Shown: positions 1 through 64,000 of the stretch, piece after piece
How positions within the stretch are numbered: position 1 is the first letter of the stretch
How the letters are laid out: each line of letters opens with the position of its first letter
NCBI GenBank assembly: GCA_021203905.1
Contig: JAJQAG010000004.1
Coordinates: forward strand, 129,939-193,938
Length of the DNA: 64,000 nucleotides
From: Coprobacillus sp.
GTDB taxonomy: Bacteria; Bacillota_I; Bacilli_A; RFN20; CAG-826
Reading direction: 5' to 3'
Notes under the pieces: generated by a model
Told to the model about the DNA's origin: nothing
Databases searched by the model: none
Seen by the model: the letters and a program-made list of their open reading frames with translations, nothing else
Made by a program: the position numbers and the translations under genes

Positions 1-27
1 CTTCTCTTTTTACAGACACTATCTAAT

Positions 28-50
28 AAAATACTATAAAATAGTATTCT
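28..50. terminator. candidate hairpin downstream of ruvB
   Basis: Inverted repeat AATACTAT-AAA-ATAGTATT (30-48) with A/T-rich flanks, about 80 nt past the ruvB stop. The stem is weak and entirely AT. Confidence 0.3.
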
Positions 51-131
51 TTTCAATAAAAATATATCTTTTAATTTTATCAAATTAAAGGGTATATTCA
101 GGGTTTTTTCATAGATTTTTAATACATAGTA

Positions 132-1136
132 TTAAATAAGTGTTTGTTGATAAGGAAGGGAGAGATGATGATACGCTTTGATGGTGGCCACTCTTCCCTT
201 CTGGGTTCTATCGATAAATCCTATCTGAATAAGATAGGGTTCATAGACGTCTTCTAGGTTATTAACTTCCTCTCCAATAGCATTAGCGAGTGCTTCCACT
301 CCGACAGGCCCACCTTTAAATCTTTCAATAAGAGTTTTAAGGTAGCGGACATCAACATCATCGAGTCCGATAGCGTCAACCTTAAGAGCCTCAAGAGCTT
401 TTAAAGCATCTTCTTTAGTGATGTGATCTTTTCCTTCGTAGTTAGCAAAATCCCTCACTCTCTTATAAAGACGATTGGCAATTCTTGGAGTTCCACGACT
501 TCGAAGGGCAATCTCGTGGGCGGCATCTTTATCAATACTACATTTAAGAACTTTAGCGGTTCTATTGACAATCTGTTCCATCTCTTCAATGGTGTAAAAA
601 TTAAGTCTCTCCGTAAAACCAAATCTTGTTCTTAAAGGTAAGGAGAGATCACCCGCTCTGGTGGTAGCCCCGATTAAAGTAAAGGGTGGAAGATCGATAT
701 TAATCTCTCTTCCTCCAGAATCTTTTTGGACAACCACTGTGAGTTTAAAATCTTCCATAGCTTCATATAAGACTTCCTCACAAACTCTAGGAAGGCGATG
801 AATTTCATCGATAAATAAAACATCTCCAGGTTCTAAAGAAGTTAAAATTGCCGCTAAATCTCCAGTTTTTTCAATACTTGGACCACTCACAGCGTGGATT
901 TTCGCGTGCATTTCATTGGCAATGACATACGCAAGAGTTGTTTTTCCAAGTCCGGGAGGTCCATAAAAAAGAATGTGATCAAGAGCCTCTTCTCTATGAA
1001 GGGCGGCTCCAATAAAAACCTTAAGGTTCTTCTTGAGAGCATCTTGACCCACATAGTCATCGAGACTTAAAGGACGAAGAGTAACCTCTTCTTCTTTTTC
1101 ACTTTCATTGACATTGGCGTCAAGTAATCTCGACAT
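132..1136 (-). CDS. ruvB: Holliday junction branch migration helicase RuvB
   Basis: 334-aa ORF with AAA+ Walker [10 protein letters not shown] and Walker B FIDEIH, RuvB-like over its full length. It starts 1 nt after the ruvA stop. Confidence 0.97.
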
Positions 1137-1137
1137 T

Positions 1138-1689
1138 TTACTTCCTCAATTTCGCTAAAGCGGCTTTTAAGATTTCTTCGGTTGTTCCATTAGGAATATT
1201 AATGGTGGCGAGGGTTCGATCAATCGCCGCTCCCTTAAAGCCTAAACCTTTTAAAGCCTCATAGACTTCATCATAGACACTAGGATCACCTTTAGTTCCT
1301 GTTATCTCTCCCTTTAAGTCGAGAATAATTTGACTCGCGGCTTTAGAACCAATCCCAGGAAGTTTCTTTAAAAAGGCCACATTATTGGCACTGATCGCAT
1401 CCATCACCGCTTCTGGAGTGGTGCTACTGAGAGCACTAATCACAGTCTTTGGACCCAAGCCTTTAACTTTGATAAGAGAGAGAAAGACACTCTTTTCACT
1501 TTCACTTGAGAATCCGACTAGGTATTCTTCATCTTCTTTCACGACATCATAAGTATAGATTTTGACTTCTTCCCCAATGTGATATTCATCAAGGTGAGAA
1601 ACATAAATAGAATAAGCGACATCATGAACATCGAGGATGACTTGATCCCCATCTTTTTCTGCGACAATTCCTTTTAAGTAGTAAATCAT
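1138..1689 (-). CDS. ruvA: Holliday junction DNA-binding protein RuvA
   Basis: I trimmed the track ORF (1138..1782) to the ATG at 1689 (MIYYLKGIV...), which is preceded by AAGGAG. It has a helix-hairpin-helix LPGIGSKAA and typical RuvA length. Confidence 0.93.
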
Positions 1690-1702
1690 TTCTTCTTTCT
1701 CC

Positions 1703-1798
1703 TTAAAACACGAGTACAAAGATAATAATAAGAATGAGGATGACGATGGCGGCCACGAGTCCGGCGACAAGAGCGATATCAAATTTATTCTTATCCAT
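1703..1798 (-). CDS. candidate 31-aa single-pass membrane micro-protein (MDKNKFDIALVAGLVAAIVILILIIIFVLVF)
   Basis: This ORF is my own translation and is too short for the ORF track. Its ATG overlaps the obg stop as TAATG, the same coupling used at 7 genuine gene junctions here. A charged N-terminus is followed by a 24-residue hydrophobic helix. Confidence 0.45.
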   Translation of the reverse strand: MDKNKFDIALVAGLVAAIVILILIIIFVLVF

Positions 1799-3078
1799 TA
1801 TTCAACATATTCGAAGATGAAGTCATCGAGTTGGACTGTATCTCCATCTTTCGCTCCCATTCTTTCTAATTCATCATCCACTCCCACTCTTCTTAAATGG
1901 GAGATGAGTTTGAGCATTCCCTCATCAGTGGAAATGTTACACATTTGATAGTACTTCTCTATTCTATCACCACTGATGACGAAATAATCAGATTTTACTT
2001 TTGTAATTTCAAATTCTTTCTCTTCTTCGCCGAGAGTATAGACCTTGATGGTCTCTTCCTCTTCATCTTCTGTATAAAGAGGGAACATCGGAGTGGTCTT
2101 TAAGGTTTCAAAGCATTTATCGATGAGTTTATCCACTCCCCAGCCTCCTAAAGCGGAGATTTCAATTATCTCTTTTTTCACTTTCTTTCTTAAGGAAGCG
2201 AGTCTCTCTTTACTTCCTTCTTCATCCATCTTTGTGGCGACAAGGATCATCGGTCTCTTAAGAAGACCAAACCCATATTCTTTGAGTTCTTTATTAATGG
2301 TTTTATAGTCTTCATAAGGATCTCTCCCCGTATCAGACATATCAATAAGATGGACAATGACACGACATCTTTGAATATGACGGAGAAATTGTAAGCCTAA
2401 ACCTTTACCAAGATGGGCTCCCGCGATTAAACCAGGAAGATCTGCAGCCACAAAGGAATCATTACCATGTACCACTACTCCTAGGTTAGGCACTAAAGTG
2501 GTAAAAGGATAATCCGCAATCTCGGGTCTGGCGGCGCTTATGACACTAAGAAGAGTGCTTTTCCCAACACTTGGAAGACCCACAAAACCAACATCCGCAA
2601 GAAGTTTTAATTCAAGAACTAAACGTTTTGTTTCTCCAGGCGCTCCATTCTCCGCGACTTTTGGCGCTTTATTGACAGAGGACTTAAAGCAAGTGTTACC
2701 TCTTCCACCACGTCCTCCTTTCGCCACACAGATCATCTTCCCATCTTCGTTTAAATCTCCAAGGAATTCATTATCCTCTTCTAGGTAAACGACTGTCCCA
2801 ATAGGAACATCGACGATGACATCTTTTGCCGCTTTTCCGTAGCGGTTTTCTGGACCTCCATTTTCCCCATCCTCTCCAATAAAGGTTTTAGAATGACGAA
2901 AATTATATAGGGTATTTATTGTTTTGTTTGCTCTGAAATAGATGGATGCGCCACGACCGCCATTTCCTCCACTTGGACCTCCATGAGAGACATATTTCTC
3001 TCGATGGAAGGCAATCATCCCATCTCCACCTTTTCCGCTTCTAACTTCAACTATGGCACGATCGACAAATAATGACAT
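1798..3078 (-). CDS. obg: GTPase Obg/CgtA
   Basis: 426 aa with a Gly-rich Obg fold at the N-terminus, G1 motif GLPSVGKST, DxxG, and a C-terminal OCT-type extension. It keeps the rplU-prp-rpmA-obg synteny. Confidence 0.97.
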   Translation of the reverse strand: MSLFVDRAIVEVRSGKGGDGMIAFHREKYVSHGGPSGGNGGRGASIYFRANKTINTLYNFRHSKTFIGEDGENGGPENRYGKAAKDVIVDVPIGTVVYLEEDNEFLGDLNEDGKMICVAKGGRGGRGNTCFKSSVNKAPKVAENGAPGETKRLVLELKLLADVGFVGLPSVGKSTLLSVISAARPEIADYPFTTLVPNLGVVVHGNDSFVAADLPGLIAGAHLGKGLGLQFLRHIQRCRVIVHLIDMSDTGRDPYEDYKTINKELKEYGFGLLKRPMILVATKMDEEGSKERLASLRKKVKKEIIEISALGGWGVDKLIDKCFETLKTTPMFPLYTEDEEEETIKVYTLGEEEKEFEITKVKSDYFVISGDRIEKYYQMCNISTDEGMLKLISHLRRVGVDDELERMGAKDGDTVQLDDFIFEYVE

Positions 3079-3084
3079 AAGGTT

Positions 3085-3113
3085 ATTATACCCATTTTTA
3101 TTCGTATAAACAA
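3085..3113 (-). promoter_or_regulatory. obg promoter, leaderless-type
   Basis: On the minus strand: TTGTTT (3113-3108), 17-nt spacer, TATAAT (3090-3085), then AACCTT and the ATG at 3078. No SD lies between the -10 and the start. Confidence 0.5.
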
Positions 3114-3179
3114 AGTTTATTTACGAATAAGTAAACCTGTTTTATCATTAAATCTATAAAGGAAGTTTGTGTTTAAGGA

Positions 3180-3464
3180 TTAGTCTGCGACCACACAGAC
3201 ACATTTCTTTCTTCTTCCCATTCTCTGGTAGTGAACAGTGCCATTAACTAGAGCGAAGATGGTGTCATCTCCACCTTTCTTGGTATTGGTCCCTGGATAA
3301 ATCTTTGTTCCTCTTTGACGGTAAATAATTGATCCAGCATGGCACCATTGCCCATCGGCGACTTTAGCACCTAAACGACGGCCCGCGCTATCACGGCCGT
3401 TCTTGGTACTCGAGGCACCTTTATGGGATGCGAATAATTGTATATCTAATTTAAACATCATCAT
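3180..3464 (-). CDS. rpmA: 50S ribosomal protein L27 with cleavable N-terminal extension
   Basis: [14 protein letters not shown]... is the L27 core. The N-terminal FKLDIQLFA|SHKG matches the Firmicute pro-sequence removed by Prp. Three consecutive ATGs leave the exact start uncertain by 2 codons. Confidence 0.96.
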
Positions 3465-3480
3465 CGGTTACCACCTTTCT

Positions 3481-3804
3481 TTAATCTATGGTCACCACTT
3501 CACTGACGGAGACATATTGGGGATAACTTTCTTTAATTGTCTTTAGAGAAGTTAACATTGTCTCGATGACCACTTTGTCATGCTCGCTTGGTTCTTCTTT
3601 GGCCACCAAGCTCGCATATCCACTTTCGAGTTGGAGAGAGAATTTATTGCTGTCTTGGAGAGAATTGAATCCTCCAGTGACGATACTTGAGACAGCGGCA
3701 CATATGAGATCTTCACCTTTTTCAGCGCTTCCACTATGACCAGTGACGAGAAGTGTTACCGGAGTGGTGCTATGATTTGAATAGGTGTAGACAACTTTAA
3801 TCAT
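3481..3804 (-). CDS. prp: ribosomal-processing cysteine protease Prp
   Basis: 107 aa lying between rplU and rpmA. It has the GHSG and ICAAVS (His/Cys dyad) motifs typical of the YsxB/Prp family. Confidence 0.9.
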
Positions 3805-4115
3805 TTGGTGTTGATACTTTCAATGACTAAGCATGTGTAGGGCTGACGATGGCCCATGGTTTTTCTCTCATTGGTTTTTGCTCGATAATGGAAAACGCGA
3901 ATTTTTCTTTCTTTGCCCTGTTTTTCCACTGTAGCGGTGACACTAGCGCCACTCACATAGGGTTTCCCAACAGAGTTTTTCTTACCGTCAGAGATGAATA
4001 GCACTTTATCGAGAGTGACACTTGAACCCTCTTCAGCGGGAAGTTTTTCAACATAGACATGTTGACCAACCTCGACACGGACTTGCTTTCCACCCGTTTC
4101 AATGATTGCGTACAT
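3801..4115 (-). CDS. rplU: 50S ribosomal protein L21
   Basis: 104 aa beginning [11 protein letters not shown]..., the canonical L21 N-terminus. It overlaps the prp start by 4 nt. Confidence 0.97.
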
Positions 4116-4259
4116 TACTTGGCCTCCTTATTTTAAATTCACTAAGGACTCGCTATGAAGGTCGAGAAGAATCTCAGTTAGTAAACCTTTTCTAGGCGGT
4201 TGTAGCTAGTGAGGCTAAACAACGCTTGATACTATAACATAGTTATAATATGCCCGCAA
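4116..4259 (-). promoter_or_regulatory. rplU operon promoter plus about 110-nt structured leader (L21-leader-like)
   Basis: On the minus strand: TTGCGG (4259-4254), 17 nt, TATAGT (4236-4231). The untranslated leader contains complementary segments (ACTAAC.../...CTTAGT, CTCG...CGAG). Firmicutes are known to have an L21 leader at this position. I did not verify the structure. Confidence 0.45.
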
Positions 4260-4276
4260 GAAGTTTTTTAAGAGGG

Positions 4277-4972
4277 TTAGAGTTTTTTATAGATGATGTC
4301 TTTATTATCCGCAAACGAATAATAACCTTGACCAGAGATGATAATGTGATCGAGAAATTCAATTCCGACTTTTGCACTATCCTCTAAAAGAAGGAAGGTG
4401 AAATTGATATCATAGTCACTCGGTGTGACCACCTTTTGACCAGAGGGGTGATTATGAATAATGTAATACTTTTTCCCTCCTCTCTTTAGTATTTCCCCTA
4501 AAATTTCATTTTCATTCACCGACATATCACTACTGGTTCCTTGGTAGAGATCGCTCTCATGAATGATCCTTCCACTTTTAGAGATGGAGACGACGATAAG
4601 GTGTTCTTGTCCTTCGTCTCGAAATAGGCTTTGGTATTTGTTAATGAGGTATTCTTTGATATCCCCAATCGAGGCACACTCTTGAATCTGATAGTTGTAT
4701 CTTTTAGCGATTTCTATGACCGCGGCAATCTTGGTGGCATTGATCTTATTAATCCCTTCATGGGCCACTAAATCATCCATGGTCATTTCTCCTACTTTTA
4801 CTAGTCCTCCTTCCATTAAAATAGATTGACTTATCTCAATCGCGGACATCTTCTTAGTTCCACTAGAGATAATCAGAGCGACGAGTTCTGTATCAGAGAG
4901 GGCGCTAATCCCATAACGCATGGCTTTTTCTCTCGGTCTGAGTAAAGGTGGGATGTTTTTTATCTTTCCCAT
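4277..4972 (-). CDS. radC: RadC-like JAB-domain protein
   Basis: N-terminal LRPREKAMRYGISALSDTELVALI and a C-terminal JAMM-like HNHPSG motif. I chose the start at ATG 4972, which overlaps the upstream stop as TAATG; the track start at 4993 is also possible. Confidence 0.9.
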   Translation of the reverse strand: MGKIKNIPPLLRPREKAMRYGISALSDTELVALIISSGTKKMSAIEISQSILMEGGLVKVGEMTMDDLVAHEGINKINATKIAAVIEIAKRYNYQIQECASIGDIKEYLINKYQSLFRDEGQEHLIVVSISKSGRIIHESDLYQGTSSDMSVNENEILGEILKRGGKKYYIIHNHPSGQKVVTPSDYDINFTFLLLEDSAKVGIEFLDHIIISGQGYYSFADNKDIIYKKL

Positions 4973-5154
4973 TAAGCCCACTGAAATTCCCATCCACCAG
5001 GGATGGTGACCTCTCCACTGTTACTGGTGGCAATACGACAGACAAGAGCGGCAACTACCGCTGCGGCAAGGATTGCCATTACTGCGGTAAGAGTTATGGC
5101 TTCACCAACGACCTCTTGACGCATCTCGTCATCATTCATTTTTGTTAGTGTCAT
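4972..5154 (-). CDS. small membrane protein, 60 aa, unknown function
   Basis: A strong AAGGAGG lies 7 nt upstream of the ATG. It has one hydrophobic helix (AITLTAVMAILAAAVVAALV) and is translationally coupled to radC (TAATG). I recognised no family. Confidence 0.6.
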   Translation of the reverse strand: MTLTKMNDDEMRQEVVGEAITLTAVMAILAAAVVAALVCRIATSNSGEVTIPGGWEFQWA

Positions 5155-5161
5155 TCTTTTT

Positions 5162-5186
5162 CCTCCTTTGTCTATATATTCATTAG
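5162..5186 (-). repeat. copy 1 of a shared 5' element (CTAATGAATATATAGACAAAGGAGG on the minus strand)
   Basis: Near-identical (one extra T) to 21092-21115. Both copies sit immediately upstream of minus-strand ORFs of unknown function. Confidence 0.7.
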
Positions 5187-5231
5187 TAAGAGATTTCTCT
5201 CTTTTGGGAGAAAAATGTTAAAGAAAAGACA

Positions 5232-5258
5232 CAAAAGAAAAAATCACCGAAGTGATTC
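5232..5258 (-). terminator. valS terminator
   Basis: On the minus strand: AATCAC-TTCG-GTGATT hairpin followed by TTTTTCTTTTG. Confidence 0.8.
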
Positions 5259-5285
5259 TCTCTTTTATATACAAAGTATATAAAC

Positions 5286-7865
5286 TTACTTTAACTTAGA
5301 GAGCAAGGCCTTGAGATTCTCTTCGTGTTTCTTCTTCTTCGCTTGCTCAAGCTCGACCTTTTCTTTTGGGGCTTTAGAGACAAAACTTGGATTAGAGAGT
5401 AAGCTCTCACATCTATTGATCTCACTCTTAAGATATTCTATCTCTTTTAAGATGGCGTCTTTGTCAGTCTCTTCTTCTACAATTAAGAGATCAAAACTAG
5501 AGAATGTATAGAGAGAACCTTCTTTCTTAGAGATGTTTTTATCATTAATTGTGAGCTCATCTGTAAAGGTAAATCTCTTAAATAAAGGAGTAATATCATA
5601 ACTATATAGACCTTTATAGTTGAGAGAGACGACTAACCCTTGATTGGGAGAGATTTTTCTCTCAATTTTATAGTTTCTCACGACCTTAATAGCACTCACT
5701 AAAGAATCTATGAGTTCATCACTCTCTTTATTAACCCACTTTGCGTGATACTTAGGATAGGTTTCTAAGTTCACACTTTCTCGGTGAGAAGGAAGTGATA
5801 AATAGATCTCTTCACTGATAAAAGGAGTAAAAGGAGAGAGCATTAAAACAATATTCTTAAGGCAATAATAGAGGACTTGATAAGTAACCTCTCTCTCCTC
5901 ACTTTGAAGAGAAACTTTACTCATCTCGATATATGTAGAGCAGAAATCATCGTAGACAAAGTCATAGAGAAGAGAACTCGCTTGATTAAAGTTATAGTGT
6001 TCCATATGGGTGGTGACCTTCTTTGTCACCTCTTCCATCTTATTAATAATCCATTGATTAAGAGGAGATAAGTCTAAACGAGAGAGATTCTTTACTGGTT
6101 TAAAGCCTTCTGGTAAGACACTTAAGACATAGCGTGCGGAATTATAGACCTTATTTAAGTAATTAGAGGCCGCAACGACCTTATTTTCACTATATCTCAT
6201 GTCAAGACCTGCTGCGGTATTCGTGGTAAGGAAATATCGAAGAGCATCCGCACCATATTTATCGATAACCACAAGGGGATCCACTCCATTACCTAAGGTT
6301 TTTGACATCTTTCTTCCTAATTCATCACGACAGAGACCATGAATGATGACATTACGGAAAGGAATCTGGTTATTAAAATGGAGAGATTGGACCATCATAC
6401 GACTGACCCAGAAAAAGATTATGTCATATCCTGTAATAAGAGCGGAGGTTGGGAAATAACGCTGAAATAATGGATCTGTAGTATCAGGCCAGTTTAAAGT
6501 GGCAAAGGGCCAAAGAGCACTTGAGAACCAAGTATCTAAGACATCACTATCTTGTTCGTAGTTATTAATATCTTTTGGGGCCTCTTCACTAACGATGACA
6601 GAGCCATCAATCTTTGAATAATACGCTGGGATACGATGTCCCCACCTAAGTTGACGAGAGATACACCAATCTTCGATATTATCCATCCAGCGGATAAGAG
6701 TATTATTAAATCTTTGTGGGATAAAATTCACTTTCCCTTTACCCTTTTGTGTCTCAATGACTTTTTGGGCAAGAGGTTTCATCTTCACAAACCATTGTTT
6801 GGAAATCATTGGTTCCACAACAGCGCCAGAGCGCTCACTATGTCCCACAGAGTGAGTGATGGTTTCTTCTTTGATAAAATCATCATTATCTATTAGTTCT
6901 TTTAATAAAGCTTCACGACAATCATATCTATCTAGGCCTTGATATTTCCCGCAGTGCTCATTCATCTTCCCATCTAGCGTCATAATCACAGGTTTCTCGA
7001 GATGATATTTCTCCCCAATAAGAAAGTCATTAGGATCATGAGCGGGTGTACATTTCATCACTCCCGTTCCAAAACTAACATCGACATATTCATCACAAAT
7101 TACTTCAATTACTTCTTTATTTGCGGGATTTATCACTTTTTTACCGATATATTTTGTATATCTTTTATCTTTAGGATTCACTACAAGACAGACATCTCCA
7201 AACATGGTCTCGGGTCTTGTTGTGGCCACTGTGAGATATTCATCACTATCCACTAAACGATACTTAAAGTAATACATCTTTCCTAGATCATCGCTATGGA
7301 TAACTTCAACATTACTTAAAGCGGTCATCTGCACTGGATCCCAGTTTATGATCCTCTGTCCTTGATAGATAAGTCCTTCCTTATACATTTGGACAAAGAC
7401 TTTCTTTACCGCTTTTTGCATCCCCTCATCAAGGGTGAATCTTTCCTTAGAATAATCAAGGCTTAATCCAAACTTCTTCCACTGCTCATGAATGCTAGAT
7501 GCATACTCATCTTTCCATTGCCAAGCGTAGGTTAGGAATTCATCACGACTTAAATCATGAGGATTAATCCCACTATTTCTGAGTTTCTCACTGACTTTAG
7601 CTTCAGTAGCAATACCCGCATGATCCATTCCTGGAAGGAATAAGACATCATATCCTTTCATTCTTTTATAGCGGCAGATAATATCTTGTATGGTCGTGTC
7701 CCAAGCATGTCCTAAATGGAGTTTTCCGGTCACATTAGGGGGAGGAATAACGATGGAATATGGTTTCTTAGTGAGATCACCACAAGTAAAATAACCTTTC
7801 TGACACCAGGTTTCATACTTCCCTTCTTCCACTTTTTTTGGATCGTATCTTTTATCCATAACCAC
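5286..7865 (-). CDS. valS: valine--tRNA ligase
   Basis: 859 aa with a class I HIGH-type motif (PNVTGKLHLGHA), KMSKT, and a C-terminal coiled coil. A T-box lies upstream. Confidence 0.98.
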   Translation of the reverse strand: MVMDKRYDPKKVEEGKYETWCQKGYFTCGDLTKKPYSIVIPPPNVTGKLHLGHAWDTTIQDIICRYKRMKGYDVLFLPGMDHAGIATEAKVSEKLRNSGINPHDLSRDEFLTYAWQWKDEYASSIHEQWKKFGLSLDYSKERFTLDEGMQKAVKKVFVQMYKEGLIYQGQRIINWDPVQMTALSNVEVIHSDDLGKMYYFKYRLVDSDEYLTVATTRPETMFGDVCLVVNPKDKRYTKYIGKKVINPANKEVIEVICDEYVDVSFGTGVMKCTPAHDPNDFLIGEKYHLEKPVIMTLDGKMNEHCGKYQGLDRYDCREALLKELIDNDDFIKEETITHSVGHSERSGAVVEPMISKQWFVKMKPLAQKVIETQKGKGKVNFIPQRFNNTLIRWMDNIEDWCISRQLRWGHRIPAYYSKIDGSVIVSEEAPKDINNYEQDSDVLDTWFSSALWPFATLNWPDTTDPLFQRYFPTSALITGYDIIFFWVSRMMVQSLHFNNQIPFRNVIIHGLCRDELGRKMSKTLGNGVDPLVVIDKYGADALRYFLTTNTAAGLDMRYSENKVVAASNYLNKVYNSARYVLSVLPEGFKPVKNLSRLDLSPLNQWIINKMEEVTKKVTTHMEHYNFNQASSLLYDFVYDDFCSTYIEMSKVSLQSEEREVTYQVLYYCLKNIVLMLSPFTPFISEEIYLSLPSHRESVNLETYPKYHAKWVNKESDELIDSLVSAIKVVRNYKIERKISPNQGLVVSLNYKGLYSYDITPLFKRFTFTDELTINDKNISKKEGSLYTFSSFDLLIVEEETDKDAILKEIEYLKSEINRCESLLSNPSFVSKAPKEKVELEQAKKKKHEENLKALLSKLK

Positions 7866-8094
7866 TCCTAGAAGAAATAAAAAACGTCCATCTTAAGGAC
7901 GCTCATCACGCGGTACCACCTTAATTCGCTACACCGTAACGCACTTCATTTATTGTTTTGTTCTCCAAAGCGACCTTCGTTATACTTCTTCACCAGGCTT
8001 CCACCATCCCCAGCTCTCTATACAAGATGGATATAACTACTCCTCTTCTTCACCGAACACTCTTATTATAATAAGAGAACAACCTTAATTCAAT
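7866..8094 (-). promoter_or_regulatory. T-box riboswitch leader of valS with its promoter
   Basis: Promoter is TTGAAT (8094-8089), 17 nt, TATAAT (8071-8066). The conserved T-box AATTAAGGTGGTACCGCG lies at 7927-7910, followed by a terminator hairpin GCGTCC...GGACGT and TTTTTTATTT. The candidate specifier is GTC within GAAGGTCG. Confidence 0.9.
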
Positions 8095-8117
8095 ATCTCA
8101 AATATCAAATACATGAT

Positions 8118-8145
8118 ATTTAAAAGTCCCACAAAGTGGGACTTA
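8118..8145 (-). terminator. terminator of the XRE-family gene
   Basis: On the minus strand: AAGTCCCAC-TTT-GTGGGACTT followed by TTAAAT. Confidence 0.7.
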
Positions 8146-8196
8146 TATTATATATAATGTCGGGAAACACATATATACATTTAATTAAGCTTTAGC

Positions 8197-9210
8197 TTAC
8201 TTTGTCCTCGCCCTATCAGAAGCTAAACGATAAGGATTCTCGTTCTTTGCGACTAAATGGATGGTGTCAACATGCTTATAGGCACGATGGACCGCTACTG
8301 GGAAAGCAAAGATTGAGAAGAGAGCGGAAACAAAGAACGCGGCAAGGAAAGCCACGATAACAAACAAGAGACTTACAAGGAAGAAGAATAATTTAATCGT
8401 AATTAAGAAGATTATTCCTCCTACTGACCAGCCAAAGATTACTCCTGGCATCCTCACAAATCCCCAGCTTGCAACCTCTGTAAACATCTCACCCACAAAG
8501 GTATTATCCACACCCACAGTGAAGACAAATGCAAGCATGACATACGCTCCGGCAATACTTCCGATGCAAAGTCCTAAGCAGAGACCGAGATTATCGTGCT
8601 CGGCAATACCGGCAACTAGCATCGCCACAAAGGTGATAGAAGCAAGGGTAATTGCCCAAGCCCAGGATCTCTTTCTTCTTCTTAGATGCTTTGATTTCTC
8701 ATTCGCAATCCAGTTTTCTCTTCTCTTCATGAAGCAATCGTCACAAAGAGTCCAACCTTTTCTTCCACCTTTCCCTGTGGTGGATTTCTTGACATGCATA
8801 GTTTCGCCTTCAAGAATTGGTTTTTGACAATCATCACAAACACCAATTTGTCTCTTTGTGAGTTGCTGATATAGCTCTTCATCAATGACTCTTGTGGGAG
8901 CACTTCCTTGTGGCGCCGCTTGACTAGTAGCGGGCGCACTTGTAGTTTGACCACTGCTCACAGGGCTTTCTCCTACAAGGGCACTTGCCGGTGATGTCGG
9001 TGTTACAGCTGTTTTTGTGGAGTATAAGTCATCAATCGTGACATTAAAAATTTTCGCGAGTTTCGCCACAGTATCGAGATCTGGTTCGCTATTACCAGTC
9101 TCCCATTTAGAAACCGCTTGTGTAGTTACGTAAAGCTGACTCGCGAGATCGCTCTGCGAGAGATTATGAAGCTTACGATAGTATTGGATTCTTTCCCCTA
9201 TCTGTGACAT
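8197..9210 (-). CDS. membrane-anchored XRE-family HTH regulator with zinc-ribbon and about 4 TM helices
   Basis: N-terminal HTH_3 signature (YYRKLHNLSQSDLASQLYVTTQAVSKWETGNSEPD), an S/P/A/T-rich linker, CDDC...CDDC, and a hydrophobic C-terminal half. Confidence 0.8.
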   Translation of the reverse strand: MSQIGERIQYYRKLHNLSQSDLASQLYVTTQAVSKWETGNSEPDLDTVAKLAKIFNVTIDDLYSTKTAVTPTSPASALVGESPVSSGQTTSAPATSQAAPQGSAPTRVIDEELYQQLTKRQIGVCDDCQKPILEGETMHVKKSTTGKGGRKGWTLCDDCFMKRRENWIANEKSKHLRRRKRSWAWAITLASITFVAMLVAGIAEHDNLGLCLGLCIGSIAGAYVMLAFVFTVGVDNTFVGEMFTEVASWGFVRMPGVIFGWSVGGIIFLITIKLFFFLVSLLFVIVAFLAAFFVSALFSIFAFPVAVHRAYKHVDTIHLVAKNENPYRLASDRARTK

Positions 9211-9280
9211 AACTCACCTCCTAGTTGATAGCATAAATATAAAGCGAAAGAGATAATAATGTAAATAATTTAACCTAAAA

Positions 9281-9316
9281 TCAACTAACGGTTGATAGAA
9301 ATCAACCATTGGTTGA
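9281..9316. promoter_or_regulatory. two tandem palindromic operators TCAAC-N5-GTTGA
   Basis: 9281-9295 reads TCAACTAACGGTTGA and 9302-9316 reads TCAACCATTGGTTGA, with centres 21 bp apart. They lie 70-105 nt upstream of the XRE gene and overlap a TTGATT -35 candidate on the minus strand. Confidence 0.6.
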
Positions 9317-9328
9317 CACCTTTATAAG

Positions 9329-9907
9329 TTAAAGGACACTCTCAATCATTCCTTTTAGAGTGGAGAGGGACTTTCTATCGCTAGAACTAGTAAAAAGATA
9401 TTGGGTGTCTTTTCCCACTTGATCAAGACTTTTTAGACAGGCGACTTTCTCCTTTTGGGTGAGCTTATCAGCTTTGGTAAAGACGATGATAAAGGGGATG
9501 TGATAGTAATTGAGATAGTCAATCATCTCTAAATCAATATCTAAGATTCCCCTTCGACTATCAATGAGAAGAAAAGTACATTTTAGGGTTTTTACTTTTT
9601 CAAAATAAGAGGTCATCAAGCAAGCAAAAATCTCAGCTAGCTTGACACCTTTTGCGGCGTATCCATATCCCGGAGCGTCCACTAAATAGAATGCATGATC
9701 GACATCAAAGTAGTTTAAAAGCGTCGTCTTGCCAGGAGTCGAGGAAACCTTCGCTATCCCCTTGTTTTCCACTAAAGCGTTAATGAGGCTACTCTTCCCG
9801 ACATTAGAACGGCCAACAAAAACCACCTCTTTACTATAAAGAGATGGCTTATTGGTCACATCGTTAACACTTTTAACAAAAGATGTATTTCGAAAATTAA
9901 TCATCAA
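9329..9907 (-). CDS. engB: ribosome biogenesis GTPase EngB/YsxC
   Basis: 192 aa with G1 GRSNVGKSSLINAL, DxPGYG and TKADK motifs. It follows lon, as in Bacillus. Confidence 0.95.
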   Translation of the reverse strand: MMINFRNTSFVKSVNDVTNKPSLYSKEVVFVGRSNVGKSSLINALVENKGIAKVSSTPGKTTLLNYFDVDHAFYLVDAPGYGYAAKGVKLAEIFACLMTSYFEKVKTLKCTFLLIDSRRGILDIDLEMIDYLNYYHIPFIIVFTKADKLTQKEKVACLKSLDQVGKDTQYLFTSSSDRKSLSTLKGMIESVL

Positions 9908-12232
9908 TTATTGAATGAATGCTGTGGCGACAGCATCATCCACAGTGGTCATAAACTTAATGGTTAAGTTATCTTTGACCTCATCAGGAAGTTCTTCAAC
10001 ATCCTTCTTGTTTTCTTTTGGAACGATGATGGTTTTAATCCCACTTCTTAGGGCTGCTAAGGACTTCTCACGAAGTCCACCGATAGGAAGAGCGTGACCT
10101 CTTAGAGTCACCTCTCCTGTCATCGCCACATCAGGATTAACGGGTTTGCGACTGAGACAAGAGATGATTGCTGTGGTAATGGCGACACCTGCACTTGGGC
10201 CATCTTTAGGAACCGCTCCTTCAGGAACATGGATATGAATATCGTTGTTCTCAAAGATATCGGGATCAATCCCGTATTTCTCAGCATTGGCTTTCACATA
10301 ATCAAGAGCGATTGAGCAGCTCTCTTTCATGACGTCACCAAGGTTTCCAGTAACGACAAATCCACCCCTTCCTTTGAAGTAGTTAACCTCGATTGGAAGG
10401 ATTTCTCCACCATATTGAGTGTAGGCTAAACCAGTCACCACTCCAATCTGCTGTTCTGGTTCCTTCTTACTCTCTTCAAAGATTTCGGTGCCGAGATATT
10501 CAACGACTCTCTTTTCATCGACATCGACATGTTTAATTGAAGGATCTTTGACAATAGAAACCGCAATCTTGCGGAGACAAGAAGCAATTCTTCTCTCTAG
10601 CTCACGAACACCCGCTTCTCGTGTATAGTAACGGATGATATATAGATAGGCATCATCACTAAAAGAAACTTGTTCAGTGGTTAAACCATTGAGTTCCACT
10701 TGCTTCTGATATAAGTGCTCTTTGGCAATCATGAGTTTCTCATATTCGGTATAAGAAGAGAGTTCAATGAGTTCAAGTCGATCTCTTAAAGGATCAGGAA
10801 TATCTTCAAGGCTATTCGCAGTGCAGATAAATAAGACATCGCTTAAATCATAGGGTTCTTCAATGAAGTTATCGTTAAAGGCATTATTTTGTTCAGGATC
10901 AAGCACTTCAAGAAGCGCACTACTAGGATCACCATGATAAGAATTGGCGAGTTTATCGATTTCATCGAGAAGGAAGACAGGGTTATTCGCGCCTGCTCTC
11001 TTCATCCCGCTGATGATTCTTCCAGGCATCGAACCGACATAAGTTCTTCTATGACCTCTAATCTCCGCTTCATCACTGATACCACCTAGGGAGGCTTTGA
11101 CAAACTTACGACCAAGAGCTCTTGCAATGCTCTTACTTAAAGAGGTCTTACCACATCCCGGGGGACCATAGAAACAGAGAATCGGGGATTTGAGATTTCC
11201 CGTCAACTGTTTGACTGCGAGATACTCAATAATTCTCTTTTTGGGTTCTTTAAGACCATAGTGGTCTTCATCAAGAATCTTCTCGACATTATCAAGATTA
11301 TCGTTATCTTCGGTTTTTTGATACCAAGGAAGAGAGAGAAGAGTGTCTAAATAAGAAAGCACTAAAGCGCCTTCCAAACTTCCTTGAGGCATCATCTCAT
11401 ACTTCTTCGCCTCGGCGTGAACTTTGGCTTTGACGTTCTCTGGATAAGGATTCTCATCCGCTTTCTTGACGTAAGCGTCGATGTCATCTCCTTCTCCTTC
11501 GTCCTCTCCAAGTTCTTTCTTAATGGCTTTAAGTCTTTCTCTTAAGAAGTAGTCTCTTTGACTCTTTTCCGTGCTCTCTCTAATTGAAGATTGAATATCT
11601 TTTTCTATCTCTGTTTGTTGTTTTTGAGAGAGAAGTCCATCGGTGACTAAATCACAGAGAGATTCAATATCTTCCGCTTCGAGTATCGCTTGCTTTCTCT
11701 CCGTGGGGAGAGTTAAAGCGCCCGCAATCATATAGCAAAATAAGTCAGCATTTTTAATTCTTCCAAGGGAATTAAGATTCTCTCTGGGCATGGTGGACAT
11801 GACATCAGGCATAGATTCCATAAGGGATGTTAAGGAATCGATAACCGCTTTCCCTTTCGCATCATCGAAAGGATGGAGTTTCACCACTGTCCCTTCACAG
11901 ACAAAGAACCCATCTTCATTCATAAAGACATTCTCTAAGGTGACCTTATCAAGAGGTTGCATTCTCACTTTAAGGTTCTTGCCTTTAGGAGAAGTTGAGA
12001 CAATCTTACATAATGTCGCACTTTTATAGACATCATCACCGGTGACCTCTTCAAGGTCACTGCTATACTGGGTCGTCACAAAAATAAGGGAATCGCTGCT
12101 CTCTTGCGCCGCTTTTATCGCGTTGAGAGAGATATCTCTACCCGCATCAATATTGGTGGTAACACCAGGATAAAGCACCACGCTCTTAGTGACTAAGAGT
12201 GGGAGTATCATTTTTTCGTCTTGTTCAGCCAT
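9908..12232 (-). CDS. lon: ATP-dependent protease Lon
   Basis: 774 aa with a LON N-domain, AAA+ GPPGCGKTS, and the protease motif PKDGPSAG. Confidence 0.98.
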
Positions 12233-12265
12233 TGTTATACCTCCTTACTAATTAAGACACTTATA

Positions 12266-13546
12266 TTAGTCATTCTCACGATATAACAAATCTTCAATAC
12301 GAGTAAATCTCACTTGGCTGCGGAATTGTTCAACTTGAGAAGCTAGAGCTTCTCTGACTTGATCAATTTCCATATGATAGGCTTCCGCCATCTTGGCGTA
12401 TTCAAACTCAAGATCGGCGTCTTCAATGACAATATCTTCAATTTGACCAATCTTGTCTAAGATAAAGAAGTTGGTGACGTTCTTCGTCGCTCTCTCACGG
12501 AGTTGAGCCATGAATTCATCTTCACTTTGACCAACGATTTGGAGATATGACTCAAGGTCAAAACCAGATTGGGCCATCTGCTCTTCCTGACTCTCTCTCA
12601 TAGAGTCCGTCTCTTGATCAATAATTTCATGAGGAATATCAATAGAAGAATGACTAATAATCTCATCTAAGACTTTACCAATGTAGTCACTCTTGAGTTT
12701 GTTGCTCTTCTGTTGAAGAAGATCTTGTTTAGTGTGCTCCCTAAATTGCTCAACCGTCTTAATGCCGTCATGGTTAAGACCTTCAATAAAGGCATCAGTT
12801 AATTCTGGTAATTGTTTGGTTTTCACTTCGTGAACATCTGTGTGAAACACGGCGTTCTTACCCGCGAGATTCTCCACATATTGTTCAGGGAAGGTAATCG
12901 CGACATCGACATGTTGATCAGGCTCCACGCCGACAAGTTGTTCTTCAAAACCCGGAACAAAGGATTGAGAACCTAATTCGAGTTCATAGTTGGTAACTGT
13001 CCCCCCTTCAAAAGGTTCTTCTTCACCCTCAAGGACTCCTACGGCATCGATGACGACGACATCGCCTAATTCCGCTTTACCCTCTTTAATTACAAGAGTA
13101 GCGTTCTCGCTTTGAGTCTTCTTGAGGCTCTCTTCCACTTCTTCATCACTGACTGTGGCTTCTTCTTTGCCCACTTCAAGGCCTTTATAAGGACCGATTT
13201 CAATGATGGGTTCAGTGGTGACCATAAACTTCATGGCTAACTCATCGTTAGAGCATTTTGTCACCATGACATCAGGTGAGGCAAAAGGATGAACATCCTC
13301 TTTTTTAATGGCCTCCACAAAGAGATCATTAATGATGGAGCTAATGGCTTCGTTCCACACTTTACTATCACTAATCTGTTCTTTGACGAGGTTTTGGGGA
13401 GCTTTGCCTTTTCTAAAACCTTTGATTTCGACATCTTTTGCGAGTTTATCAAAAGCTTTCTTTTGGGCGCCTCTCCACTGCTCGGCGTCAACCTCAACTT
13501 CAAGTTCAAGATGAGTATTATCTGTTTTTGTTACTTTGGTTTCCAT
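12266..13546 (-). CDS. tig: trigger factor
   Basis: 426 aa with the ribosome-binding motif GFRKGKAP and a central FKBP-type domain. It keeps the tig-lon synteny. Confidence 0.96.
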   Translation of the reverse strand: METKVTKTDNTHLELEVEVDAEQWRGAQKKAFDKLAKDVEIKGFRKGKAPQNLVKEQISDSKVWNEAISSIINDLFVEAIKKEDVHPFASPDVMVTKCSNDELAMKFMVTTEPIIEIGPYKGLEVGKEEATVSDEEVEESLKKTQSENATLVIKEGKAELGDVVVIDAVGVLEGEEEPFEGGTVTNYELELGSQSFVPGFEEQLVGVEPDQHVDVAITFPEQYVENLAGKNAVFHTDVHEVKTKQLPELTDAFIEGLNHDGIKTVEQFREHTKQDLLQQKSNKLKSDYIGKVLDEIISHSSIDIPHEIIDQETDSMRESQEEQMAQSGFDLESYLQIVGQSEDEFMAQLRERATKNVTNFFILDKIGQIEDIVIEDADLEFEYAKMAEAYHMEIDQVREALASQVEQFRSQVRFTRIEDLLYREND

Positions 13547-13619
13547 GTTTTACCTCCAGGTTCACACACAAATATATTGTATTATAAAAATTAATTTTTA
13601 TACAACCCCTATTTGAGAT

Positions 13620-14552
13620 TTAAAAATTCTCACTACTCTCTTTAATTTTATTGATTAAAGTTAAGACTTTATCAGGGTTGGCATTCCACATTCCCACGAT
13701 GTTTTCAAGAGTTAACTGATCATCAGTTTGCATATAATCTCTTGCGACAATATGAAGAGCGCATCCAAGGTTAGATAGTTCATCACTCTTACTTGAGGGG
13801 AAATAATAGAGATAGTAAAGGGGATAGAGTGATAAAGCGATATTGACCAAGGAAGAATCATTGATATTCGATTGAAGGGAATACGCTAGCTTCCTCAATT
13901 CTTCTCCTCCCCTTAAGACTTCGTAATCTTTTAAGGTCACAGTGATACTTTGATTATCCTTATTAGAGAAGGTAATATCCTTACTGTATCCTTTGGATAC
14001 AAGAGTGAGAAGGGCAAACATACGGACACTATAAGAGAAAGTAGAAACACAGAGATTAAGAAGGGGATCAATACAATCGAGGAAGTTATTCTCATCCACT
14101 TCATTCATCGTCGAGATAAGTTCACTCTCATCTCGAGAGGTGGTTAAGATTGAGGCAATCTCATTGCCGCTCTTTTTCTGCATGCTCTCGTAGTATTCTT
14201 TCTCTTTTTGCTTTATCTCCTTTGGATAGGATTGAAGCATCTCTTCCACTTCTTGACTCTCATATGGGAGAGTGGCATAGAATTCCATTCTCTCTTCCGC
14301 TTCTTGAAAGAGATTAGCGGCGAGAAGAGATTCAATGTTGGTCTTGATAAGAAGAGAGAGTCTCTCTTTAAGGATGTCAAACTTCTTATCGATGAGCTTT
14401 CTCGCCTCTTCAAATTGGGCGGTGGCGTATAAAGAAAGAAGGCGACAGAAGAGGAAATCAATATCATCATTTCCTTCAGTGGCCTTTAAAACAAGGTCAT
14501 ATTGACCCTTCTCTAAGAGAGAATATAAGTTATCAAATTCTTGTTTTTCCAT
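13620..14552 (-). CDS. hypothetical protein, predicted all-helical (possibly TPR-like)
   Basis: 310-aa ORF in coding context with no catalytic motif that I recognised. The helical-repeat character is inferred only from its Leu/Glu/Lys-rich periodic composition. Confidence 0.55.
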   Translation of the reverse strand: MEKQEFDNLYSLLEKGQYDLVLKATEGNDDIDFLFCRLLSLYATAQFEEARKLIDKKFDILKERLSLLIKTNIESLLAANLFQEAEERMEFYATLPYESQEVEEMLQSYPKEIKQKEKEYYESMQKKSGNEIASILTTSRDESELISTMNEVDENNFLDCIDPLLNLCVSTFSYSVRMFALLTLVSKGYSKDITFSNKDNQSITVTLKDYEVLRGGEELRKLAYSLQSNINDSSLVNIALSLYPLYYLYYFPSSKSDELSNLGCALHIVARDYMQTDDQLTLENIVGMWNANPDKVLTLINKIKESSENF

Positions 14553-14608
14553 TATATCTAGTAGTTTTTTAGTATATTTATATATAACCCACTCTCTTAA
14601 AAAAAGAG

Positions 14609-14685
14609 TGGCGCCCTCGAGGCGACTCGAACGCCTGACCCACAGCTTAGAAGGCTGTTGCTCTATCCAACTGAGCTACGAGGGC
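14609..14685 (-). tRNA. tRNA-Arg (anticodon UCU), CCA encoded
   Basis: I folded the cloverleaf by hand: acceptor GCCCTCG/CGAGGGC, D-arm GCTC..GAGC, anticodon stem ACAGC/GCTGT with loop CTTCTAA, T-arm AGGCG-TTCGAGT-CGCCT, discriminator G plus CCA. Confidence 0.93.
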
Positions 14686-14734
14686 ACGGACACTTTCTTT
14701 ATATTAAACATCTATGATGTTAAATGCAATTCTT

Positions 14735-16489
14735 TTATGAGGTGTGAAATAAGTTATAAAGGTTAGTGGCAACATCTTTAGGAAGGATCTCTTCTAGGTC
14801 GCTTAAAGTGGCGTTATGAAAGAGTTCTAGACTTGGATAAAGAGCGAGAATTTTCTCTTTTCTCTTCTCTCCAATCCCACTTATTCCATCTAGATATGAC
14901 TTTGTCATATGCCTAGCCCTTGTCTCATGATGATACTTAATCGCAAAGCGATGGACTTCATCTTGCATCCTTGTAAGTAGGAAGAAGAGAGATTCATCCT
15001 CAATAGTGATGACTTGGTTATCTAAGGTCACTATTCCTTTGGTGCGGTGCCTCTCATCCTTATAGAGTCCATAGATAGGAATATCTAAACCTAAAGTACT
15101 GAGTACTTTAGCACCGACTTCTAGTTGGGTGATACCCCCATCCACAAAGATGAGATCAGGACGTTCTGTCTCTTCACTGATCATCCTCTTATATCGTCTG
15201 GTCATAATCTCTTCCATATCTTTGAGGTCATCTCTCGCATCGTCTTCATTGAGTTTGTACTTTCGATACATTGAGGGGCACTTCTCTCCATTGATAAAGA
15301 CCACCATGACACCCACAGGATCACTACCCGCAATATGGGAATTATCAAACATCTCAATTCTTGTGGGAAAAGAAATATGGAGGAGATCCGCTAACTTAGT
15401 AAGAAGCTCTTCTTTCCCCTCATCGATGCGAGCACTTAAGAAGTATTGATCAAGAGCGTTATTCGCGTTCTCTTTCGCTAGAACCACTAAATCATATATC
15501 GGCCCTTTTGACTTATTGGTGATATTACAAGAAAGGTAAGATTCTAATTCTTCAATCACACGATCGTTATTTATAACGATTTCTTTCGGAAGAGGATGAG
15601 ATTGATAATACTGTAAGATGAGGTCAGCGACCTCTTCTTCTTGGTTTAGAAAGGTTTCGACGACAAAAGACTTTTTGGCGAGTAACACTCCATTGACATA
15701 AGAGAAGATAACTAAAGATAAGAGGTTCTCCCTCGTAGAGAAGGCAAAGATGTCACGATTGAGCTTATCTTTCATCTCGACATTTTGCTTCGCACTGATA
15801 TGATCGATAGAATCAATGATATCTTTATATTCTTGAGCGAGCTCATAATTCATGGAGGCGCTCGCTTCTTTCATCTTATTTTCGTATTCTCTTCTTTCCT
15901 TGGCGGTGTCTCCACTTAAAAAGCGTCTGATTTCTTCAATCATCTCTTTATAGGTAGATTCTTCAATCTTATTGATACAAGGAGCGAGACACTGCCCTAG
16001 ATGATAATAAAGACAAGGAGAAGAGGGAATTCTCTGACATTTCCTCAAAGGAAAGATCTTATTAAGTAAATCTAGGATTTGGTGGATATTCGCACCACTA
16101 GGGAAAGGTCCAAAGTAATAGTAACTAGGATTCTCAGTATTTCTTTTAATCGTGAGATAGGGATCTTCTCCCTTTTTTAAAGCGATATAGGGATAGTGAC
16201 TATCATCTTTAAGGAGGATGTTATATTTCGGATGATGATGCTTAATAAGATTCATCTCTAAGACGAGGGCTTCTTTCTCATTCTCCGTGATAATCGTATC
16301 AAAGTGATGAGCTTCACTCGCCATCTTGGCGACTTTCCCATATTGCTCACGAAGGAAGTATTGACTCACTCTTTTATATAAGTCTTTAGCCTTTCCAATA
16401 TAGATAATCTTATTATCCTGGTTATACATTAAATACACTCCAGGGAGGTGTTTGAGATTAGAAATACAAGAGGCGATTAAATCAGTCAT
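14735..16489 (-). CDS. uvrC: excinuclease ABC subunit C
   Basis: 584 aa with an N-terminal GIY-YIG (GVYLMYNQ...IIYIGKAK), a UVR domain, and C-terminal RNase H-like and HhH domains. Confidence 0.97.
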   Translation of the reverse strand: MTDLIASCISNLKHLPGVYLMYNQDNKIIYIGKAKDLYKRVSQYFLREQYGKVAKMASEAHHFDTIITENEKEALVLEMNLIKHHHPKYNILLKDDSHYPYIALKKGEDPYLTIKRNTENPSYYYFGPFPSGANIHQILDLLNKIFPLRKCQRIPSSPCLYYHLGQCLAPCINKIEESTYKEMIEEIRRFLSGDTAKERREYENKMKEASASMNYELAQEYKDIIDSIDHISAKQNVEMKDKLNRDIFAFSTRENLLSLVIFSYVNGVLLAKKSFVVETFLNQEEEVADLILQYYQSHPLPKEIVINNDRVIEELESYLSCNITNKSKGPIYDLVVLAKENANNALDQYFLSARIDEGKEELLTKLADLLHISFPTRIEMFDNSHIAGSDPVGVMVVFINGEKCPSMYRKYKLNEDDARDDLKDMEEIMTRRYKRMISEETERPDLIFVDGGITQLEVGAKVLSTLGLDIPIYGLYKDERHRTKGIVTLDNQVITIEDESLFFLLTRMQDEVHRFAIKYHHETRARHMTKSYLDGISGIGEKRKEKILALYPSLELFHNATLSDLEEILPKDVATNLYNLFHTS

Positions 16490-18773
16490 TAAAAGTCACC
16501 ACTGTCGCTCCCATGGAACCCTCATAATCGTTTCCATATCGATAGGAGAGACCTTTCTTCGTCTTTAAATAATCCCACACGGCTTTTCTTAAAGCTCCCG
16601 TTCCATAACCATGGATAATCCTTACGCTCTTTAATTTATGTAGTATTGCCTCATCGAGGTATTTATCAAGAGCGGCAATCGCTTCATCCGTGCGGTAACC
16701 TAAAAGATTAATCTCACTCGGCATTGATCCAGTTATCTTCTTATCGATATTAATACTAGAGACCACTCTTTGTTCTCCTTCTTCTTCTTTTTTCGTGTTT
16801 TTAAGTGGGGCTTTTACACTCATCCCTTCACTGGTAAGAATAGTTAATGTTTCTCCTTTTATCGCTTTCACTCTTCCTTTTAAGGAGAGAGAAGGAATCG
16901 AGACATAATCTCCCACATGAATATCATCATCAAACTCTTCATCATCTTCATTCTCTCTTAAAGCGTTGACTCTCCCTTTCGCTTGAATGACATCGTTGAG
17001 TTTAACTTCTCTCTTATTAAGATCCTTCATAATCTCATTAAGTTCTTCTTCGGTGCCTTTTAAGAGCTGTTCTTTCTCTTCTTTAACTTCTTCTAGTAAG
17101 AGAGACTTTCTTCTTTCAAGAGTCTTCTTCTCGTTATTTAATTCCTTTTCTTTTTTCTCTAAATCTTGTTGTTTCTCATTTAATTGTTTAGAAAGATTCA
17201 TATTAACCACTAACTGGTTAGTGAGCTCATCGAGCATTTGTGCGCTCTCGCTCTCTCCACTTCTCTCTTTAGCGGCTTGGACAATATCTTGTTTAATGCC
17301 AAAGCGAGACGCTACCTCAAAGGCATAACTCTTTCCAGGTACTCCTTGAACAAAGATATAAGTGGGTGAGAGTTCTCTCTCATCAAATAGCATCATTCCA
17401 TTACTAATCCCCTCTTGTTGGTAGGCATATTCTTTAAGTCCTGAGAAGTGAGAAGAGATTAAACAAAACACTCCTTTAGAGTGAAGATAACTAACAATAG
17501 AGATGGCTAAGGCTTCTCCCTCTTTTGGATCGGTACCTGTTCCTAGTTCATCGATAAGCACTAAATCATGACTGGTGACATGATTAAGAATCTCACTGAT
17601 ATTTGACATGTGAGCGGAAAAGGTTGAGAGATTATCACTTAAAGACTGTTGATCTCCAATATCAATATAGATGTGATTAAAGTAGGAGAGTTTTCCCTCT
17701 TCAACAGGAATCATCAACCCACATTGATTCATATAGATAAGAAGACCAATAGTCTTAAGAGAGACAGTTTTACCTCCCGCATTAGGACCAGAGATAATAA
17801 TGATTTGATTATCTTTATCAAGAAGAAAGGAGTTAGCAACGACTTTCGTGGGATCAATCAAAGGATGACGGGCTCTTTTTAAGGAGATGACTTTTTCCTT
17901 TTCTAGTGATAGCAAAATGGATCCACTCTTTTTCCCATACTTCGCCTTGGCTTGGAGAAAATCAATCTCCCCAATCACCGAGTTATTATGAATAATCTCT
18001 TCTTCTTGTAAGAGACACATATTGGTAAGTCTTAATAAGATCTTTCTCTCTTCACTGGCTTCCTCAATTTTAAGTGCGGTGATGTCATTATTAAGTTGGA
18101 CAATCTCTAAAGGTTCAATAAAGGTGGTGTTGCCAGTTTGTGAGATATCATAGACTATCCCCGAGATTTTATTCTTATACATGGTCTTAATAGGTAAGAC
18201 ATAATGACCATCCCTCATCGTCATATTCTCATCACTTAAAAGAGAAGAATACTTATAAGAAATCTTGGTGATGGTGTCATTTAATTCTGTTTCTTTGCTT
18301 TTAATTTTCTTTCTAATCTGGGCAAGGTCCACTGACGCAGTATCTAAGATTGTTAAAGCGTTACTGATAGTCTTTTTAATCTCTTTCATTAAAGAAGAGA
18401 GATCTGAGAAAGAATCAATTAAAGAGGTGAGATAAGGATAATCTACTTTCTCCACTTTTTTATAGAAGGTGATAATCTCATTACTAAGAACAATATCATC
18501 ATAGATATTCATTAAATCTTGAGGAGTTAGAAGTCCTGATTTATGCGCGATATCGATGATTTTAATCGCGGATTTAGACATACTTAAGGGAAAAAGAGAG
18601 TGCTTTTCATTAAGATTAATCATCTCTTGTAGTTTCTCTTTTTCTTTTATAAGTTCTTCTTTTGAAAGCATGGAAAGAGAAGAGATTCTCTCTTTTCCCA
18701 CTTCCGTTGTGGCCTCAAAAGAGACACTCTCGAAAATATCACGAACTTGAAAAGTAGATATCAAATCTTGCAT
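16482..18773 (-). CDS. mutS2: endonuclease MutS2 (Smr domain)
   Basis: 763 aa with the MutS ATPase motif GPNAGGKT, a long Lys/Glu coiled coil, and a C-terminal Smr domain (RIIHGYGTGALR). Confidence 0.96.
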   Translation of the reverse strand: MQDLISTFQVRDIFESVSFEATTEVGKERISSLSMLSKEELIKEKEKLQEMINLNEKHSLFPLSMSKSAIKIIDIAHKSGLLTPQDLMNIYDDIVLSNEIITFYKKVEKVDYPYLTSLIDSFSDLSSLMKEIKKTISNALTILDTASVDLAQIRKKIKSKETELNDTITKISYKYSSLLSDENMTMRDGHYVLPIKTMYKNKISGIVYDISQTGNTTFIEPLEIVQLNNDITALKIEEASEERKILLRLTNMCLLQEEEIIHNNSVIGEIDFLQAKAKYGKKSGSILLSLEKEKVISLKRARHPLIDPTKVVANSFLLDKDNQIIIISGPNAGGKTVSLKTIGLLIYMNQCGLMIPVEEGKLSYFNHIYIDIGDQQSLSDNLSTFSAHMSNISEILNHVTSHDLVLIDELGTGTDPKEGEALAISIVSYLHSKGVFCLISSHFSGLKEYAYQQEGISNGMMLFDERELSPTYIFVQGVPGKSYAFEVASRFGIKQDIVQAAKERSGESESAQMLDELTNQLVVNMNLSKQLNEKQQDLEKKEKELNNEKKTLERRKSLLLEEVKEEKEQLLKGTEEELNEIMKDLNKREVKLNDVIQAKGRVNALRENEDDEEFDDDIHVGDYVSIPSLSLKGRVKAIKGETLTILTSEGMSVKAPLKNTKKEEEGEQRVVSSINIDKKITGSMPSEINLLGYRTDEAIAALDKYLDEAILHKLKSVRIIHGYGTGALRKAVWDYLKTKKGLSYRYGNDYEGSMGATVVTFND

Positions 18774-18780
18774 AGGAATA

Positions 18781-18818
18781 AGTTTAGCACATATTTTTAA
18801 TTTAAAATATGCTAAACT
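18781..18818. promoter_or_regulatory. divergent pair of extended -10 elements (TGCTAAACT) for mutS2 and rnhC
   Basis: The inverted repeat AGTTTAGCA (18781-18789) and TGCTAAACT (18810-18818) places a TGnTAAACT box 7 nt before the mutS2 ATG (18773) and 6 nt before the rnhC ATG (18825). Confidence 0.5.
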
Positions 18819-18824
18819 AGAGGC

Positions 18825-19694
18825 ATGGCAAGTGGCTACTTAACACTCTTAGTCAATGAAGATGAAAGAGAAAAAATCACCACTCTTTTCGCTGACTATG
18901 AAAGACAATGTGGAGAGGTATATTGCACTCACCACTACGAAAGAGAGGGTTATCAAGTAAAACTCTATCAATCGAAAAAAGGAGATAAACTCGTGATTCA
19001 AGGACCAGATCCTATCGAGTTTCGCAATAAATATCTCTCTTTTATTGATGTGTGGGCGTGTGAAGAGAGTCAAATTGGAAGTGATGAGGTAGGAGTGTGT
19101 GATTTCCTTCTCCCTTTAGTGGTGGTTTCTGTCTATCTTGATAAAAAAGATGTCAGTAAGATCGAAGAATATGGAATAAGAGATAGTAAGAAACTCTCTG
19201 ATAGTTATATCCTCTCTATTGGTCCAAAGCTTGTTAAAGAATTTGCTTTTTCGAAGTTAACAGTCTCTAATGAAAAATACGATGAATTAGTGAGAGGGGG
19301 AGAAACCACTCACACGATTAAAGCGAAGCTTCATAATCGTGCTATCGGAAATATTCATAAACAATTCCCACAGTGTGAAAATATCTTTCTTGATCAATTC
19401 GTGAATGAGAAAAAATACTTTGAATATCTAGAAAATGAAGAGGAAGTTGAAAGGAATATCTCCTTTTTAACAAAGAGTGAGACCTACTATCCGAGTGTCG
19501 CTTTAGCTAGTGTCATCGCTCGATACTCTCTTTTATTGGAAAAGAAAAAACTCGAAGAGAAATATCACATGACTTTCCCAGCGGGAGATGGGAAAGAAGC
19601 GGATAACGCCACAAAGAGATTTGTAGCGAGATATGGAAAGGAAGAGTTACATAAAGTAGCAAAAACCACTTTTAAGAATTTCAAAAATATTTAA
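18825..19694 (+). CDS. rnhC: ribonuclease HIII
   Basis: 289 aa with an N-terminal TBP-like domain (YQSKKGDKLVIQG), an RNase HII/HIII catalytic core (GSDEVG..., DSKKL), and Bacillus-like position next to mutS2. Confidence 0.85.
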   Translation: MASGYLTLLVNEDEREKITTLFADYERQCGEVYCTHHYEREGYQVKLYQSKKGDKLVIQGPDPIEFRNKYLSFIDVWACEESQIGSDEVGVCDFLLPLVVVSVYLDKKDVSKIEEYGIRDSKKLSDSYILSIGPKLVKEFAFSKLTVSNEKYDELVRGGETTHTIKAKLHNRAIGNIHKQFPQCENIFLDQFVNEKKYFEYLENEEEVERNISFLTKSETYYPSVALASVIARYSLLLEKKKLEEKYHMTFPAGDGKEADNATKRFVARYGKEELHKVAKTTFKNFKNI

Positions 19695-19705
19695 GGAAGA
19701 TAGAT

Positions 19706-20608
19706 ATGCTTATCCATGTTAGTGACGAGGTACAAGAAGCCCTAGATAATCATCAACCAGTGGTCGCTCTAGAGACCACTATTATTTCTCATGGGATGCC
19801 CTATCCCACAAATGTCGAGACCGCCCTTAAAGTGGAAGAGACAATTCGTTCTTTTGGAGTGGTTCCCGCCACTATCGGTATCATTGATGGGATTCCCACT
19901 GTGGGTATGAACAAAGAACAAATTGAAGAGTTTGGAACCAGAAAAGGAATTAAGAAAGTCTCAAGAAGAGATTTAGCGAGTGTCTGCGCAAATAAACAAT
20001 GGGGCGCCACGACTGTCAGTGGAACCATGATTATCGCCAAAGAAGCGGGGATTAAAGTCTTTGTCACCGGAGGAATCGGTGGGGTGCATCGTGGAGCGGA
20101 AACCACCATGGATATATCTGCGGATCTAGAAGAGCTCGCGCAAACAAATGTTGCCGTTGTTTGTGCGGGACCAAAAGCTATTCTTGATTTAGGATTAACC
20201 CTAGAATACTTAGAGACAAAAGGGGTGACAATCGTTGGTTATCAGACCAATGAACTCCCCGCTTTTTATACAAGAGAAAGCGGCTATCCTGTGGATGTTA
20301 AATGTGACAGCCCAAAGGAGATTGCGGATCTCATTAAGATGAAGAATGAATTGCATCTTGAAGGGGGAATGCTCATCGCTAATCCAATCCCTCAAGAATA
20401 CGCGATGAATAAACTTGTGATGGACTACGCTATTGATCAAGCCATAGAAGAAGCAAACGAGAAAGGAATTAAGGGGAAAGACTTAACGCCATTTCTCCTC
20501 TCTCGAATTAGTGATATCACTGGGGGAGAGTCTCTTGAAAGCAATATTCACCTCATTATGAATAATGCTGTCCTTGGAGCACAACTAGCCCTTGAATTAG
20601 AAAAATAA
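19706..20608 (+). CDS. psuG: pseudouridine-5'-phosphate glycosidase
   Basis: 300 aa with the IndA/PsuG motifs ALETTIISHGMPYP and GGIGGVHRG. Confidence 0.95.
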   Translation: MLIHVSDEVQEALDNHQPVVALETTIISHGMPYPTNVETALKVEETIRSFGVVPATIGIIDGIPTVGMNKEQIEEFGTRKGIKKVSRRDLASVCANKQWGATTVSGTMIIAKEAGIKVFVTGGIGGVHRGAETTMDISADLEELAQTNVAVVCAGPKAILDLGLTLEYLETKGVTIVGYQTNELPAFYTRESGYPVDVKCDSPKEIADLIKMKNELHLEGGMLIANPIPQEYAMNKLVMDYAIDQAIEEANEKGIKGKDLTPFLLSRISDITGGESLESNIHLIMNNAVLGAQLALELEK

Positions 20609-20632
20609 ATCATTTTATTCCTTTTTTAGAGG

Positions 20633-21085
20633 TTATTTGGATGATTCGTCATCCTTTTTTGCTAATTTATTCATCCAAAAAGGAACCTGAAAATAGGAGG
20701 CTTCATCCATATTCATCACAAAGCCATTCACCGTGAAGTTTTTCTTGATGTCTCCCTTTTTAAAGGTGAGAGTGTAAAAACCAAGCACCACTCTTTCAAT
20801 CCCCCCAAGATTGATAAAGTGATAACCCATAAGTCTCTTTTCTATTTCTTCTTTCTCCTTCTCATCAAGACAGAGGGAGTAGTCATATTTAAGAGAGTTA
20901 TATTCCCTGAGATAACTATCGACATCTCTTGAAGTGGGAGACATAAATAGTTCTCCGGTTTCTTCGTTTTTATCAACGAGAAGAAAGGGTTCATCATCGG
21001 TCTGATAAATATAGTTTCTTCCCCTGAATTTAGCGGTCAGTAAATAACGACCTTTTAAAAGATAAAAGTTCCCAATTTCTAACAT
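20633..21085 (-). CDS. hypothetical protein, 150 aa
   Basis: The ORF has GGAGG 5 nt upstream of the ATG. I recognised no motif. It is preceded by copy 2 of the shared 5' element. Confidence 0.55.
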   Translation of the reverse strand: MLEIGNFYLLKGRYLLTAKFRGRNYIYQTDDEPFLLVDKNEETGELFMSPTSRDVDSYLREYNSLKYDYSLCLDEKEKEEIEKRLMGYHFINLGGIERVVLGFYTLTFKKGDIKKNFTVNGFVMNMDEASYFQVPFWMNKLAKKDDESSK

Positions 21086-21089
21086 AAAA

Positions 21090-21122
21090 AACCTCCTTGT
21101 CTATATATTCATTAGGGAGGTT
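21090..21122 (-). repeat. copy 2 of the shared 5' element, embedded in an SD-sequestering hairpin
   Basis: 21092-21115 matches 5162-5186. On the mRNA strand, AACCTCC (21122-21116) can pair with GGAGGTT (21096-21090), which contains the Shine-Dalgarno sequence. The loop is 19 nt. Confidence 0.55.
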
Positions 21123-21148
21123 TAATGCTAATCTCGGACATCAAATTA

Positions 21149-22063
21149 TTAGTCACTGTTAAAAGGTTCGAGTGAATCGAGAATATTTTTAAAATATTCT
21201 GGGAGAGGACTATTAAAGGTCATCTCTTCTTTTGTAGTGGGATGAACAAGGGTTAACTGGTAGGCATGAAGCATCTGTCCATTGGGGCTGAGAGGTTTAA
21301 CATTCTTTTCACCATATAAAGGATCACTTTCAATGGGATAACCAAGATAGGCAAGGTGCACTCTAATCTGGTGAGTACGGCCGGTCTCTAGATCACATTT
21401 AATAAGGGTGTGACTCTTATATCTTTTAACCACTTCAAAGTAGGTCACCGCGCTTTTACCCCCTCTGACCACCGCTTGTTTCATGGGATACTTTTTATCT
21501 TTATCAATGGGTAAATCAATCTTCGCTTTATTCTCCTTAATGTTTCCTCTCACCAGAGCATAGTAACTTCTTCTCATCGTGTGATCTTCAAGTTGCTGTG
21601 AAAGAAAGGCATGAGCATAGTCATTCTTCGCCACACAGACGAGTCCAGAGGTATCTTTATCGATGCGGTGGACAATCCCAGGACGAAGATCCCCGTTTAA
21701 AGTGGAGAGTTGAGCGAAATGATAGGCAAGAGCATTGGCCATGGTGTGGGTCTCATTACTGATTCCAGGGTGCACTACCATACCCTGAGGTTTATCCACA
21801 ATGATAATGTCATCATCCTCATAGACAATATTAAGGGGAATATCTTCTTTAAGAAGAGTGACTTCTTTCTCGACCTCTTCCACACTGATTTCATCATCAA
21901 GTTTAGTGATATAAGAAGGTTTGACTTTAGTGTCATTAACTAACACTCCCCCTTCTTTAATAAGTGTGGCAATACTACTTCTGGACATATTAGGAAAAGA
22001 TAAGGCCAAGGCCTTATCAATTCTCATATCTTTAAGGTAATCGTCAACTTTTACTCTTTCCAC
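21149..22063 (-). CDS. rluD: RluA/RluD-family 23S rRNA pseudouridine synthase
   Basis: 304 aa with an N-terminal S4 domain and the catalytic motif HRIDKDTSGL. It follows lspA, as in Bacillus. Confidence 0.93.
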   Translation of the reverse strand: MERVKVDDYLKDMRIDKALALSFPNMSRSSIATLIKEGGVLVNDTKVKPSYITKLDDEISVEEVEKEVTLLKEDIPLNIVYEDDDIIIVDKPQGMVVHPGISNETHTMANALAYHFAQLSTLNGDLRPGIVHRIDKDTSGLVCVAKNDYAHAFLSQQLEDHTMRRSYYALVRGNIKENKAKIDLPIDKDKKYPMKQAVVRGGKSAVTYFEVVKRYKSHTLIKCDLETGRTHQIRVHLAYLGYPIESDPLYGEKNVKPLSPNGQMLHAYQLTLVHPTTKEEMTFNSPLPEYFKNILDSLEPFNSD

Positions 22064-22886
22064 GAGAGGTCTTCTCCTCTATGGTTTCTTTAGTTGGGGT
22101 CTCTACGGGGGCGACTACAACGTCCTCAACCTTTTCTTCTTCTTTTGGATTTGTGGATTCCTCTCCATGTATTAAAGCGTCCATCTGAGCTTGATGAAGC
22201 GCCACTTCGCTCTTAGCTTTCTCTTCTTTCTCTTTCTTACTTTGTTTTCCGTCCCAGACAAAGAGCCAAATGATAAGCATAATCACTCCGACGACTAAGC
22301 AGGCATCCGCCCAGTTAAAAGTGGGGAACTCATAATTTCCAAAGTGGAAAGCAATCCAATCAATCACTCCACGAGTGCTCCCACTGACACCTAAATAGGA
22401 GGAAGTATAGAAGGCTCGATCAATCAGGTTTCCAATACAGCCCGCAAGAATAATCATGCAACAAGCTCTCGCAAATTTGGGAATCTTTTTATATTTGACT
22501 GCAAAAACAGTAATGATTACTACTGCGGCAATAACACTAATACCAACAAAAACAATGATATTTGCAGTGTAATTACCAGTATCTATTCCAAAAGCCATCC
22601 CATCATTGATGACATATTTTACCCCAAGGAAGTTATTAATAAGCCAGATCTCTTCGCCTTCACTGCTATAGTAGTAAGGAACATAGTCCTTAATTAAAGT
22701 TTTGGTGACGATATCGATAATAAACATCAAAACGAAGAGCCAAATAAAAGACTCGAAGATCCACTTCCAAGTAGCATCCCATTTAGGATGTTTCTTGACA
22801 GTAGCGGTTACTTCTTGTTCGGAAACCTGTGCGCTCTCTACGGGTGTGGTTTCAATAGGAGTTTCTTCCTTGACTTTCTTTGGCAT
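22044..22886 (-). CDS. lspA: lipoprotein signal peptidase II with long terminal extensions
   Basis: The core has LspA motifs (NxGxAFG-like NDGMAFG, and IGNLIDR). I chose the start at ATG 22886, which overlaps the ileS stop (TAATG). There is an acidic/Lys-rich N-terminal extension of about 45 aa and a C-terminal extension of about 80 aa. Confidence 0.88.
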   Translation of the reverse strand: MPKKVKEETPIETTPVESAQVSEQEVTATVKKHPKWDATWKWIFESFIWLFVLMFIIDIVTKTLIKDYVPYYYSSEGEEIWLINNFLGVKYVINDGMAFGIDTGNYTANIIVFVGISVIAAVVIITVFAVKYKKIPKFARACCMIILAGCIGNLIDRAFYTSSYLGVSGSTRGVIDWIAFHFGNYEFPTFNWADACLVVGVIMLIIWLFVWDGKQSKKEKEEKAKSEVALHQAQMDALIHGEESTNPKEEEKVEDVVVAPVETPTKETIEEKTSRGKSKS

Positions 22887-25621
22887 TACTTTTTCTCCAT
22901 GAGATGATGACATCTTGGGCAAAGATATGAATCTTTCTCTACCTCTATGGCGTCATAATCATAGTTCCAACATCTCTCACAATAGTGTCCACTATGACGA
23001 TGGACATCAATGATTGAGTGGTTATATTCATCTCCTTTAATTTCTTCTTTATAGATATTAAATCCGGAGACGACAAAGAGATTCTTTAAATCTTCTTTGT
23101 TTATTTTATCAAATAAGTGGGAAATATTTACATCTTTTATGAAAATATTTACTTCCGCTTCTTGACTAGAACCAATAGTTCCTTTTTCTCTCTCCACTTC
23201 AAGTGCCTTTAAGACTTCACTTCTTAAAGCCTTAAAGAGTTCGTATTCCAAGAGAAGAGCGTCATCCACTTCCCCCTCTTTTGGAAAGTCGAGCAATTGG
23301 ACATATTCCTCTCTTTTCCCAGGAAGATTCTTATTAAATTCGTCCATGGTGAAAGGAAGAATAGGATTAAGTAATCTTAAGATAGATTCTGAGACGAGAT
23401 ACATCACTGATTGCATCTGGTTCCTTCTCTTTGAATCTTTTTCATCACAATATAAAGTGTCTTTAGCAATATCTAGATAGAAGGAAGATAAATCACTAGA
23501 AAGGAAAGTCGTAATATAACTCATTCCGTTCGCGTAGTTATATTCATCAAAACTCTTTCTCACTTCTCTCTCGACATAGTGTAAACGATTAAGGATATAG
23601 GTATCCACAAGGGTAAAATCACTAGTAGTATTCTTGGGATCAAAGTCCACAAGATTCCACGACATAAACTTTAAAGTATTACGGATTTTACGATAGACTT
23701 CACTTACTTGTTTAATGATATCTTCACTCATTCTCACATCGCTTTGATAGTCGATTGTCCCGCAGTAAAGACGAACGACATCGCTACCATACATATCTAT
23801 CACTTTAAGTGGGTCAGTACCATTACCTTTAGACTTAGACATCTTCTCCCATTTTTCATCCATGATAAACCCATGGGTGACCACGGCATCATAGGGGGCG
23901 TGACCATAGACTGCGGTCGAGATAATAAGGGAAGAATTAAACCATCCACGATACTGATCGCTCCCTTCTAAGTAGAGATTTGCGGGGAAATTTAAACCTT
24001 TATCGACGATATTGTACATAAAGGAAGAACCACTATCAAACCACACATCCATGATATCGACTTCCTTAGTAAATATCCCGTGGGGAGAATGAGAATTTTT
24101 ATAGCCTTTAGGGAGTAAATCTATCGGGTCTTTTTCATACCATACATTTGACCCATTTTCTCTCACTAATTTAATAATATTATCAAAGACTTCTTTCTCA
24201 ATAATGGGAGTCTTATCTTCACAGTAAATAATGGGGATAGGAACACCCCACGCTCTCTGACGAGAGATACACCAATCGCTACGATCTTTAATCATATTGA
24301 CCATTCTTACTTCTCCCCAACTTGGGTACCATTTTACCTTATGAATTTCATTTAGAAGCTTCTCTCTAATGGGTTCAATTGAGCAGAACCATTGATCCGT
24401 CGCTCTAAAGATTAAAGGTTTATTAGTTCGCCAATCATGAGGATAGGAGTGAATAAAGGTTTCATGTTTTAAAAGATGTTGATTCTTCGCGAGAATATCA
24501 AGAACGACATCATTTCCTTTCTCGTAGAATAAACCACTTAACTCTGCTCCGACACTCTCATCAAAATATCCCTTCTCATCCACTGGGCAATAAGGTTCAA
24601 TCCCATATTTTTGACAGACAATAAAATCATCCACACCATGTCCACCAGCGGTATGGACAAATCCCGTTCCAGCGTCATCGGTAACATGAGTTCCAAGAAT
24701 AATGGGAACTACTCTCTCATAGAAAGGATGAGAACATTTAACAAGTTCCACTTCTTTTCCCTTAAATTCCCGAATGAGTTTCACATCTTTAAGATTAAGT
24801 TCATTCACTAATTTATCTTTTAGAGAAGTAAGGAAGGCTAAGTTTCCTCTGTTTGTACAATACACTCCATAAGTAAAATCTGGATGAGCGGATATCGCCA
24901 TATTTGCAGGTAAGGTCCATGGGGTGGTGGTCCAAATAACCACTTGATCACCTTTGTTTAAGATGCCATTTCCTTCAATGACATCAAAGGCCACATAGAT
25001 AGAGTGGCTTTCAACATCTTTATATTCAATCTCTGCTTCTGCTAAAGCGCTTTCACTACTCGGGGACCAATAGACAGGCTTAAGGCCTTTATAGATAAGA
25101 CCATCAAGCGCCATCTTGGCGAAACACTCTAGCTGGCTAGCTTCGTATTCTTTTAAAAGGGTGAGATAAGGTTTCTTAAAATCTCCCACGACTCCTAAAC
25201 GTTGGATTTCTTCTTTTTGTCTTTCCACTTGCTCCAAAGCATAGTCTTTACATTGGTCACGGAACTGGACAATAGGTGTGGTCTTTCGATTGATTCCCAT
25301 CGCTGTGACTTTATTTTCAATAGGGAGACCATGGGTATCCCAACCAAAGACAAAGGGTGTTTGATAACCACACATATTCTTATAACGGATGGTGATATCT
25401 TTAAGCACTCGATTAAGCATATGCCCACAGTGCATATCTCCGTTAGCGTAGGGCGGTCCATCATGGAGAGTGTACTCTGGACACTCTTTTCTTTTCTCCA
25501 TCATTAAAGAGTAGAGATCCTCATCTAACCACTTCTTGATAAGAACTGGTTCTTTAGAAGGGAGGTTTCCTCTCATCTCAAAATTACTTTTATTCATCAG
25601 TAAGGTGTCTTTATAATCCAT
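22886..25621 (-). CDS. ileS: isoleucine--tRNA ligase
   Basis: 911 aa with a HIGH-type motif (PYANGDMHCGH), KMSKS, and C-terminal Cys clusters (CERC...CPRC). A T-box lies upstream. Confidence 0.98.
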   Translation of the reverse strand: MDYKDTLLMNKSNFEMRGNLPSKEPVLIKKWLDEDLYSLMMEKRKECPEYTLHDGPPYANGDMHCGHMLNRVLKDITIRYKNMCGYQTPFVFGWDTHGLPIENKVTAMGINRKTTPIVQFRDQCKDYALEQVERQKEEIQRLGVVGDFKKPYLTLLKEYEASQLECFAKMALDGLIYKGLKPVYWSPSSESALAEAEIEYKDVESHSIYVAFDVIEGNGILNKGDQVVIWTTTPWTLPANMAISAHPDFTYGVYCTNRGNLAFLTSLKDKLVNELNLKDVKLIREFKGKEVELVKCSHPFYERVVPIILGTHVTDDAGTGFVHTAGGHGVDDFIVCQKYGIEPYCPVDEKGYFDESVGAELSGLFYEKGNDVVLDILAKNQHLLKHETFIHSYPHDWRTNKPLIFRATDQWFCSIEPIREKLLNEIHKVKWYPSWGEVRMVNMIKDRSDWCISRQRAWGVPIPIIYCEDKTPIIEKEVFDNIIKLVRENGSNVWYEKDPIDLLPKGYKNSHSPHGIFTKEVDIMDVWFDSGSSFMYNIVDKGLNFPANLYLEGSDQYRGWFNSSLIISTAVYGHAPYDAVVTHGFIMDEKWEKMSKSKGNGTDPLKVIDMYGSDVVRLYCGTIDYQSDVRMSEDIIKQVSEVYRKIRNTLKFMSWNLVDFDPKNTTSDFTLVDTYILNRLHYVEREVRKSFDEYNYANGMSYITTFLSSDLSSFYLDIAKDTLYCDEKDSKRRNQMQSVMYLVSESILRLLNPILPFTMDEFNKNLPGKREEYVQLLDFPKEGEVDDALLLEYELFKALRSEVLKALEVEREKGTIGSSQEAEVNIFIKDVNISHLFDKINKEDLKNLFVVSGFNIYKEEIKGDEYNHSIIDVHRHSGHYCERCWNYDYDAIEVEKDSYLCPRCHHLMEKK

Positions 25622-25912
25622 ACTCTCTCCTTAAAAAGAAATAAAAAGCATCCATATCTAAGGACGCTTTCGCGCGGTACCACCTTAGTTCTAGAGAACC
25701 CTCTCTAGCGCTTCATTAGCCTAATAACGTTTAGAAAACGGAGACTTACTCTTAGTTCAGTACTCATAAGAAGGAGTGATATCTATACATCTCTTTCTTG
25801 TTGACCTTTCCATCCACTGCCAACTCGCTGTAAGGGGGTGATATATAAACTTGTCTCCTAATTGCTTACTAACAAGCAAGATTATTATAGAAATAAAGTT
25901 TCTATAACGCAA
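25622..25912 (-). promoter_or_regulatory. T-box riboswitch leader of ileS with its promoter
   Basis: Promoter is TTGCGT (25912-25907), 17 nt, TATAAT (25889-25884). The T-box AACTAAGGTGGTACCGCGCG lies at 25690-25671, with a terminator AAGCGTCC...GGATGCTT plus TTTTATTT. ATC followed by A in the stem I region is the candidate Ile specifier. Confidence 0.9.
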
Positions 25913-25924
25913 GGAAGTTTATAA

Positions 25925-26392
25925 ATAGTATTAGACAGACTATGCTCTAATATCGATAAGTATGTTCCACTTTTAAGCAACTATTTTGCAGTGGCAACCC
26001 CAGATTACAGAACTTATCAAGATATGAACGATAATGTAATCCGTTACAACACTTACAGGAATCGATGGATTGGTGCGTATCTACAAGAACGGGGAATCAA
26101 AGTCATTCCAACCATTGGGTGGGGTAGTAAGCAAACCTTTAAGTATGCCTTTTCCGGGGTGGAAAAAGGAAGTGTCGTGATTGTCTCCACAATTGGTTGC
26201 CAAAAAGTTAAGAAAGATTTTATAAGGGGGTATAACAAGATGCGAAAAGTTATTAAACCATCGATAGTTATCGTTTATGGGAAACTAATCCCAGGAATAA
26301 AAGGCAAAATCATAAATTTTGCTTATGAAGACGCATTTTTAGGACATGATATATCCAATCATATCGAAAATATCAAAAAGGGGGTAAAATAA
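25925..26392 (+). pseudogene. 5'-truncated DUF4417-like gene remnant
   Basis: The frame is open from the stop at 25922-25924. ..PDYRTYQDMNDNVIRYNTYRNRWIGAYLQERGIKVIPTIGW..GSVVIVSTIG matches my recollection of the DUF4417 core (PDFS..Y..YRNRW..G..VIPT). There is no ATG and no SD; only a GTG at 25991. The N-terminal part of the family is missing. Confidence 0.55.
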
Positions 26393-26394
26393 AC

Positions 26395-26805
26395 ATGGGT
26401 GGACGAGGAGCATTTGCCGATTCTAACAATCAAAATTTCACCTTTGTTGAAGGTGGCCAAACTTACCGAACAATTAAAAAATATAAAGGGTTTGAAACAA
26501 TCGAAAAAATTGATCAAACCAAAAATACTGCTATCCCTTTTTATTCCCATTCTGGAAGCAACATATATGTAGTAGTCCAACAGAATAAGATTAAAAATAT
26601 AACAGTGTACGGAGAAAACCACAATGTAGTTACAAGTATTGATTTTTACAAAAAGCACCACGGAGTGATTCCCCATACGCATCCTCATGGGATTCATACA
26701 AATGATGGACCCGGAATCCCACCAACAGAAGAAGAATGGAAGTTGATACGATACATCAAAAAGAAAACGAGGTTAAAATGTTTCAATGATCAAAGCACCA
26801 ATTAA
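26395..26805 (+). CDS. small His-rich protein, possible orphan toxin module (136 aa)
   Basis: The ATG is preceded by AAGGGGG. The ORF starts MGGRGAF and contains the His cluster KKHHGVIPHTHPHGIHT. It is followed by two immunity-like paralogues. I could not confirm a family. Confidence 0.5.
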   Translation: MGGRGAFADSNNQNFTFVEGGQTYRTIKKYKGFETIEKIDQTKNTAIPFYSHSGSNIYVVVQQNKIKNITVYGENHNVVTSIDFYKKHHGVIPHTHPHGIHTNDGPGIPPTEEEWKLIRYIKKKTRLKCFNDQSTN

Positions 26806-27283
26806 TTATTATGGCGAATGCAAATCAATTAATATCTTCTATGACTACTACTATCCACTAAAGAGTGTTGAAGATTTTTGCAATGTCTGCATGGTTTTTG
26901 AGTACGATGGTGTCCTCTATCTTCTAGATGAGGAGATGGTGGATCCAGACATATTTCCTAACAATAAAAATGACGGATGCGATTACTCCATGAGAAGAAT
27001 CTACCGCTTGAAGTTACAAGACGACGGAACTTACCAAAGAACTTTACTTGCTACATATAGAACACTAGCAAAAGTCCTCACGGAATGGAAAGTAGACGGT
27101 GTCCCCTTAGAATCCATGTTTGGAATGGACAATATGAGAGTAATCGAAATGTATTCTCGAGAGTATCGAGAAGAAAACACACTAAACTTTAAAGAATATG
27201 CCGAGAGGTATAAGAGAAATAATGAACCAAACGACAAAAAGACCAAAAAACACAAAAAGAAATGGTGGGAAAAATTGCGATGA
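26786..27283 (+). CDS. immunity-like protein, paralogue 1 (165 aa)
   Basis: It overlaps the upstream ORF by 20 nt. It shares about one third of its residues with the next ORF (FY..YY, Y.G..Y...EE, FPN...DG.DY..R..Y.L...DG, LL..YR, W..DG.P) and has a Lys-rich tail. Confidence 0.6.
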   Translation: MIKAPINYYGECKSINIFYDYYYPLKSVEDFCNVCMVFEYDGVLYLLDEEMVDPDIFPNNKNDGCDYSMRRIYRLKLQDDGTYQRTLLATYRTLAKVLTEWKVDGVPLESMFGMDNMRVIEMYSREYREENTLNFKEYAERYKRNNEPNDKKTKKHKKKWWEKLR

Positions 27284-27663
27284 CAGACAATCACTTTGAT
27301 TCACTAGATGAATTCTACAATTTATACTATGAACGCCGCCCTTATCCTGGACCCGATTACATGGATATGGATTTCTATTACAAAGGAAAGTTTTATTGGT
27401 ACATGGAAGAAGGCATCATGAGAGAAGATTTTCCAAATTTATACCACGATGGGGGAGATTATGCCGTTAGAATTGCTTATGAATTGATACCAGAAGATGG
27501 GAAGCCGATGTCGAAAGAAAAGTACGATTTTACAAAGTGCAAGTGTATATTATTAGGAAAATATCGCTTGATGGAGGATATTCTCAATGATTGGATAATC
27601 GATGGGAAGCCATTTAAAGATGTCCTCATTGATAAAGAGACACATATTTACGATATTAGATAG
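27280..27663 (+). CDS. immunity-like protein, paralogue 2 (127 aa)
   Basis: I chose the start at ATG 27280, which overlaps the upstream TGA (ATGA) and has GGTGGG 10 nt upstream; the track start at 27262 is also possible. It is a paralogue of 26786..27283. Confidence 0.6.
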   Translation: MTDNHFDSLDEFYNLYYERRPYPGPDYMDMDFYYKGKFYWYMEEGIMREDFPNLYHDGGDYAVRIAYELIPEDGKPMSKEKYDFTKCKCILLGKYRLMEDILNDWIIDGKPFKDVLIDKETHIYDIR

Positions 27664-27671
27664 TTCCTATT

Positions 27672-27705
27672 AAAAAAAAAGGTGGCTGGGCCACCTTTTA
27701 TTTAT
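27672..27705. terminator. bidirectional terminator (island / ftsZ)
   Basis: Perfect 9-bp stem AAAGGTGGC-TGG-GCCACCTTT (27678-27698), with an A-run upstream and a T-run downstream. It abuts the ftsZ stop codon. Confidence 0.85.
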
Positions 27706-28808
27706 TGTTTCAAGAAAGAGGGGAGAATGTTAGATTTATCTAACTCCTCCTTCTCTTCACTCTTTTCTGGCTCACTCTCTTCAATGGGAGCCTCCTCAAT
27801 AGTAGGACGAGTAATTGGATCCACAAGCAAGGGTTGAGAGAAATCCATCTCTTGTTCAAAGTCCGCGGCAATGACACTGACGATGATTTCATCATCGAGT
27901 TGATCATTAATGCTCACTCCAAACTTGATATCAATATCTCTTCCCGCGGCTTCGATAAGATATCTCACCGTATCTTGAGCATCAAAGAGAGAGACATTAG
28001 TGCCACAAGTCACAGAGACAATGGCGCGTCTTGCTCCAGCAACACTGGCTTCTAGTAAAGGAGAGGAGATGGCGCTTAAAGCGGCGTCTTTTGCCCGATT
28101 AGGTCCTTTTCCATAACCACTACCAATGAGTCCCACTCCAGAATGTTGAAGGGTATTTCTCACATCCGCAAAATCGAGGTTGATAACTGCGGGGAGTAAG
28201 ATGAGATTCACCACTGTCTTCACAGATTGCGATAAGACTTTATCGCTTTCCGCAAAAGCACTAGGAATAGGAATTGTTCCCACATTTCTAAGGAGTTGAT
28301 CGTTAGAGACGACAATAATTGAGTCGACATTTTCTTTAAGTTTATTTAAGCCATCGATGGAGTTATTGATCCTTGTCTGTCCCTCAAAGGTAAAAGGACG
28401 AGTGACAATGGCCACGACTAGCGCACCTGCATCTTTCGCGATACGAGCGACCACCGGAGCGGCGCCTGTACCAGTGCCACCACCCATACCGGCAGCGATA
28501 AAGACAAGATCCGCACCATTAACCATCTCTCTAATGGCGTCAGCGCTCTCTTCTGCGGCTTTTTCTCCGACTTCAGGAACACCCCCGGCTCCTAAGCCTC
28601 CCGTCGTGTTCTCTCCTAAAACTGTCCTATTTGATGCTTTAGAAGAGGAGAGAGCTTGTTTATCAGTATTCAAAACATAGAAGGTGACATTAGCAATTTC
28701 ATCATCAATCATACGATTGACAGCATTGCTTCCTGCTCCCCCCACACCAATGACGACAATTTTGCATGCGGGTTCAAAATTATCTAAGTCATAGTTCCCA
28801 CTAGCCAT
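27702..28808 (-). CDS. ftsZ: cell division protein FtsZ
   Basis: I trimmed the track ORF to ATG 28808 (MASGNYDL...), which is preceded by AAGGAGG. It has GVGGAGSNAV and the tubulin signature GGGTGTGAAP. Confidence 0.97.
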   Translation of the reverse strand: MASGNYDLDNFEPACKIVVIGVGGAGSNAVNRMIDDEIANVTFYVLNTDKQALSSSKASNRTVLGENTTGGLGAGGVPEVGEKAAEESADAIREMVNGADLVFIAAGMGGGTGTGAAPVVARIAKDAGALVVAIVTRPFTFEGQTRINNSIDGLNKLKENVDSIIVVSNDQLLRNVGTIPIPSAFAESDKVLSQSVKTVVNLILLPAVINLDFADVRNTLQHSGVGLIGSGYGKGPNRAKDAALSAISSPLLEASVAGARRAIVSVTCGTNVSLFDAQDTVRYLIEAAGRDIDIKFGVSINDQLDDEIIVSVIAADFEQEMDFSQPLLVDPITRPTIEEAPIEESEPEKSEEKEELDKSNILPSFLKQ

Positions 28809-30030
28809 TGTTACGACCTCCTTTAGAAGATGTACGTGTTCCAGTAGGATTGGCTGCTGGACGAGTATCTTCATAAATATTCTTATATTTAGAGTTTGTT
28901 AAAACTGCTCCTAAGACATTGTAGAGATTGGGTTTTCTCGCTCCTAAACTCGTGGGTACGGGAGTGGTGATATTCTTTGAACTCACTATCGGAGAGAGAT
29001 AGGAGACGAGTCCATTAAGACGGGCTCCACCCCCGATTAAGACCATCGGGAGAGAGCGGTAAAAGTCTTTCTCTTCCTCTTCATAACCCGCGAGTAAGAC
29101 ATCTATCGTCGTATTGAGATGATTGATGAAGGTTTCAAGTTCTTCTTTGACAAGATCATTTAGTTCAGAAGCATAACAGACCTTCCCCTCTTCGCTTGTA
29201 TAGATGGGAACTTGGAAACGCATTTGCTTCTTATCATAGCCATAGAGACATTTAAGCTCTTCGGCTTTTTCCATAGAAACACTAAGATGATGAGCGATAT
29301 GTCTCGTAATACTATTCCCACCCCAGGCAAACTGTTGAGAGGAATATAGCACTCCATCGCCAATAAGAGAAACAGTAGTCATCTCTCCACCGATATCCAC
29401 TAAGAAGTAAGCACTAGGGGTTGTGGGTTGAGTAGCGAGTAGTTCGCAAGCGGCAAAAGGTGCCACTACCATTCGAGAGATAGATAATCCCGCTTCAAGA
29501 ACCGCTCTACGATAACTATCAATAAGAGGGATGGGGAGAGTGTGAAGTTTCGCTCGCATGGTTAGTCCCGTAGAAACTAAACCAATAGGAGGGGTTATAT
29601 ACTCCTTCCCATCATCGACAATGAAGGTGTCAGGGATAATATCCACACAATCATTATTGAGTTCCGCCGGAAATTTATCTTTTCTAATCAAAGCGTATAA
29701 GTTCTTAATATCTATCGTATCGATTCTTCCTTCTGGAGAGACAATCGTCGTGAACTTATCATTGTTAAAGACCACAAGACCATTAGGAGGAAGCACTAAG
29801 ATAACCTCTTGAACGAGGACCGAGATCTTTGCATCAGGATCTTCAAACTTGGTTAAAGAACTAATCTCTTTGACAAGTTTGGCTTTATCAACGATGGAAC
29901 CATTCTCGATGACACCAGAAAGAGGTTTCTCCTTCACATAGATAACATACACTTGTCCTTCATTTTCAAAACCTTCAAGAAGTTTGAGAGATGAATCCGA
30001 AATTTCAAGAACAAAGACAGGTTTTTTCAT
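28801..30030 (-). CDS. ftsA: cell division protein FtsA
   Basis: 409 aa with an actin-like ATPase fold (VDIGGEMTTV, IGGGARL). It lies immediately upstream of ftsZ with an 8-nt overlap. Confidence 0.92.
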   Translation of the reverse strand: MKKPVFVLEISDSSLKLLEGFENEGQVYVIYVKEKPLSGVIENGSIVDKAKLVKEISSLTKFEDPDAKISVLVQEVILVLPPNGLVVFNNDKFTTIVSPEGRIDTIDIKNLYALIRKDKFPAELNNDCVDIIPDTFIVDDGKEYITPPIGLVSTGLTMRAKLHTLPIPLIDSYRRAVLEAGLSISRMVVAPFAACELLATQPTTPSAYFLVDIGGEMTTVSLIGDGVLYSSQQFAWGGNSITRHIAHHLSVSMEKAEELKCLYGYDKKQMRFQVPIYTSEEGKVCYASELNDLVKEELETFINHLNTTIDVLLAGYEEEEKDFYRSLPMVLIGGGARLNGLVSYLSPIVSSKNITTPVPTSLGARKPNLYNVLGAVLTNSKYKNIYEDTRPAANPTGTRTSSKGGRNNG

Positions 30031-30164
30031 ACTGCTATTTTATAACTTTCGACTAATATTATACAAGAAATTAGTAAAATCATAAAATATAATTTTATAG
30101 TCTACTAAATATCTACTATTTTTCAACTTTTAAAAGTGGTCAGGCCCCACACTACTACGATGAT

Positions 30165-30210
30165 CGAAACAAAAGAAAAACCCCATACATAAGGGGGATA
30201 GTACGGGGTT
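30165..30210 (-). terminator. terminator of the mraZ-rsmH-ftsL-like operon
   Basis: On the minus strand: AACCCCGTAC...GTATGGGGTT (10 bp, one G-U pair) followed by TTTTCTTTTGTTT. Confidence 0.75.
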
Positions 30211-30333
30211 AGAGGCAGGAAGACACCTGTCTTAAGGAGGTTATATTATAACAACATTTCTGTCGATATAATTAACTTACATTACCAGTATTTTAACATT
30301 GATATTTTATCTCGTCAATACCTAAAAATAACC

Positions 30334-30552
30334 TTATTCATCAAATGGGGATTCGTAAGATAAAACATCAATAGAAGAGGTTTCAAGATTCTCCACGACT
30401 TCTGTGTGAACAGTCGAGGTTTTGTTATTTGAAAGATATGTAGGGATAGTGATGATAGCGCCGATTGAAACGAACAATAAAGTAATGAAACTGATGTTTC
30501 TTAAGCGATAGTAGCTTGCGGTCCTGTTGTACTTAATAAGTTTGTCTTTCAT
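30334..30552 (-). CDS. FtsL-like small bitopic membrane protein (72 aa)
   Basis: I chose the start at ATG 30552, preceded by AGAGGA. It has a single TM helix (ISFITLLFVSIGAIITIP). Its position directly after rsmH is where ftsL sits in dcw clusters. The call rests on position only. Confidence 0.55.
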   Translation of the reverse strand: MKDKLIKYNRTASYYRLRNISFITLLFVSIGAIITIPTYLSNNKTSTVHTEVVENLETSSIDVLSYESPFDE

Positions 30553-30562
30553 CGTGTTTCCT

Positions 30563-31501
30563 CTACTTTCTTTCAATCACTCTTAGCTTTGCGCTCTTAC
30601 ATCTGGGATTAGCTTCCACCTCTTCTTCACTCGGGGTGATCACCTTATTGTTGATTAACCTATAATCAACATCCCTATTTATCTGCGGTCCATTGATTCT
30701 ATCTCCTTGGACGACGGCATACTTTCTAAATGTTTGTTTCACTATCCTATCTTCTAGGGAATGGAAGGATATTACTGCAAGTCGGCCACCACTATCTAAG
30801 AATGGCAAGACCTTCTCTAAGGTTTCTCTTAGGACATTGAGTTCATCGTTTACTTCAATACGGAGAGCTTGAAATACTTGTTTAGCGGGATGACCGGGTT
30901 TAGATAACTCCTTACTGGGCTTGCTCTTTTTAATGATCTCTACGAGTTCAAGTGTGCTTTCAATCGGTTTCTTTTCTCTTTCTAGGACAATGTTTCGAGC
31001 AATGCTTGAGGAGTATTTCTCTTCTCCATATTCTTTGAATATCTGGGTGAGTCTCTCTTGCGAATAGGTATTAACAACTTCTCTTGCGCTCAAGGGATTG
31101 TCTTTATCCATTCTCATGTCAAGAGGTCCATCTTCTCGATAAGAGAAGCCTCTCTCACTCTCATCAAACTGGTTTGAGCTGACCCCAAGATCCATAATCA
31201 CTCCATCGACAGAAGTTGTTCCTAACTCCTTTAAGATGGTGTCAACATGGACGAAGTTATCTTTGATAAGGGTGAATTTCTTTGAGATGTGATTAAGTCT
31301 CTCACTAGAGGCTTTTATCGCCTCTTCATCTTGATCAACCCCGATAAGATAACCTGTCGTGAGACTCTCAAGGATTCGTGAAGCATGTCCTCCTCTTCCT
31401 ACGGTGAGATCAAGATAGATTCCTTCGGGCTTAACTTTTAAGAGAGAAATAGTCTCCTCAACTAGGACTGGTAGATGTCCGTAATCCTTATCACTCGCCA
31501 T
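30563..31501 (-). CDS. rsmH: 16S rRNA (cytosine1402-N4)-methyltransferase RsmH
   Basis: I trimmed the track ORF to ATG 31501 (MASDKDYGHLPVLVEE...). It has the SAM-binding DLTVGRGGH and DLGVSS motifs. Confidence 0.96.
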   Translation of the reverse strand: MASDKDYGHLPVLVEETISLLKVKPEGIYLDLTVGRGGHASRILESLTTGYLIGVDQDEEAIKASSERLNHISKKFTLIKDNFVHVDTILKELGTTSVDGVIMDLGVSSNQFDESERGFSYREDGPLDMRMDKDNPLSAREVVNTYSQERLTQIFKEYGEEKYSSSIARNIVLEREKKPIESTLELVEIIKKSKPSKELSKPGHPAKQVFQALRIEVNDELNVLRETLEKVLPFLDSGGRLAVISFHSLEDRIVKQTFRKYAVVQGDRINGPQINRDVDYRLINNKVITPSEEEVEANPRCKSAKLRVIERK

Positions 31502-31922
31502 GATCAATGAGTTCACCTGCGACTTCTTCATAAGAAGAATCAGCTTCTTTTTCGTATTCGAGATACTTCGTACGATCCCAAATTTCAATGTGGTCCACCA
31601 CTCCAAGGATGAAAATATCTTTTCCGATTCCATACCTGGTGATGAGGGCAGTGGGTATCGTCACTCTTCCAAGCTTATCAACCTCTAGTTCATAGGTAGA
31701 AGAGAGTTGGGTTCTTATGTAAGAGCGGCTCTCCTTCTTTTGAAAAGGAAGAGAGTTTATTTCGGTAATTAAGTTATTAAATGCTTCGGCGCTATAAAGA
31801 GAAAGCGCTCCATCATATCCCTTCATGATATAAAGAGGAGAGGAGACCTCTTCTCTCATCCTTTTAGGGATGACAATGCGGTTCTTTTCATCAAGTGAAT
31901 GTTCATAACGACCAAAAAACAT
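31491..31922 (-). CDS. mraZ: transcriptional regulator MraZ
   Basis: The start is ATG 31922 (MFFGRYEHSLDEKNRIVIP...). It has two SpoVT/AbrB-like repeats with DxxxR motifs and is the first gene of the dcw cluster. Confidence 0.95.
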   Translation of the reverse strand: MFFGRYEHSLDEKNRIVIPKRMREEVSSPLYIMKGYDGALSLYSAEAFNNLITEINSLPFQKKESRSYIRTQLSSTYELEVDKLGRVTIPTALITRYGIGKDIFILGVVDHIEIWDRTKYLEYEKEADSSYEEVAGELIDHGE

Positions 31923-31926
31923 ATTT

Positions 31927-31989
31927 ACCACTTTTTCCCACTTTTTACCACTTGACTATATTATAAATAGCATTTTAAAAGTTTGACAA
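31927..31989 (-). promoter_or_regulatory. mraZ promoter and three MraZ-box direct repeats
   Basis: Promoter is TTGTCA (31989-31984), 18 nt, TATAAT (31965-31960). Downstream lie three AAAGTGG(T/G) repeats with an exact 10-nt period (31953-31927, minus strand), ending at the start codon. Confidence 0.7.
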
Positions 31990-32000
31990 CACTTATTTTG

Positions 32001-32034
32001 ATAAAAATAAAAAGCCCTCCAAAAGGAGAAGCTA
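32001..32034 (-). terminator. candidate terminator after yceD
   Basis: On the minus strand: CTTCTCC-TTTT-GGAGGG hairpin (includes G-U pairs) followed by CTTTTTATTTTTAT. Confidence 0.5.
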
Positions 32035-32055
32035 TGTTACAGATGAGAAGATTGG

Positions 32056-32547
32056 TTATAAGTCGAGATTATCTAAGACATCAAAGGGAGATGATTTATC
32101 TTCTTCTCTCTCTTTCTCTAGTTCATCTTCTGTTAAGACTCGATAACCTTTTCCACCTTGAGGGAGGCTCGCTCCTGGTTTGTGGAGATGGAAAGGAACT
32201 GTCGCCACAATGATGGAGTGGATGACATCATCGAGATTGATATCTCCATTCTTTTCTATCGTATCAATCCCCTCTTCTTCGTTTCCATTAAAGGAGAAGA
32301 TAAAATCTTCTTTCTCTTTTCCATGATACTCCACCTCTTCTAGGGTATAACTACAAGGAGCAAGAGCCACAAACTTGACACTCACGGTAAGATAAAGTAG
32401 TTCCCCCACTTTGGTGACATCAACATCAGCGTGACAACTCCTTACCCCTAATATATGGACGGGATCAAACTGCTCTGACTTAAAAGAAGGGTCATAAGAA
32501 ACCCTTTCTTTTTCATTTTCTTTATATGTATAGAAGTTGATTTTCAT
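32056..32547 (-). CDS. yceD: YceD/DUF177-family protein
   Basis: 163 aa with an acidic C-terminus and a conserved Cys-containing core. The length and composition fit DUF177. It is TAATG-coupled to pheT. No rpmF follows it. Confidence 0.7.
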   Translation of the reverse strand: MKINFYTYKENEKERVSYDPSFKSEQFDPVHILGVRSCHADVDVTKVGELLYLTVSVKFVALAPCSYTLEEVEYHGKEKEDFIFSFNGNEEEGIDTIEKNGDINLDDVIHSIIVATVPFHLHKPGASLPQGGKGYRVLTEDELEKEREEDKSSPFDVLDNLDL

Positions 32548-34940
32548 TAGCTACGAAGCACCGCTTTAAAACGACGATTTAATTCAAACTTAATATTGTC
32601 TTCAACTTGTGTCACTTCTTTATCTTCTAGGGTGTGAGTGTCACTTCCATAAGTAATAGTAATGGCGACACTCTTAGTGCCGCTCGCAATCCCCTTTCCT
32701 TCATAGACATCAAAGACTTCACAAGAGGTGACAATCCCGTTAGCGGTCTTAGTAATAAGATGAAGGAGTTCTTGACTAGTGACCTCTTTTGAGACAATAA
32801 GAGCGAGGTCGTGACTAATAGTGGGATATTTAGAGATCTTTTCCATCTTCGTGGTGCTGACCTTAAGAGCAAAGATATCATCAAGAACGACCTCAGCGAG
32901 TAAAACATTATTCTTTCCAAGGTCGTATTTAGTGATGGTCGTTGGATGAAGCTCTCCAAAATAACCAATGGTCTTACCAGCGATGGTGATAAGAGCGCTC
33001 TTTCCTGGATGGAGCTCCTCCACTTGATCATTACTAACAATCTTATAACGGCTAGCGTCCACTCCTAAGGTTTCAAAGATTCCACAAACAAGTCCTTTCA
33101 AGTCATAGAAGTCATAAGGACGAGTGACGAGAAGTCCTTGTTCATGTTTATCATTAACAAGAGCGATACATAAATGATGAGTATAGCTATTCTTTGTGGT
33201 TATCTCACTAATTTCAAATAGGGCCATATCCTTGGTTTGACGAGAGATGTTATAAATAACATTCTTCATCATGGAGTGGGCTAAACTCGTTCTTACCACC
33301 ACATGATCGTCTGTGAGGGGATTCATCACTTTATAAGCATCATGATCAAAGATGGTAGTAAAGGTTTCGTCGTACTCTTTCTCACTTAATAAAGTGTAAG
33401 AGAGACACTCATCTAAACCTTGATTTAAAAGATAATCACTAACAAGGTTAATCTTGATGGCACTTTCACTTAAAGAACCCTCACTACTCTCAAAGGTGGG
33501 AAGAATAGAGGGCACGTGCTCATAACCAAGGAGACGAATGACCTCTTCACTAAGATCTTCCCATCTCTCAATATCAAGACGATAGCTGGGGACAGTACAG
33601 ATAAACTTATTCCCTTTATCCGTAACTTTAAAGTTGAGTCTCTCAAGAGCTCCTTTAATCTCCTTAGGAGAGAAAGAAGTGGCAAGACGAGAATTTATCT
33701 TTTCATAAGTGGTTTCAATTTGAATGGGTTTTTCTTTTTCACTTTGATAAATGATAGTTTGCGAGAATTGCTCTCCCCCACAGAGTTGTTTAATTAAACT
33801 CGAGGCATAATCAATGACAAATTCAGACTGAAAGTGATTGGTCCCTTTCACAAAGCGAGAGGAAGATTCACTACTTAAACCAAGTCTCGTGGAAGTATGT
33901 CTAATCGTCACCGCATAGAAAGAGGCCGCTTCAATAACAATGTCTGTGGAACCACTATCAACCGCACACTCTAAAGAACCCATCACTCCACCGAGACACA
34001 TTGCCCTCTCTTTGGAGCAGATACAAATATCTCCTTTGATGACATCATATGATTTAGTGTCAAGAGCGACAAAGCTTCCTTCATAGTCATCTCTCGCCAC
34101 AAGTTTTCTCTCGGGGAGTTTATTAACATCATACATGTGTAATGGTTGACCGGTAATAAGCATGACATAGTTACCGATATCGACAATATTATCAATGGAT
34201 CTCACTCCCATCGCCATGAGATATCTCTGCATCCATAAAGGAGATGATCCAGATTTAATTCCTTTAATTTCTTTGCCACTGAATTGAGGGCATTTTTCTG
34301 TTTCAGAGCCCACTTTAAAGTCGGTTTTATAGGTTTCAAGATGTTCGACTTTTATAGGATAAGTAGGACGAGAGAAGATTGCTCCCGCTTCTTTAGCGAT
34401 ATTTAAGATCGAGAGAAGATCAGGACGATTCGCTAAAACTGAAAGAGAGAGAACATAATCATCTAAAAGAAGATAATGTAAGACATTCTCTTCTCCCACT
34501 GGAGCAGCACTATCAAGTTCAATAATTCCCTCTAAATCTTTATCACTTAAATACTTACGATCAAGGCCAAGTTCAAGATAGGAGCAGCACATCCCGTGAG
34601 ATTCCACTCCTCTAATAGTGGATTTACCAATCTTTCCACCGATTAATTCACAGCCTTCAAGGGCCACGACCACTTTAAGTCCACTTCTTACGTTAGGAGC
34701 ACCGCAGACAATTTGTTGGGTGCCATATTTCTGACCAAGATTGACACTTAAAACATGAAGATGAGTGCCTTCTATCTCTTCACAAGTTAAGACTTCTCCA
34801 ATACAGAGTTTTGTGCCATACGCTAAAGGTCTAGTCCCTTCCACTTCAATGCCCGCAAAGGTAAAACCATGGGCAATCTCTTCGACGCTTAAGCCCTCTA
34901 AATCCACAAACTGTTTTAAACAATTAAGAGAGACTTCCAT
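32547..34940 (-). CDS. pheT: phenylalanine--tRNA ligase beta subunit
   Basis: 797 aa with an N-terminal tRNA-binding domain, B3/4 and B5 domains, and a C-terminal FDX-ACB domain. It is coupled to pheS. Confidence 0.97.
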   Translation of the reverse strand: MEVSLNCLKQFVDLEGLSVEEIAHGFTFAGIEVEGTRPLAYGTKLCIGEVLTCEEIEGTHLHVLSVNLGQKYGTQQIVCGAPNVRSGLKVVVALEGCELIGGKIGKSTIRGVESHGMCCSYLELGLDRKYLSDKDLEGIIELDSAAPVGEENVLHYLLLDDYVLSLSVLANRPDLLSILNIAKEAGAIFSRPTYPIKVEHLETYKTDFKVGSETEKCPQFSGKEIKGIKSGSSPLWMQRYLMAMGVRSIDNIVDIGNYVMLITGQPLHMYDVNKLPERKLVARDDYEGSFVALDTKSYDVIKGDICICSKERAMCLGGVMGSLECAVDSGSTDIVIEAASFYAVTIRHTSTRLGLSSESSSRFVKGTNHFQSEFVIDYASSLIKQLCGGEQFSQTIIYQSEKEKPIQIETTYEKINSRLATSFSPKEIKGALERLNFKVTDKGNKFICTVPSYRLDIERWEDLSEEVIRLLGYEHVPSILPTFESSEGSLSESAIKINLVSDYLLNQGLDECLSYTLLSEKEYDETFTTIFDHDAYKVMNPLTDDHVVVRTSLAHSMMKNVIYNISRQTKDMALFEISEITTKNSYTHHLCIALVNDKHEQGLLVTRPYDFYDLKGLVCGIFETLGVDASRYKIVSNDQVEELHPGKSALITIAGKTIGYFGELHPTTITKYDLGKNNVLLAEVVLDDIFALKVSTTKMEKISKYPTISHDLALIVSKEVTSQELLHLITKTANGIVTSCEVFDVYEGKGIASGTKSVAITITYGSDTHTLEDKEVTQVEDNIKFELNRRFKAVLRS

Positions 34941-35980
34941 TACGATACCTTCTTTTTAAATTGTTCGAGGAAACGTACATCATTAGTGTAGAATCTCCTG
35001 ATATCATCAATGCCATACCTAAGCATGGCCACTCTTTCAATCCCAATTCCAAAGGCAAATCCACTATAAACCTCTGGATCGTAACCATTTATTTTAAGAA
35101 CATTAGGATGAACCATCCCTGCTCCTAAGATTTCAATATAACCATTCTTACACATAGAGCAACCCTTGCCCCCACAATTTCCACAAGAGACATCAACCTC
35201 CACACTCGGTTCGGTAAAGGGGAAGAAAGATGGACGGAAGCGGACTTCTCTCTTTTCTCCAAACATCGCTTTGGCAAAAACCTCAAGAGTGGCTTTAAGA
35301 TGAGCCATATTAATTCCCTTATCCACCACTAAACCTTCGATTTGAGCGAATTGATGAGAATGCGTCGCATCATCATCATCTCTACGATAAGTCTTCCCTG
35401 GGCAAATAATCTTAAAGGGTTTCCCTGCTTTTTCTTCCATCACCCTCGCTTGAATGTTAGAGGTTTGACTACGGAGAAGTAAGTTTTCATTTATGTATAA
35501 AGAATCCTGCATATCTCTCGCGGGATGATCTTTAGGAATATTCAATCTTTCAAAATTGTAGAGGTCACTCTCTACTTCTGGTCCTTCTTTAACTTCGTAT
35601 CCCATCTTAAGGAAGATATCGGCAATTTCATCACGGATGATATAGAAAGGATTCTTCGCTCCAATGCTATTACCTCTTCCTGGAAGAGTGATATCAAGTT
35701 TCTCGTGGGCAAGTTTTTCATTGAGCTCTTCAAGAGTTATTTCTTCTGACCTTGACTCAAAAGCGGAGGTTAACTCCTCTCTTAAACGAGATAAGAGACT
35801 TCCGTACTCTCTTTTTTCCTTATCAGAGAGAGAAGGAAGTTGACTGGTTAAGAGAGCAAGTTCTCCTCTTTTTGCAAAAAAGCGATTACGAAAAGTGGTG
35901 ATATCCGCACTCGAGACAATCTTACTTAACTCTGCAAAAGCAGTCTTTCTTAATTCTTCAATGTTATCTTTTAAACTCAT
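34940..35980 (-). CDS. pheS: phenylalanine--tRNA ligase alpha subunit
   Basis: 346 aa with class II motifs (HPARDMQDS, FRPSFFPFTEPS, GFAFGIGIERV). Confidence 0.98.
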   Translation of the reverse strand: MSLKDNIEELRKTAFAELSKIVSSADITTFRNRFFAKRGELALLTSQLPSLSDKEKREYGSLLSRLREELTSAFESRSEEITLEELNEKLAHEKLDITLPGRGNSIGAKNPFYIIRDEIADIFLKMGYEVKEGPEVESDLYNFERLNIPKDHPARDMQDSLYINENLLLRSQTSNIQARVMEEKAGKPFKIICPGKTYRRDDDDATHSHQFAQIEGLVVDKGINMAHLKATLEVFAKAMFGEKREVRFRPSFFPFTEPSVEVDVSCGNCGGKGCSMCKNGYIEILGAGMVHPNVLKINGYDPEVYSGFAFGIGIERVAMLRYGIDDIRRFYTNDVRFLEQFKKKVS

Positions 35981-35988
35981 ACCTTGTT

Positions 35989-35997
35989 ATTTTATCA
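35989..35997 (-). promoter_or_regulatory. extended -10 (TGATAAAAT) 8 nt upstream of the pheS ATG
   Basis: The minus strand reads TGATAAAAT-AACAAGGT-ATG. There is no T-box and no properly spaced SD. Confidence 0.45.
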
Positions 35998-36028
35998 TAC
36001 AAGAGTTTTATAAAAAACTAGAAATTTT

Positions 36029-36757
36029 TTATAACTTTGTGCCATTTATAAAATAAAACATGACAATTCCCGCACAGACTGCAACATTAAGGGAATCGAT
36101 GTCATTCATTTTGATACTGATTCTTCTATCCGCGAGATTAACTACTTCCTCACTCACTCCATGGGCTTCGCTTCCAAAGACTAAAAGGTAGGGTTCTTTC
36201 ACTCTCGTATCCACAAGGGTATCTTCATTGAGGGGAGTGGTCACATAAATAGTATGGGTGCGTTTATAATCTTGAACGGATCCTTGCTTAATGGGGAGGG
36301 AGAAGATAGCCCCTTTTGAAGCGGAAACAACCTTAGCGTTATAGATAGAAACACAATCACTTGAGAGCACTACTCCATCAAAACCAAGAGCGAGAGCAGT
36401 CCTTAAGATAGTTCCCATATTTCCTGGATCTCTGACACCATCAAGATAAATGAGCTTATCTTCCTTACTGAAAGGAACCTCTTCCATCTTAGAAATAAAA
36501 ACCACTTCTTCATTATTGACTAAAGAAGAGATCTTTTCTAAGACATTAGTGGGTACGACAATTTGTTCAATATCCCCAACATTTTCTAACTCTTTTGTGG
36601 TAAAAATCGTTTCCACCACTCCTTGTTTAAGTGCCATTTCCAGATTGAATTTTCCTTCACACAAAAACTTCTTTTCGCTTTTGGCAAAAGAAATATTCTT
36701 AAGCTTAACAGTGTACTTAATTAAAGGATTAGTAAGAGAAGTAATTTCTTTAGTCAT
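36029..36757 (-). CDS. TrmH/SpoU-family RNA 2'-O-methyltransferase
   Basis: 242 aa with SPOUT C-terminal motifs (DPGNMGTILRTA, FGSEAHGVS, LNVAVCAGI). It sits upstream of pheS like B. subtilis ysgA. Confidence 0.9.
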   Translation of the reverse strand: MTKEITSLTNPLIKYTVKLKNISFAKSEKKFLCEGKFNLEMALKQGVVETIFTTKELENVGDIEQIVVPTNVLEKISSLVNNEEVVFISKMEEVPFSKEDKLIYLDGVRDPGNMGTILRTALALGFDGVVLSSDCVSIYNAKVVSASKGAIFSLPIKQGSVQDYKRTHTIYVTTPLNEDTLVDTRVKEPYLLVFGSEAHGVSEEVVNLADRRISIKMNDIDSLNVAVCAGIVMFYFINGTKL

Positions 36758-37397
36758 TGCGGATTCCTTTTTTCAAACTCTTCTGTATTTCCCGATAATT
36801 TGGACAATACTTATACACGATATTATAGAAGTTTTGGGAGTGGTCAAAATAGAAATAATGGGCTAATTCGTGAACGATAACTGTGTCAATAATCTCAGGA
36901 TCATAATGAACAAGCATCATCGCAAAAGTTAAAGTGTGAGTCTTAAGAGAGTTCGTGCCCCATCTAGTCTTCATCACTCTCACTCTTACATTATATGGCT
37001 CTTTGATAGACATTAAATCCTCGTAATAGTTCACTCTTCCCACTAAATATTCCTTAAACATCTTCTTAAGTTTCCTATCAAGTTCTTCCTTTGATTCATA
37101 TTCAATGGAGGGATAATTAGTAAAATCGATGGAACCATTAGGAAGAGTTAAATCCGCTTTACGACCAAAGATATAGATAAATTTGTCAGTGTATAAAACT
37201 TGTGCTTCCGCTTTATCAACGAGCTTTCTCGCAAACTTATCAAGACCTTCGCGGATCTTCTTTTCACTTGTTAAATAAGGACAGGTTACTTTGAATTTTC
37301 CATCAAAAAATCTGTAGCGGATGCTCTTCATTTGTTTGGGGTAAATATTGACGATATAATCCACTCCATCAAGGCTATAAGTAATCTGATTTTTCAT
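36750..37397 (-). CDS. YgjP-like (DUF45) HExxH metal-dependent hydrolase
   Basis: 215 aa with a C-terminal VIVHELAHYFYFDHSQNFYNIV, which matches the DUF45/YgjP signature. Confidence 0.8.
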   Translation of the reverse strand: MKNQITYSLDGVDYIVNIYPKQMKSIRYRFFDGKFKVTCPYLTSEKKIREGLDKFARKLVDKAEAQVLYTDKFIYIFGRKADLTLPNGSIDFTNYPSIEYESKEELDRKLKKMFKEYLVGRVNYYEDLMSIKEPYNVRVRVMKTRWGTNSLKTHTLTFAMMLVHYDPEIIDTVIVHELAHYFYFDHSQNFYNIVYKYCPNYREIQKSLKKGIRND

Positions 37398-37403
37398 CGC
37401 TTT

Positions 37404-37409
37404 ATTATA
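37404..37409 (-). promoter_or_regulatory. TATAAT box 6 nt upstream of the ygjP-like ATG
   Basis: The minus strand reads TATAAT-AAAGCG-ATG with no SD. Confidence 0.45.
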
Positions 37410-37450
37410 ACTTGATTTGACCTTTAATTTATATATAAAATTAAGGAGCG

Positions 37451-37915
37451 ATGAAAAAAGAAAAAATCCTTATCTCCTCTTGTTTGGTGGGCGATAAAGT
37501 TCGCTACGACGGGAGAAGTAATCAAGTGGATTCTCTTGATGAACTTCTCGAGAAGTATGAACTCGTCCCTTTTTGTAGTGAAGTTGAAGGAGGATTACGT
37601 GTTCCTCGAGCTCCGAGTGAAAGAGAAGGAGATAGAGTAATTAACTCCTTAGGTAAAGATGTCACAAAGCAATACCACCTTGGAGCGGAGAGGGCTTTAA
37701 ATATCTGTAAGTATTTAGGAATCACGAAAGCGATTCTTAAAGATAAGTCTCCCGCTTGCGGAGTGTATGAAATCTATGATGGAACCTTTGCCCACAAAAA
37801 GAAAAAAGGCGAGGGCACTACCACCGCCTTACTTCGAGAAAACGGCATCACTGTCTATAGTGAAAAAGATATCCCTCAATTACTTAATAATTCGAATTTT
37901 GACGCTGATGATTAA
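37451..37915 (+). CDS. DUF523 protein (TudS-like thiouracil desulfurase family)
   Basis: 154 aa with ILISSCLVGDKVRYDG, FCSEVEGGLRVPR and KSPACG. The three conserved Cys positions are typical of DUF523. Confidence 0.8.
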   Translation: MKKEKILISSCLVGDKVRYDGRSNQVDSLDELLEKYELVPFCSEVEGGLRVPRAPSEREGDRVINSLGKDVTKQYHLGAERALNICKYLGITKAILKDKSPACGVYEIYDGTFAHKKKKGEGTTTALLRENGITVYSEKDIPQLLNNSNFDADD

Positions 37916-38375
37916 CTTGCATCTTTTTAAGATAAGCTTCAATTAATTCATCCATTTCAAATCCGAGGGGATGGATAAGAGAGAGAAAACAACTAAAGGC
38001 CTTCATATAGGTCCTTTCATTTTGTTTTTTAAGGAAAGAAAGAACAAGATCATAGAGATGGAGGAAGTGTTGGTTCACATCATCTTTATCCTTACTATAG
38101 GGAATATGGTAACTCTTCACTCCAATATCGATGCCAAGAGAGAGAAAGAAATGCACTCCATCACTATATTCGTCAAGAACTCTTTCTTTGCTCTCGCTGC
38201 CTTTATTGCTCCAATATTTAAAGCATCTTGTGGAATTAATGAGTTCCCCAATTTCCACAAGCAAAGCAAGGAGCCTTCTCGTCCTCGTTGAGGCATAAGT
38301 GACATTATGCCTTTCACAAATTTCCGTATCTAAGTTCTTTTGAAGAGCATAGAGAGAAGAGAGATCAACTTCCAT
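37884..38375 (-). CDS. all-alpha (dimeric-type) dUTP diphosphatase family protein
   Basis: 163 aa with LALLVEIGELINSTRCFKYWS and VLDEYSDGVHFFLSLG, which match my recollection of the dUTPase_2 family. Its 3' end overlaps DUF523 by 32 nt in convergent orientation. Confidence 0.75.
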   Translation of the reverse strand: MEVDLSSLYALQKNLDTEICERHNVTYASTRTRRLLALLVEIGELINSTRCFKYWSNKGSESKERVLDEYSDGVHFFLSLGIDIGVKSYHIPYSKDKDDVNQHFLHLYDLVLSFLKKQNERTYMKAFSCFLSLIHPLGFEMDELIEAYLKKMQVNHQRQNSNY

Positions 38376-40789
38376 TAGTCATCCCCCGTCACCTTGTGGA
38401 GGTGCCAAATATCTTGGACGTATTCTTCAATGGTACGATCACTAGTGAAGTAACCACTATTGGCGACATTCATTAAGCACATCGTTGCCCACTTATCATG
38501 GTTAGCGTAGAGCTTTTGAATCTTTTCATTGGCAGTGACATAAGCATCAAAATCTTTGAGAATGAAGTAGTTATCACGACCATTCATAATCTCATCAAAG
38601 ATCATTCTGAAGCGGTCTTGATGATAGAAGCACCATGGTCCATTAAAGAGAGAATCAAGAACGTTTTTAATGCGATAATCACTATTATAGATATCCCATG
38701 GATCATATTTTCCAGAGTTAGCTAACTCCTCTACTTCTTGCGCGGTTAAACCAAAGATGACAGCGTTATCTTTTCCGCAGGCATCGACAATCTCGATATT
38801 CGCTCCATCAAGAGTGCCAAGAGTAACTGCTCCATTCATCATAAGCTTCATATTAGAAGTTCCACTGGCTTCTTTACCAGCGGTTGAAATCTGAACGCTG
38901 ACATCGCTTGCGGGGATAATGAGCTCCGCAAGGGTGACACCATAGTTCTCAATAAAGACCACTTTGAGATACTTATTGGTTTCTTCATCCGCATTAACGA
39001 CATCCGCTACCGCTAAGATTAACTTAATAATCTCTTTAGCGTATTCATAACTTGGCGCCGCTTTTGCGCCAAAGAAGAAGGTCATAGGATGAGGTCGATA
39101 TGAAGGATCATCTTTCATCTTTTGATAGAGGTACATGACATAGAAAATATTTAAGAGTTGTCGCTTATAAGCATGGAGTCTCTTAATCTGGACAATAAAG
39201 ATAGAATCAGTATCGACATCAATGCCATTATGTTGTTTGACATACTCCGCTAATTTGACTTTACTATCGTGCTTAATTTCTTGAAAATCCTTCAAAACTT
39301 CCTTATCTTTAGCGAATTTCTCAAAATCTTTAATCTTACTAAAGTCTGTAATCCAGTCCTCTCCAATACATCTTGTAATGAGATCTGCTAGTTCGGGATT
39401 AGCATTTAATAACCACCTTCTATGGGTGACACCATTGGTCTTGTTATTAAATTTAGTGGGGTAGTATTCATTAAAATCTTTAAAGGTAATTTGTTTTAAG
39501 ATGTTGGTGTGGATTGAGGCCACACCATTAACGGAGAAGGCGGTGACAATGGCAAGATTACACATATGGATTTGTCCATCTTTAATAATCGCCATGCTCT
39601 GTTTCTTTTCTTCGGAAACATGCTTCTCAGTAAGCTCAATCATGAAGCGACGATTAATCTCTTCAATAATCATATAGACACGAGGAATAAGGGTCTGGAC
39701 ATATCTCACTGGCCACTTCTCAAGGGCTTCTGGCATCACTGTGTGATTGGTAAAGGCCATGCAGTGGGTGACCTCTTTCCAAGCATCATCCCACTCCATA
39801 TTGTAGTCATCGAGAAGAATTCTCATCATCTCCGGGATGGCAAGGATCGGATGGGTATCGTTGAGTTGGAAAACATATTGATCGCTGATGCCCACCACGG
39901 TTCCGTGATGCTTATAATATGATTTCACTGTGGATTGCACTCCCGCCGAGACAAGGAAGTATTGTTGACGGAGTCTTAAAAGTTTCCCGTGCTCGGTCGT
40001 ATCATCAGGATAGAGACCATGACATAACTCTTCAATTGAGTGTAAATACTCCTCAAAAGAAGTGTTTTTAGGAAGATTTTCAGTTGAGGGCTCCGCATTC
40101 CATAGTCTTAAATAGTTAGTAATTTGATTACGATATCCGACGACAGGAACATCATAAGGAACCGCGGTGATATGAAGAGCGTTACCCGTCTTCATCCCAT
40201 ACGTTCCATCAGGTTTAAGATAGCTTTCAGGGTTTCCATAGAACTGGACATCGACCGCATATTTTATTCTTCTTATCTCCCAGACATTCCCGTTGGTGAG
40301 CCATTGGTCAGGAAGTTCTTCTTGTCTTCCTTGATCGAGTTTCTGACGGAAGAAACCATAGTGATAACGAATCGTGTTACCATGACCGATATAGCCCAAA
40401 GAGGCAATCGAATCGAGGAAGCACGCAGCGAGACGACCAAGTCCACCATTACCGAGACCCGCATCACTCTCAAGCTCTTCGAGTTCATGAATATTAATTC
40501 CTAAATCTTTGAGTCCATCTTTCGCCACTTGATAGATGCCAAGATTTTGCATATTGTTCACTAAAAGTCTGCCAATAAGGAATTCCATAGAGAAATAAAT
40601 AAGGGTTCTCTCGTGTTTACTCACAGTGAGATTATGAGTTTTGACATAGTCAACATTCGCGTAATCTCTCACCATTTCCCCTAAGATTTGATATTGCTCG
40701 GTGGCGTGAGAGTTATAGACATCCACGCCATATCTCTCAATCATTCGTCGAGTAAACTCTTCCTTAAAATCATTTTTACTATCAAACAT
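38375..40789 (-). CDS. glgP: glycogen/maltodextrin phosphorylase
   Basis: 804 aa with the PLP-site motif EASGTSNMKLMMNGA. It is GT35-like over its full length. Confidence 0.97.
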   Translation of the reverse strand: MFDSKNDFKEEFTRRMIERYGVDVYNSHATEQYQILGEMVRDYANVDYVKTHNLTVSKHERTLIYFSMEFLIGRLLVNNMQNLGIYQVAKDGLKDLGINIHELEELESDAGLGNGGLGRLAACFLDSIASLGYIGHGNTIRYHYGFFRQKLDQGRQEELPDQWLTNGNVWEIRRIKYAVDVQFYGNPESYLKPDGTYGMKTGNALHITAVPYDVPVVGYRNQITNYLRLWNAEPSTENLPKNTSFEEYLHSIEELCHGLYPDDTTEHGKLLRLRQQYFLVSAGVQSTVKSYYKHHGTVVGISDQYVFQLNDTHPILAIPEMMRILLDDYNMEWDDAWKEVTHCMAFTNHTVMPEALEKWPVRYVQTLIPRVYMIIEEINRRFMIELTEKHVSEEKKQSMAIIKDGQIHMCNLAIVTAFSVNGVASIHTNILKQITFKDFNEYYPTKFNNKTNGVTHRRWLLNANPELADLITRCIGEDWITDFSKIKDFEKFAKDKEVLKDFQEIKHDSKVKLAEYVKQHNGIDVDTDSIFIVQIKRLHAYKRQLLNIFYVMYLYQKMKDDPSYRPHPMTFFFGAKAAPSYEYAKEIIKLILAVADVVNADEETNKYLKVVFIENYGVTLAELIIPASDVSVQISTAGKEASGTSNMKLMMNGAVTLGTLDGANIEIVDACGKDNAVIFGLTAQEVEELANSGKYDPWDIYNSDYRIKNVLDSLFNGPWCFYHQDRFRMIFDEIMNGRDNYFILKDFDAYVTANEKIQKLYANHDKWATMCLMNVANSGYFTSDRTIEEYVQDIWHLHKVTGDD

Positions 40790-40840
40790 AAGTGATCCTC
40801 CTTTCCAAAATAAAAAATAGGATGAATAGTTTGGTATTAA

Positions 40841-42700
40841 TTATTTAACTTTTTTAAAGATACACGCGGCAAGAGTGCCAAGCTTAATAGTGATGTGATA
40901 GGGTTTTCCTTCACTACCACCTAAACCAGTGGTAAGGGGGAGACCATTATATTGGTTCCACCCACCATAGACATCTTTATCACTATTAAAGATTTCTTCG
41001 TACTCCCCCTCTTCTATGACGGGAATGTCATAGTCGGGGTAAAACTCTGTCGTCATATTAAAGACAAACACCAAGAGATCATCATCCACTTTTCTTTGGA
41101 AAGCAAAGACAGATTGATCTCTGTTATCCACCATCAACCACTGGAAATGAATGGGATTATATTCTTCCCAGTACATGGCTTTTTCATGACAATAAATTCT
41201 ATTTAAGTCTCTTACAGTTCTTGAGACAGAATCATGCTTTGGATAAGACTTCAGATTCCAGGGGAGAGATTTATTTTCATTCCACTCATCAAAGGAACCG
41301 AGTTCGTTACCCATGAAGTTGAGTTTTTTACCAGGATGTGCAAACTGATAAGTATATAAGTTCCTTAATATGGCAAACTTACAATCATAGTCACCCCAGA
41401 GTTTATTAATAATAGTTCCCTTTCCATGCACGACTTCGTCGTGACTAAGGGGAAGAAGGAAGTTATCAGAATAGAAATATGCCATCGAGAAGGTGAGTTT
41501 GTTGTGGTCATATTTCTTATATATCGGATCAAGAGAGTAATACTTAAGGGTGTCGTTCATCCATCCAAGGTCCCACTTATAATCAAAGCCAAGACCTCCT
41601 TGATCTGTGCCTTTGGTCACCAAAGCGTAGTCACTCGAATCTTCCGCAATCATCATCACGGTGTCGTGAGCGATATGCATCTTCCCATTGAGTCTTTTAA
41701 TAAACTCCACCGCTCCTTCATTAAGGCCGTTACTCTTATCCCCATTATAGAAGATGATATTAGAGACCGCGTCCACTCTAATACCATCAAAGTGGTAATA
41801 ATCAACAAAGAAGTTCATCGCACTCATAAGGAAGCTTCTCACTGGATCTTTTCCAAGGTCAAATTGGAGGGAACCCCAAGGAGAAACTCTCCATCTATTT
41901 GAATATTCAAATAGTTTTGTGCCATCAAAATCCGCAAGAGCCCACTTATCGTTAGCGAAGTGAACAGGAGCAAAGTCTAAGATGACTCCGATATTAGCCT
42001 GATGTAAACGATCAATTAAAGACATTAATTGGAAGGGGTTTCCATACCTTGAATCCACTGAATAGAAACCTGTGGCTTGATAGCCCCAGCTTCCGTCAAA
42101 GGGATATTGAACAATCGGCATAATCTCAATATGGGTAAACCCATGTTCTTGAATATAAGGAATAAGATAATCCGCGATTTCTTCATAGGAGAGGACATGA
42201 CCATCCATAGCTCTCCCTTTCCAACTTCCAAGGTGCATTTCATAGATTGACATGGGTTGATCAAAGTTACGACTTCTTGACGCTAACCAAGGATCATCAT
42301 GCCACATGAAGTTATTGATATCGAATAACCTGGAACAAGTTCCAGGACGGAGTTCACTATAAAAAGCGAAAGGATCCGCACGATCAACATAGTTCCCTTT
42401 CGCATCTTTAAAATGGAATTTATATGATTGATAACTCACGAGGTGAGGAACAAAGACTTCCCACACTCCGCAGTCATCAACTTTGTGCATCTTATCTCTT
42501 CCGACATCCCACTCATTCCACTCTCCAATGACAGAGACGTCACTCGCACATGGAGCGTATAATCTAAATACAACACCATCTTCTTGGTCAAGTTTCACAA
42601 AGTGGGCACCAAAATACTTGTATGCCTCAAGTGTCTGACCCATAAGGAAGTCGTAAAGTAAACCAAATGCCATATTTAGAAACGAATGATTGAATATCAT
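40841..42700 (-). CDS. glgB: 1,4-alpha-glucan branching enzyme
   Basis: 619 aa with an N-terminal CBM48-like domain plus GH13 catalytic motifs (GIRVDAV, EDSS). The start could instead be ATG 42673. Confidence 0.95.
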   Translation of the reverse strand: MIFNHSFLNMAFGLLYDFLMGQTLEAYKYFGAHFVKLDQEDGVVFRLYAPCASDVSVIGEWNEWDVGRDKMHKVDDCGVWEVFVPHLVSYQSYKFHFKDAKGNYVDRADPFAFYSELRPGTCSRLFDINNFMWHDDPWLASRSRNFDQPMSIYEMHLGSWKGRAMDGHVLSYEEIADYLIPYIQEHGFTHIEIMPIVQYPFDGSWGYQATGFYSVDSRYGNPFQLMSLIDRLHQANIGVILDFAPVHFANDKWALADFDGTKLFEYSNRWRVSPWGSLQFDLGKDPVRSFLMSAMNFFVDYYHFDGIRVDAVSNIIFYNGDKSNGLNEGAVEFIKRLNGKMHIAHDTVMMIAEDSSDYALVTKGTDQGGLGFDYKWDLGWMNDTLKYYSLDPIYKKYDHNKLTFSMAYFYSDNFLLPLSHDEVVHGKGTIINKLWGDYDCKFAILRNLYTYQFAHPGKKLNFMGNELGSFDEWNENKSLPWNLKSYPKHDSVSRTVRDLNRIYCHEKAMYWEEYNPIHFQWLMVDNRDQSVFAFQRKVDDDLLVFVFNMTTEFYPDYDIPVIEEGEYEEIFNSDKDVYGGWNQYNGLPLTTGLGGSEGKPYHITIKLGTLAACIFKKVK

Positions 42701-42810
42701 TCTCTACTAAAAGTATAATGAGAACGGGTCAAATTTCATACTAAAAATTAATCTAAGATAATTTTTTATATGAGATGTGATATAGTAAAGAAATTAGAGA
42801 CGAGGTAGTT

Positions 42811-44025
42811 ATGGCAAAAGTAATGACAATCAATTCCGGAAGCTCCACTGTAAAGTTTAAACTTTACGAAATGCCGGAAGAAAAAGTTTTATGTTCAGGA
42901 AACTGTGAAAGAATCGGTGAAAAAACCGGAATTTTCACCTTTAAATGGGGTGATCAAAAAGAAGTCGATGACAAGATTGTCTTTCCCACTCACGGAGAGG
43001 CCGCTCAAAAGGTGATTGCCACCATTAAAGAAAAAGGAATTATTAAAGACTTTAGTGAAATAGAAGCCATTGGTCATCGTATCGTCCAAGGTGGTAAATA
43101 CTTCAGTGAGAGTGCTCTCTTTACAGAGGAGAACGAGAAGCTCATTGAATCTCTTATTCCTCTCGCTCCTCTTCATAATGCCGCACATTTAGCGTGCTAT
43201 CGAGCTTTTAAGGAAGTCTTACCCGATACTCCCGCCATTGCGGTCTTTGATACTGCGTATCATCAATCTATGGAAGAAGAGGATTATCTCTTTGCCATTC
43301 CTTATGAATTAAGTGAGAAATATAGCATCAGACGTTATGGAGCCCATGGCACCAGTCATCAATATCTCGCTCAAGAATGTAAGAAATACTTAGGTAAGAA
43401 TAAAGATCCCAAGATTATTACTTGTCATATTGGTTCAGGTGCCTCTATCACCGCGACAAGAAACTATAAATGTGTAGCCACTTCTATGGGACTTACACCT
43501 TTAGGGGGCATCATGATGGGGACAAGAACTGGAGATATGGATCCAAGTGTCTTTAATTATCTTGTTCAAGTCACTGGTCAGAGTGCGGAAGAGGTCTATC
43601 AGATGCTCAATAAGAAATCTGGCTTACTCGGTGTCAGTCAAATCTCTAATGATTCGAGAGATGTCTACGCGGCATTTGAAGCGGGTGACCCCAGAGCCAT
43701 TAGAACGATTAAACTCTTTAATCGACGTATTGCCGACTACATCGGACAATACTATGTCCGTCTAGGAGGATGTGATATCCTTGTGTGGTCCGCGGGAATT
43801 GGAGAGAATGAACCGAGGACAAGAAGAGATGTCTGTCGTCTCCTCCACGATTCTCTTGGAGTGGAGATTGATGAAAAACTCAATGAGACAATCCACGGCA
43901 CAGAAGCTGTCATCTCCACAAAGAAGAGCAAGATTAAGGTTGTGGTTATCCCCACAGATGAGGAAGTGATGATTGCTAGAGATGCCTTAAGAATTGCTAC
44001 CTCCTTAAAAGAAGGAAAGAAATAA
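42811..44025 (+). CDS. ackA: acetate kinase
   Basis: 404 aa with INSGSSTVKFKLYE, HRIVQGG and GAHGTSH motifs. Confidence 0.97.
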   Translation: MAKVMTINSGSSTVKFKLYEMPEEKVLCSGNCERIGEKTGIFTFKWGDQKEVDDKIVFPTHGEAAQKVIATIKEKGIIKDFSEIEAIGHRIVQGGKYFSESALFTEENEKLIESLIPLAPLHNAAHLACYRAFKEVLPDTPAIAVFDTAYHQSMEEEDYLFAIPYELSEKYSIRRYGAHGTSHQYLAQECKKYLGKNKDPKIITCHIGSGASITATRNYKCVATSMGLTPLGGIMMGTRTGDMDPSVFNYLVQVTGQSAEEVYQMLNKKSGLLGVSQISNDSRDVYAAFEAGDPRAIRTIKLFNRRIADYIGQYYVRLGGCDILVWSAGIGENEPRTRRDVCRLLHDSLGVEIDEKLNETIHGTEAVISTKKSKIKVVVIPTDEEVMIARDALRIATSLKEGKK

Positions 44026-45020
44026 TGGCGAAAGAAAAAAGCGAAATTCAAAAGTATCAAAACCGATATAGTGAGCAATACAAACATATTCTCTCTAAAA
44101 TTGAGCAATACGATAATATCGTCATCTTCAGGCATATAATGCCTGACTATGATTGTCTTGGAACGCAAATTGGTCTTTATACATGGATAAAAGATAACTA
44201 TCCACATAAGAATGTAAAGATTGTTGGGGATAATCATGTGACCTTTACTCCAAGACTCTTTCCCGTGATGGATGTTTTACATGATGGAGATTTTGAGAAA
44301 CCATTTCTCGCTCTTATAGTGGATGCCTCTAATGCCTCAAGAGTGGCGGATCCAAGATGGGAGAAAGCGGAATATAAGATTAAGATTGATCATCACCCTG
44401 ATGTGGAGAACTTCACTGACTATAAATTAGTGGATGACAAGATGGTCGCTTGCGCGGAACTGCTCTGTAATATGCTCTTTGGCGTAAAACATAAAGTGAT
44501 GAGTGAAGAAGCCGCCAAATACTTCTTTATTGGAATCATAGGCGACTCTGGAAGATTACAGTATCCTTCCACGACTGTCCATACCTTTGAGATTGTGGAA
44601 AAGTTAATGAGATGTGGGATAAATATTGATAAGATTTATCAAAACATGTATGTGAAGAAAATTGAAGATCTCAACGTTACCGCTTACATCTTAAATCACT
44701 TCACAGTCAGCGACCATGGTGTGGCCTATTATATCCTTGATCTTGAAACCCAGGATCGTCTTCATATCACCACTGAAAGAGGGAAGGAGAATGTCAATCT
44801 CTTCTCTAACATTGATGGCATCAATGCCTGGTGCTCAATCACAGAAGATGGGAAAGATCACTGTTGGAGAGTCTCAATAAGAAGCAAAGAGAAAGCCATT
44901 AATGGTGTGGCGGCGATGTTTGAAGGCGGAGGTCATGACCATGCCTCCGGGGCAAAACTTTGGTCTTTGGATGATCTACCAAGACTTATAGAAGAACTCG
45001 ATAAACTCTTTATTGAGTAA
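44025..45020 (+). CDS. nrnA: DHH-family phosphoesterase (NrnA-like nanoRNase / pAp phosphatase)
   Basis: 331 aa with DHH (KIDHHPD) and DHHA1 GGGH (FEGGGHDHASGA) motifs. It is TAATG-coupled to ackA. Confidence 0.88.
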   Translation: MAKEKSEIQKYQNRYSEQYKHILSKIEQYDNIVIFRHIMPDYDCLGTQIGLYTWIKDNYPHKNVKIVGDNHVTFTPRLFPVMDVLHDGDFEKPFLALIVDASNASRVADPRWEKAEYKIKIDHHPDVENFTDYKLVDDKMVACAELLCNMLFGVKHKVMSEEAAKYFFIGIIGDSGRLQYPSTTVHTFEIVEKLMRCGINIDKIYQNMYVKKIEDLNVTAYILNHFTVSDHGVAYYILDLETQDRLHITTERGKENVNLFSNIDGINAWCSITEDGKDHCWRVSIRSKEKAINGVAAMFEGGGHDHASGAKLWSLDDLPRLIEELDKLFIE

Positions 45021-45036
45021 GAATAAAACAAGAAGC

Positions 45037-45072
45037 AAAAATACCTTTATCACAAAAAGGTATTTTTCTTTA
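45037..45072 (+). terminator. terminator after nrnA
   Basis: AAATACCTT-(9-nt loop)-AAGGTATTT followed by TTCTTTAT. Confidence 0.75.
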
Positions 45073-45097
45073 TAAGAAAAGGTAGAGAGTTTATAAT
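45069..45097 (+). promoter_or_regulatory. dnaE promoter, leaderless-type
   Basis: TTTATA (45069-45074), 17 nt, TATAAT (45092-45097), then AAACTT and the ATG at 45104. No SD within reach. Confidence 0.5.
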
Positions 45098-45103
45098 AAA
45101 CTT

Positions 45104-48100
45104 ATGTTTACACCCTTAAGAATTATTACTGGTTATACTTTTCTTTCTAGCGGTTTATCGGTTGATAAAACTGTTGGATATTTAAAGAAAACCAATTATC
45201 TCGGAGCGGGCATTTGTGACCGTGGGGTTTTATATGGTTTAGCAGAGTTCTATCACCTCATGAAAGGCATTGATAAAAAACCCATTGTGGGTATAGAACT
45301 CGTCATTGATTCTTTAGTGTGCGCGATTTACATCATTAGTGAAGAGAGCTATCGCGATATGTGTCAATTAAGCGCACTGCTCGATGAGTATGAAGTCTCC
45401 TTAAAAGACATTGAAAGATTCACGAAGAACTCCCTTGTCGTGATCGATACAAGCACAGATTCTTTCCAAGCCTTGTTTGAGAATGACCTAGAGATGAGAA
45501 AGAAACTTCTCTCTTTTTCAAAAGCCTTTAAAGAATGCTATTTAGGAATCGAAGTCATTAGCAAAGAAGATAAACTTAAAGCGGATCGCGTCAGAAAGTT
45601 TGCTCGTCAATATCCCTATCCTTTAGTGGCTTTCCCTAAGATCCGCTACAAAAAAGAAGAAGACGCCATCTCAATTAAGATCGCAGAGGCTATAAGAGAT
45701 AGTGCTAATCTTGAAGAGAAAAGTGCTACTGGAGAAGAGTGCTTCCACGATGAAAGTTATTATCAGCAAAGATATACAAAAGAAGAAATTGATAACACGG
45801 AGAAGATTCTTTCTTCCTCTACTTTTGATTACTTTATGAAGAGAGGAAAAATGATCCATTATTCCGATGAAAGCGATAAAAACCTTTTAAAAGAGAGGGC
45901 TTTTAAAGGACTAGAAAGTAAAAACCTTGCAAATCAGGAATATGTCGAGAGATTAAACTATGAACTCGAAGTTATTGAAGAAATGGGCTATAACGACTAC
46001 TTTTTAGTGGTGGCCGATTATGTGAGATATGCGAGAGAAAATCATATTCTAACCGGTCCTGGAAGAGGTAGCGCGGGTGGTTCTCTTGTCGCCTATGCCC
46101 TGGGGATTACCACAATTGATCCCATAAAGCATAGTTTGAGATTTGAAAGATTTTTAAATAAATCTCGTAAGTCCATGCCAGATATCGATGTCGATTTCGC
46201 GGATAATCGTCGTGATGAAGTCGTTGAGTATGTAAGAGAGAAGTATGGAAAGAATCGAGTAGCTAATATCGTTACTTTCCAAACTATTGGCGCGAAGCAA
46301 GCTCTAAGAGATATCGGAAGAGTCTATCAATATAAAAACTCCCATATCGATCGACTTTGTAAAATGCTTGGGAAAAGCGATGTTAGTTTAAGAGAGAGCT
46401 ACCTCACAAACAAGATATTTAAAGAAGAGGTTGATCGCGATAAGTATGTCTTAGAGATTGTCACCTTAGCCTCTAAGATTGAAGGTCTTCCCCGACAAAG
46501 TGGCCAACATGCCGCGGGTATTGTTTTAAATGATGAACCCCTAGAGAACGCTATCCCCATCACTAAGGATTTTGATGGTAACTATATTGTCCAATATGAG
46601 ATGACATACCTTGAAGAAGATGGATTCTTAAAGATGGATTTTTTAGGACTAAAGAACCTCACTATTATCGATAACTGTGTCGCTCTCATCAACAGAACTG
46701 AACATCTCCATCTCGATCCCTTTAATCTCGATTGGGACAAGAAAGAAGCATATGAAGTTATCTCTCGCGGAGAGACCATGGGTCTCTTCCAGATAGAAAG
46801 TGAAGGTATGCTTAAATCAATAAGAGAAATCCAACCAACCTGTTTTGATGATATCGTCGCCCTGCTCGCTCTCTTTAGACCTGGACCCATGAGCTCTATC
46901 CCTATGTACGCAAAAAGAAAGAAAGGTTTAGAGAAAGTCACCTATCTCTCTAAAGATATGGAAAGGATTCTTGCTCCAACCTATGGAATTATCGTCTATC
47001 AAGAACAGATTAACGAAATCGCTACCACTATGGCGGCTCTTAGTCCTGATGAAGCGGATAATTTTAGAAGAGCAGTCTCGAAAAAGGATGCCACCAAAAT
47101 GGTGGGTCTTGAGAGAGAATTCATCGAAGGAGCAAAGAAAAATGGTTATAGCGAAAAAGATAGTAAAGAGACCTTTAAGCTCATCGAAAAGTTTGCAGAA
47201 TACGGATTTAATAAATCACATGCTGTAGGTTATGCAGTGGTAACGGTTGAGATGGCGTACCTTAAAGCCTTATACCCCTTACAATTCTATGCTTGTATCC
47301 TTGATAGCACCTCAGGTAGCGATCCTAAGTTCAACCAATATCTTGTGGAGATGAGAAAGAACAATTACAATGTCGCTCTTCCTTCTATTAACTACTCCAC
47401 GGCGAGATTTGAAATTAAAGATAATACTCTTCTTTATCCATTAACTGGAATTAAAGGACTTAATGTCCCTAATGCCTACGATATCTTAAGAGAAAGAGAA
47501 ATCAACGGAAAGTTCGAAGACTTCTATTCGTTTGTGACGAGAATGTTCCCCTACCACTTCACGGAAAACATGGTCACTAAACTTATTGATGCAGGAGCCT
47601 TTGATGAGATGAATCCTTCTCGTGCTTCTTTAAGAGCGTCAATTCTCTATGCTTTCCAACTTGCTAAACTCTCCGTTGGAGAGAATGGACAACTTACTTT
47701 AGGATTATCTCTCCCGAAACCCAAGATTATCGTCGATAAAGATGACTTAAAAGACAATCTCGAGAGAGAAAAAGAATGTTTAGGGACAAATCTCTCTAAG
47801 AGTCCACTCTCTTATAGACAAGATTTACTTGCCGCTAATGAGGTCACACCTCTTGAAAAGGTGACGGCCTATAATAAGACCTATAATGTCGCGGGAATGG
47901 TTCTCTCAGTAAAAAAGATAACCACTAAGAATAAACAGAATATGGCATACATTAAGATCTTTGATGATGTCACTGAACTAGAAGTCACTGTATTCCCATC
48001 ACTATATGAGAAAGTCTTTGATTTACTCACTAACTACAATTGTCTCCTTATTAGAGGAAAGAAAGATCAACAATCCTTTATCGCGGAGGACATTAAACTA

Positions 48101-48118
48101 TTAGAGGAGAGCATCTAA
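45104..48118 (+). CDS. dnaE: DNA polymerase III alpha subunit (DnaE-type)
   Basis: 1004 aa with an N-terminal PHP domain, the GRGSAGGSLVAYALGIT motif, PDIDVDF catalytic aspartates, and a C-terminal OB fold. Confidence 0.97.
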   Translation: MFTPLRIITGYTFLSSGLSVDKTVGYLKKTNYLGAGICDRGVLYGLAEFYHLMKGIDKKPIVGIELVIDSLVCAIYIISEESYRDMCQLSALLDEYEVSLKDIERFTKNSLVVIDTSTDSFQALFENDLEMRKKLLSFSKAFKECYLGIEVISKEDKLKADRVRKFARQYPYPLVAFPKIRYKKEEDAISIKIAEAIRDSANLEEKSATGEECFHDESYYQQRYTKEEIDNTEKILSSSTFDYFMKRGKMIHYSDESDKNLLKERAFKGLESKNLANQEYVERLNYELEVIEEMGYNDYFLVVADYVRYARENHILTGPGRGSAGGSLVAYALGITTIDPIKHSLRFERFLNKSRKSMPDIDVDFADNRRDEVVEYVREKYGKNRVANIVTFQTIGAKQALRDIGRVYQYKNSHIDRLCKMLGKSDVSLRESYLTNKIFKEEVDRDKYVLEIVTLASKIEGLPRQSGQHAAGIVLNDEPLENAIPITKDFDGNYIVQYEMTYLEEDGFLKMDFLGLKNLTIIDNCVALINRTEHLHLDPFNLDWDKKEAYEVISRGETMGLFQIESEGMLKSIREIQPTCFDDIVALLALFRPGPMSSIPMYAKRKKGLEKVTYLSKDMERILAPTYGIIVYQEQINEIATTMAALSPDEADNFRRAVSKKDATKMVGLEREFIEGAKKNGYSEKDSKETFKLIEKFAEYGFNKSHAVGYAVVTVEMAYLKALYPLQFYACILDSTSGSDPKFNQYLVEMRKNNYNVALPSINYSTARFEIKDNTLLYPLTGIKGLNVPNAYDILREREINGKFEDFYSFVTRMFPYHFTENMVTKLIDAGAFDEMNPSRASLRASILYAFQLAKLSVGENGQLTLGLSLPKPKIIVDKDDLKDNLEREKECLGTNLSKSPLSYRQDLLAANEVTPLEKVTAYNKTYNVAGMVLSVKKITTKNKQNMAYIKIFDDVTELEVTVFPSLYEKVFDLLTNYNCLLIRGKKDQQSFIAEDIKLLEESI

Positions 48119-48119
48119 T

Positions 48120-50723
48120 ATGGCAAAGCTCATACTCGTTGATGGTAATTCCTTATTGTTTAGAGCATTCTACGCTACGGCATACTCTTCTCCTAATGGG
48201 ATTATGAGAACTTCTAGTGGTGTCCCCACAAACGCAATCTTCTCTTTTAGTGCGATGATTAATCGCATCTTAAAGGATCTTAATCAAGGGGACTATTTTA
48301 TGGTGGCTTTTGATGCGGGTAAAAAGACCTTTAGGAATGAAGAGTTAGAAACCTATAAAGCGAATCGAAAAGCCGCACCAGACGAGCTTGTCAAGCAATT
48401 CCCCATTGCCAGAGAATTCCTTAAAGCTCTCAATATCTTTCAATTTCAAGAAGAGGGGTATGAAGGGGATGATATTATTGGTTCGCTATCTTCGATAGCG
48501 GAATCACAGAATATCAAGACCATTATCTATACTTCAGATAGAGATTTCCTTCAATTAGTGAATGACAAGATTAACGTCAATATCCTTATTAAGGGGATGA
48601 GTGATACAGAATTATATGATACCCAAAAAGTCTATGACAAATATGGGTTTGGACCAGAGTTTATACCAGACTACAAAGGATTAAGAGGTGACAGTGCAGA
48701 TAACCTAAAAGGCATCAGTGGCGTGGGTGAAAAGACCGCTTCAAAACTTATTGAAACCTATGGTGACTTCGATAGTATCGTGAAGGCCATGGAAAATGAT
48801 ACTTCTAAGGTTGGCCAATCAATCATCGCAGAGCAAGATCAAGGAAGACTCTGTAAACAACTTGGTATCATAAGAAAAGATATTGAATTACCTTTTGACC
48901 TTAAAGATACACTTTATGAGGGCTACTCTTTTAATCACATTAAAGAGTTCTGTGATAAGTATGAGCTTAAGACCTTTCTCAATCGTCTCATTAATAAATG
49001 GAAGAGAGATGATGAAGAGGAGGAGATGGTTGTTTCTGATATTAGTGAACTCGATACCAAAGATGTGAATGAGATTGGAATTGCTATCGATCTTGAAGAT
49101 GAAGAGGATTACTACAACTCCCCTATTCTTGGGGTGGGATTACATATTAAAGATAAGAACTTCTATGTCGATATCCCCACACTTAAAAAGACAAAAGATC
49201 TTCTAGATCTTTTAAGAAACGAAAATGTCAAGAAATACTGCTACGATTATAAATGCATAAAGGTGGCCCTATCCACGCAAGGAATTGAGATTAATGGATT
49301 AGCATTTGATATCTTAATTGCCACCTATCTCCTTGATACCTCTCTTAATAAGAATGCTGAACATATCTTCTCTTACTTTGGAGAGAATATCTCATCGAGA
49401 AAAGATAACACCATGTCGCTTCTTGATATGGATAACTCCTTAACCACTACCAAGATTGCCTACTTTAGTTATAAGCTCGCTCCTAAAGTGGTCACTGATC
49501 TCTCGATTAGTAAGATGCTAGATTTATATAATGATCTCGAATTACCACTTGTTGATACCTTAGCCAATATGGAAATAGAGGGTTTCCCACTAGATAGAGG
49601 AGAGCTAGAAGAATATGGGAAGCAATACCAAGAGATAATTAACGAGAAAGAGCAAGAGATATACCAATTAGCGGGTAAGGAGTTCAATCTTAATTCTCCA
49701 AAGCAACTCGCGACTCTATTGTTTGAAGATCTTGGACTCTATGATAGAAGCGGAAATGGTTCCACTTCAGTAGAGAATCTCAATGAAATCAGAGAGGAAC
49801 ATCCTATCATCCCCGCGATACTAGAATATCGAAAGTACTTTAAACTCCTCTCTACCTATGTCAATGGCTTGACCGCTCATATCAGAGAGGATAATAAAAT
49901 CCACGCTCAATTTAACCAAGCTCAGACCCAGACAGGAAGATTATCATCTTCTAATCCCAACCTTCAAAACATCCCTGCCAGAGATGAAGAAAGTAAGTTT
50001 ATAAGAAAAGCTATGCACTATGAAGATGAGAATCTAGAGATATTATCTCTAGACTACTCGCAAATTGAATTACGAGTGCTCGCGCATATGTCAGGATGCC
50101 AAACCATGATAGATATCTTTAATTCAGGTTTAGACATTCATGGAGAAATGAGTAAAAGAATCTTCCATCTTGATGGTGAACCCACAGCGGAGCAAAGAAG
50201 AAAAGCTAAAACAGTAAACTTTGGTATCATCTACGGAATAAGTGATTGGGGTTTAGCGGATCGTCTTTCTATCCCTTTAAAAGAAGCCAAAGAAATCATC
50301 ACTTCCTTCTATAAGGAATTCCCAGAAATAGAAGCCTATCTTAATAAGATTAAAGAAGCCGCTAATAAAGATGGTTATGTCTCCACAATTATGGGAAGAA
50401 GAAGATATTTATCGGGAATTAATGATAGTAACTACCAAGTAAGAGAATTCCAAAAGAGAGCGGCGGTCAATGCTCCAATACAAGGTAGCGCCGCGGATCT
50501 TATTAAAACCGCAATGGTGAAATGCGAAAAGGCTTTAAAAGAAAAAGGACTTGAAACGAAGATGATCCTTCAAATCCATGATGAGCTTATCTTTAAGGTC
50601 CCAGTTAAAGAAAAAGAAATCGTCTTACCACTTCTTAAAGATATCATGTCAAATGCCTTAAAACTCAATGTTCCCTTAGAGGTAAACGGAGGCTTTGGCA
50701 AGGATTGGTATGAAGCAAAATAG
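48120..50723 (+). CDS. polA: DNA polymerase I
   Basis: 867 aa with a 5' nuclease domain (LILVDGNSLLFRAFYA), a central 3'-5' exo-like domain, and Pol A motifs (DYSQIELRVLAH, RRKAKTVNFGIIYG, QIHDEL). Confidence 0.98.
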   Translation: MAKLILVDGNSLLFRAFYATAYSSPNGIMRTSSGVPTNAIFSFSAMINRILKDLNQGDYFMVAFDAGKKTFRNEELETYKANRKAAPDELVKQFPIAREFLKALNIFQFQEEGYEGDDIIGSLSSIAESQNIKTIIYTSDRDFLQLVNDKINVNILIKGMSDTELYDTQKVYDKYGFGPEFIPDYKGLRGDSADNLKGISGVGEKTASKLIETYGDFDSIVKAMENDTSKVGQSIIAEQDQGRLCKQLGIIRKDIELPFDLKDTLYEGYSFNHIKEFCDKYELKTFLNRLINKWKRDDEEEEMVVSDISELDTKDVNEIGIAIDLEDEEDYYNSPILGVGLHIKDKNFYVDIPTLKKTKDLLDLLRNENVKKYCYDYKCIKVALSTQGIEINGLAFDILIATYLLDTSLNKNAEHIFSYFGENISSRKDNTMSLLDMDNSLTTTKIAYFSYKLAPKVVTDLSISKMLDLYNDLELPLVDTLANMEIEGFPLDRGELEEYGKQYQEIINEKEQEIYQLAGKEFNLNSPKQLATLLFEDLGLYDRSGNGSTSVENLNEIREEHPIIPAILEYRKYFKLLSTYVNGLTAHIREDNKIHAQFNQAQTQTGRLSSSNPNLQNIPARDEESKFIRKAMHYEDENLEILSLDYSQIELRVLAHMSGCQTMIDIFNSGLDIHGEMSKRIFHLDGEPTAEQRRKAKTVNFGIIYGISDWGLADRLSIPLKEAKEIITSFYKEFPEIEAYLNKIKEAANKDGYVSTIMGRRRYLSGINDSNYQVREFQKRAAVNAPIQGSAADLIKTAMVKCEKALKEKGLETKMILQIHDELIFKVPVKEKEIVLPLLKDIMSNALKLNVPLEVNGGFGKDWYEAK

Positions 50724-50731
50724 AGGTTAAA

Positions 50732-52123
50732 ATGCCAGAGTTACCAGAAGTCGAAACAATTCGCAATATCTTAAAATCCATTGTGATTGGAAAAACCATT
50801 TCAAACGTGGATGTTTTTCGTGAAAAAACTATTTTAAGTGATGTGAATGAATTCAAAAATAATTTAGTGGGAGCCACGATAAAAGATATAGAGAGAAAAG
50901 GGAAATTTCTCATCTTTGTTTACGACAATAATTACGCTTTACTCTCTCACCTACGCATGGAAGGAAAGTATTATCTCTTAGAGGAAGAGACACCAAATAC
51001 TAAGTATGCTAGAGTGGTCTTTCACTTTACAGATAACACCAAATTGTGCTTTGATGATTCGCGATGCTTCGGGATTATGAAATTAGCAAAAACAGCGGAA
51101 ATTTACGAAGAAAAAGAATTAAAAAGCTTAGGATTAGAGCCTTTTGAAATTTCTGATGTCGATTTTTTGATGAAACGGAATAAGAAAAGTAATAAACCCA
51201 TTAAGTCAACCTTGCTAGATCAAACTCAAATTGCTGGTCTTGGGAACATTTATGCGGATGAAGTTCTCTTCTATAGTGGTATTAACCCACTAGAAAAAGC
51301 GAAAGATATAACTAAAGATCAATGGAAAACGATTATTAAAAATGCCGTTATTATTTTAAATAACGCGATTAAAGATGGAGGCAGTACAGTGCATTCCTAT
51401 CACCCCGCTGATGGAATTGACGGCAATTTCCAAACAAAATTAAAAGCGTACGGAAAACGAGGAGAAAATTGTCCCAATTGTGGACACGAATTGTATTATA
51501 AAAAGATTAATGGACGAGGCTCTACTTATTGCCCGATGTGTCAAAAGAAGCAACACCCGCCTATCTTTGTTGGTTTAACTGGTCCTATCTCTAGCGGAAA
51601 ATCTGTTGTTCTTGAAATATTCAAGAGAGAAGGTTGCTCTGTTCTTTCATGCGATGAGGTGGTTCATGAGTTATATAAACAACCAGAGGTTATTACAAAA
51701 ATCTCCTCTATCACGGGCTTAAAATTTGGAAATGAAGTTGATAGAAATGCTTTACGAGAATACACAAACGGCAATCTTAAGGCTCTAAAACGCATTGATA
51801 ATTACATCCATCCTCTTGTGAGAAAGTATGTAAGCGAATTTCTTGATGAAGCCTGTGGTAGCGCTGTTGTGGAAGTTCCACTTCTTTTTGAAAGTCATTT
51901 CCAAGATCTATTTGATTACATTGTCGCAGTTTCTATCTCTAAAGATAGGCAGTTAAAATACCTTAGAGCGAGAGAAGAGCATTTTGAAGAAATGCTTGAA
52001 TTAAACGGAAAAGAAAACACCTTCTACACAGAGAAGGCGGATTATGTCATAAAAAATGACGGAGATTTAGAACAACTTTCGAAGGAAGTTAAGACTTTTC
52101 TTCGTAAAGTCCAGCGAGATTAG
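50732..52123 (+). CDS. mutM-coaE: fusion protein: formamidopyrimidine-DNA glycosylase (aa 1-272) + dephospho-CoA kinase (aa 277-463)
   Basis: The N-terminus is MPELPEVET, with H2TH and zinc finger CPNCG...CPMCQ. It continues without a stop into IFVGLTGPISSGKS (the CoaE P-loop) and a full CoaE-length tail. Confidence 0.9.
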   Translation: MPELPEVETIRNILKSIVIGKTISNVDVFREKTILSDVNEFKNNLVGATIKDIERKGKFLIFVYDNNYALLSHLRMEGKYYLLEEETPNTKYARVVFHFTDNTKLCFDDSRCFGIMKLAKTAEIYEEKELKSLGLEPFEISDVDFLMKRNKKSNKPIKSTLLDQTQIAGLGNIYADEVLFYSGINPLEKAKDITKDQWKTIIKNAVIILNNAIKDGGSTVHSYHPADGIDGNFQTKLKAYGKRGENCPNCGHELYYKKINGRGSTYCPMCQKKQHPPIFVGLTGPISSGKSVVLEIFKREGCSVLSCDEVVHELYKQPEVITKISSITGLKFGNEVDRNALREYTNGNLKALKRIDNYIHPLVRKYVSEFLDEACGSAVVEVPLLFESHFQDLFDYIVAVSISKDRQLKYLRAREEHFEEMLELNGKENTFYTEKADYVIKNDGDLEQLSKEVKTFLRKVQRD

Positions 52124-52979
52124 AAACCACAATCTCATGGTCACAATCAAGAGCAATAAGATCGACGAGATCTTTTGCTTTGTATCGAGAATCTTTACTC
52201 ACAGTAATATAGTGTTCAAATAATTCATTAAAGGAGAACTTTGAAACATAAATTGTTTCAAGTTGTCTCTCATTTCTAAACTTAATAATCTTTTTGATGA
52301 TTTGATCACGGATGTAATCATTCGCAAATTCTTCTCCAAAATTATCCAAGACGAGAAGATTACAGCGGGAGTATCTTTTAATCATCTCTTCTCTCTCTTC
52401 TTCACTAGCTTTATTCATTTCGTTAATGCGGTAGACACTATCAAGATAGCAGATTTTGTCCACTCCATCTTTAGCGATTTCATTCGTAATCGCGGTGGCT
52501 AGATATGACTTACCAGTATTCTCCGCTCCTTGAATATAAGTAGACTTACGATCAAAGTAGGCTCTTTGAATGGCATCATATCTCTTCTTAGAGGTATCAA
52601 GATTTCCGGTCTTAATATCAAGAATGTCCCACTCTTGGGGATAATCTCTAAGAATGTATCTTGTATTTAGTGTGGTTAACTTAAGGATTTGTTGGCAGGG
52701 AATAAATAGTTCTTCCACCACTCCAGAGTGAACTTTGATATTACTGGTGACAAAGCTCTCTTTCGAGCACTTTTCAATTCCAGGACATTTGGAACAAATT
52801 AAATGATCACAGACATAGTCATAAACACTGTAAATATATTCATCAAGGAGCTTCTCATCAAGATTAGCGGGTAATGGAACTTCTTTTTCGTGCTTTTTAA
52901 TAAAAGCTTTCATCGAAGCAATTTGCTTGGTGTCTCTTTTTATTCCTAATTCATCGATGTTGATATTAATCTTTTCCAT
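52089..52979 (-). CDS. dnaI: primosomal helicase loader DnaI
   Basis: 296 aa with an N-terminal Cys cluster (CSKCPGIEKC), AAA+ Walker A GAENTGKSYL and Walker B LLVLDNFG. It lies downstream of dnaB, as in Bacillus. Confidence 0.88.
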   Translation of the reverse strand: MEKININIDELGIKRDTKQIASMKAFIKKHEKEVPLPANLDEKLLDEYIYSVYDYVCDHLICSKCPGIEKCSKESFVTSNIKVHSGVVEELFIPCQQILKLTTLNTRYILRDYPQEWDILDIKTGNLDTSKKRYDAIQRAYFDRKSTYIQGAENTGKSYLATAITNEIAKDGVDKICYLDSVYRINEMNKASEEEREEMIKRYSRCNLLVLDNFGEEFANDYIRDQIIKKIIKFRNERQLETIYVSKFSFNELFEHYITVSKDSRYKAKDLVDLIALDCDHEIVVSNLAGLYEEKS

Positions 52980-54228
52980 GGCTTATTGAGTTGATGAGAG
53001 CGTCCCAATCCTCCTTACTGATTTCATCGTCTTCTTCCTCACCTTTCTTAGAAGGAGTATGAGGAGAAGGAAGTTTAGTGGTCGTGTTATAAAGATACTC
53101 AAAAGCATCTTTTGCACAAGTGCATTTCTGTCTCTTTAGTGAGGCTCCTACCTTATCAAGGTAGGAAAACTTAAGAATGTTATTACAACGATCAAGGGTA
53201 AATTCAATTAAAGCGTTTAAGACTGAATTCGCTAAACCATACTTCATAGAAATATAGTTAATGGCTTTGATATCTGAGTCTGCGGGGGTGGTATAACCTT
53301 GTAAACGAGAGAGGTAATCAGTGGGTGAAAGGGTTTCACAAGTGTTGATCTTCTCTCCTAGTTCTGTTGTGGAGGAAACCTTATCACCACTTGATTTCTC
53401 CTTGGGAGTGTACATCACTCTATCGTGATGATAGAGAAGGATTTGACTAAGTAAGGTGTCAAAGTCCACTCTCTCACCTTTTGGTTTCTCACTATCGTAG
53501 ATCTTAAGGAAGATCTCCGCTCCTTGTTCTTCTTGAATTCCATTAAGAGTGAAGAGGGAGACAAGGCGATTGAGTTCGTCTCTTGTTAGAGCGTCTTGAT
53601 AATAGGCATAACCCCCATTCTTCTCTTTAACAAACTGGAAGAAGAGATCAACATCAAATTCAGAAACTATGTTTCTGGTACGGCGACTCTTCATCTTTTT
53701 ATTGTGGGAAGTCGTAATATCAAACATCGCACTATCAATATCCGCGATCCCAAAGGCTTCTTGGAAATTAGAGGTGATGTCATCGCCTTCATCATGACCT
53801 TCACTAAGATAATATAAAGACTTAATTCTCTCCGCTTCATCTTTTCCAAGAGAACTTTCAAAAAGAGAACTTCGATAGGGATCCACAAAGAATTGACTAG
53901 GAACGACAGGGGCTCTTAATTCATAGTGGTAGATGCTCGCTCCATTAGTGGTTTCAAGTTTTGTCTTAAGAAGTCCAATCCCTTCTAGTTTTTCTCTTGC
54001 ATCCATAAAGGTTTGAGAATTCATCTTGAGACGATTCCAAAAGTTTTCGTGAGTGGATAAGGAGAAGACTTCTTGATTTCTTGCTTCCGCCATAAAAGAA
54101 AAATATAAAGCCACGGCTTCATATCCAATAATGGGTTGATAGAGATTAACAAGAGTCTCTCGATCGTAGTCCGCAACGAGAGAACCAAATCTCACACTAA
54201 AGTAATCTTGTCCACTTACTATTACCAT
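52966..54228 (-). CDS. dnaB: replication initiation/membrane attachment protein DnaB (DnaD-like, Bacillus nomenclature)
   Basis: 420 aa. The N-terminal ...DRETLVNLYQPIIGYEAVALYFSF is typical of the DnaB_2 family. It keeps the dnaB-dnaI operon arrangement. Confidence 0.8.
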   Translation of the reverse strand: MVIVSGQDYFSVRFGSLVADYDRETLVNLYQPIIGYEAVALYFSFMAEARNQEVFSLSTHENFWNRLKMNSQTFMDAREKLEGIGLLKTKLETTNGASIYHYELRAPVVPSQFFVDPYRSSLFESSLGKDEAERIKSLYYLSEGHDEGDDITSNFQEAFGIADIDSAMFDITTSHNKKMKSRRTRNIVSEFDVDLFFQFVKEKNGGYAYYQDALTRDELNRLVSLFTLNGIQEEQGAEIFLKIYDSEKPKGERVDFDTLLSQILLYHHDRVMYTPKEKSSGDKVSSTTELGEKINTCETLSPTDYLSRLQGYTTPADSDIKAINYISMKYGLANSVLNALIEFTLDRCNNILKFSYLDKVGASLKRQKCTCAKDAFEYLYNTTTKLPSPHTPSKKGEEEDDEISKEDWDALINSISHGKD

Positions 54229-54236
54229 ACCCTCTT

Positions 54237-54265
54237 ATTATCTAGAAAAGAAAAGGACTATTCAA
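54237..54265 (-). promoter_or_regulatory. dnaB promoter, near-leaderless
   Basis: On the minus strand: TTGAAT (54265-54260), 17 nt, GATAAT (54242-54237), then AAGAGGGT and the ATG at 54228. Confidence 0.5.
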
Positions 54266-54289
54266 CCAATAATGTTTACATTATTTGAC

Positions 54290-54390
54290 GGTGGAAAACT
54301 TCTCCACCATCTAATTGTGAATAAGTGTTCCACCAAATAAGGCTTTTATGAGTCCTCTTCACATTTATCCACATTTCATTTTGTGCATAA
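54290..54390. promoter_or_regulatory. DnaA-box cluster
   Basis: Three exact matches to TTATNCACA: 54316-54324 (minus, TTATTCACA), 54365-54373 (plus, TTATCCACA) and 54382-54390 (minus, TTATGCACA). Degenerate boxes lie at 54290-54298, 54300-54308 and 54326-54334. Confidence 0.7.
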
Positions 54391-54479
54391 CTTTTTCTCT
54401 CCCCTTTGAAATTATTTAAATAATTTACAAAAGGAGAGCGGTAATATACACTATTAGATAGTAAAGGACACGTCTAATT

Positions 54480-55439
54480 ATGGGAAAAAGAATCGCTATT
54501 TTAACTAGTGGAGGTGACGCTCCAGGAATGAATGCGGCAATCAGTGCCATTGTGAGAAAAGGCCTTGATTGTGGGCATGAAATGTTTGTGGTCTACGATG
54601 GTTTCTTAGGCCTCGTCAATGGAGATATCAAACAAGTGGATCGAAAGTTTGTCTCCGGAATCATCAATAAAGGTGGCACTGTGATTAGAACCGCCCGTTA
54701 TCCTGAGTTTGCGGATGTCAGAGTCCAAAAGAAAGCCGTTAAAGTACTTGAAGAAAATAAAATAGATGTCCTCATCGGTATTGGAGGAGATGGAACCTAC
54801 CATGGTCTTTTAGGTCTCCACAATTGTGGAGCGAAGGTGATTGGTCTTCCTGGTACTATCGATAATGATATTGCCACTAGTGATGAAACCATAGGCTTCA
54901 ACACCGCTCTCAACACCATCTGTGATGCCCTTGAGAAATTAAAAGATACTTCCTCTTCTCACTGCCGTTGTGCGGTTGTGGAAGTCATGGGTCGTTATTG
55001 TGCAGATCTTTCAATCTACGCTGCGATTGCAGAGAGTGCGGAGTGTTTAGTGTGTTATGACCACATTATGCCGGATGAAGAATTATTTGAAAGAATTAGA
55101 AAAGTTAAAGAGAGAAAGAGTCACTGCTTAGTGGTGGTTAGTGAGAACTTGCTCGATATTAATGAACTCGCGAATAAGATTGAAGAAGCGACAGGATTTG
55201 AGGCAAAACCAGAAGTTTTAGGTCGTCTCCAAAGAGGTGGAGATCCATGTCCTCAAGATCGAATCTTAGCCGCGAGACTTGGTTGCTATTCCATTGATTT
55301 AATCAACCAAGGTGTCAGTGGAGTGGTTGTCGGCACCAAGGGAACTGAAGTTGCCGCAACAGGAATTAAAGAGGGCTTCGAGCTTCCTCGTACTGATCGT
55401 ACCTCCTATTTTGAAATTGCCGATGTGCTTGGAAAATAA
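54480..55439 (+). CDS. pfkA: ATP-dependent 6-phosphofructokinase
   Basis: 319 aa with ILTSGGDAPGMNAA, IGGDGT and PGTIDND motifs. Confidence 0.97.
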   Translation: MGKRIAILTSGGDAPGMNAAISAIVRKGLDCGHEMFVVYDGFLGLVNGDIKQVDRKFVSGIINKGGTVIRTARYPEFADVRVQKKAVKVLEENKIDVLIGIGGDGTYHGLLGLHNCGAKVIGLPGTIDNDIATSDETIGFNTALNTICDALEKLKDTSSSHCRCAVVEVMGRYCADLSIYAAIAESAECLVCYDHIMPDEELFERIRKVKERKSHCLVVVSENLLDINELANKIEEATGFEAKPEVLGRLQRGGDPCPQDRILAARLGCYSIDLINQGVSGVVVGTKGTEVAATGIKEGFELPRTDRTSYFEIADVLGK

Positions 55440-56291
55440 ATGAAACAAGTAATCTCACTCGATATTGGTGGAACAAATTTACGGGCCGCTTTAGTGGATA
55501 GTGATTACCATATTCTTAATGTGGTAAGAATGCCAAATCGTTGCTATGGAGATAAGAAGAAATTCTATAGTAATGTTATTGAAATCATCCAACAACTAGA
55601 GCCAGATTTTGATGATGTCATCAATATCTCTTTAGGAGTTCCAGGAAGAGTAAGAAACGATGGTTTTATTGAAGGACTCGCTAATGTGGGAATTAGTGAT
55701 ATCAACCTGGTGAGAGTCTTAAATAGAAAGTTTCATAAAGATGTCTACATCCGTAATGATGCGGAGATGGGTCTTCTTGCGGAAGCCGTTTTAGGCGAAG
55801 GAAAAGGCTATGATGGAGTGTATTTCATCACCATTTCCACAGGAATTGGAGGCGCTTTTGCCTTTAAGGGGCACCTTAAAAACTATGGTAAAGAGATTGG
55901 TCATATCCCAGTCTTAATTGATGATAACTACTACGAGTTGGAAAAGATGTGCTCAGGAGAGGGGATTAAGAGACTTTGTAAACTATATGATTTAGATGTG
56001 AGCTCAGCGTCAGAATTCTTCTCGATGGTGAGAAGTAGTGAGAAGAAGTCTCTTGTGGTCTTTGAAAAGTGGCTTGAGATCTTCTCACGTCTCCTTCGTT
56101 ATGTTAAAAGAGTCTATAATCCAGATATCTTTACCTTTACTGGAGGAGTCTTTAAAAACAAGGATTTAATCTTTTCTAGATTAAAAGAAATGAATCCTGA
56201 CTTAAATATGGTAGAATGTTATTTTAGAGAGGACGCGGGACTTATCGGTTCTGCGGTCTACGGATTTAGTCAAATGGAGGAAGAAGAATGA
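55440..56291 (+). CDS. ROK-family sugar kinase (glucokinase-like)
   Basis: 283 aa with the N-terminal LDIGGTNLR ATPase motif and a GIGG motif. It lacks the CxCGxxGC zinc motif of classical ROK glucokinases, so the substrate is uncertain. Confidence 0.7.
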   Translation: MKQVISLDIGGTNLRAALVDSDYHILNVVRMPNRCYGDKKKFYSNVIEIIQQLEPDFDDVINISLGVPGRVRNDGFIEGLANVGISDINLVRVLNRKFHKDVYIRNDAEMGLLAEAVLGEGKGYDGVYFITISTGIGGAFAFKGHLKNYGKEIGHIPVLIDDNYYELEKMCSGEGIKRLCKLYDLDVSSASEFFSMVRSSEKKSLVVFEKWLEIFSRLLRYVKRVYNPDIFTFTGGVFKNKDLIFSRLKEMNPDLNMVECYFREDAGLIGSAVYGFSQMEEEE

Positions 56292-58057
56292 AAATAGTCT
56301 TACACGATGGAAGTATCAAAGAAGTTGATCAAAATTCCACAGAAGCTTTTAACACTCTAAATCACTCCACCGCTCACCTCCTTGCCGAGGCTGTTTTAGC
56401 CCTATATCCTGATGCAAAACTCTCGATAGGCCCTAGTATTGAAGAGGGCTTTTATTATGATATCGATTTTGGAGACACTCCCTTTAGCGAAGATGATTTA
56501 GCCCCAATTGAAAAGAAAATGAAAGAAATATCCGCGAGAGGATATGATATTAAATACATGACTATGACCAAAGCGGCGGCTTTGGAATACTTTAAAGACA
56601 ATCCTTATAAGGTGGAACTAATCACTAATCTCAGTGATGGGGATATTACCGCTTTTAGACAAAATGATTTTATAGATCTTTGTCGAGGACCACATGTCTT
56701 AAATAGTAACTTGATTAAGCACTTTAAGCTCACCTCTGTCGCCGGAGCATACTGGAGAGGTGACAGCCACAATAAACAACTTACAAGAATCTATGGCACC
56801 AGTCATTTTAGTGAAGAGTCTCTTCAAAACTACCTCACCCTTGTAGAGGAAAGAAGGAAGAGAGATCATCGAGTTCTTGGCAAACAACTCGATTTATTTA
56901 TGCTCTCGGAATACGGTCCTGGATTCCCCTTCTGGCTTCCTAACGGAATGGTAATTCGTACAGAAATCGAGAATTTAATCAAGGAAATGCTAAGAAAATA
57001 CGATTATCAGTTAATTTCCACACCAATTGTATTAAGTAAAGAATTATGGGAGACATCAGGTCATTGGGACCACTACCAAAAGAATATGTATCTCACTCAT
57101 GTCGATGAGAGAGAGTTTGCCATTAAACCAATGAACTGTCCTGGAGCCATCCTCGTCTATAACTCCACTCTCCACTCCTATCGAGATTTACCAGTGCGAT
57201 TAGCGGAGTTAGGACTAGATCATCGTCATGAAGCGAGTGGTGCTCTCAATGGTCTTTTTAGAGCGAGAGCCTTTACCCAAGATGATGCTCATATCTTTTG
57301 CACCAGTGCCCAGCTAAGGAGTGAAATCACCCGATGTGTGAAGTTCTTTGATGAAGTCTATTCTCTCTTCCATCTTGATTACACTGTGGAATTATCCACC
57401 CGACCAGAGAAAGATTATATCGGTTCCGTGAGTGTCTGGAATAAGAGTGAAAAAATTCTTGAAGACGCCATAAAGAAAACAGGAAAACCTTATGAAATCA
57501 ATCCTGGAGATGGAGCGTTCTATGGACCAAAACTCGACTTTAAAGTGAGAGATAGCATGAATCGAGTGTGGCAATGTGGCACTATTCAACTCGATATGAA
57601 TCTCCCTCATCGTTTTGGATGTAGTTATATTGACGCCAGCGGGAATAAGGTTGAACCCATTATGATTCATAGAGCGTGCCTTGGTTCTATCGAGAGATTT
57701 ATTGGGGTGCTCATCGAGCACTTCGCTGGAGCCTTCCCCCTTTGGCTCGCACCAATCCAAATAGCAATCCTTCCCGTTAATAACGAGTTCCATTTAAGAT
57801 ACGCAAAATCACTAAAGACAAGTTTAGAGAAACTTGGTTTTAGAGTGAGTCTTGATGAGAGCGAAGAGAAGCTTGGTTATCGTATGAGAAATGCTCAGAT
57901 GAAGAAAATTCCCTACACTATCGTTATCGGAGATAACGAGGTCACAAATAAAACCTTAACTTATCGCACATATAAGGATAAAGAACAGGTCACTGTTCCC
58001 GTTGGTGATTTTAAGAAGAAGATTAAAATCGAAAGAGACCAAAGAAAACTCAATTAA
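56288..58057 (+). CDS. thrS: threonine--tRNA ligase (TGS domain largely absent)
   Basis: 589 aa with the editing-domain HSTAHLLA, class II motifs and a C-terminal anticodon-binding domain. Only about 13 residues precede the region that follows the TGS domain in Bacillus ThrS. It has an ATGA overlap with the upstream gene. Confidence 0.96.
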   Translation: MKIVLHDGSIKEVDQNSTEAFNTLNHSTAHLLAEAVLALYPDAKLSIGPSIEEGFYYDIDFGDTPFSEDDLAPIEKKMKEISARGYDIKYMTMTKAAALEYFKDNPYKVELITNLSDGDITAFRQNDFIDLCRGPHVLNSNLIKHFKLTSVAGAYWRGDSHNKQLTRIYGTSHFSEESLQNYLTLVEERRKRDHRVLGKQLDLFMLSEYGPGFPFWLPNGMVIRTEIENLIKEMLRKYDYQLISTPIVLSKELWETSGHWDHYQKNMYLTHVDEREFAIKPMNCPGAILVYNSTLHSYRDLPVRLAELGLDHRHEASGALNGLFRARAFTQDDAHIFCTSAQLRSEITRCVKFFDEVYSLFHLDYTVELSTRPEKDYIGSVSVWNKSEKILEDAIKKTGKPYEINPGDGAFYGPKLDFKVRDSMNRVWQCGTIQLDMNLPHRFGCSYIDASGNKVEPIMIHRACLGSIERFIGVLIEHFAGAFPLWLAPIQIAILPVNNEFHLRYAKSLKTSLEKLGFRVSLDESEEKLGYRMRNAQMKKIPYTIVIGDNEVTNKTLTYRTYKDKEQVTVPVGDFKKKIKIERDQRKLN

Positions 58058-58083
58058 CATCACTTTCAAAGTGGGAGGAAAGA

Positions 58084-60000
58084 ATGCTTCAACAGATTAC
58101 TCTCTCTTGTCTATTACTTATCGGAAACATGGCGGGTCTCACTGCCTCTTTTTTTACAAATGATGACGAAATGTATAGAGAAGGGTGTTGCCTTATTGAT
58201 GCACCGTATGCGAGTTGCCTTGATAATGAAAGAGAGATTACGGGGGTTGATGAAACATACATTCTCACTGTAAGTGAAGAGGTTAACTCTCTTACCTATC
58301 GAGGAGAGGTGACACTCCTCGAGTATACGATTAAAGAGGGAACAGAAGTTACATGCCTCTTGACTGATTTTATTGATTTAGGAAATATCATCTTTGATTT
58401 TTATCATGATGAAGAGTACATCGCTTCCTACGCTTTGTACTTTGCTAGAGATGACGAAGGGGCCTTTTATTCAAGCGGGAGAAGCCTTGACTGTGCAAAA
58501 TCTCTCGCGGGTCAAGAACTCGGTTATGTTTTTCTTGCGAGTGAAGAAGAGCCAGAAGAAGAGTTAGAAAGCGAGACTTCAAGTGGTCACCGAACCCATG
58601 GAAAGATCTATGGCTACTTTAAGTGGATGGACGATGATGAACAGATTCATCCACTTGTGGGAGCAAAAGTAAAATTAAAAGTAAGAGGAAGCTTCTATAG
58701 TGAAACAACCTATACAGATGATAATGGTTACTACTGTTTTGAGTATAGTAATGTTTTCTACTATGGCTCAGGAATGGCAACAGTTACCTTAAGTTTAGAG
58801 AATGATCTTATTAAAGTTAAAAACTCAAATGTCTATGCCTATAAATACAAACTACAAAAAAGAGATGTTACCTATGAACTATCACAAACCTTCTCCCCTG
58901 AACAAGATGGTGATTTTGGAAAGGCGGCATCAATCTTTCAAGGATTCTATTGCTTTTCCAAAGTAGCGAAAGAATTTGACTACAAGAATAAATTATCTAA
59001 GATTTCCATTATTTATCCTTCTAGTCGGGTGATGTTAATGTCGTTCATGTGGGGAGAAAGAAAAATCGAGGTGGCCAACTATATAGAGAAAAGTGGCTAC
59101 CCAAAAGCCTATGCCTCGTGGGATTCATTTGGGCATGAATATGCTCATTTTGTATGCGCTCGCTACGGATTCTTTTCTTGGTCATCTTCTAATATAGCCC
59201 ACAACAGCATCATAAATCGTATTGAATTGATTATCTTAAATGATGGTGACTCCGCGAGAAAAGCAAAAAGAGTCTCCACTCGTTTGGCGTTTAATGAAGC
59301 CTGGGCCGCCACTTGGTCGGTATTAATTCAACAGTACTTTGATGATGAATGGAAAAGTGTCGCCACAGTGGGAGATAGTTGCTATACCAACTCTTCGGGA
59401 GTAGATGATGATTTTGATGACTATGACACTGACCACCCCGAAAGATATGGGGATAGTGAGGAGTTAGCTCTCTCTAAGATTCTCTATAAACTCGCCACTT
59501 TTGAAACCGATGAATATGATAAATTTTCCCTGGGATTTGAAGAGTTTTGGAGAATTTCTTACGAAAATAAGACAAAGTCTCTCTATGATTTTATCGATGC
59601 GATGTATGAGCAAGGATATAGTAAGAGTGATCTTGGACTTTTACTTGGTCAATTTAATGTCACCCCAAATAAAATCCAAATCACTAATTACTATTTAGAT
59701 ACCTGCCCTACATTAACTTGGTCAGCTTATATGGGAACAGCATACTTTAACTATAATCGTTTTGATATCTATTTCCTTGATGACAATGGAAACGAGATCC
59801 TAAAAAAGAAAGTCAAATCACATGGAGAAGTTACTTGTTCCTACACCTTAAAAGAAGAGGATTGGCAATTAATTCTCGATTCATGTCAAGAGTGCTTCTC
59901 TATCAATATGGTGGTGTGGCAAACAACTTATCGAGATACTGGGGGTTATTATACAGAAACCTTTAGTTATGATCTACCCACTCAATACTATTATCAATAA
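58084..60000 (+). CDS. secreted or anchored putative zinc metallopeptidase, paralogue 1 (638 aa)
   Basis: GGGAGG SD. It has an N-terminal hydrophobic signal/anchor, an acidic linker, and a carboxypeptidase-regulatory-like segment (HGKIYGYF...PLVGAKVKL...TDDNGYYCFEY). HEYAH lies at 59134-59148, with NEAW (Glu at 59296-59298) 50 residues later. Confidence 0.6.
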   Translation: MLQQITLSCLLLIGNMAGLTASFFTNDDEMYREGCCLIDAPYASCLDNEREITGVDETYILTVSEEVNSLTYRGEVTLLEYTIKEGTEVTCLLTDFIDLGNIIFDFYHDEEYIASYALYFARDDEGAFYSSGRSLDCAKSLAGQELGYVFLASEEEPEEELESETSSGHRTHGKIYGYFKWMDDDEQIHPLVGAKVKLKVRGSFYSETTYTDDNGYYCFEYSNVFYYGSGMATVTLSLENDLIKVKNSNVYAYKYKLQKRDVTYELSQTFSPEQDGDFGKAASIFQGFYCFSKVAKEFDYKNKLSKISIIYPSSRVMLMSFMWGERKIEVANYIEKSGYPKAYASWDSFGHEYAHFVCARYGFFSWSSSNIAHNSIINRIELIILNDGDSARKAKRVSTRLAFNEAWAATWSVLIQQYFDDEWKSVATVGDSCYTNSSGVDDDFDDYDTDHPERYGDSEELALSKILYKLATFETDEYDKFSLGFEEFWRISYENKTKSLYDFIDAMYEQGYSKSDLGLLLGQFNVTPNKIQITNYYLDTCPTLTWSAYMGTAYFNYNRFDIYFLDDNGNEILKKKVKSHGEVTCSYTLKEEDWQLILDSCQECFSINMVVWQTTYRDTGGYYTETFSYDLPTQYYYQ

Positions 60001-60070
60001 CCAATATTGCGAACAATATTGTTGAATATAATCTCTATAATTTTAGATAATATAAAGAGGAGTTATACGA

Positions 60071-62014
60071 TTGTTTCGTCAGTTATTGCTTTCTTGTCTT
60101 TTAGTGGTTAGTTCTCTCTCAGGGATGGTGACAACCTCTATTTTTACTAACTCCTACGAATACGATAGTGGTGATTACATTTGTGATGACTCTCCTTATG
60201 TGAGTTGCCAAGATAATGAGAGAGAAGTAACGAATAAAAAAGAATCCTATGTTTTTGTGGCGAGTCAAGAAATTGACAGTGTCAAATGGGAGGGAGAGGT
60301 CACCCTTAGCCACTACGAAATAAGAAATGAAAATGAAATGACTGCCATTGTCACTAATTATATCGATCAGGGAGAAATTACGTTCCACTTCTACTATCAA
60401 AAGGAATACGTCTGCTCCTATGCTTTATATTTTGCTTGTAGTGAAGATGGAACATTCTATTCCAGCGGAAGGACACTCGATTGCGCAAAAATGCTTGCGG
60501 ATCAACAAGTTAACTACACCTTTTTAAGTAATGATGAAGAAGAGGAAGATGAACTTGTCACTATAGAAGAGAGCACTTCCTTTGGTTTTGGAACCCATGG
60601 TAAGGTCTATGGGTGGTTCCACTGGTGTGGCGATGATGGTGAATCCTATCCCCTTGTAGGAGCGAGGGTCACCTTAAGAATTGGGGGGAGTTGGTATAGT
60701 CAAGTCACCCATACAGACGAAGATGGATATTATTGCTTTGAATATCAAAAGGTTTGGTATTTAGGAAGCGGTCGTCCAACAATCACTCTCCGCCTTCAAA
60801 ACGAGAAAATAAAAGTGAAATCTTCAGGAGTCTATGCCTATAAGTTTAAGATGGCGGAAAAAGACACGACGATGGAGTGTTCGCGAACCTTCACCATTGA
60901 AGAAGATGGAGATTTTGCCAAAGCCGCAGCTCTTTTTCAAGCGGGTTATCTCTATTCTAATTTTGCCTTTGAACATGACGAAGGTGGCATTCTCAAATCA
61001 TGTAAAATAAGATATCCTTCGAATTATGACACTATCTGTTATACCGAAAACATTCGAAGAATAAATATCCCTAATACCATTAATGAAAACTCACCCTCTT
61101 GTTACATGGCGTGGGATACAATTGGGCATGAGTATTGTCATCATGTCCAGGCTTGTCACAAAATAGATCATGTTAGTAAGCACCACAATTCTGCTTATAA
61201 CGACATCGACTATCTCATTGATCGATCTTATTCGACCATGAATAAAGTCAAACATGAGGGAACGACTCTCTCTCTCGATGAGGGATTTGCCACTTATTGG
61301 GGAGTGGTAGCCCAACAGTCCTTTGACCCTAGATGGTGGTATGTCCCCACAGTGGGAGATGCATCCTACACCTCAAGTGGGGGCGCCAATTATAGTTTAG
61401 ATGTCTATTACGATTCCCAAAGCCGTAACCTTGGAGATTGCCAAGAGAGAGCAATTGCTAGAATTCTATATAAGCTCACTTCCGATAAGATTGATACCTA
61501 TGACCGCTTTGCCCTTGGTTTTGATACCATCTGGGAACTCTATGAAAAATATTTACCCACCACCATGAGTGAGTTTATTAACATTCTCTATGAGCAAGGT
61601 TATGACAAATATGATCTTGGACTCTTGCTTGGTCAGTATGGTGTCACCCCGAGTAGCATGAACATCACAAATAATAGCTATGATACATGCCCTACATATA
61701 CGTGGTCGACCTCTTCTGGGAGTAAATACTTCCAATATAACGAATTTGACTTTGTCATCCTCTCTAATGAGGGAGAAGAGTTAATAAACCACCATTTCGT
61801 CTCCGATAATGATGAAGACACCTATTCTTACACTCTCAGTGAAGAAGAGTGGCAACTCATTCAGAATTCCACTTCCCAGTTGTACTATGCCTATCTGGTG
61901 ATGTGGCAAACTGATGATTTTGTCACCGGAGGTTACTATTCAAACTTATATACCTTCTATCTTCCAAGACGGATTGTGATTATTCCGAGACCCGGGGATC
62001 TGATTATCACTTAA
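60071..62014 (+). CDS. secreted or anchored putative zinc metallopeptidase, paralogue 2 (647 aa)
   Basis: TTG start with AAGAGGAG 8 nt upstream. It is collinear with paralogue 1. HEYCH lies at 61127-61141, with LDEGFATYW (Glu at 61280-61282) 47 residues later. Confidence 0.6.
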   Translation: MFRQLLLSCLLVVSSLSGMVTTSIFTNSYEYDSGDYICDDSPYVSCQDNEREVTNKKESYVFVASQEIDSVKWEGEVTLSHYEIRNENEMTAIVTNYIDQGEITFHFYYQKEYVCSYALYFACSEDGTFYSSGRTLDCAKMLADQQVNYTFLSNDEEEEDELVTIEESTSFGFGTHGKVYGWFHWCGDDGESYPLVGARVTLRIGGSWYSQVTHTDEDGYYCFEYQKVWYLGSGRPTITLRLQNEKIKVKSSGVYAYKFKMAEKDTTMECSRTFTIEEDGDFAKAAALFQAGYLYSNFAFEHDEGGILKSCKIRYPSNYDTICYTENIRRINIPNTINENSPSCYMAWDTIGHEYCHHVQACHKIDHVSKHHNSAYNDIDYLIDRSYSTMNKVKHEGTTLSLDEGFATYWGVVAQQSFDPRWWYVPTVGDASYTSSGGANYSLDVYYDSQSRNLGDCQERAIARILYKLTSDKIDTYDRFALGFDTIWELYEKYLPTTMSEFINILYEQGYDKYDLGLLLGQYGVTPSSMNITNNSYDTCPTYTWSTSSGSKYFQYNEFDFVILSNEGEELINHHFVSDNDEDTYSYTLSEEEWQLIQNSTSQLYYAYLVMWQTDDFVTGGYYSNLYTFYLPRRIVIIPRPGDLIIT

Positions 62015-62059
62015 AAGGGGGCACTCAACATCTGAAATTAAATAGACGAATGATAGGTG

Positions 62060-62237
62060 TTGACACATTATTGTTAATAATGTAAACTAACAATCGCAAT
62101 AGATAGAAAGTAGAGGCACCCGCTTCTCACCAGATCGATAAATCGGTTGGTCAATCGCTATTATGAAATACTTACTTATATTCATAAGATGATTACGGGT
62201 GCGGCTACGCATCCGTTTTATTTAGGAAGGAGATGAT
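62060..62237 (+). promoter_or_regulatory. infC operon promoter and L20-leader-type attenuator
   Basis: Promoter is TTGACA (62060-62065), 17 nt, TAAACT (62083-62088). The terminator is ACGGGTGCG-GCTA-CGCATCCGT plus TTTTATTT (62195-62223). The upstream GCACCCG can pair with the terminator's 5' arm as an antiterminator. Firmicutes regulate this operon through L20. Confidence 0.7.
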
Positions 62238-62804
62238 ATTATCCCAGGCAATTACAATGGTGGTTCAAATAAGAATAGCAACCCACAGAAACCTAACAGA
62301 GATTTAGTAAATGAAGCTATCCACTTCTCCAAAGTCTTGGTCATTGGACCAGAAGGAGAAAGTTTAGGAGAGATGAGCGCTCAAGAGGCCCTAGATAAAG
62401 CCAGTGAGTATAACCTTGACTTATACTGTGTCGCCGCTAACGCTAATCCCCCAGTGTGTAAAATCTTAAATTACAATAAGTTCCGCTACGATCAGAAACG
62501 TAAGGAAAGAGACCAGAGAAAGAACCAGCACATTGTGGAGATAAAAGAGATTCAACTCACCCCTCAAATTGGAATCCATGATCTAGAAATCAAAGCCAAG
62601 AGAGCGAATGAATTCCTTCTTGATGGAAACCGCGTCAAGATTAGAGTGATGTTTAGGGGAAGACAACTATCCCATGTTGATGTGGGTCAAGAAACCTTGG
62701 ATAAATTTCTTGCCTTAGTAAGTGAAAATGGAGAGTTAGAAAAGGAGCCAGTTCTTGATGGAAGATGGCTCAATGGAGTAATTATTCCAAAAAAGAAGAA
62801 GTAA
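62238..62804 (+). CDS. infC: translation initiation factor IF-3, non-canonical ATT start
   Basis: The IF-3 homology (..LVNEAIHFSKVLVIGPEGE..) extends upstream of the track ORF. The frame is open from 62226. ATT at 62238 lies 5 nt after AGGAAGGAG. AUU starts are a known feature of infC. Confidence 0.9.
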   Translation: MIPGNYNGGSNKNSNPQKPNRDLVNEAIHFSKVLVIGPEGESLGEMSAQEALDKASEYNLDLYCVAANANPPVCKILNYNKFRYDQKRKERDQRKNQHIVEIKEIQLTPQIGIHDLEIKAKRANEFLLDGNRVKIRVMFRGRQLSHVDVGQETLDKFLALVSENGELEKEPVLDGRWLNGVIIPKKKK

Positions 62805-62818
62805 GGAGAATATGAAAG

Positions 62819-63013
62819 ATGCCAAAAATGAAAAGTAAAAAGGCTCTTACAAAAAGAGTCAAAGTGTCCGGCACTGGGAAAATCATGAGACATCATGCTT
62901 ATACCAGCCATAATGCCCACTCTAAAACAACCAAACAAAAGAAGCAGCTCTCTCAAGCCGCAGTGATGGATAAGACCGATGTCAAGAGAGAGAAAGAGCT
63001 CATTCAGAAATAG
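62819..63013 (+). CDS. rpmI: 50S ribosomal protein L35
   Basis: 64 aa beginning MPKMKSKKALTKRVKVSGTGKI, a typical L35. Confidence 0.97.
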   Translation: MPKMKSKKALTKRVKVSGTGKIMRHHAYTSHNAHSKTTKQKKQLSQAAVMDKTDVKREKELIQK

Positions 63014-63025
63014 GAGGCATAAACC

Positions 63026-63370
63026 ATGAGAGTAAAAGGTGGAACTGTTTCCCGTAACAGAAGAAAAAAGACATTAAAGAGAGCCAGTGGATACTACGGA
63101 AGTAAGCACTTGCTCTATAAGACCGCTCATGAGCAAGTGATGCATTCACTTCACTATGCCTATCGTGATCGTCGTCTTATTAAGAGAGACTTTAGAAAAC
63201 TCTGGATTAAGAGAATTAATGCCGCGTGCCGTTTAAACGGAATCTCCTATTCCGTGTTCATGCACGGACTTAAAACTAACGGCATTAACATCAATAGAAA
63301 GATGCTCTCAGAAATGGCAATTAATGATCCCGCCGGATTTAAAGAGCTCGTTCAGATTGCTAAAAAATAA
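63026..63370 (+). CDS. rplT: 50S ribosomal protein L20
   Basis: 114 aa with [14 protein letters not shown]... and RDRR motifs, a typical L20. Confidence 0.97.
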
Positions 63371-63387
63371 CTTCTCTAAAGTTAAAG

Positions 63388-63418
63388 AAAAAAAGACACA
63401 GCGATGTGTCTTTTTTTC
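63388..63418. terminator. bidirectional terminator (rplT / thiI)
   Basis: AAAAGACACA-GCGA-TGTGTCTTTT with A- and T-runs on either side. Confidence 0.85.
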
Positions 63419-64000
63419 TTAATTAATGATTTCTACCTCAGCTTTTTCAATGGCGGTTTTTATCATCGCCTCATAATCAATTTTAGCTTCAAATTTTCTT
63501 ATTTCATCGAGTTTTGGAGCAGTTTTTGGATTTTTTGGAGCGAATATTGTGCAACAGTCTTCAAAGGGGCGAATGGAGATATCATAGGTTTTGATGTGCT
63601 GTGCTACTTTGATAATCTCAAGTTTATCCATGACCGCAAGTGGACGAATAATAGGGAAGTTGGTTACCTCATTTATCGCTTGTAGAGAATCGAGGGTTTG
63701 AGAGGCCACTTGACCCACACTCTCTCCGGTGGCAATGACTTTACAATGTCTCTCTCTAGCGACTTTCTCTGCAATTCGATACATCATCCTTCTCATGATG
63801 GTGATGCAATAGCTCTCATCAATGTTTTTATAAATCGCTTCTTGAATCTCCGTAAAGGGGATAATTGTGAGACGAATCTGACTTTGGTATTTCGTTAGAG
63901 TTTTAAGTAGGTCTCTAATCTTATAGATAACTCCGACATTAGTGTAGGGAGGAGAAGCAAAATGAATACACTCAAGAGTGATGCCTCTTCTCATAAGTAA
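63419..64000 (-). CDS. thiI: tRNA 4-thiouridine synthase ThiI, C-terminal part (runs off the window)
   Basis: ..IHFASPPYT.., ATGESVGQVASQTL and RPLAVMDKLEII match the ThiI PP-loop domain. The N-terminus lies beyond 64000. Confidence 0.9.
   Translation of the reverse strand, partial: LLMRRGITLECIHFASPPYTNVGVIYKIRDLLKTLTKYQSQIRLTIIPFTEIQEAIYKNIDESYCITIMRRMMYRIAEKVARERHCKVIATGESVGQVASQTLDSLQAINEVTNFPIIRPLAVMDKLEIIKVAQHIKTYDISIRPFEDCCTIFAPKNPKTAPKLDEIRKFEAKIDYEAMIKTAIEKAEVEIIN

Follow-up and report, generated by a model that had tools for sequence, protein, structure and literature searches.

Between ileS and ftsZ of a Coprobacillus sp. genome lies the distal part of a small gene cassette of phage origin, which is found repeatedly in gut Firmicutes and may encode a toxin together with acidic neutralising partners. 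The reading that we favour, though tentatively, is that of a partly deleted, phage-derived cassette that is likely to be an effector/neutraliser module of toxin/immunity-like type. The island corresponds to the distal ~1.75 of ~3.2 kb of a five-gene cassette. An ancestor of the Coprobacillus-like lineage acquired this cassette at the ileS-ftsZ junction, and in the present genome a single ~1.45-kb deletion has taken away the regulator with its promoter region as well as the first third of the DUF4417 gene, leaving ORF2–ORF4 intact. Within the window, by which we mean the whole 64-kb stretch of DNA that was analysed, the relevant features are:

25657–25872, minus strand: T-box leader of ileS (Rfam RF00230), the left boundary, outside the island
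25917–25930, no strand: deletion junction, 14 bp without counterpart in the sister genome L004 (blastn)
25931–26392, plus strand: ORF1, 3' remnant of a DUF4417 gene (Pfam PF14386)
26395–26805, plus strand: ORF2, a 136-aa His-rich stand-alone protein starting with MGGRGA (phrog_9479)
26786–27283, plus strand: ORF3, a 165-aa paralogue of ORF4, candidate partner/neutraliser
27280–27663, plus strand: ORF4, 127 aa from the ATG at 27280 (133 aa from 27262), candidate partner/neutraliser
27677–27699, no strand: bidirectional intrinsic terminator of ORF4 (plus) and ftsZ (minus), the right boundary

The four ORFs are located on the plus strand between the T-box leader of ileS and the bidirectional ftsZ terminator, opposite to ileS, ftsZ and ftsA on the minus strand, exactly where the original prediction had placed four tightly packed ORFs running against both flanks. 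ORF1 and ORF2 are separated by 2 nt, ORF2 and ORF3 overlap by 20 nt, and the overlap between ORF3 and ORF4 is ATGA if ORF4 starts at 27280, the start that is used by the L004 orthologue. The proposed T-box, directly upstream of ileS, aligns over the full length of the model (positions 1–219 of 219, E 7e-19), but its 84.4 bits are under the RF00230 gathering score of 93. Similarly, the proposed ileS promoter (TTGCGT-17-TATAAT, from 25912 to 25884 on the minus strand) is legible by eye, but scores under the threshold of the promoter scanner. The ftsZ terminator was also correctly predicted and is a bidirectional hairpin with a 10-bp stem and a T-run on both strands, which is kept in L004 at 8395–8418. 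The suspected AT-richness of the island is real but small, with a GC content of 0.361 compared to a window mean of 0.392 (sd 0.017), corresponding to the 5th percentile of same-size windows. As had been noted before, the features of an active mobile element (integrase or recombinase, att-like repeats, tRNA target) are not found at the island: it has no tRNA and no meaningful flanking direct repeat, and there is no recombinase ORF in the island of either the window or L004. A promoter scan of the window revealed no consensus plus-strand promoter upstream of the island, suggesting that the copy there may be silent, which counts against our favoured reading.

The sister genome L004 carries a complete five-gene cassette at the same junction, comprising an XRE regulator, DUF4417, ORF2, ORF3 and ORF4. 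By blastn, window positions 20698–25916 correspond to L004 1–5204 and positions 25931–31999 to L004 6655–12718, with clean deletion breakpoints, such that 14 bp in the window replace ~1450 bp of L004 (5205–6654). The lost ~1.45 kb held the XRE-family regulator gene as well as the first ~68 codons, or first third, of DUF4417. The island genes are present at the ileS-ftsZ junction in three closely related assemblies, as would be the case for a core operon, conserved throughout this group of bacteria, whose place between ileS and ftsZ is a matter of chance. Such an operon is, however, highly improbable, since a homologue of ORF1–ORF4 is found at the junction in none of the ~40 more distant species-level relatives that keep ftsA-ftsZ-ileS-lspA, whereas homologues of the island genes are present at other chromosomal sites of other bacteria and in phages. 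These homologue-free junctions refute a core operon, named at the outset as a case that would overturn the prediction, at the family level and indicate a lineage-specific insertion. Indeed, the ileS-ftsZ junction is a variable spot in related bacteria, with a gap of 130–500 bp in 22 of the ~40 species and unrelated inserts in the others. The earlier view of the island as a non-housekeeping, foreign and phage-derived insertion is borne out.

ORF1 matches the Pfam family DUF4417 (PF14386) with 114.9 bits (cut-off 28.9 bits) over profile positions 69–176 of 183, and phrog_8680 over positions 72–204 of 221. Because the match begins at position 69 of the DUF4417 profile, ORF1 is, on the basis of its alignment, a 5'-truncated DUF4417 member, in agreement with its initial description as a remnant; the L004 orthologue spans PF14386 positions 8–175. 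The frame is open from 25925, and its sole possible start, a GTG at 25991, is not preceded by a Shine-Dalgarno sequence. Alignment with full-length DUF4417 proteins shows that ORF1 lacks the N-terminal conserved F/D residues and has a Cys in place of a nearly invariant Trp. PDB sequence and profile searches returned nothing for DUF4417. DUF4417 neighbours an ORF2 homologue in every locus with flanks that were read, phage and chromosomal, in either gene order, and some of its copies carry a fused ParB N-terminal domain.

ORF2, which had been singled out as a small His-rich ORF, contains eight His residues, six of them within residues 88–101. A phmmer search yielded 54 matches among 1.84 billion representatives, of which 53 are stand-alone proteins of 58–154 aa; the full-length matches align from residue 1, and the lone long match (768 aa) is weak and in multiple stretches. 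The best 120 of the 951 matches obtained by profile search are likewise all short (123–180 aa), which contradicts the proposal that ORF2 is the orphaned tip of a polymorphic toxin. Rather, the family comprises ~1000 stand-alone homologues of ~130 aa, mostly from phages, encoded beside DUF4417 in the packaging/head module. Its N-terminus bears an invariant MG[GS]RG motif that is common to several unrelated small proteins of the same phage head modules and in one case comes after a Prp-like NLQFF cleavage motif. Y58, Y72, H88, H94 and H96 are conserved, and the AF2 model of ORF2 is rich in beta structure, with a single helix at the C-terminus. Neither sequence nor profile searches of the PDB returned a match for the ORF2 family, the folds of the cassette proteins match no solved structure, NCBIfam and PADLOC contain no match for ORF1–ORF4, and no ORF2 homologue was found in the plasmid collection. 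We rejected a role of ORF2 as small terminase or as late activator, since terS is a separate gene in the phages that carry ORF2, and in some of them ORF2 lies in the middle of the late operon. Assignment as an HNH or JAB enzyme was also rejected, since the HTHPHG string is not conserved among family members and no matching structure was obtained.

The most frequent Pfam match within the ORF2 family, and a point in favour of our reading, is Ntox24 (PF15529), seen for 7 of 26 members at E≤0.1 (best 1.3e-5). ORF2 itself scores 18.6 bits and the family consensus 17.9 bits, both below the Pfam gathering score of 24 bits that defines Ntox24 membership, and the consensus of the ORF2 subfamily closest to the window gave no match; this sub-threshold similarity counts against our favoured reading. 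[quoted passage not shown] This signature may fit the beta-rich ORF2 model and the conserved residues. Ntox24 has been reported as the C-terminal domain of MuF (phage head) toxins, and also standing alone in TA-like pairs with an immunity protein or antitoxin (Zhang et al. 2012, PMC3482391). ORF2 would resemble them in being small, probably all-beta and equipped with conserved Tyr and His, and the island resembles such pairs in having a small partner gene directly downstream of ORF2. By contrast, ORF2 is fused to no delivery domain among the matches listed, its partners are not Imm50 or Imm53, and it is distinguished by the invariant MG[GS]RG motif and the constant company of DUF4417. The overall setting is also similar, but distinct, to that of the MuF polymorphic toxins, which belong to Firmicute siphophage head modules, where the neighbours of an effector-like domain encode portal and MuF-type minor capsid proteins and where an immunity function has been proposed for small ORFs downstream (Jamet et al. 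2017, PMC5576092). In contrast to these toxins, ORF2-family proteins are separate genes rather than C-terminal extensions of MuF, the phage ORF2 homologues have no recognisable immunity gene, and the cassette in the window is chromosomal and outside any prophage.

ORF3 and ORF4 are paralogues, as originally proposed, sharing 29% identity over 109 aa (BLASTP, E 4e-12). ORF3 has an acidic core with a pI of 4.6 followed by a Lys-rich C-terminal tail, and ORF4 is acidic with a pI of 4.7. More generally, the ORF4 family is acidic (pI 4.4–5.4), whereas the ORF2 family is mostly basic. Neither protein matches anything in Pfam at E≤1, including Imm50, Imm53 and the other Imm families, and this lack of a match to any known immunity family is a further point against our favoured reading. 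The ORF4 model, built from 3 sequences only, has a pLDDT of 66.7.

Comparison of two genomes, the window and its sister species at ~85% DNA identity, gave dN/dS values of 0.087 for ORF3, which is 82% identical to its L004 orthologue, and 0.05 for ORF4, indicating strong purifying selection on both. The values for ORF3, ORF4 and the DUF4417 remnant (0.05–0.09) are in the same range as those for ileS, ftsA and rluD. Of the cassette genes, ORF2 changes fastest in protein sequence (67% identity, dN 0.216), which, like the selection on ORF3 and ORF4, speaks for our favoured reading. Thus, the label "decayed" that was first given to the island holds for one 1.45-kb deletion, but not for ORF2–ORF4, which are intact, with dN/dS values of 0.09 and 0.05 for ORF3 and ORF4. 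The housekeeping-like selection also speaks against the island being the inert and now functionless debris of a degraded prophage, which we regard as unlikely. The phage origin of the genes, the deletion in the window, the lack of mobility genes and of a consensus promoter upstream, and the 1-bp frameshift at ORF2 codon 2 in L005 and L006 would all be in keeping with debris. L005 keeps ORF3 and ORF4 beside the frameshifted ORF2, and on the L006 contig, which covers the whole cassette, all other cassette genes are still called; frameshifted ORF2 alleles with retained ORF3 and ORF4 count in favour of a toxin and its neutraliser, but the frameshifts are also one reason for caution about the toxin/immunity reading.

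Moreover, the same compact set of genes, free of other phage genes, is present at a minimum of five other, unrelated chromosomal sites, which random decay would not yield. In four of these, DUF4417 and an ORF2 homologue are followed by one or two ORF4-family genes in translationally coupled order: beside pstS/pstC with XRE and M78 genes (L002), with two partners and an HTH gene (L095), with XRE and M78 genes adjoining serine recombinases, the only locus with such neighbours (L096), and adjoining hsdR (L097). A further cassette (L103–L105), comprising XRE, M78, DUF4417, ORF2 and a small downstream gene, is located between crcB and aconitase; the downstream gene in L103 has no significant similarity to the ORF4 family (hhalign E 0.15), and that it is not assignable to this family counts against our favoured reading. 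In the window, L004, L002, L095, L096 and L097, the stop codon of the ORF2 homologue adjoins or overlaps with an ORF4-family gene, which by position alone is the place of a cognate partner. Such recurrence of a His-rich protein followed by one or two acidic paralogues in unrelated genomes is what one would predict if an effector were encoded together with its partners. It therefore supports the layout that had been suggested, a toxin followed by duplicated immunity genes, but not the membership of the partners in a known immunity family.

The acidic partners co-occur with ORF2 in chromosomal cassettes and not in the phage collection that was searched. Members of the ORF3/ORF4 family were recognised solely in chromosomal cassettes that also contain DUF4417 and ORF2, and most of these cassettes have an XRE regulator, alone or paired with M78. 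A search of the phage collection for the ORF4 family produced nothing but one mislabelled bacterial record, and in IMG/VR this family was found at L096 and L097 only. In phages, members of the ORF2 family are encoded beside DUF4417 and near terS, terL, portal and MuF-like genes, and no recognised ORF4-family gene lies beside them. This lack of a recognisable partner counts against our favoured reading. The phage pair of DUF4417 (or ParB_N-DUF4417) and phrog_9479, exemplified by gp22-gp23 of Streptococcus phage A25 and Javan23_0032-0033, consists of genes that often overlap; their place is immediately upstream of terS, or else between the genes for portal and minor capsid proteins. These are direct and adjacent homologues of ORF1 and ORF2, but are distinct from the chromosomal cassettes in having neither ORF3/ORF4-family partners nor XRE/M78 regulators.

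Genes for an XRE HTH protein and an M78 peptidase open the complete cassettes L002, L096 and L103, similar to the XRE and M78/COG2856 modules of RosmerTA (RmrA), CBASS (CapH/CapP) and ImmR/ImmA. The L004 cassette opens with an HTH fusion that resembles the N-terminal half of RmrA, as detected with the PADLOC profiles, and among the cassette proteins only the regulators match PADLOC, a further point against our favoured reading. In contrast, DUF4417, ORF2 and ORF3/ORF4 match none of the known effectors of these modules, and the regulator is absent from the window due to the deletion.

Another possibility, which we consider real but doubtful, is that the cassette is an autonomous phage-derived conflict module rather than a simple toxin/immunity pair. 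DUF4417 and ORF2 would then act jointly on DNA or phage assembly, with ORF3 and ORF4 as sensors or adaptors, for example in an XRE/M78-regulated anti-phage defence, as a packaging-interfering decoy or in DNA modification. Consistent with such a module are the adjacency of DUF4417 to the ORF2 family in every locus read, with occasional ParB N-terminal fusion, the resemblance of the cassette regulators to CapH/CapP and RmrA, which control defence systems, and the location of L097 and L098 beside type I restriction-modification genes. We know of no defence phenotype for the cassette genes, and PADLOC has no match to DUF4417, ORF2 or ORF3/ORF4. ParB-DUF4417 fusions are enriched in prophages and a role in phage–host conflict has been suggested (bioRxiv 10.1101/2025.10.10.680097), which also favours a conflict module. 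On the other hand, DUF4417 is broken in the window, yet ORF2–ORF4 are intact, and an acidic partner next to a basic protein, together with the ORF2 frameshifts, fits a toxin and neutraliser at least equally well.

In the effector/neutraliser reading, ORF2 would be the effector, perhaps a His-dependent enzyme remotely related to Ntox24, and ORF3 and ORF4 would act as its acidic, cognate binding partners and render the chromosomally encoded ORF2 harmless. In complete cassettes, the XRE protein or the pair of XRE protein and M78 peptidase would hold the operon off until a signal is received. Toxicity of ORF2, its binding and neutralisation by ORF3 and ORF4, and this regulatory logic are plausible but unproven. 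A simple toxin/immunity model of two components leaves DUF4417 without a role, although it is a constant companion of ORF2, which counts against the reading. More speculatively, and rather improbably in our view, DUF4417 and the MGGRG His-rich protein might form a widespread phage effector pair, in which MG[GS]RG tags effectors for capsid loading or for docking to portal/MuF. In that case, the chromosomal cassettes would constitute a new conflict system under regulation, serving abortive-infection defence or combining immunity with a toxin that phage particles deliver, and the window would contain a partly disabled copy.

For the Coprobacillus sp. genome, the practical outcome is an accessory insertion that is specific to the lineage, has lost part of its sequence and does not belong to the division/translation gene set. 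The recurrent compact XRE/M78 cassette may reasonably be proposed as an undescribed module for defence or addiction. Should ORF2 be an effector that ORF3 and ORF4 neutralise, two new protein families would join the toxin/immunity repertoire of gut Firmicutes, and a first functional handle would be obtained on DUF4417 and phrog_9479. Many temperate phages of streptococci and clostridia carry the DUF4417/phrog_9479 pair, among them the classical transducing phage A25.

As the original prediction proposed, the ORF calls place four plus-strand ORFs between the ileS T-box leader and the ftsZ terminator, with the following layout:

ORF1: open frame from 25925, first start codon GTG at 25991, end at 26392; plus strand; DUF4417 remnant
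ORF2: 26395–26805; plus strand; 136 aa
ORF3: 26786–27283; plus strand; 165 aa
ORF4: 27262–27663; plus strand; likely real start ATG at 27280
ileS: 22886–25621; minus strand; left flank
ileS T-box leader: 25657–25872; minus strand; 84.4 bits, E 7e-19, full model; Rfam gathering score 93
Hairpin: 27677–27699; both strands; T-run on each strand

The ATG at 27280 forms an ATGA overlap with the ORF3 stop and matches the start used in L004, a sister genome with a complete cassette at the same junction. The hairpin can terminate ORF4 as well as ftsZ. ORF3 and ORF4 are indeed tandem paralogues (29% identity, E 4e-12), and within the window the island has neither a tRNA nor a recombinase, and its flanks show no meaningful repeat, as had also been proposed. 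The by-eye judgement of AT-richness holds, but the effect is small (GC 0.361 vs a window mean of 0.392, 5th percentile among equal-size windows). A promoter scan revealed no consensus plus-strand promoter remaining upstream of the island in the window. The ileS leader would be missed by default Rfam annotation, since its score lies below the gathering cut-off, although the match is full-length.

The window derives from a Coprobacillus sp. MAG, and the island occupies the same ileS/ftsZ junction in three related assemblies, with L004 carrying the full version, a cassette of five genes:

Gene 1: XRE/CI-type HTH protein, 294–317 aa
Gene 2: full-length DUF4417, 221 aa
Gene 3: ORF2 orthologue, 136 aa
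Gene 4: ORF3 orthologue, 162 aa
Gene 5: ORF4 orthologue, 127 aa

By blastn, L004 1–5204 corresponds to window 20698–25916 and L004 6655–12718 to window 25931–31999, so that the window has 14 bp where L004 has ~1450 bp. The missing segment encodes the regulator and the N-terminal ~68 residues of DUF4417. Consistently, ORF1 matches Pfam DUF4417 (114.9 bits) only at profile positions 69–176 of 183 and phrog_8680 at positions 72–204 of 221, identifying it as a 5'-truncated gene, in line with its initial reading as a remnant. In the alignment, the conserved F/D residues of the N-terminus are missing from ORF1, and a Cys, located in the untranslated upstream part, takes the place of the nearly invariant Trp. 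The regulator of L004 (5368–6321) joins an XRE HTH to ~200 aa of C-terminal sequence. The match of this C-terminal region to RmrA profiles is confined to their N-terminal half; the region carries FEIAK in place of the HExxH of M78 peptidases and may represent an inactivated ImmA-like domain.

An FtsZ scan of GTDB species representatives yielded ~40 relatives (FtsZ 57–79% identical) that retain ftsA-ftsZ-ileS-lspA, none of which encodes a homologue of ORF1–4. This comparison refutes a core operon and shows the island to be an insertion specific to this lineage, at a junction that varies among relatives. The ftsZ-ileS gap spans 130–500 bp in 22 of these relatives, and the others contain unrelated inserts (lipoprotein or nuclease genes, spoIIGA-sigE-sigG, or metabolic genes). 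Variability at this spot is evident across the related Bacilli loci L014–L059 (for example, L017 9101–11919, L039 9068–12088 and L044 9146–14515), where the larger contents include large lipoproteins, nuclease-like proteins, spoIIGA-sigE-sigG and a 5-kb metabolic insert.

ORF2 matches phrog_9479 from profile position 1, but no Pfam family above threshold, with Ntox24 as the top match (18.6 bits vs a cut-off of 24). Searched exhaustively with phmmer, 1.84 billion representatives yielded 54 relatives, 53 of which are 58–154 aa long, the full-length ones aligning from residue 1; the remaining one is a weak, multi-stretch match to a protein of 768 aa. A profile search recovered 951 relatives, and the 120 listed are all 123–180 aa and free of Pfam domains, with most belonging to Caudoviricetes. 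ORF2 is therefore natively a stand-alone protein rather than a tip that came loose from a polymorphic toxin. Conserved positions within the family are M1, G2, R4, G5, P48, Y58, Y72, D83, H88, H94 and H96. Ntox24 is the commonest Pfam match within the family (7/26 at E<=0.1, 28/56 at E<=1, best 1.3e-5), yet the consensus for the subfamily nearest to the window has no Ntox24 match; together with the sub-threshold score, this leaves Ntox24 as a lead rather than an assignment. Ntox24 is all-beta with conserved Y, H and H, has been linked to MuF phage toxins, among others, occurs in TA-like pairs as well, and is possibly a metal-independent RNase (Zhang et al., PMC3482391).

ORF3 and ORF4 have no match in Pfam, NCBIfam or PADLOC, such that their initial description as immunity-like finds no known immunity family behind it. 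The predicted structure of ORF4 is of moderate confidence only, and no structural neighbour of this model was found. The ORF4 family is uniformly acidic (pI 4.4–5.4), whereas most of the ORF2 family is basic. At their C-terminus (27160–27283 in ORF3), ORF3 and its L004 orthologue have a basic, Lys-rich tail of ~40 residues (KKTKKHKKKWW), which is missing in ORF4 and other family members.

In phages, the ORF2 family and DUF4417 are adjacent, in or beside the packaging/head module. The order is TerS, TerL, SPP1-type portal, a 146-aa protein, ORF2 homologue, DUF4417 and MuF-like minor capsid protein in gut phage contigs; DUF4417, ORF2 homologue and TerL in Roseburia phage Jekyll and related contigs; and DUF4417 or a ParB_N-DUF4417 fusion, ORF2 homologue and terS in Streptococcus phages (A25, A1, Str01 and many Javan prophages). 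The phage loci examined contained no recognisable ORF3/4-family gene, and the family is missing from the phage collection searched, save for MT837061. This record (L002, GenBank MT837061.1, 'UNVERIFIED: Bacteriophage sp.') has pstS and pstCAB flanking the cassette and looks bacterial chromosomal rather than phage. In IMG/VR, the family was found at two loci only, each beside an ORF2 homologue. The compact cassette recurs at unrelated chromosomal sites:

L002: XRE, M78 peptidase, DUF4417, ORF2 homologue, ORF4-like; neighbours pstS and pstC
L095: DUF4417, ORF2 homologue, two tandem ORF4-like genes, HTH
L096: XRE, M78, DUF4417, ORF2 homologue, ORF4-like; neighbours two serine recombinases
L097: DUF4417, ORF2 homologue, ORF4-like; neighbour hsdR
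L103–105: XRE, M78, DUF4417, ORF2 homologue, small acidic downstream gene; neighbours crcB and aconitase

Cassette genes overlap or abut where ORFs were read directly (window, L004, L002, L095, L096 and L097). Membership of the L103–105 downstream gene in the ORF4 family was not supported (hhalign E 0.15). The regulators resemble CapH/CapP and RmrA in PADLOC. At L098 (20–872 and 1185–4575), the genes adjoining a tyrosine recombinase and hsdS/hsdM of a type I restriction-modification system are a DUF4417 in truncated form and an ORF2 homologue of the phage type. Together with hsdR at L097, this may reflect an association with defence islands.

We tentatively favour an effector/neutraliser module, in which ORF2 would be a small, basic, His-rich effector, with one or two acidic partners, translationally coupled and encoded downstream, acting as cognate binders that hold it in check, as in a toxin-immunity or toxin-antitoxin module. 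Recognisable partners appear only in chromosomal cassettes, i.e. outside the lytic control of the phage, and most cassettes carry XRE or XRE/M78 regulators; taken together, these features have the anatomy of an effector with cognate binders. The main point that this two-component model leaves unexplained is DUF4417, which accompanies an ORF2 homologue at every phage and chromosomal locus with flanks read, and for which the literature searched gives no function. This constant pairing would fit a rival reading, which we regard as less likely, where DUF4417 and ORF2 act jointly on DNA or packaging within another type of conflict or defence module. The closest known systems to the effector/neutraliser module include Ntox24 toxin-immunity or TA pairs, although the Ntox24 score of ORF2 is sub-threshold and its partners fall outside the known immunity families; MuF polymorphic toxins (PMC5576092), from which the island is set apart because it lacks the defining delivery-domain fusion; XRE- and M78-regulated modules (RosmerTA, CapH/CapP); and the uncharacterised phage pair of DUF4417 and phrog_9479. 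Overall, we rate the island as a candidate regulated effector/neutraliser cassette that is partly deleted in the window.

Between the window and L004 (DNA identity ~85%), dN/dS is 0.055 for the DUF4417 remnant, 0.087 for ORF3 and 0.045 for ORF4, compared with 0.03–0.12 for rluD, ileS, ftsZ, ftsA and rsmH. ORF2 evolves fastest at the protein level within the cassette (67% identity, dN 0.216), with dS saturated and hence no ratio. The low ratios indicate that selection kept the cassette genes for most of the time since the split, and that the window deletion is comparatively recent. Thus, the description as decayed holds for the deletion, but not for ORF3 and ORF4, which lie within the housekeeping range. 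Such purifying selection and the recurrent compact architecture fit poorly with inert debris, making this explanation improbable. Synonymous divergence is higher in the island (dS 1.2–1.9, with ORF2 saturated; window 25931–27663 vs L004 6655–8384) than in flanking housekeeping genes (0.67–0.99), and the excess could stem from looser codon constraint or from an earlier recombination event with a more divergent allele.

L005 and L006, two assemblies that come from separate samples, are nearly identical to L004 over the aligned ORF2 region, except for one G missing in ATGGGTGG (giving ATGGTGG), which shifts the ORF2 frame at codon 2 (L005 ~72 and L006 ~2164, equivalent to window 26395–26400). The L006 contig covers the whole cassette, with every gene but ORF2 still called, and L005 retains ORF3 and ORF4. 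Together with the window deletion, this indicates that the cassette is being disabled by different routes in different strains; the frameshifted alleles are anecdotally consistent with a dispensable or harmful effector. The window copy itself is degraded, and it is the wider family pattern that merits experiment.

An MGGRG(G/A/S) start is shared by several unrelated small proteins of the same phage head modules (L010 5561–6001, 6001–6393 and 7124–7672; L003 2293–2634 and 2634–3026; L001 5717–5989 and 6001–6396). Besides the ORF2 family, the group includes the 146-aa protein and a 182-aa protein whose HNHPEG string is similar to the JAB/RadC motif. One such protein of Jekyll reads MVVNLQFF-GGRGGSSG, where the sequence preceding GGRG resembles the cleavage motif of Prp, the ribosomal protein L27 protease, which is used by the capsid and scaffold proteins of phage 80alpha (PMC5744158). 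The MGGRG motif could serve these proteins as a common N-terminal tag for targeting or processing. In Streptococcus phage A25 (L101, KT388093.1; 3417–3827), the annotated start of A25_23 (locus 3444) is apparently 27 nt too far downstream; begun at 3417, the protein reads MGGRGASSG, the invariant N-terminus of the ORF2 family.

Follow-up and report, generated by a model that had tools for sequence, protein, structure and literature searches.

Two tandem paralogous genes at the end of a partly deleted five-gene cassette of Coprobacillus sp. are candidate immunity or antitoxin genes for an Ntox24-like predicted toxin

Canonical antitoxins of type II toxin-antitoxin (TA) systems carry a DNA-binding domain (e.g., HTH, RHH or AbrB), autoregulate their operon, and are usually encoded upstream of the toxin. 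Ntox24 domains were described in polymorphic toxin systems, where they are paired with immunity proteins of the families Imm50 and Imm53 (Zhang et al. 2012, PMC3482391). The same study reported Ntox24 also in novel type II TA-like pairs with an uncharacterized antitoxin (gi 139439131), and gave its signature as an all-beta domain in which one Tyr and two His are conserved. The supplement of that study contains no Ntox24 alignment, gi 139439131 was not identified there, and the toxicity of Ntox24 is itself a computational prediction only. Small immunity ORFs are also found downstream of the MuF polymorphic toxins of phages (PMC5576092), and Bxa is an example of one phage-related toxin that is neutralized by two different, mutually unrelated immunity proteins (PMC11699363). 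Lastly, the two-protein switch CapH/CapP induces immune operons, e.g., CBASS, upon DNA damage (bioRxiv 10.1101/2022.04.27.489752, PMC13228613). The locus described here shares features with all of these systems. It belongs to a five-gene cassette, of which no description was found in the literature on DUF4417, Ntox24 and MGGRG.

The window, i.e., the whole stretch of 64,000 nucleotides that was analyzed, contains the following features of this locus. The gene upstream of the two paralogues is called mid throughout, and the paralogues are called ORF A and ORF B.

25916-25931, no strand: deletion junction, about 1450 bp absent in comparison with the syntenic island in the related genome L001
25991-26392, + strand: 5'-truncated DUF4417 gene, 133 aa, GTG start, Pfam E 3.9e-33 to profile positions 69-176 of 183
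26395-26805, + strand: mid, intact, 136 aa, basic (pI 9.4), Ntox24-like predicted toxin with the leader MGGRGAF
26786-27283, + strand: ORF A, 165 aa, A/B-family paralogue, core acidic, C-terminal tail rich in Lys
27280-27663, + strand: ORF B, 127 aa from the ATG at 27280, acidic A/B-family paralogue (pI ~4.75)
27677-27699, no strand: bidirectional intrinsic-terminator hairpin with a 10-pair stem and T runs on both strands

The first-pass annotation had proposed that A and B are tandem paralogues with about one third identity, as estimated by hand. Both ORFs were found where it had placed them, and BLASTP aligned them over 109 aa at 29% identity, 9% gaps and an E value of 3e-12, which is the value of a single comparison. 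All motifs that had been listed as shared, i.e., FY..YY, Y.G..Y...EE, FPN...DG.DY..R..Y.L, LL..YR and W..DG.P, were present in the BLASTP alignment. The proposed FPN..DG.DY signature is indeed common to A and B, but it is not a family-wide feature: the motif is restricted to a small subgroup, which comprises the window, L001 and, partly, L006/P0004. The proposed internal insertion in B consists of 10 residues (KEKYDFTKCK), and the Lys-rich tail of A comprises about 40 residues with a pI of 9.8, compared with 4.6 for the core. Translational coupling of the two genes was also verified, as the sequence ATGA at 27280-27283 combines the stop codon of A with the start codon of B. An alternative ATG for B exists at 27262 and would lead to a protein of 133 aa; the start at 27280 is supported because the orthologue in L001 likewise has 127 aa. 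The start of A overlaps the 3' end of mid by 20 nt. In L001, the orthologue of A (P0002, 82% identity) likewise overlaps mid by 20 nt, and its N-terminus is the same; the orthologue of B (P0003) is 85% identical. The dN/dS values against these orthologues were 0.087 for A and 0.045 for B, with dS near saturation. A and B are real genes under purifying selection and, judged from their alignment, anciently diverged paralogues with about 30% identity. The island ends with the hairpin at 27677-27699, which serves the convergent ftsZ gene as well.

The family to which A and B belong has no entry in Pfam, NCBIfam or PADLOC. The two ORFs had no Pfam match at E <= 1, including SUKH / SMI1-KNR4, and of 45 family members compared with the Pfam HMMs at E <= 0.5, none matched an Imm family, Imm50 and Imm53 included. 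A sequence-profile search of the PDB gave nothing significant, and Foldseek with the structural model yielded no match at E <= 0.001 in the PDB and BFVD. The AlphaFold2 model of ORF B has a pLDDT of 87 and a pTM of 0.82, and the predicted order of elements is helix, four strands, helices, strand. The A/B proteins are small and acidic, with a predicted alpha+beta fold, and their family is unnamed. The nearly or fully invariant residues are all aromatic or hydrophobic (F12, Y16, F32, Y34, Y39, I107 and F112 in B numbering), and no conserved polar residues of the catalytic type were found across the family alignment. The median pI is 4.5 for the A/B-like proteins and 9.45 for mid. With a mean distance of 0.58, the A/B proteins are the fastest-evolving members of the cassette, compared with 0.48 for DUF4417 and 0.42 for mid. 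The absence of conserved polar residues and the fast evolution are binder-like features, and so is the finding that the A/B distances follow the mid distances with r 0.90. However, each of the three gene pairs shows a high correlation (0.83-0.90), and simple co-inheritance would give the same result.

The distribution of the family depended on the query that was used. Word-indexed protein searches with A, B and mid retrieved the self cluster and one orthologue only, and an exhaustive profile search with a narrow four-sequence alignment retrieved just 7 representatives, because the divergent subgroup of the window had made the profile insensitive. Typical members are common, some clusters having 25-83 members and being present on hundreds of contigs, where they are annotated only as "hypothetical protein". 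Small ORFs after mid in three further loci were considered as distant A/B members (96 aa in L135, 100 aa in L040, 117 aa in L064) and rejected, as the hhalign E values of 0.033-0.25 were not significant.

The mid gene is preceded by a good Shine-Dalgarno sequence (AAGGGGG). Its homologues are basic proteins of 125-136 aa that start with MGGRGAF. In 68 sequences there is no variation at Y58, H88, H94 and H96, and R56, D83, P93 and H101 are nearly invariant. The mid protein of the window matched Pfam Ntox24 (PF15529) with E 0.0024 and 18.6 bits, below the cutoff of 24 bits, and the homologue in L124 reached 23.3 bits against the same cutoff. Ntox24 was matched by 19 of the 68 homologues at E <= 0.1 (best E 4.1e-6), while the next most frequent Pfam family was matched by 5 of 68 only. 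These matches support a relationship of the mid family to Ntox24, the window protein on its own score remaining below the cutoff. The invariant Tyr and the three invariant His residues agree with the "Y, H, H" signature of Ntox24 (PMC3482391). A single-sequence model of mid was mostly beta with one C-terminal helix and is thus suggestive of the all-beta nature, at a low confidence (pLDDT 43). Sequence-profile searches of the PDB with mid or DUF4417 gave nothing significant.

Phages contain abundant relatives of mid, which lie beside DUF4417 and just upstream of the terminase gene. This position before the terminase and the His-rich motif had brought up the idea of an HNH-type packaging nuclease or an Acb1-like enzyme. 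Both candidates were rejected: none of the 68 members matched an HNH family, and Acb1 was matched only once, with E 0.039. The leader MGGRG[AG] is common to many unrelated small phage ORFs beside DUF4417 and upstream of the terminase, and such a shared leader is a polymorphic-toxin-like trait. The 47 unique phage homologues of mid have no A/B-like partner. The reason may be that mid is not lethal in itself, or else that phages neutralize it by other means or have no need to do so.

The gene neighborhood of the homologues revealed a cassette with a constant order, i.e., an XRE-type HTH gene (CapH-like), a gene for an M78 peptidase (CapP-like), DUF4417, mid, and an A/B-like gene at the last position. 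The first two genes of the relatives matched the PADLOC models capH (E 3.1e-11) and capP (E 3.3e-7) as well as Pfam HTH_3 and Peptidase_M78, and no PADLOC model was matched by DUF4417, mid or A/B. The HTH and M78 genes were present in 57 of 71 cassettes with A/B versus 1 of 68 phage loci without A/B. Full-length DUF4417 orthologues have 221-250 aa. The closest relative of the window copy, L001, has only a 294-aa CI-like HTH protein and not the CapH/CapP pair. The cassette was found in gut and rumen Firmicutes, Negativicutes, Proteobacteria, Saccharibacteria and others, and it is horizontally spread. An example from a cultured strain is Succinimonas amylolytica DSM 2873, with the pair WP_019003326.1 (mid) and WP_019003325.1 (A/B-like); Ruminobacter amylophilus is another species with the five genes. 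The cassettes are surrounded by housekeeping genes or by restriction-modification (R-M) and AbiE systems, and no secretion-system genes were found in the cassettes or flanks examined. It was also considered whether the cassettes are parts of prophages; this was rejected, as the flanks in L114, L124 and L109 encode an ABC transporter, R-M and AbiE and not phage structural proteins.

The first-pass annotation had taken A and B for an immunity-like pair downstream of a toxin-like ORF. This role remains a predicted one, and it is supported by linkage in both directions. An A/B-like gene directly followed mid in 35 of 36 genome loci, and of 78 metagenome loci retrieved with A/B as query, 65 had mid directly before the A/B-like gene; the homologues are thus not consistently unlinked from toxin-like genes. 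The junction between mid and A/B had a 4-nt overlap in 61 of 78 unique cases. The mid proteins form two clades, and an A/B-like gene follows mid in 39 of 40 members of one clade and in 0 of 47 members of the phage clade. The mid and A/B genes show the conserved adjacency and coupling expected of a toxin-immunity or toxin-antitoxin pair. DUF4417 is linked to mid as tightly as A/B, also with compact junctions.

Further loci differed in the number of copies. The gene order was DUF-mid-AB-mid-AB-AB-mid-AB in L123, DUF-mid-AB-mid-AB-AB in L114, with a third A/B copy that is only 38% identical, and mid-AB-AB-AB in L119, the mid copies of L123 and L114 being 85-87% identical; some of these arrays are from MAGs, in which mixed-strain assembly could inflate the apparent duplications. 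In 13 of 78 metagenome loci the A/B genes are orphans without mid or DUF4417, and in L006 mid has shrunk to a C-terminal remnant, while the A/B pair is intact. Tandem, extra and orphan copies together with a locus with a decayed toxin are typical of the behavior expected of immunity genes.

Taken together, we consider it probable (roughly 60%) that the A/B proteins are immunity or antitoxin proteins that bind and neutralize the Ntox24-like mid protein. This explanation is the best supported one because of the linkage, the coupling, the arrays, the charge complementarity and the purifying selection. The basic mid protein would be a nuclease toxin, as predicted from its relationship to Ntox24, and A/B would bind the product of the gene immediately upstream and neutralize it. 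By analogy with CapH/CapP, DNA damage or phage infection would probably induce the complete cassette. The presence of two paralogues most likely has one of two meanings: they may cover two toxin specificities, that of the resident mid and that of related variants arriving from elsewhere, or A and B may work jointly as a heteromer. It speaks against an immunity function that A/B matches neither Imm50 nor Imm53, the known immunity families of Ntox24, nor any other Imm or SUKH family, that the phage homologues of mid have no A/B-like partner, and that the window protein scores below the Ntox24 cutoff. In addition, a plain two-component picture of toxin and immunity protein is incomplete, because DUF4417 is equally tightly linked to mid. 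A wider proposal, tentative and somewhat unlikely, is that the cassette is an undescribed conflict system, inducible by DNA damage or phages, which bacteria derived from a phage module. DUF4417 would then be the constant partner of polymorphic MGGRG[AG] effectors including mid, and A/B would be the dedicated immunity repertoire. A/B would guard the cell from its own mid, and duplicate or orphan copies would guard it against related effectors borne by phages.

Two other functions of the A/B proteins were weighed against the immunity or antitoxin function. They might assist an enzyme complex of DUF4417 and mid as positive accessory subunits, i.e., as an adaptor, a specificity factor or a sensor that, for example, recognizes a phage component and so directs or licenses the enzyme. 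The equally tight linkage of all three genes with compact junctions is consistent with such a complex, and so is the CapH/CapP-like control, as in immune operons; the fastest evolution of A/B is expected of a recognition module, the range of which could be widened by duplicated, diverged copies. An accessory role is nevertheless unlikely, as the orphan A/B genes persist without the other two, the intact A/B pair beside the decayed mid in L006 is easier explained by a protective protein, and the charge complementarity and the phage mid genes without A/B suggest that A/B are dispensable for mid activity. It is highly unlikely that the A/B proteins are acidic nucleic-acid mimics or other anti-defense or anti-restriction factors of a mobile element that merely travel with the cassette. 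They are small and strongly acidic (median pI 4.5), their predicted fold has no significant match, and the cassette has spread horizontally across Firmicutes, Proteobacteria, Saccharibacteria and others, all of which would fit. However, viral contigs essentially lack the family, the single exception being one IMG/VR contig that carries the whole cassette, and the 4-nt overlap at 61 of 78 junctions as well as the repeated mid-AB units indicate a functional pair and not a passenger.

A further alternative concerns the window copy alone and is compatible with an immunity function of the family, namely that the locus is a dead remnant whose mid, A and B genes have lost their expression or function. 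A blastn comparison showed that window positions 22001-25916 correspond to L001 2067-5968 and positions 25931-29496 to L001 7419-10979, in a collinear arrangement. The DNA lost from the window contained the gene of the HTH regulator as well as codons 1-68 of DUF4417, i.e., its 5' third, and the CapH/CapP-type gene pair before DUF4417 is absent from the window, having been deleted. The truncated DUF4417 gene is probably a remnant. The window copy is thus a deletion derivative that has kept mid, A and B intact. That it is dead is possible, although doubtful. The deletion of 1450 bp also took the promoter region, the + strand from ileS to the DUF4417 remnant revealed no consensus sigma-70 promoter, and no Shine-Dalgarno sequence is evident before the GTG start of the remnant. 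On the other hand, the ORFs of mid, A and B are intact with all family-invariant residues, mid has its good Shine-Dalgarno sequence, and the dN/dS values against L001 are low, though most of the divergence may predate the deletion.

The analysis places three orphan families, i.e., A/B, the MGGRGAF/Ntox24-like proteins, and DUF4417 of unknown function, into one recurrent cassette. If the A/B proteins are indeed immunity or antitoxin proteins, they would represent a new fold for this function, and they would for the first time open Ntox24-type toxins outside of secreted systems to experiments. The CapH/CapP-like link suggests an uncharted immune-type operon that is absent from PADLOC v2, and the phage proteins with the MGGRG[AG] leader beside DUF4417 suggest an undescribed phage effector system. 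For the genome of the window the message is modest, as it contains a partly deleted copy of the cassette.

The comparison with the known systems reveals likenesses as well as differences. Like a type II TA system, the locus encodes two small, translationally coupled cytoplasmic proteins, of which mid is basic and enzyme-like and A/B is acidic and fast-evolving; there is no export apparatus, and the cassettes are chromosomal and horizontally mobile. In contrast to type II TA systems, the putative antitoxin A/B is encoded downstream of mid and has no DNA-binding domain detectable with Pfam, regulation is assigned to the separate pair of HTH protein and M78 peptidase, and DUF4417 is present as a third conserved gene. 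With CapH/CapP operons and ImmR/ImmA switches the cassette shares the two genes before DUF4417, which in the relatives match capH and capP. However, the regulated genes DUF4417, mid and A/B are outside of the PADLOC models, and the window copy has no switch.

The similarity to the MuF toxins is that Ntox24 is among the MuF-linked toxin domains and that mid relatives are abundant in phages; the difference is that mid is not fused to MuF and that phage mid genes lie beside DUF4417, without A/B. Bxa is a precedent for two proteins that neutralize one toxin, but its two immunity proteins have no relationship to one another, in contrast to the paralogues A and B. The Ntox24-Imm50/Imm53 pairs resemble the locus in that mid is Ntox24-related with conserved Y and H residues, that the next gene downstream encodes a small non-catalytic protein, and that tandem copies of the immunity type and orphan copies exist. 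They differ from it in that A/B matches neither Imm50 nor Imm53, that mid is a stand-alone protein of 125-136 aa with the 6-residue leader MGGRGA and without a secretion or trafficking domain, and that the cassette adds DUF4417 and the regulator pair. Secreted polymorphic toxins are large multidomain proteins with N-terminal trafficking domains and a variable C-terminal tip, in contrast to the single-domain mid protein. The locus is not a classical immunity array of a secreted polymorphic toxin, but the end of a five-gene cassette.

The two ORFs are carried by a short plus-strand island between two minus-strand housekeeping blocks, and the ORF A protein is 100% identical to LUC31_03045 of a Coprobacillus sp. 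MAG. The island and its borders are composed as follows.

21149-25621, minus strand: ileS-lspA-rluD, housekeeping block on one side of the island
25991-26392, plus strand: DUF4417 fragment, first of four island ORFs
26395-26805, plus strand: mid, encoding a basic 136-aa protein, second island ORF
26786-27283, plus strand: ORF A (165 aa), third island ORF
27280-27663, plus strand: ORF B (127 aa), last island ORF
27677-27699, both strands: bidirectional terminator hairpin 3' of ORF B
from 27702, minus strand: ftsZ-ftsA-rsmH-mraZ, housekeeping block on the other side

A terminator-like hairpin was also seen in the leader just 5' of the ileS start codon (25644-25671, minus strand). It suggests an attenuator, but at this hairpin neither a T-box nor any other Rfam family scored at the gathering level. 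The only Rfam gathering-level matches in the window were an L21 leader and one tRNA (4135-4211 and 14612-14685, minus strand), which are ordinary and have no relation to the A/B finding.

ORF A and ORF B had been proposed to be tandem paralogues, and BLASTP verified this (29% identity over 109 aa, E 3e-12). All motifs named in the first-pass annotation were found in the alignment, the internal insertion of ORF B comprises 10 residues, the Lys-rich tail of ORF A about 40 residues, and the translational overlap is the ATGA at 27280-27283. The FPN..DG.DY signature is present in both proteins, but it is limited to the window subgroup and does not characterize the whole family. Orthologues of both genes are present at the same ileS/ftsZ site of the related genome L001 (GCA_965326065; 82% identity for A and 85% for B). 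Against L001, dN/dS was 0.087 (A) and 0.045 (B), at a dS close to saturation. Thus, both are functional genes that have been retained as a pair.

Searches of Pfam, NCBIfam and PADLOC gave no match for either protein, and those in PHROGs were weak and non-significant. The first exhaustive profile search yielded only 7 representatives, a result of low sensitivity caused by the divergence of the window subgroup; after more typical members had been added, the family proved common in data from gut and rumen. Every member is annotated as 'hypothetical protein', e.g., WP_019003325.1 (Succinimonas amylolytica) and WP_093143969.1 (Ruminobacter amylophilus). A typical member has about 115 aa, the N-terminus MR.NEY.SLEEF and the C-terminus IMDD.TEILGQD, and the invariant or near-invariant positions of 45 non-redundant members are exclusively aromatic or hydrophobic. 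The AlphaFold2 model of B, based on a 9-sequence alignment, was confident (pLDDT 87, pTM 0.82) and predicts a helix, four strands, two short helices and a strand. Foldseek searches with this model against the PDB and BFVD gave no match at E <= 0.001, and PDB sequence-profile searches with A/B gave no significant match.

The upstream ORF mid had been described as toxin-like. The window protein itself matches Pfam Ntox24 weakly (E 0.0024, 18.6 bits) and stays below the cutoff of 24 bits, but 19 of 68 non-redundant mid homologues matched Ntox24 (best E 4.1e-6), and any other family was matched by at most five. M1, G2, R4, G5, Y58, H88, H94 and H96 are invariant in the mid alignment, and A6, G21, R56, I82, D83, P93 and H101 nearly so. 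With its conserved Y/H/H residues, this consistent signal points to a relationship with Ntox24 at the family level. Ntox24 has been predicted to be an RNase-type toxin of all-beta fold in which Y, H and H are conserved; it is part of polymorphic toxins of the T7SS and MuF kinds and also of what appear to be type II TA systems whose antitoxin is uncharacterised, and Imm50 and Imm53 are its known immunity families (Zhang et al. 2012, PMC3482391). A single-sequence structure model of mid was too poor in quality for use.

The gene neighbourhood is the decisive evidence. The scan from mid covered one genome per species and led to 36 loci, in Lachnospiraceae, Ruminococcus, Oscillospiraceae, Christensenella, Erysipelotrichia, Phascolarctobacterium, Succinimonas, Duodenibacillus, Saccharibacteria, Staphylococcaceae and other MAGs. 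An A/B-like ORF was found immediately 3' of mid in 35 of them, and DUF4417 immediately 5' in 33. The scan of metagenomes with the A/B query gave 78 evaluable loci, with mid immediately 5' of A/B in 65 and orphan A/B genes in 13. Homologues of the pair are thus linked to toxin-like genes in both directions, and mid and A/B overlap by exactly 4 nt at 61 of 78 unique junctions. Orphan loci that had neither mid nor DUF4417 nearby included L161-L163 and L166 (Ruminobacter-type contigs), L160, L136, L140, L148, L169 and L208; in L160 the upstream gene encodes an unrelated 173-aa Cys-rich protein.

The two genes 5' of DUF4417 encode an XRE HTH protein and an M78 (ImmA/IrrE) peptidase according to Pfam, and they match the PADLOC models capH and capP. 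This pair was present in 57 of 71 A/B-containing cassettes versus 1 of 68 A/B-less phage loci, and therefore the full unit consists of five genes in about 2.7 kb, HTH - M78 - DUF4417 - mid - A/B. Its flanks are unrelated housekeeping genes or R-M/AbiE systems, and it does not lie within prophages; in one record, L005, it is inserted into a pst operon. In L124 and L125 (Candidatus Saccharibacteria) and L109 it adjoins other defence-type genes. In L124 these encode a MutH-like nuclease, a Dam methyltransferase and a NERD protein, and in L109 they encode AbiEi/AbiEii and a serine recombinase-JetD_C fusion. Some loci have an ORF of 76-96 aa between mid (or an HTH gene) and the A/B-like gene, ending in ..W.GKKFWE.E...WVDD (L135, 3685-3975; L206, 3685-3975 and 6927-7214; L133, 1929-2159). 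Its C-terminus resembles the A/B motif I.DGK.F..V, but hhalign gave no support for homology (E 0.065). PADLOC v2 contains neither the cassette architecture nor any of the three cargo genes, and full-text literature searches on DUF4417, Ntox24 or MGGRG turned up no description of the cassette.

IMG/VR is also rich in homologues of mid, with at least 114 confirmed, and in phages mid and DUF4417 lie just upstream of the terminase genes. The same layout is found in S. pyogenes phage A25, with Gp26 as DUF4417 followed by the 136-aa Gp27 (PMC8066415). Clustering separated two mid clades, a cassette clade with A/B in 39 of 40 unique sequences and a phage clade with A/B in 0 of 47, and the viral scan with the A/B query found only one contig, which bears the whole cassette. 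In phage contigs L023-L032, L038, L039 and L044 the order is inverted relative to the cassette, with an MGGRG-leader protein, mid and then DUF4417 (227-232 aa). The leader MGGRG[AG] (sometimes ..LFGGRGAS) was seen on at least 48 further small plus-strand ORFs in at least 18 unrelated sequence clusters, from phage loci L016-L095 (e.g., L046, 3330-3737 and 3737-4048; L043, 5019-5594 and 5607-5990; L024, 5555-6001; L004, 4717-4989). Among 3956 plus-strand ORFs, 176 had the motif within their first 60 aa, versus 3 of 5016 minus-strand ORFs. These ORFs are grouped with mid and DUF4417 5' of the terminase, a few bear an HNHPxG (JAB/RadC-like) motif, and together they look like a polymorphic effector set that shares a leader; no literature on this set was found.

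Several loci behave as would be typical for immunity genes. Arrays were found in L123 (DUF-mid-AB-mid-AB-AB-mid-AB), L114 (DUF-mid-AB-mid-AB-AB, the third copy being only 38% identical), L119 (mid-AB-AB-AB), L128 (mid-AB-AB) and L106 (AB-mid-AB). The nearest analogue of the window pair is L006, which lacks DUF4417 and encodes P0004 and P0005 (about 30% identity). Both A/B genes are intact, and directly 5' of them the toxin gene is a 5'-truncated, C-terminal remnant (2961-3122; HMM positions 75-126 only), as also in L007-L009. The median pI is acidic for A/B (4.5) versus basic for mid (9.45). A/B evolves fastest among A/B, mid and DUF4417; pairwise distances of A/B and mid correlate with r 0.90, but this is largely explained by co-inheritance, because the other pairs reach 0.83-0.84.

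A and B are most economically read as the cognate partners that would bind and neutralise a presumably toxic Ntox24-like protein, and we give an immunity or antitoxin function a probability of roughly 0.6. The immunity-like pair of the first-pass annotation is supported by the paralogy, the family-level Ntox24 relatedness, the two-way linkage, the translational coupling, the arrays and orphans, the toxin-decay locus, the charge complementarity and the purifying selection. Against it stand that DUF4417 is tied to mid just as tightly, that phage mids occur without A/B, that Ntox24 toxicity is a prediction and that A/B is outside all known immunity families. A role of A/B as a positive adaptor or sensor is unlikely, and an unrelated acidic anti-defence passenger is very improbable. 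A/B are the last genes of the cassette, which in its complete form would be controlled by a CapH/CapP-like switch with damage as the presumed inducing signal.

Alignment with L001 (5968-7419) revealed that the window copy has suffered a deletion of 1450 bp at 25916/25931. With it were lost the gene of the CI-like HTH regulator and the 5' third of DUF4417 (its first 68 codons). The remaining DUF4417 ORF has a GTG start without an SD, and no consensus promoter was found upstream of this remnant. The three other genes of the island are intact, and mid, A and B have kept every family-invariant residue. It is conceivable, albeit the less probable case, that this copy is no longer expressed, independent of the function of the family. 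The dS between the window and L001 ranged from 1.2 to saturation for the island genes (25991-27663) versus 0.67-0.79 for the flanking ileS, ftsZ and ftsA, which suggests allele exchange or an island history unlike that of the flanks.

Taken together, mid and A/B would act as a pair of the toxin-immunity or TA type; they do not form a secreted polymorphic toxin locus. Tests of membership placed A/B outside SUKH as well as outside Imm50 and Imm53, the known immunity families of Ntox24. Two features also set A/B apart from canonical type II antitoxins: its gene follows that of the toxin, and it lacks a DNA-binding domain.

Follow-up and report, generated by a model that had tools for sequence, protein, structure and literature searches.

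Conserved palindromic pairs of DnaA boxes mark a probable DnaA control region upstream of the helicase-loader genes dnaB-dnaI in uncultured gut and rumen bacteria

A cluster of DnaA boxes located between the divergent genes dnaB and pfkA probably serves, over positions 54290-54390, as a DnaA-binding regulatory region for the promoter of the dnaB-dnaI operon. The window, by which we mean the whole stretch of DNA analysed, is 64 kb of a 267,591-bp contig and comes from an uncultured metagenome-assembled genome named Coprobacillus sp. by NCBI. The boxes are real and exceed what chance would yield; they are conserved, positionally tied to dnaB and arranged as at dnaA promoters. From the sequence we infer DnaA occupancy, the position of the promoter, and an effect on transcription together with its sign.

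Direct reading and a pattern search confirmed that the cluster comprises three exact TTATNCACA boxes within 75 bp, as an earlier, sequence-only reading of this DNA had reported. They are found at 54316-54324 (minus strand, TTATTCACA), 54365-54373 (plus strand, TTATCCACA) and 54382-54390 (minus strand, TTATGCACA). The three degenerate boxes that it had listed were also correctly placed, namely GGTGGAAAA, the reverse complement of TTTTCCACC, at 54290-54298 and TTCTCCACC at 54300-54308, with two mismatches each, and TGTTCCACC at 54326-54334, with three. The inverted pair GGTGGA-N7-TCCACC is present in the sequence as described. Outside the cluster, the window holds just two further exact boxes (8504 and 21792), and about 2.0 exact boxes are expected by chance over its whole length. 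When 150-bp stretches were scored by counting 3 for an exact box and 1 for a one-mismatch box, the cluster came out on top with 9, versus 3 for the runner-up. At least two exact boxes within 100 bp occurred in five of 1000 first-order Markov simulations of the window, and at least three in none of them. Within the 64-kb window the site is the sole cluster, and no simulation matched it. The 251-bp intergenic region is identical in Logan contig L001, an independent assembly from another sequencing run, so that an assembly artefact can be dismissed as the source of the cluster. An Rfam scan of the whole window yielded no match in the intergenic region, a tRNA and an L21 leader being its only hits.

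Searches against Pfam and NCBIfam bore out the divergent dnaB/pfkA setting that had been proposed for the cluster. The dnaB gene (52966..54228, minus strand) codes for the Firmicute helicase-loading/DNA-remodelling protein rather than for the helicase. Its product comprises the domains WHD_DnaB (precomputed annotation) and DnaB_2 (Pfam), and its best NCBIfam match, 'replicative helicase loading/DNA remodeling protein DnaB', spans the whole protein (E = 2e-33) but scores below the curated cut-off. The next gene (52089..52979, minus strand) codes for a DnaI-like AAA+ helicase loader, which matches the NCBIfam primosomal protein DnaI with E = 2e-21, below the cut-off, and has a weak Pfam match to IstB_IS21 besides. 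As this gene and dnaB overlap by 14 nt, they presumably form one operon. On the other side of the cluster, pfkA (54480..55439, plus strand), which codes for ATP-dependent 6-phosphofructokinase, matches Pfam PFK and NCBIfam PRK03202 above the cut-off. A Pfam scan of the window ORFs of at least 100 aa revealed no protein with a Bac_DnaA domain, in agreement with the earlier remark that dnaA is not nearby.

A consensus scan predicts a dnaB-dnaI promoter, TTGAAT-N17-GATAAT, at 54237..54265 on the minus strand, which is the dnaB strand, 24 nt downstream of the nearest box. This location matches the claim that the cluster sits just upstream of the -35 element of dnaB-dnaI. The predicted promoter agrees with the consensus at 9 of 12 positions only, and its -10 element ends 8 nt before the ATG, which is unusually close. 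For pfkA, the same type of scan predicts a promoter at 54424..54452 on the plus strand (TTTACA-N17-TACACT).

The arrangement of the boxes as two conserved palindromic pairs is a feature that the sequence-only reading did not contain. The distal, 'facing' pair (54365..54390) consists of two exact boxes, the plus-strand TTATCCACA (54365-73) and the minus-strand TTATGCACA (54382-90), separated by an 8-nt spacer. Along the dnaB strand the pair has the sequence TTATGCACA-AAATGAAA-TGTGGATAA, in other words TTATGCACA-N8-TGTGGATAA. The proximal, 'diverging' pair (54290..54308) reads GGTGGAAAA-c-TTCTCCACC on the plus strand, with an N1 spacer and two mismatches per box, and GGTGGAGAA-g-TTTTCCACC in the dnaB direction. 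A second copy of the diverging pair (54316..54334), composed of the exact TTATTCACA (minus strand, 54316-24) and the weak TGTTCCACC (54326-34), comes from a 26-bp tandem duplication that appears as direct repeat D1 (54291-54314 / 54317-54340). The 18-nt AT palindrome AAATTATTTAAATAATTT, previously noted at 54409-54426, is exact. Repeat analysis identified it as the core of an imperfect inverted repeat with 21-nt arms (54397-54438), and it overlaps the predicted pfkA -35 element.

The conservation of this arrangement was analysed in a sample of 80 genome loci encoding relatives of the window DnaB. Across these loci, exact boxes are enriched 30-fold in the 400 bp upstream of dnaB (1.91/kb versus 0.063/kb elsewhere), and the enrichment stems entirely from one clade of about 37 genomes with DnaB proteins at least 33% identical. 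Most members of this clade are genomes from rumen or gut that bear the labels Bacilli, Erysipelotrichaceae or Coprobacillus. A common gene order is found in all of them, with dnaE, polA and mutM-coaE in one direction, dnaI and dnaB in the opposite direction, and then pfkA, (ROK), thrS and infC in the first direction again. Most of the loci retrieved from relatives keep the dnaB-dnaI order itself.

The facing pair is present in 38 of the 38 loci, the window included, in which pfkA and dnaB are back to back. It is located 167 ± 9 bp from the dnaB ATG in these loci, whereas the pfkA ATG is anywhere from 78 to 174 bp away, and 941 bp away in one of them (L019). A constant distance to dnaB combined with a variable distance to pfkA indicates that the cluster belongs to dnaB. 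The first-ranked proposal of the sequence-only reading, a DnaA-dependent control site for dnaB-dnaI, is thus supported by boxes that are fixed relative to dnaB and not to pfkA, and by a precedent at B. subtilis dnaB, as far as it is related in PMC2533591. The diverging pair is closer to dnaB than the facing pair, by 85-86 bp in most genomes, and the pair-to-pair distance is 78.5 bp in the window subgroup.

Two alignments were built, A3 with 25 rumen-clade loci and A2 with the window subgroup (L082, L085, L002, L003 and L007). The columns of the facing pair are invariant in both. The other invariant columns of A3 correspond to the TGTGGAnAA half of the diverging pair, to a central AT palindrome of the form GATTTATA-N3-5-TATAAATC, and to TTGAAA and CATAAT. 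The promoter TTGAAA-N17-CATAAT, kept in these 25 relatives, is equivalent to the predicted dnaB promoter of the window, and across the window subgroup a -10-like ATAAT is found 7-9 nt from the dnaB ATG. As for the diverging pair, it has the homologous form TGTGGATAA-N2-TTwTCCmCA in relatives, its second half being lost in several of them (A3), and it reads GGTGGAkAAGTTwTCCAC in the five loci of A2. The arms of the AAATTATTTAAATAATTT palindrome, AAATTATT and AATAATTT, are kept with a 2-3 nt spacer in the same five loci, and a comparison of the relatives' loci showed this palindrome to be absent from the rumen clade.

Judging from the aligned sequences, the second copy of the diverging pair (54316-54334) is lineage-specific. 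Its exact box (54316-24) is kept in L082, degraded in L085 and absent in L002, L003 and L007, and its weak box (54326-34) is altered even in L082; this lack of conservation had not been part of the sequence-only reading. In the comparison with L082, the closest relative, whose DnaB is 89% identical, identity amounts to 87% in the intergenic region and to 70% and 65% at the third codon positions of dnaB and pfkA, respectively. The substitutions relative to L082 avoid the conserved box pairs, save for one terminal base of the proximal pair.

The more distant genomes among the 80 loci have no boxes upstream of dnaB, which suggests that the control is clade-specific and not obligatory. In these box-free genomes, either the ancestral co-directional dnaB-dnaI-thrS arrangement is found, or dnaB and a pyk-like gene diverge from each other. 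The idea that the boxes are an automatic result of the inversion of dnaB was rejected, as an intermediate clade in which dnaB is inverted beside the pyk-like gene is devoid of them.

If the region controls dnaB-dnaI, DnaA monomers would occupy both palindromic box pairs. The proximal pair would adjoin the dnaB promoter on its upstream side, covering about -51 to -70 relative to the inferred start in relatives that have TTGAAA-N17-CATAAT, and the distal pair would be placed a further 78-86 bp upstream of it. Transcription of the loader genes would thereby become dependent on the amount or the activity of the initiator. As the boxes are upstream of the -35 element and off the core promoter, simple steric repression is not obvious. 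Repression might operate by occlusion of an A/T-rich UP-element region, or by a DnaA bridge between the two pairs, which are about eight helical turns apart. By analogy with B. subtilis, we lean slightly towards repression as the sign of the effect; activation from the position of the proximal pair is almost equally possible. The divergent neighbour pfkA may be co-regulated.

Two observations should be mentioned regarding the proximal pair. Its position at -51 to -70 suits UP-element occlusion or activation. In the window itself this pair is degenerate, with two mismatches per box, which speaks against DnaA control of dnaB-dnaI, as do the loss of its second half in several relatives, the imperfect consensus match of the window promoter with a -10 element so near the ATG, the placing of the boxes beyond the -35 element, and the missing boxes in more distant genomes.

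A different role for the cluster would be that of a DnaA-titrating or buffering locus, mainly lowering the amount of free DnaA available for oriC, in the manner of the B. subtilis box clusters or of E. coli datA, with a secondary effect on dnaB. We consider this unlikely as the main function. It would fit with the grouping of high-affinity boxes between genes at a distance from dnaA, and the deletion of six clusters in B. subtilis causes early initiation, several of them also regulating their neighbours (PMC3245932; PMC2533591). However, the conserved strong boxes number just three to four, which is few for a sink, and their position is fixed to about 9 bp with respect to the dnaB start and promoter in 38 genomes, a constraint that would be needless for a pure sink. 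Titration and regulation are not mutually exclusive, and titration is compatible with DnaA control of dnaB-dnaI as a secondary role of the same boxes. One might also imagine, although the odds are rather poor, that the pairs around the AT palindrome make up a nucleoprotein switch of their own, bridged by DnaA and with a role beyond the repression of a single promoter, either as a Firmicute modulator of DnaA comparable to datA or DARS or as a node linking pfkA and glycolysis with helicase loading. If such a switch were true, the Lachnospiraceae-type cluster described below would indicate a widespread, undescribed feedback circuit from initiator to loader in Firmicutes.

There is only a slim chance that pfkA is the main target of the boxes or a further one, which would link glycolytic flux to the activity of the initiator, with the AT palindrome taking part in the same switch. 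In support of this idea, pfkA and dnaB are back to back in every box-bearing genome, and in the window about 34 nt separate the distal pair from the predicted pfkA -35 element downstream of it. Both the palindrome and this -35 element are kept in the window subgroup, as is AATAATTTACAAA at the predicted pfkA promoter (alignment A2). Nevertheless, the boxes are at variable distances from pfkA and at a constant one from dnaB, and the AAATTATTTAAATAATTT palindrome is missing from the larger rumen clade. Because of the variable distance, pfkA was rejected as the primary target.

The facing module also occurs in other genetic contexts. A metagenome scan for TTwTCCACA-N8-TGTGGAwAA returned 80 loci, six of which belong to the pfkA/dnaB clade. 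In seven unrelated low-GC metagenomic contigs, the module is found about 100 bp upstream of dnaA, which was recognized by Pfam Bac_DnaA in four of them (L119, L139, L140 and L164) and by tblastn in the other three (L112, L114 and L150). Several of these modules are included in arrays of 5-11 exact boxes. The presence of the same N8 pair upstream of dnaA indicates that it is a genuine DnaA-site arrangement. Ten loci of the scan, with a GC content of about 50%, have another organization, in which murC is followed by a box cluster and by genes for a DnaD-domain protein and an AAA+ loader-like ATPase (PRK06835). Going by the names given in their source records, the homologues of this DnaD-domain protein belong to Lachnospiraceae or Eubacteriales. 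In this Lachnospiraceae-type cluster, two abutting boxes are followed after about 140 bp by three abutting boxes, the N8 spacer and a facing box, which amounts to five exact boxes, or to six to seven boxes if one-mismatch sites are included. As read from gene content and box patterns, a second Firmicute lineage also has a DnaA-box cluster before a helicase-loading operon.

These loci bear on the very unlikely case in which the pairs are operators of an unrelated dimeric transcription factor, with a half-site resembling the DnaA box by chance. Such a factor would be favoured by the strict inverted symmetry and the fixed spacers (N8; N1-2) of both modules. However, their half-sites fit the DnaA consensus at 8-9 of 9 positions, and two different spacings and orientations coexist. 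Furthermore, the N8 module is found before dnaA genes within the multi-box clusters of other bacteria, and it abuts head-to-tail box arrays in the Lachnospiraceae-type loci.

That the site is a replication origin, be it a secondary one or an oriC displaced from dnaA, with boxes that open nearby AT-rich DNA, is very unlikely; the sequence-only reading had already called an origin-like element less likely, which fits with searches that found no oriC-specific feature and with flanking genes that are co-directional in all relatives. An origin would agree with the failure to find dnaA in the 64 kb, with a cluster that is unique in the window and adjoined by AT-only palindromes, and with a point at about 42.7 kb, 11.5 kb from the boxes, where gene strand and GC skew switch with the polarity of an origin. 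This switch is located between glgB (minus strand) and ackA (plus strand), and there is no box cluster there. Against an origin, dnaE, polA and mutM-coaE are co-directional with pfkA, thrS and infC in all relatives, only dnaB-dnaI being in the opposite orientation. The plus-strand block ends after rplT, convergent with a thiI-like gene, and the same junction is found in most relatives examined, so that the switch at 42.7 kb seems to mark one border of an inverted block about 20 kb long. As for GC skew, its value at 4-fold sites of each gene is about -0.2 to -0.4 on the coding strand, whatever the strand or region. Skew thus follows the coding strand, codon bias being dominant, and gives no independent information on the direction of replication. 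A scan for DnaA-trios found no array beside any box: (TAR)3 occurs 8 times versus 6.2 expected, which is chance level, and its sole nearby copy is inside the dnaB coding sequence. No unwinding element was detected in a fine AT profile, with a minimum of 27.5% GC per 40 nt, similar to ordinary intergenic DNA. Finally, the boxes form inverted pairs and not head-to-tail arrays.

If DnaA control of dnaB-dnaI is confirmed, the control of dnaB by DnaA in B. subtilis, which in the accounts cited here is the sole experimentally reported case for a Firmicute loader, would extend to a large uncultured clade from gut and rumen. In the clade of the window the architecture is much clearer and evolutionarily fixed, with two palindromic pairs whose spacing to a conserved promoter is set. 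This, along with the similar cluster of the Lachnospiraceae-type loci, suggests that feedback of the initiator on loader supply is a recurrent design in Firmicutes. The fragment would also be a compact and clean substrate to study how oppositely oriented DnaA boxes affect transcription. The finding is solid and useful to specialists, but it is unsurprising and overturns no current view.

The nearest precedent is dnaB of B. subtilis, which a statement in PMC2533591, citing Goranov 2005, reports to be negatively regulated by promoter-bound DnaA. Within the limits of that statement, the two cases have in common DnaA at the promoter region of a loader gene of the same dnaB-dnaI family, with the activity of the initiator feeding into loader expression. 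They differ in that dnaB of Bacillus-like genomes follows another gene in the same orientation, and in three Bacillus/Gottfriedia loci no exact boxes were found within 400 bp upstream of dnaB. In contrast, the window has an inverted two-gene dnaB-dnaI unit, a predicted promoter of its own and a fixed two-pair architecture, described here at the level of sequence. The dnaB gene is not among the eight regions of B. subtilis that are stably bound by DnaA in ChAP-chip experiments (Ishikawa 2007, PMC2533591). Other clusters outside oriC in B. subtilis regulate their neighbours (sda, ywlC, yydA) and restrain initiation (PMC2533591; Okumura 2011, PMC3245932). Like the site in the window, they are intergenic groups of TTATNCACA boxes away from oriC; the window clade conserves a smaller number of boxes, which keep a constant distance to the promoter.

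The arrays at dnaA promoters or close to oriC contain the identical module, TTwTCCACA-N8-TGTGGAwAA. Most of those sites are part of larger arrays beside dnaA, whereas the site in the window has neither dnaA nor trios nor an unwinding element. In Mycobacterium tuberculosis, DnaA binds upstream of the helicase gene dnaB, and the corresponding region of Caulobacter crescentus has predicted boxes (PMC7738170; PMC8203912). The likeness resides in DnaA acting as a transcription factor for a helicase or a helicase-loading component. In those bacteria, however, the target is the helicase itself and not the Firmicute loader, and both the phyla and the box arrangements are different.

The datA and DARS elements of Escherichia coli are small clusters of DnaA boxes, some of them in opposite orientations, with a site for an architectural protein in between. 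They loosely resemble the layout of the rumen clade, in which two box pairs flank a conserved AT palindrome. In contrast with datA and DARS, the site in the window is closely linked to a promoter, which argues for a role in transcription, and no element of this type is known in Firmicutes. DnaA-regulated promoters of replication genes are thus a known kind of site, and what sets the present one apart is an unusually clear, conserved architecture with a parallel in a second lineage.

Between the two pairs of DnaA boxes, facing and diverging, that precede dnaB, the rumen and gut clade conserves an AT-only palindrome, GATTTATA-N3-5-TATAAATC (L004-L041; columns 88-109 of A3, our 25-genome alignment of dnaB upstream regions). 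It lies halfway between both pairs, roughly 130 to 110 nt upstream of the dnaB ATG, and is not present in the window's subgroup. To our knowledge, no regulator motif fits this palindrome. The Rfam scan of the window yielded no matching family in the dnaB-pfkA spacer. In the window (54228-54242) and in its subgroup relatives L082, L002, L003 and L007, a -10-like hexamer (GATAAT or TATAAT) ends only 7-9 nt upstream of the dnaB ATG. Because this hexamer is so near the start codon, and because dnaB of L003 has no Shine-Dalgarno sequence, the dnaB mRNA of the subgroup may be leaderless or nearly so. In the rumen clade the dnaB leader is ordinary, about 25 nt long and containing GGAGG.

At the other end of the dnaB-dnaI operon, the 3' end of dnaI converges on that of a fused 463-aa ORF (50732-52123, plus strand) that combines mutM (Fapy-DNA glycosylase) and coaE (dephospho-CoA kinase). 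The two genes overlap by 35 nt (52089-52123), and terminators therefore have no room. With the fused ORF as query, tblastn found a hit of comparable extent in about 35 relatives, each at the equivalent position.

Gene strand and GC skew both change from minus to plus at 42700-42811, between glgB (minus) and ackA (plus). This switch has the polarity expected of an origin; it holds no DnaA-box cluster. The plus-strand block that it opens runs for about 20.6 kb from ackA to rplT and terminates convergently against a thiI-like gene (63419-63994), a junction also present in most relatives examined. The arrangement looks more like an inverted segment than an origin. Within it, two large plus-strand ORFs of 638 aa (58084-60000) and 647 aa (60071-62014) lie between thrS and infC; neither had a match in the Pfam search, and the closest relative, L082, carries an ORF of 640 aa in the equivalent place. 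thrS itself overlaps the ROK gene before it, and no T-box was found ahead of it in the Rfam scan of the window, which did return the L21 ribosomal-protein leader in front of rplU (4135-4211) and one tRNA (14612-14685), both on the minus strand. Between ileS and ftsZ, in otherwise minus-strand surroundings, four small ORFs form an island on the plus strand (25991-27663); one encodes a DUF4417 protein and three have no Pfam match. Its codon-position AT skew differs, and the island may be foreign or mobile DNA.

As for dnaB in other clades, an intermediate clade (L036, L037, L045 and L047) has it back to back not with pfkA but with a pyruvate-kinase-like gene, whose product begins MNISKNTKIICTIGP. 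DnaA boxes are absent upstream of dnaB in these four loci. Glycolytic genes adjoin dnaB repeatedly, but such neighbours do not automatically bring the boxes with them.

Lachnospiraceae-type metagenomic contigs share the gene order murC, DnaA-box cluster, DnaD-domain gene and AAA+ loader-like gene. The cluster is dense in L134 (4747-5015) and likewise in L093, L111, L115, L116, L121, L127, L138, L153 and L156. Its first part, TTATCCACATTATCCACA, comes directly after the murC stop codon and overlaps a terminator-like hairpin; the second part, about 140 bp downstream, has three abutting boxes and, 8 nt beyond them, a facing box. These contigs represent a second lineage in which a DnaA-box cluster precedes a predicted helicase-loading operon.

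Follow-up and report, generated by a model that had tools for sequence, protein, structure and literature searches.

Family M4 (thermolysin and pseudolysin; PF01447 and PF02868) comprises proteases with a HExxH motif and a glutamate zinc ligand (E166 of thermolysin) that lies 19 residues past the second histidine, within the motif ExxxD (NExxSD), and true M4 proteins carry FTP/PepSY propeptide domains. In the M1 aminopeptidases (ERAP1, IRAP, APN and LTA4H) the spacer is 18 residues and is accompanied by the exopeptidase motif GxMEN and a C-terminal helical ERAP1_C domain. Long spacers are found in other gluzincins, such as the M34 anthrax lethal factor and the M27 clostridial neurotoxins. The M60-like/Zmp glycoproteases (PF13402) are extracellular gluzincins of host-associated microbes with beta-sandwich binding modules alongside (PMC3267712). 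The M64 IgA protease of Thomasclavelia (Clostridium) ramosa, one of the Coprobacillaceae, is a large, secreted, modular HExxH metalloprotease with a metzincin-like fold and a Met-turn (PMC12415215).

Here we describe two adjacent genes of a Coprobacillus sp. MAG, whose products are probably multi-domain zinc endopeptidases that are exported, carry a thermolysin-fold (clan MA) catalytic domain and make up a new family with their relatives. The predicted proteins would resemble the M60-like/Zmp enzymes in their putative extracellular gluzincin type and flanking beta-sandwich modules (PMC3267712), and the M64 IgA protease in coming from the same bacterial family, in large size, predicted secretion and modular build, and in HExxH (PMC12415215). 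Both assignments were rejected, the first because PF13402 was not matched and the second because PF09471 was not matched and the modelled fold is closest to gluzincins.

A tandem gene pair at the thrS/infC junction

The pair lies on the forward (+) strand of the window, the whole 64-kb stretch of DNA that was analyzed, in the order thrS, paralogue 1, paralogue 2 and an L20-leader/infC-rpmI-rplT operon. Both open reading frames of the original prediction were confirmed: paralogue 1 spans 58084..60000 (ATG start, 638 aa; an exact match to LUC31_03175, annotated by NCBI as a hypothetical protein) and paralogue 2 spans 60071..62014 (647 aa with a TTG start; database match LUC31_03180). The flanking genes were likewise correctly named, with thrS at 56288..58057 (+; TIGR00418, 701 bits) and infC downstream of the pair (TIGR00168, 182 bits), with rpmI and rplT after it. 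A good ribosome-binding site can be read ahead of each paralogue: the Shine-Dalgarno-like GGGAGGA (58073..58079, +), 16 nt past the thrS stop and 4 nt 5' of the ATG, and AAAGAGGAG (60054..60062, +), 8 nt 5' of the TTG. Downstream of paralogue 2, ahead of infC-rpmI-rplT, lies an L20-leader-like element (62102..62230, +; RF00558, E=4e-11, with 58.6 bits against a gathering score of 58.7 bits), and this region also has a promoter-like site (62060-62088) and a terminator-like hairpin (62195-62216).

BLASTP aligned the two proteins collinearly over 620 residues (45% identity, 63% positives, 9 gaps), in agreement with their proposed paralogy, and every conserved block previously listed is visible in this alignment. 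Paralogue 2 is 60% identical to the third such gene (737 aa) of a related genome, and no third family copy was found elsewhere in the window. The GC content of both genes (38-40%) is the same as that of the rest of the window; thus, a recent foreign origin of the pair is not indicated. The gene is tandemly duplicated at the thrS/infC junction within the Coprobacillus lineage. The description of the host as a wall-less organism found no support, the source being labelled Coprobacillus sp., order Erysipelotrichales.

Predicted domain architecture and export

AlphaFold (AF2) models were made of full-length paralogue 1 (pLDDT 84.9, pTM 0.83) and of the catalytic domain alone (pLDDT 85.4, pTM 0.87). 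Four domains were modelled, all encoded on the + strand. The first is an accessory beta-sandwich (58201..58539, aa 40-152), absent from many family members, in which the profile match begins only at position ~145-180. An acidic linker follows (58540..58581, aa 153-166; pLDDT <50 at aa 155-165), as had been noted, and reads SEEEPEEELESE in one paralogue and NDEEEEDELV in the other. The second domain (58588..58893, aa 169-270) had been called carboxypeptidase-regulatory-like; its beta-sandwich is borne out by the modelled strands, but the Pfam matches are sub-threshold (E=0.057 and 0.12, with PF13620 scores of 14.2 and 13.2 bits in the two paralogues against a cut-off of 32.3 bits). Sub-threshold matches to PF01060, PF13620 and PF13715 recur in the wider family, and the likeness to CarboxypepD_reg/transthyretin domains, as modelled, is at the level of fold only. 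The predicted thermolysin-like catalytic domain (58897..59658, aa 272-525) precedes a C-terminal FN3/Ig-like beta-sandwich (59671..59997, aa 530-638). The cysteines described as conserved in the N- and C-terminal parts are so within the Coprobacillus group but not across the family. We suggest that the flanking beta-sandwiches would hold either the enzyme or its substrate in place extracellularly.

The N-terminus is the most hydrophobic (15-aa) stretch of both paralogues, consistent with the signal or anchor originally proposed. In paralogue 1 this segment, MLQQITLSCLLLIGNMAGLTAS (58084..58149, +; aa 1-22), is a predicted Sec signal or signal-anchor whose n-region lacks a basic residue, and it was modelled as a helix (2-16) that gives way to disorder; its counterpart in paralogue 2 covers aa 1-23 (60071..60139, +). 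Because a hydrophobic N-terminus occurs in 127/159 family representatives, and LPXTG or C-terminal TM segments are essentially absent among the same 159, both proteins are predicted to be exported, with either a cleaved signal peptide or an uncleaved signal-anchor. In keeping with export, BspA-type LRR_5 and Flg_new repeats, which are characteristic of proteins at the cell surface, are joined to the protease in some relatives.

Predicted active-site signature and proposed relationship to thermolysin

Conservation was counted over 161 representatives, of which 157-158 aligned at the motif positions. The signature WD-x2-G-HEY-x-HH ... H ... E is near-invariant among them and comprises D347, H351, E352, H355, H373 and E405 in paralogue 1 numbering. 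As originally located, HExxH occupies aa 351-355 of paralogue 1 (HEYAH, 59134..59148, +; H351, E352, H355), within a modelled helix (346-361), and aa 353-357 of paralogue 2 (HEYCH, 61127..61141, +; H353, E354, H357), supplying two predicted zinc ligands and a general base. The predicted third ligand is E405 in paralogue 1 (FNEAW, codon 59296..59298, +; on helix 391-418, pLDDT ~91) and, from pairwise and family alignments, E404 in paralogue 2 (LDEGFATYW, codon 61280..61282, +). NEAW runs from aa 404 and DEGFATYW from aa 403, and the glutamates follow the second histidine by 50 and 47 residues, respectively, which agrees with the earlier reading. Since H351, E352 and H355 are kept in 158/158 and E405 in 157/157 aligned representatives, the HExxH...Glu combination is not a chance match. 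The complete set of invariant or nearly invariant residues is D347, H351, E352, H355, H373, K395, E405, Q416, E460 and D479.

The original prediction compared the downstream glutamate with that of gluzincins and considered the spacing atypical. The signature itself was upheld, but the spacer, which varies from 36 to 71 residues across the family, is a length-variable insertion of ~30 residues that separates the active-site helix from the Glu helix and not another architecture; the long spacing is thus explained by an insertion that carries an invariant histidine (H373, 155/157) and a near-invariant lysine (K395). H373 (codon 59200..59202, +), absent from the earlier description, lies at a fixed 14-18 residues past HExxH throughout the family and corresponds to H372 of paralogue 2 (codon 61184..61186, +) in the pairwise and family alignments. 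Its loop was modelled poorly (pLDDT <50 at aa 366-371).

We compared 127 catalytic domains of the family with thermolysin alone and with an M4 profile using hhalign. The alignment was collinear over 187-198 columns (E=7e-3 for thermolysin; E=1.2e-3 and a probability of 20% for the M4 profile), with probabilities of only 5-20%, and was obtained only in local, low-mact mode, global alignment to thermolysin having failed. The sequences of the M4 profile share at least 71% identity with thermolysin and therefore add little diversity (Neff 1.9). In this weak alignment HExxH pairs with H142-H146 and E405 with the zinc ligand E166; D347, Q416 and D431 pair with D138, E177 and E190, so that these three would fall on calcium-site residues of thermolysin. 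Together with the models, which are closest to gluzincins and not metzincins, we infer a two-lobed catalytic domain with the thermolysin-type fold of clan MA gluzincins.

By analogy with thermolysin, H351, H355 and E405 would bind one catalytic zinc and E352 would act as the general base, activating the water held by the metal. H373 and K395 would be brought in by the insertion, and H373 would most likely steady the transition state; its segment between the two helices is the one that holds Tyr157 in thermolysin. An unlikely variant on the same fold is a His-His-His zinc site, with H373 as the third ligand and E405 in a second-shell or structural role. Leishmanolysin (M8) offers a parallel, with its third histidine placed beyond a long insertion; H373 is conserved like E405, and its distance from HExxH is tight where that of E405 varies. 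On the other hand, the modelled fold is nearest to gluzincins, E405 and its surroundings align with the E166 region on a confidently modelled helix while H373 sits beside a low-confidence loop, and no Met-turn-type feature was found.

Despite the predicted thermolysin-type fold, the proteins were rejected as members of M4. Identity to thermolysin and pseudolysin is 11-14%, and neither PF01447 nor PF02868 was matched, even at E<=10, in the window proteins, 15 relatives and 64 further relatives; the same proteins showed no FTP/PepSY propeptide (PF07504, PF03413), their N-terminal domain, where present, being a beta-sandwich. The spacing of the glutamate differs, with an inserted His and Lys, and the M4 motif ExxxD is replaced by ExxxT/S (Thr in 134/157, Ser in 20/157 and Asp in 1/157 at E+4; Ala in paralogue 1). 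The flanking beta-sandwich domains also differ from those of M4. Fungalysin (M36) differs in domain context and taxonomic range, and Peptidase_M36 was not matched in Pfam.

A relationship to M1-type aminopeptidases, in which the proteins would be exopeptidases trimming N-terminal residues of peptides for nutrition, is very improbable. Given the full-length model, Foldseek returned M1 aminopeptidases and GH2 enzymes as multi-domain matches of low TM (~0.2), which are uninformative. M1 membership was rejected on the lack of a Pfam match, the spacer of 36-71 instead of 18 residues and the occurrence of GxMEN in 0/161 members; the family also lacks the ERAP1_C domain. The absence of GxMEN supports the endopeptidase reading.

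Only slightly more plausible, and still most unlikely, is that these are pseudo-proteases, surface adhesins or binding proteins that retain the scaffold of a zincin but no catalysis. Each protein has three beta-sandwich domains, the full-length model gave weak Foldseek matches to the adhesin UafA, and LRR_5/Flg_new fusions occur among the relatives. Paralogue 1 also departs from the consensus close to the active site, at several near-invariant positions (H356F, Q358C, W403F, T409A). However, the H, E, H, H and E residues, normally lost in pseudo-enzymes, are near-invariant in 161 diverse representatives and intact in both paralogues of the window. Within the endopeptidase reading, these departures may mean a lower activity or another specificity for paralogue 1.

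A large family in gut and rumen Bacilli

An exhaustive profile search recovered relatives in 2139 clusters (50% identity, E<=1e-3), 757 of them at E<=1e-30, whereas a word-indexed homologue search gave 15 matches and badly underestimated family size. The majority of members stem from uncultured Bacilli of the gut and rumen, commonly from MAGs labelled Bacilli, Erysipelotrichaceae or Mollicutes; the source MAGs of some homologues bear the labels Mollicutes, Acholeplasmatales or Anaeroplasma. All named sources annotate them as hypothetical. The original prediction had been unable to place the proteins in a named peptidase family, and Pfam-A, NCBIfam and PDB sequence searches, which served as proxies for MEROPS holotypes, were all negative. 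Searching PDB sequences with a single protein and with a 15-member profile gave nothing meaningful (best match OrfX2, E=0.07), and a match to CD630_05490 covering 48 residues was dismissed as chance. Searches of the literature for the motifs, and for proteases of the thermolysin type from these taxa, returned nothing relevant to the family. On the basis of these sequence comparisons, the paralogues found a family that is not named in current libraries.

In 16/41 other genomic loci the protease gene is abutted by a gene for a predicted lipoprotein of ~200 aa, and in another subgroup two lipoprotein-like ORFs lie directly 3' of it. This arrangement would fit an interbacterial or host-directed protease toxin whose adjacent lipoprotein is an inhibitor, immunity protein or anchor, the partner having been lost in the Coprobacillus lineage. 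We regard this as quite unlikely: the window holds no such partner, either as a gene or as a fused domain, and the adjoining lipoproteins of relatives match no known family, so that their role is a guess. The toxin reading bears on the target and not on the enzymology, and it is compatible with secreted thermolysin-fold endopeptidases as the best explanation.

A broader reading, which we consider possible but doubtful, is that these proteins represent an unrecognized MEROPS-level family of the thermolysin fold in which the inserted His/Lys take a direct part in metal binding or catalysis, and which is lipoprotein-paired in many lineages. Its extended motif would be HEYxHH-x15-H-x20-50-E, the lipoprotein partner would be an inhibitor, immunity protein or anchor, and the family would be confined to Bacilli that live in association with hosts and often have reduced genomes (Erysipelotrichales and MAGs labelled Mollicutes, Acholeplasmatales or RF39-type). 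If this is true, uncultured gut Bacilli could possess in these enzymes major proteolytic effectors that act on host or dietary proteins and have until now gone unseen.

The fold and chemistry proposed here are familiar, and the finding is therefore an incremental addition to protease classification and not a new principle. Secreted proteases of gut bacteria shape host-microbe contact, for example those of related taxa that act on IgA and mucin, and more than 2000 sequence clusters of the present family are unrecognized by Pfam, NCBIfam and PDB sequence searches. Placement in the thermolysin clan would give them a testable set of catalytic residues (E352, H351, H355, E405 and H373) and would help to annotate thousands of metagenomic proteins.

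The paralogue pair and its genomic setting

Two open reading frames on the forward strand, paralogue 1 (positions 58084-60000, 638 aa, ATG start) and paralogue 2 (60071-62014, 647 aa, TTG start), lie between thrS upstream (TIGR00418, 701 bits) and infC, rpmI and rplT downstream, as the original prediction had placed them. By sequence reading, each is preceded on the same strand by a Shine-Dalgarno-like stretch, GGGAGGA at 58073-58079 and AAAGAGGAG at 60054-60062. The two proteins align over 620 residues in BLASTP, with 45% identity, 63% positives and just 9 gaps, and are thus collinear paralogues; all the conserved blocks previously listed occur in this alignment. The HExxH motifs were recovered at 59134-59148 and 61127-61141, and the Glu of NEAW (paralogue 1) or DEGFATYW (paralogue 2) follows the second His by 50 and 47 residues, respectively. 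Both products are residue-for-residue identical to hypothetical proteins from a Coprobacillus sp. MAG (LUC31_03175 and LUC31_03180, on a 268-kb contig).

The other genes of the window are core housekeeping genes (valS, lon, tig, uvrC, mutS2, ileS, pheT, glgP, glgB, dnaE, pfkA and a ROK kinase), and GC content is uniform (36-44% across the window, 38-40% in the paralogue genes). The window gives no sign of the wall-less organism that had been suggested, and taxonomy places Coprobacillus in the Erysipelotrichales (Bacillota). A whole-window Rfam scan also found an L21 leader (RF00559, 39.7 bits; 4135-4211) and a tRNA gene (14612-14685), both on the reverse strand and unrelated to the gene pair.

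A promoter-like TTGACA-17-TAAACT (62060-62088) lies between paralogue 2 and infC, and is followed by an L20-leader-like RNA (RF00558; 62102-62230, forward strand; 58.6 bits against a gathering score of 58.7 bits, E=4e-11) that a default Rfam scan misses by 0.1 bit and that contains a terminator-like hairpin (62195-62216). Thus, the infC operon retains its own control region, and the paralogue pair is placed between thrS and the L20-leader-like element of that operon. The infC reading frame (62226-62804, forward strand) is open from 62226 and has none of the codons ATG, GTG and TTG ahead of 62337. Its start may be the ATT at 62238, 5 nt past AGGAAGGAGA, and genes for IF3 often start with AUU. 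The true start is uncertain because the TIGR00168 match begins at residue 20 of the translation.

The same synteny is found in related assemblies (GCA_965325705.1 and two others) where the paralogues number three and are 640, 637 and 737 aa long. One of the three assemblies has the middle paralogue whole (637 aa, locus L002:3440-5353) and two have it divided into 225 and 405 aa (L001:9929-11855 and L003:3400-5326), which reflects either a frameshift or pseudogene or an assembly error. The window holds no copy of this middle paralogue. Identity is 60% between paralogue 2 and the 737-aa gene product and 65% between paralogue 1 and the 640-aa one; together with the three-copy synteny, these values indicate that the duplication is older than these lineages and that copy number is still shifting.

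Motif conservation and a predicted thermolysin-like domain

The original prediction had allowed that homologues might not keep the proposed zinc-binding motif; they clearly do, since its residues are invariant or near-invariant in an alignment of 161 diverse representatives (paralogue 1 numbering). H351, E352 and H355 are each conserved in 158/158, as is D347, followed by E405 (157/157) and H373 (155/157). Y353 (154), H356 (147), K395 (144, with Arg in 9 more), Q416 (153), D431 (138, with Asn in 16 more), E460 (153) and D479 (149) are also strongly conserved among the 161. The resulting family signature is W-D-x-x-G-H-E-Y-x-H-H-x-Q ... H ... K ... (A)W-x-E-x-W-(P/A)-T ... Q ... TVGD-x-x-Y. H373 keeps a fixed distance of 14-18 residues from the second His (15 intervening residues in 113/155), and the spacing between this second His and the Glu ranges over 36-71 residues. 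All catalytic-type residues are intact in both window paralogues; paralogue 1 departs from the consensus at H356F, Q358C, W403F and T409A, which hints at divergent specificity.

A full-length AlphaFold2 model of paralogue 1, built from a 15-sequence alignment, is confident (pLDDT 84.9, pTM 0.83). It consists of an N-terminal helix (aa 2-16) running into a disordered stretch, an N-terminal beta-sandwich (aa 40-152), a low-confidence acidic linker (aa 155-165), a second beta-sandwich (aa 169-270), a mixed alpha/beta catalytic domain (aa 272-525) and a C-terminal beta-sandwich (aa 530-638). The catalytic domain, also modeled separately (aa 268-528; pLDDT 85.4, pTM 0.87), runs from a helix (277-297) through three strands, the HExxH helix (346-361), the H373 loop, a short helix (379-387) and the long E405 helix (391-418) to a hairpin and four helices. 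It is predicted to form a complete two-lobed thermolysin fold, nearest to endopeptidase families M4 and M36, ahead of M1.

Residue equivalences were drawn with hhalign, comparing 127 diverse family catalytic domains with thermolysin (sequence identical to PDB 1KEI) and then with 120 M4 proteins combined in a shallow profile. Scores are weak (single-comparison E=7e-3 and 1.2e-3, respectively; probability 5-20%), and the match is collinear over 187-198 columns and consistent with the order of secondary structures. It pairs WDVIGHEYGHH with thermolysin IDVVAHELTHA (H142, E143, H146), AW-x-E-x-W with AINEAIS (E405 on E166), and TVGDxxYT with EIGEDVYT. In this weak alignment, the invariant D347, Q416 and D431 fall on thermolysin D138, E177 and E190, which are ligands of the double calcium site in that enzyme. 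A single thermolysin gap of ~32 residues faces the family segment with H373 and K395, so that the long spacer is an inserted segment separating the active-site and Glu helices rather than a different architecture. Spacers of 35-45 residues also occur in other gluzincins, among them M34 lethal factor and M27 neurotoxins. The earlier peptidase reading is supported as to predicted fold and motif conservation, and its description of the signature as atypical needs correction, as does the wall-less remark.

On the model of thermolysin, the catalytic zinc would be bound by H351, H355 and E405, and E352 would activate the water. H373, in the same inter-helix segment as thermolysin Tyr157, is the best candidate for stabilizing the tetrahedral intermediate; that this near-invariant His serves instead as a metal ligand seems to us rather improbable. 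The absence of the GxMEN motif (0/161 members) and the closer match to M4/M36 suggest that these proteins act as endopeptidases and not as aminopeptidases.

Probable export and neighboring predicted lipoproteins

Both paralogues are probably exported, given that no stretch of either is more hydrophobic than its N-terminal segment, which has a counterpart in 127/159 relatives, that LPXTG motifs, C-terminal TM segments and lipoboxes are almost wholly lacking, and that some relatives are fused to LRR_5 and Flg_new repeats, which are typical of cell-surface proteins. The segment could be either a cleaved signal or an anchor. Many members lack the N-terminal beta-sandwich, which is thus an accessory module and not an obligatory propeptide; an FTP/PepSY propeptide is absent.

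In 16 of 41 related loci, the protease gene is adjoined, 15-20 nt upstream or downstream, by a gene for a predicted lipoprotein of ~200 aa (loci L005-L018 and L021; for example, L005:657-1277, L011:5677-6288 and L004:7498-7998). These proteins carry a signal and a lipobox such as IAGC, LVSC or LIAC, have no Pfam match, and could be partners of the protease, whether as its inhibitor, immunity protein or anchor. None is encoded in the window or fused to a family member. Another subgroup (L032, L034, L035, L037, L043 and L044) has two tandem lipoprotein-like ORFs of ~230-255 aa directly 3' of the protease gene (for example, L035:7776-8543 and 8543-9214), also lacking Pfam matches.

Extent of the family

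Neither paralogue has a significant match in Pfam-A or NCBIfam, where the sole signals, at aa 186-261, are sub-threshold ones for CarboxypepD_reg, SdrD_B and DUF6795, and sequence searches of the PDB with a single protein or a 15-member profile returned nothing credible. A word-indexed homologue search yielded just 15 proteins, none of which has a name or a Pfam domain. When 1.84 billion cluster representatives were searched exhaustively with a profile, the matches numbered 2139 at E<=1e-3, 1509 at E<=1e-10 and 757 at E<=1e-30. The catalytic region went unmatched in Pfam scans of 7 and then 64 diverse members, in which some long members gave the only real matches, to accessory BspA-type LRR_5 and Flg_new repeats, alongside marginal transthyretin-like or CarboxypepD_reg signals. 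Homologues P0087 (2336 aa), P0099, P0107 and P0133 are fusions to long arrays of these repeats; a partial phosphoglycerate-kinase match at the P0099 C-terminus may be a gene-call fusion artefact. A subfamily of ~830 aa, which takes in P0006-P0011, P0013 and about half of the representatives, carries a further conserved C-terminal domain of ~190 aa with the motifs RLRCGYIE..SYV.LSPR, IYG.RF and NKGR.C and no Pfam match, which is missing from both window paralogues.

The 41 loci come from a one-genome-per-species scan, and their hosts are almost all gut, rumen or faecal MAGs labeled Bacilli, Bacillales, Mollicutes, Erysipelotrichaceae, Acholeplasmatales, Anaeroplasma or Firmicutes. Members also occur in "cleanbin" records labeled Escherichia coli (L011), Alistipes onderdonkii (L020/L021) and Prevotella sp. 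(L036), and are typical of those from Bacilli/Mollicutes MAGs. These labels are probably wrong, or the bins contaminated; the lipoprotein next to the L011 gene is identical to that of L015 ("uncultured Mollicutes"). Overall, this is a large and uncharacterised family, drawn almost wholly from animal-gut and rumen Bacilli, with a predicted chemistry and fold that are familiar: an unnamed family, yet of a known kind.
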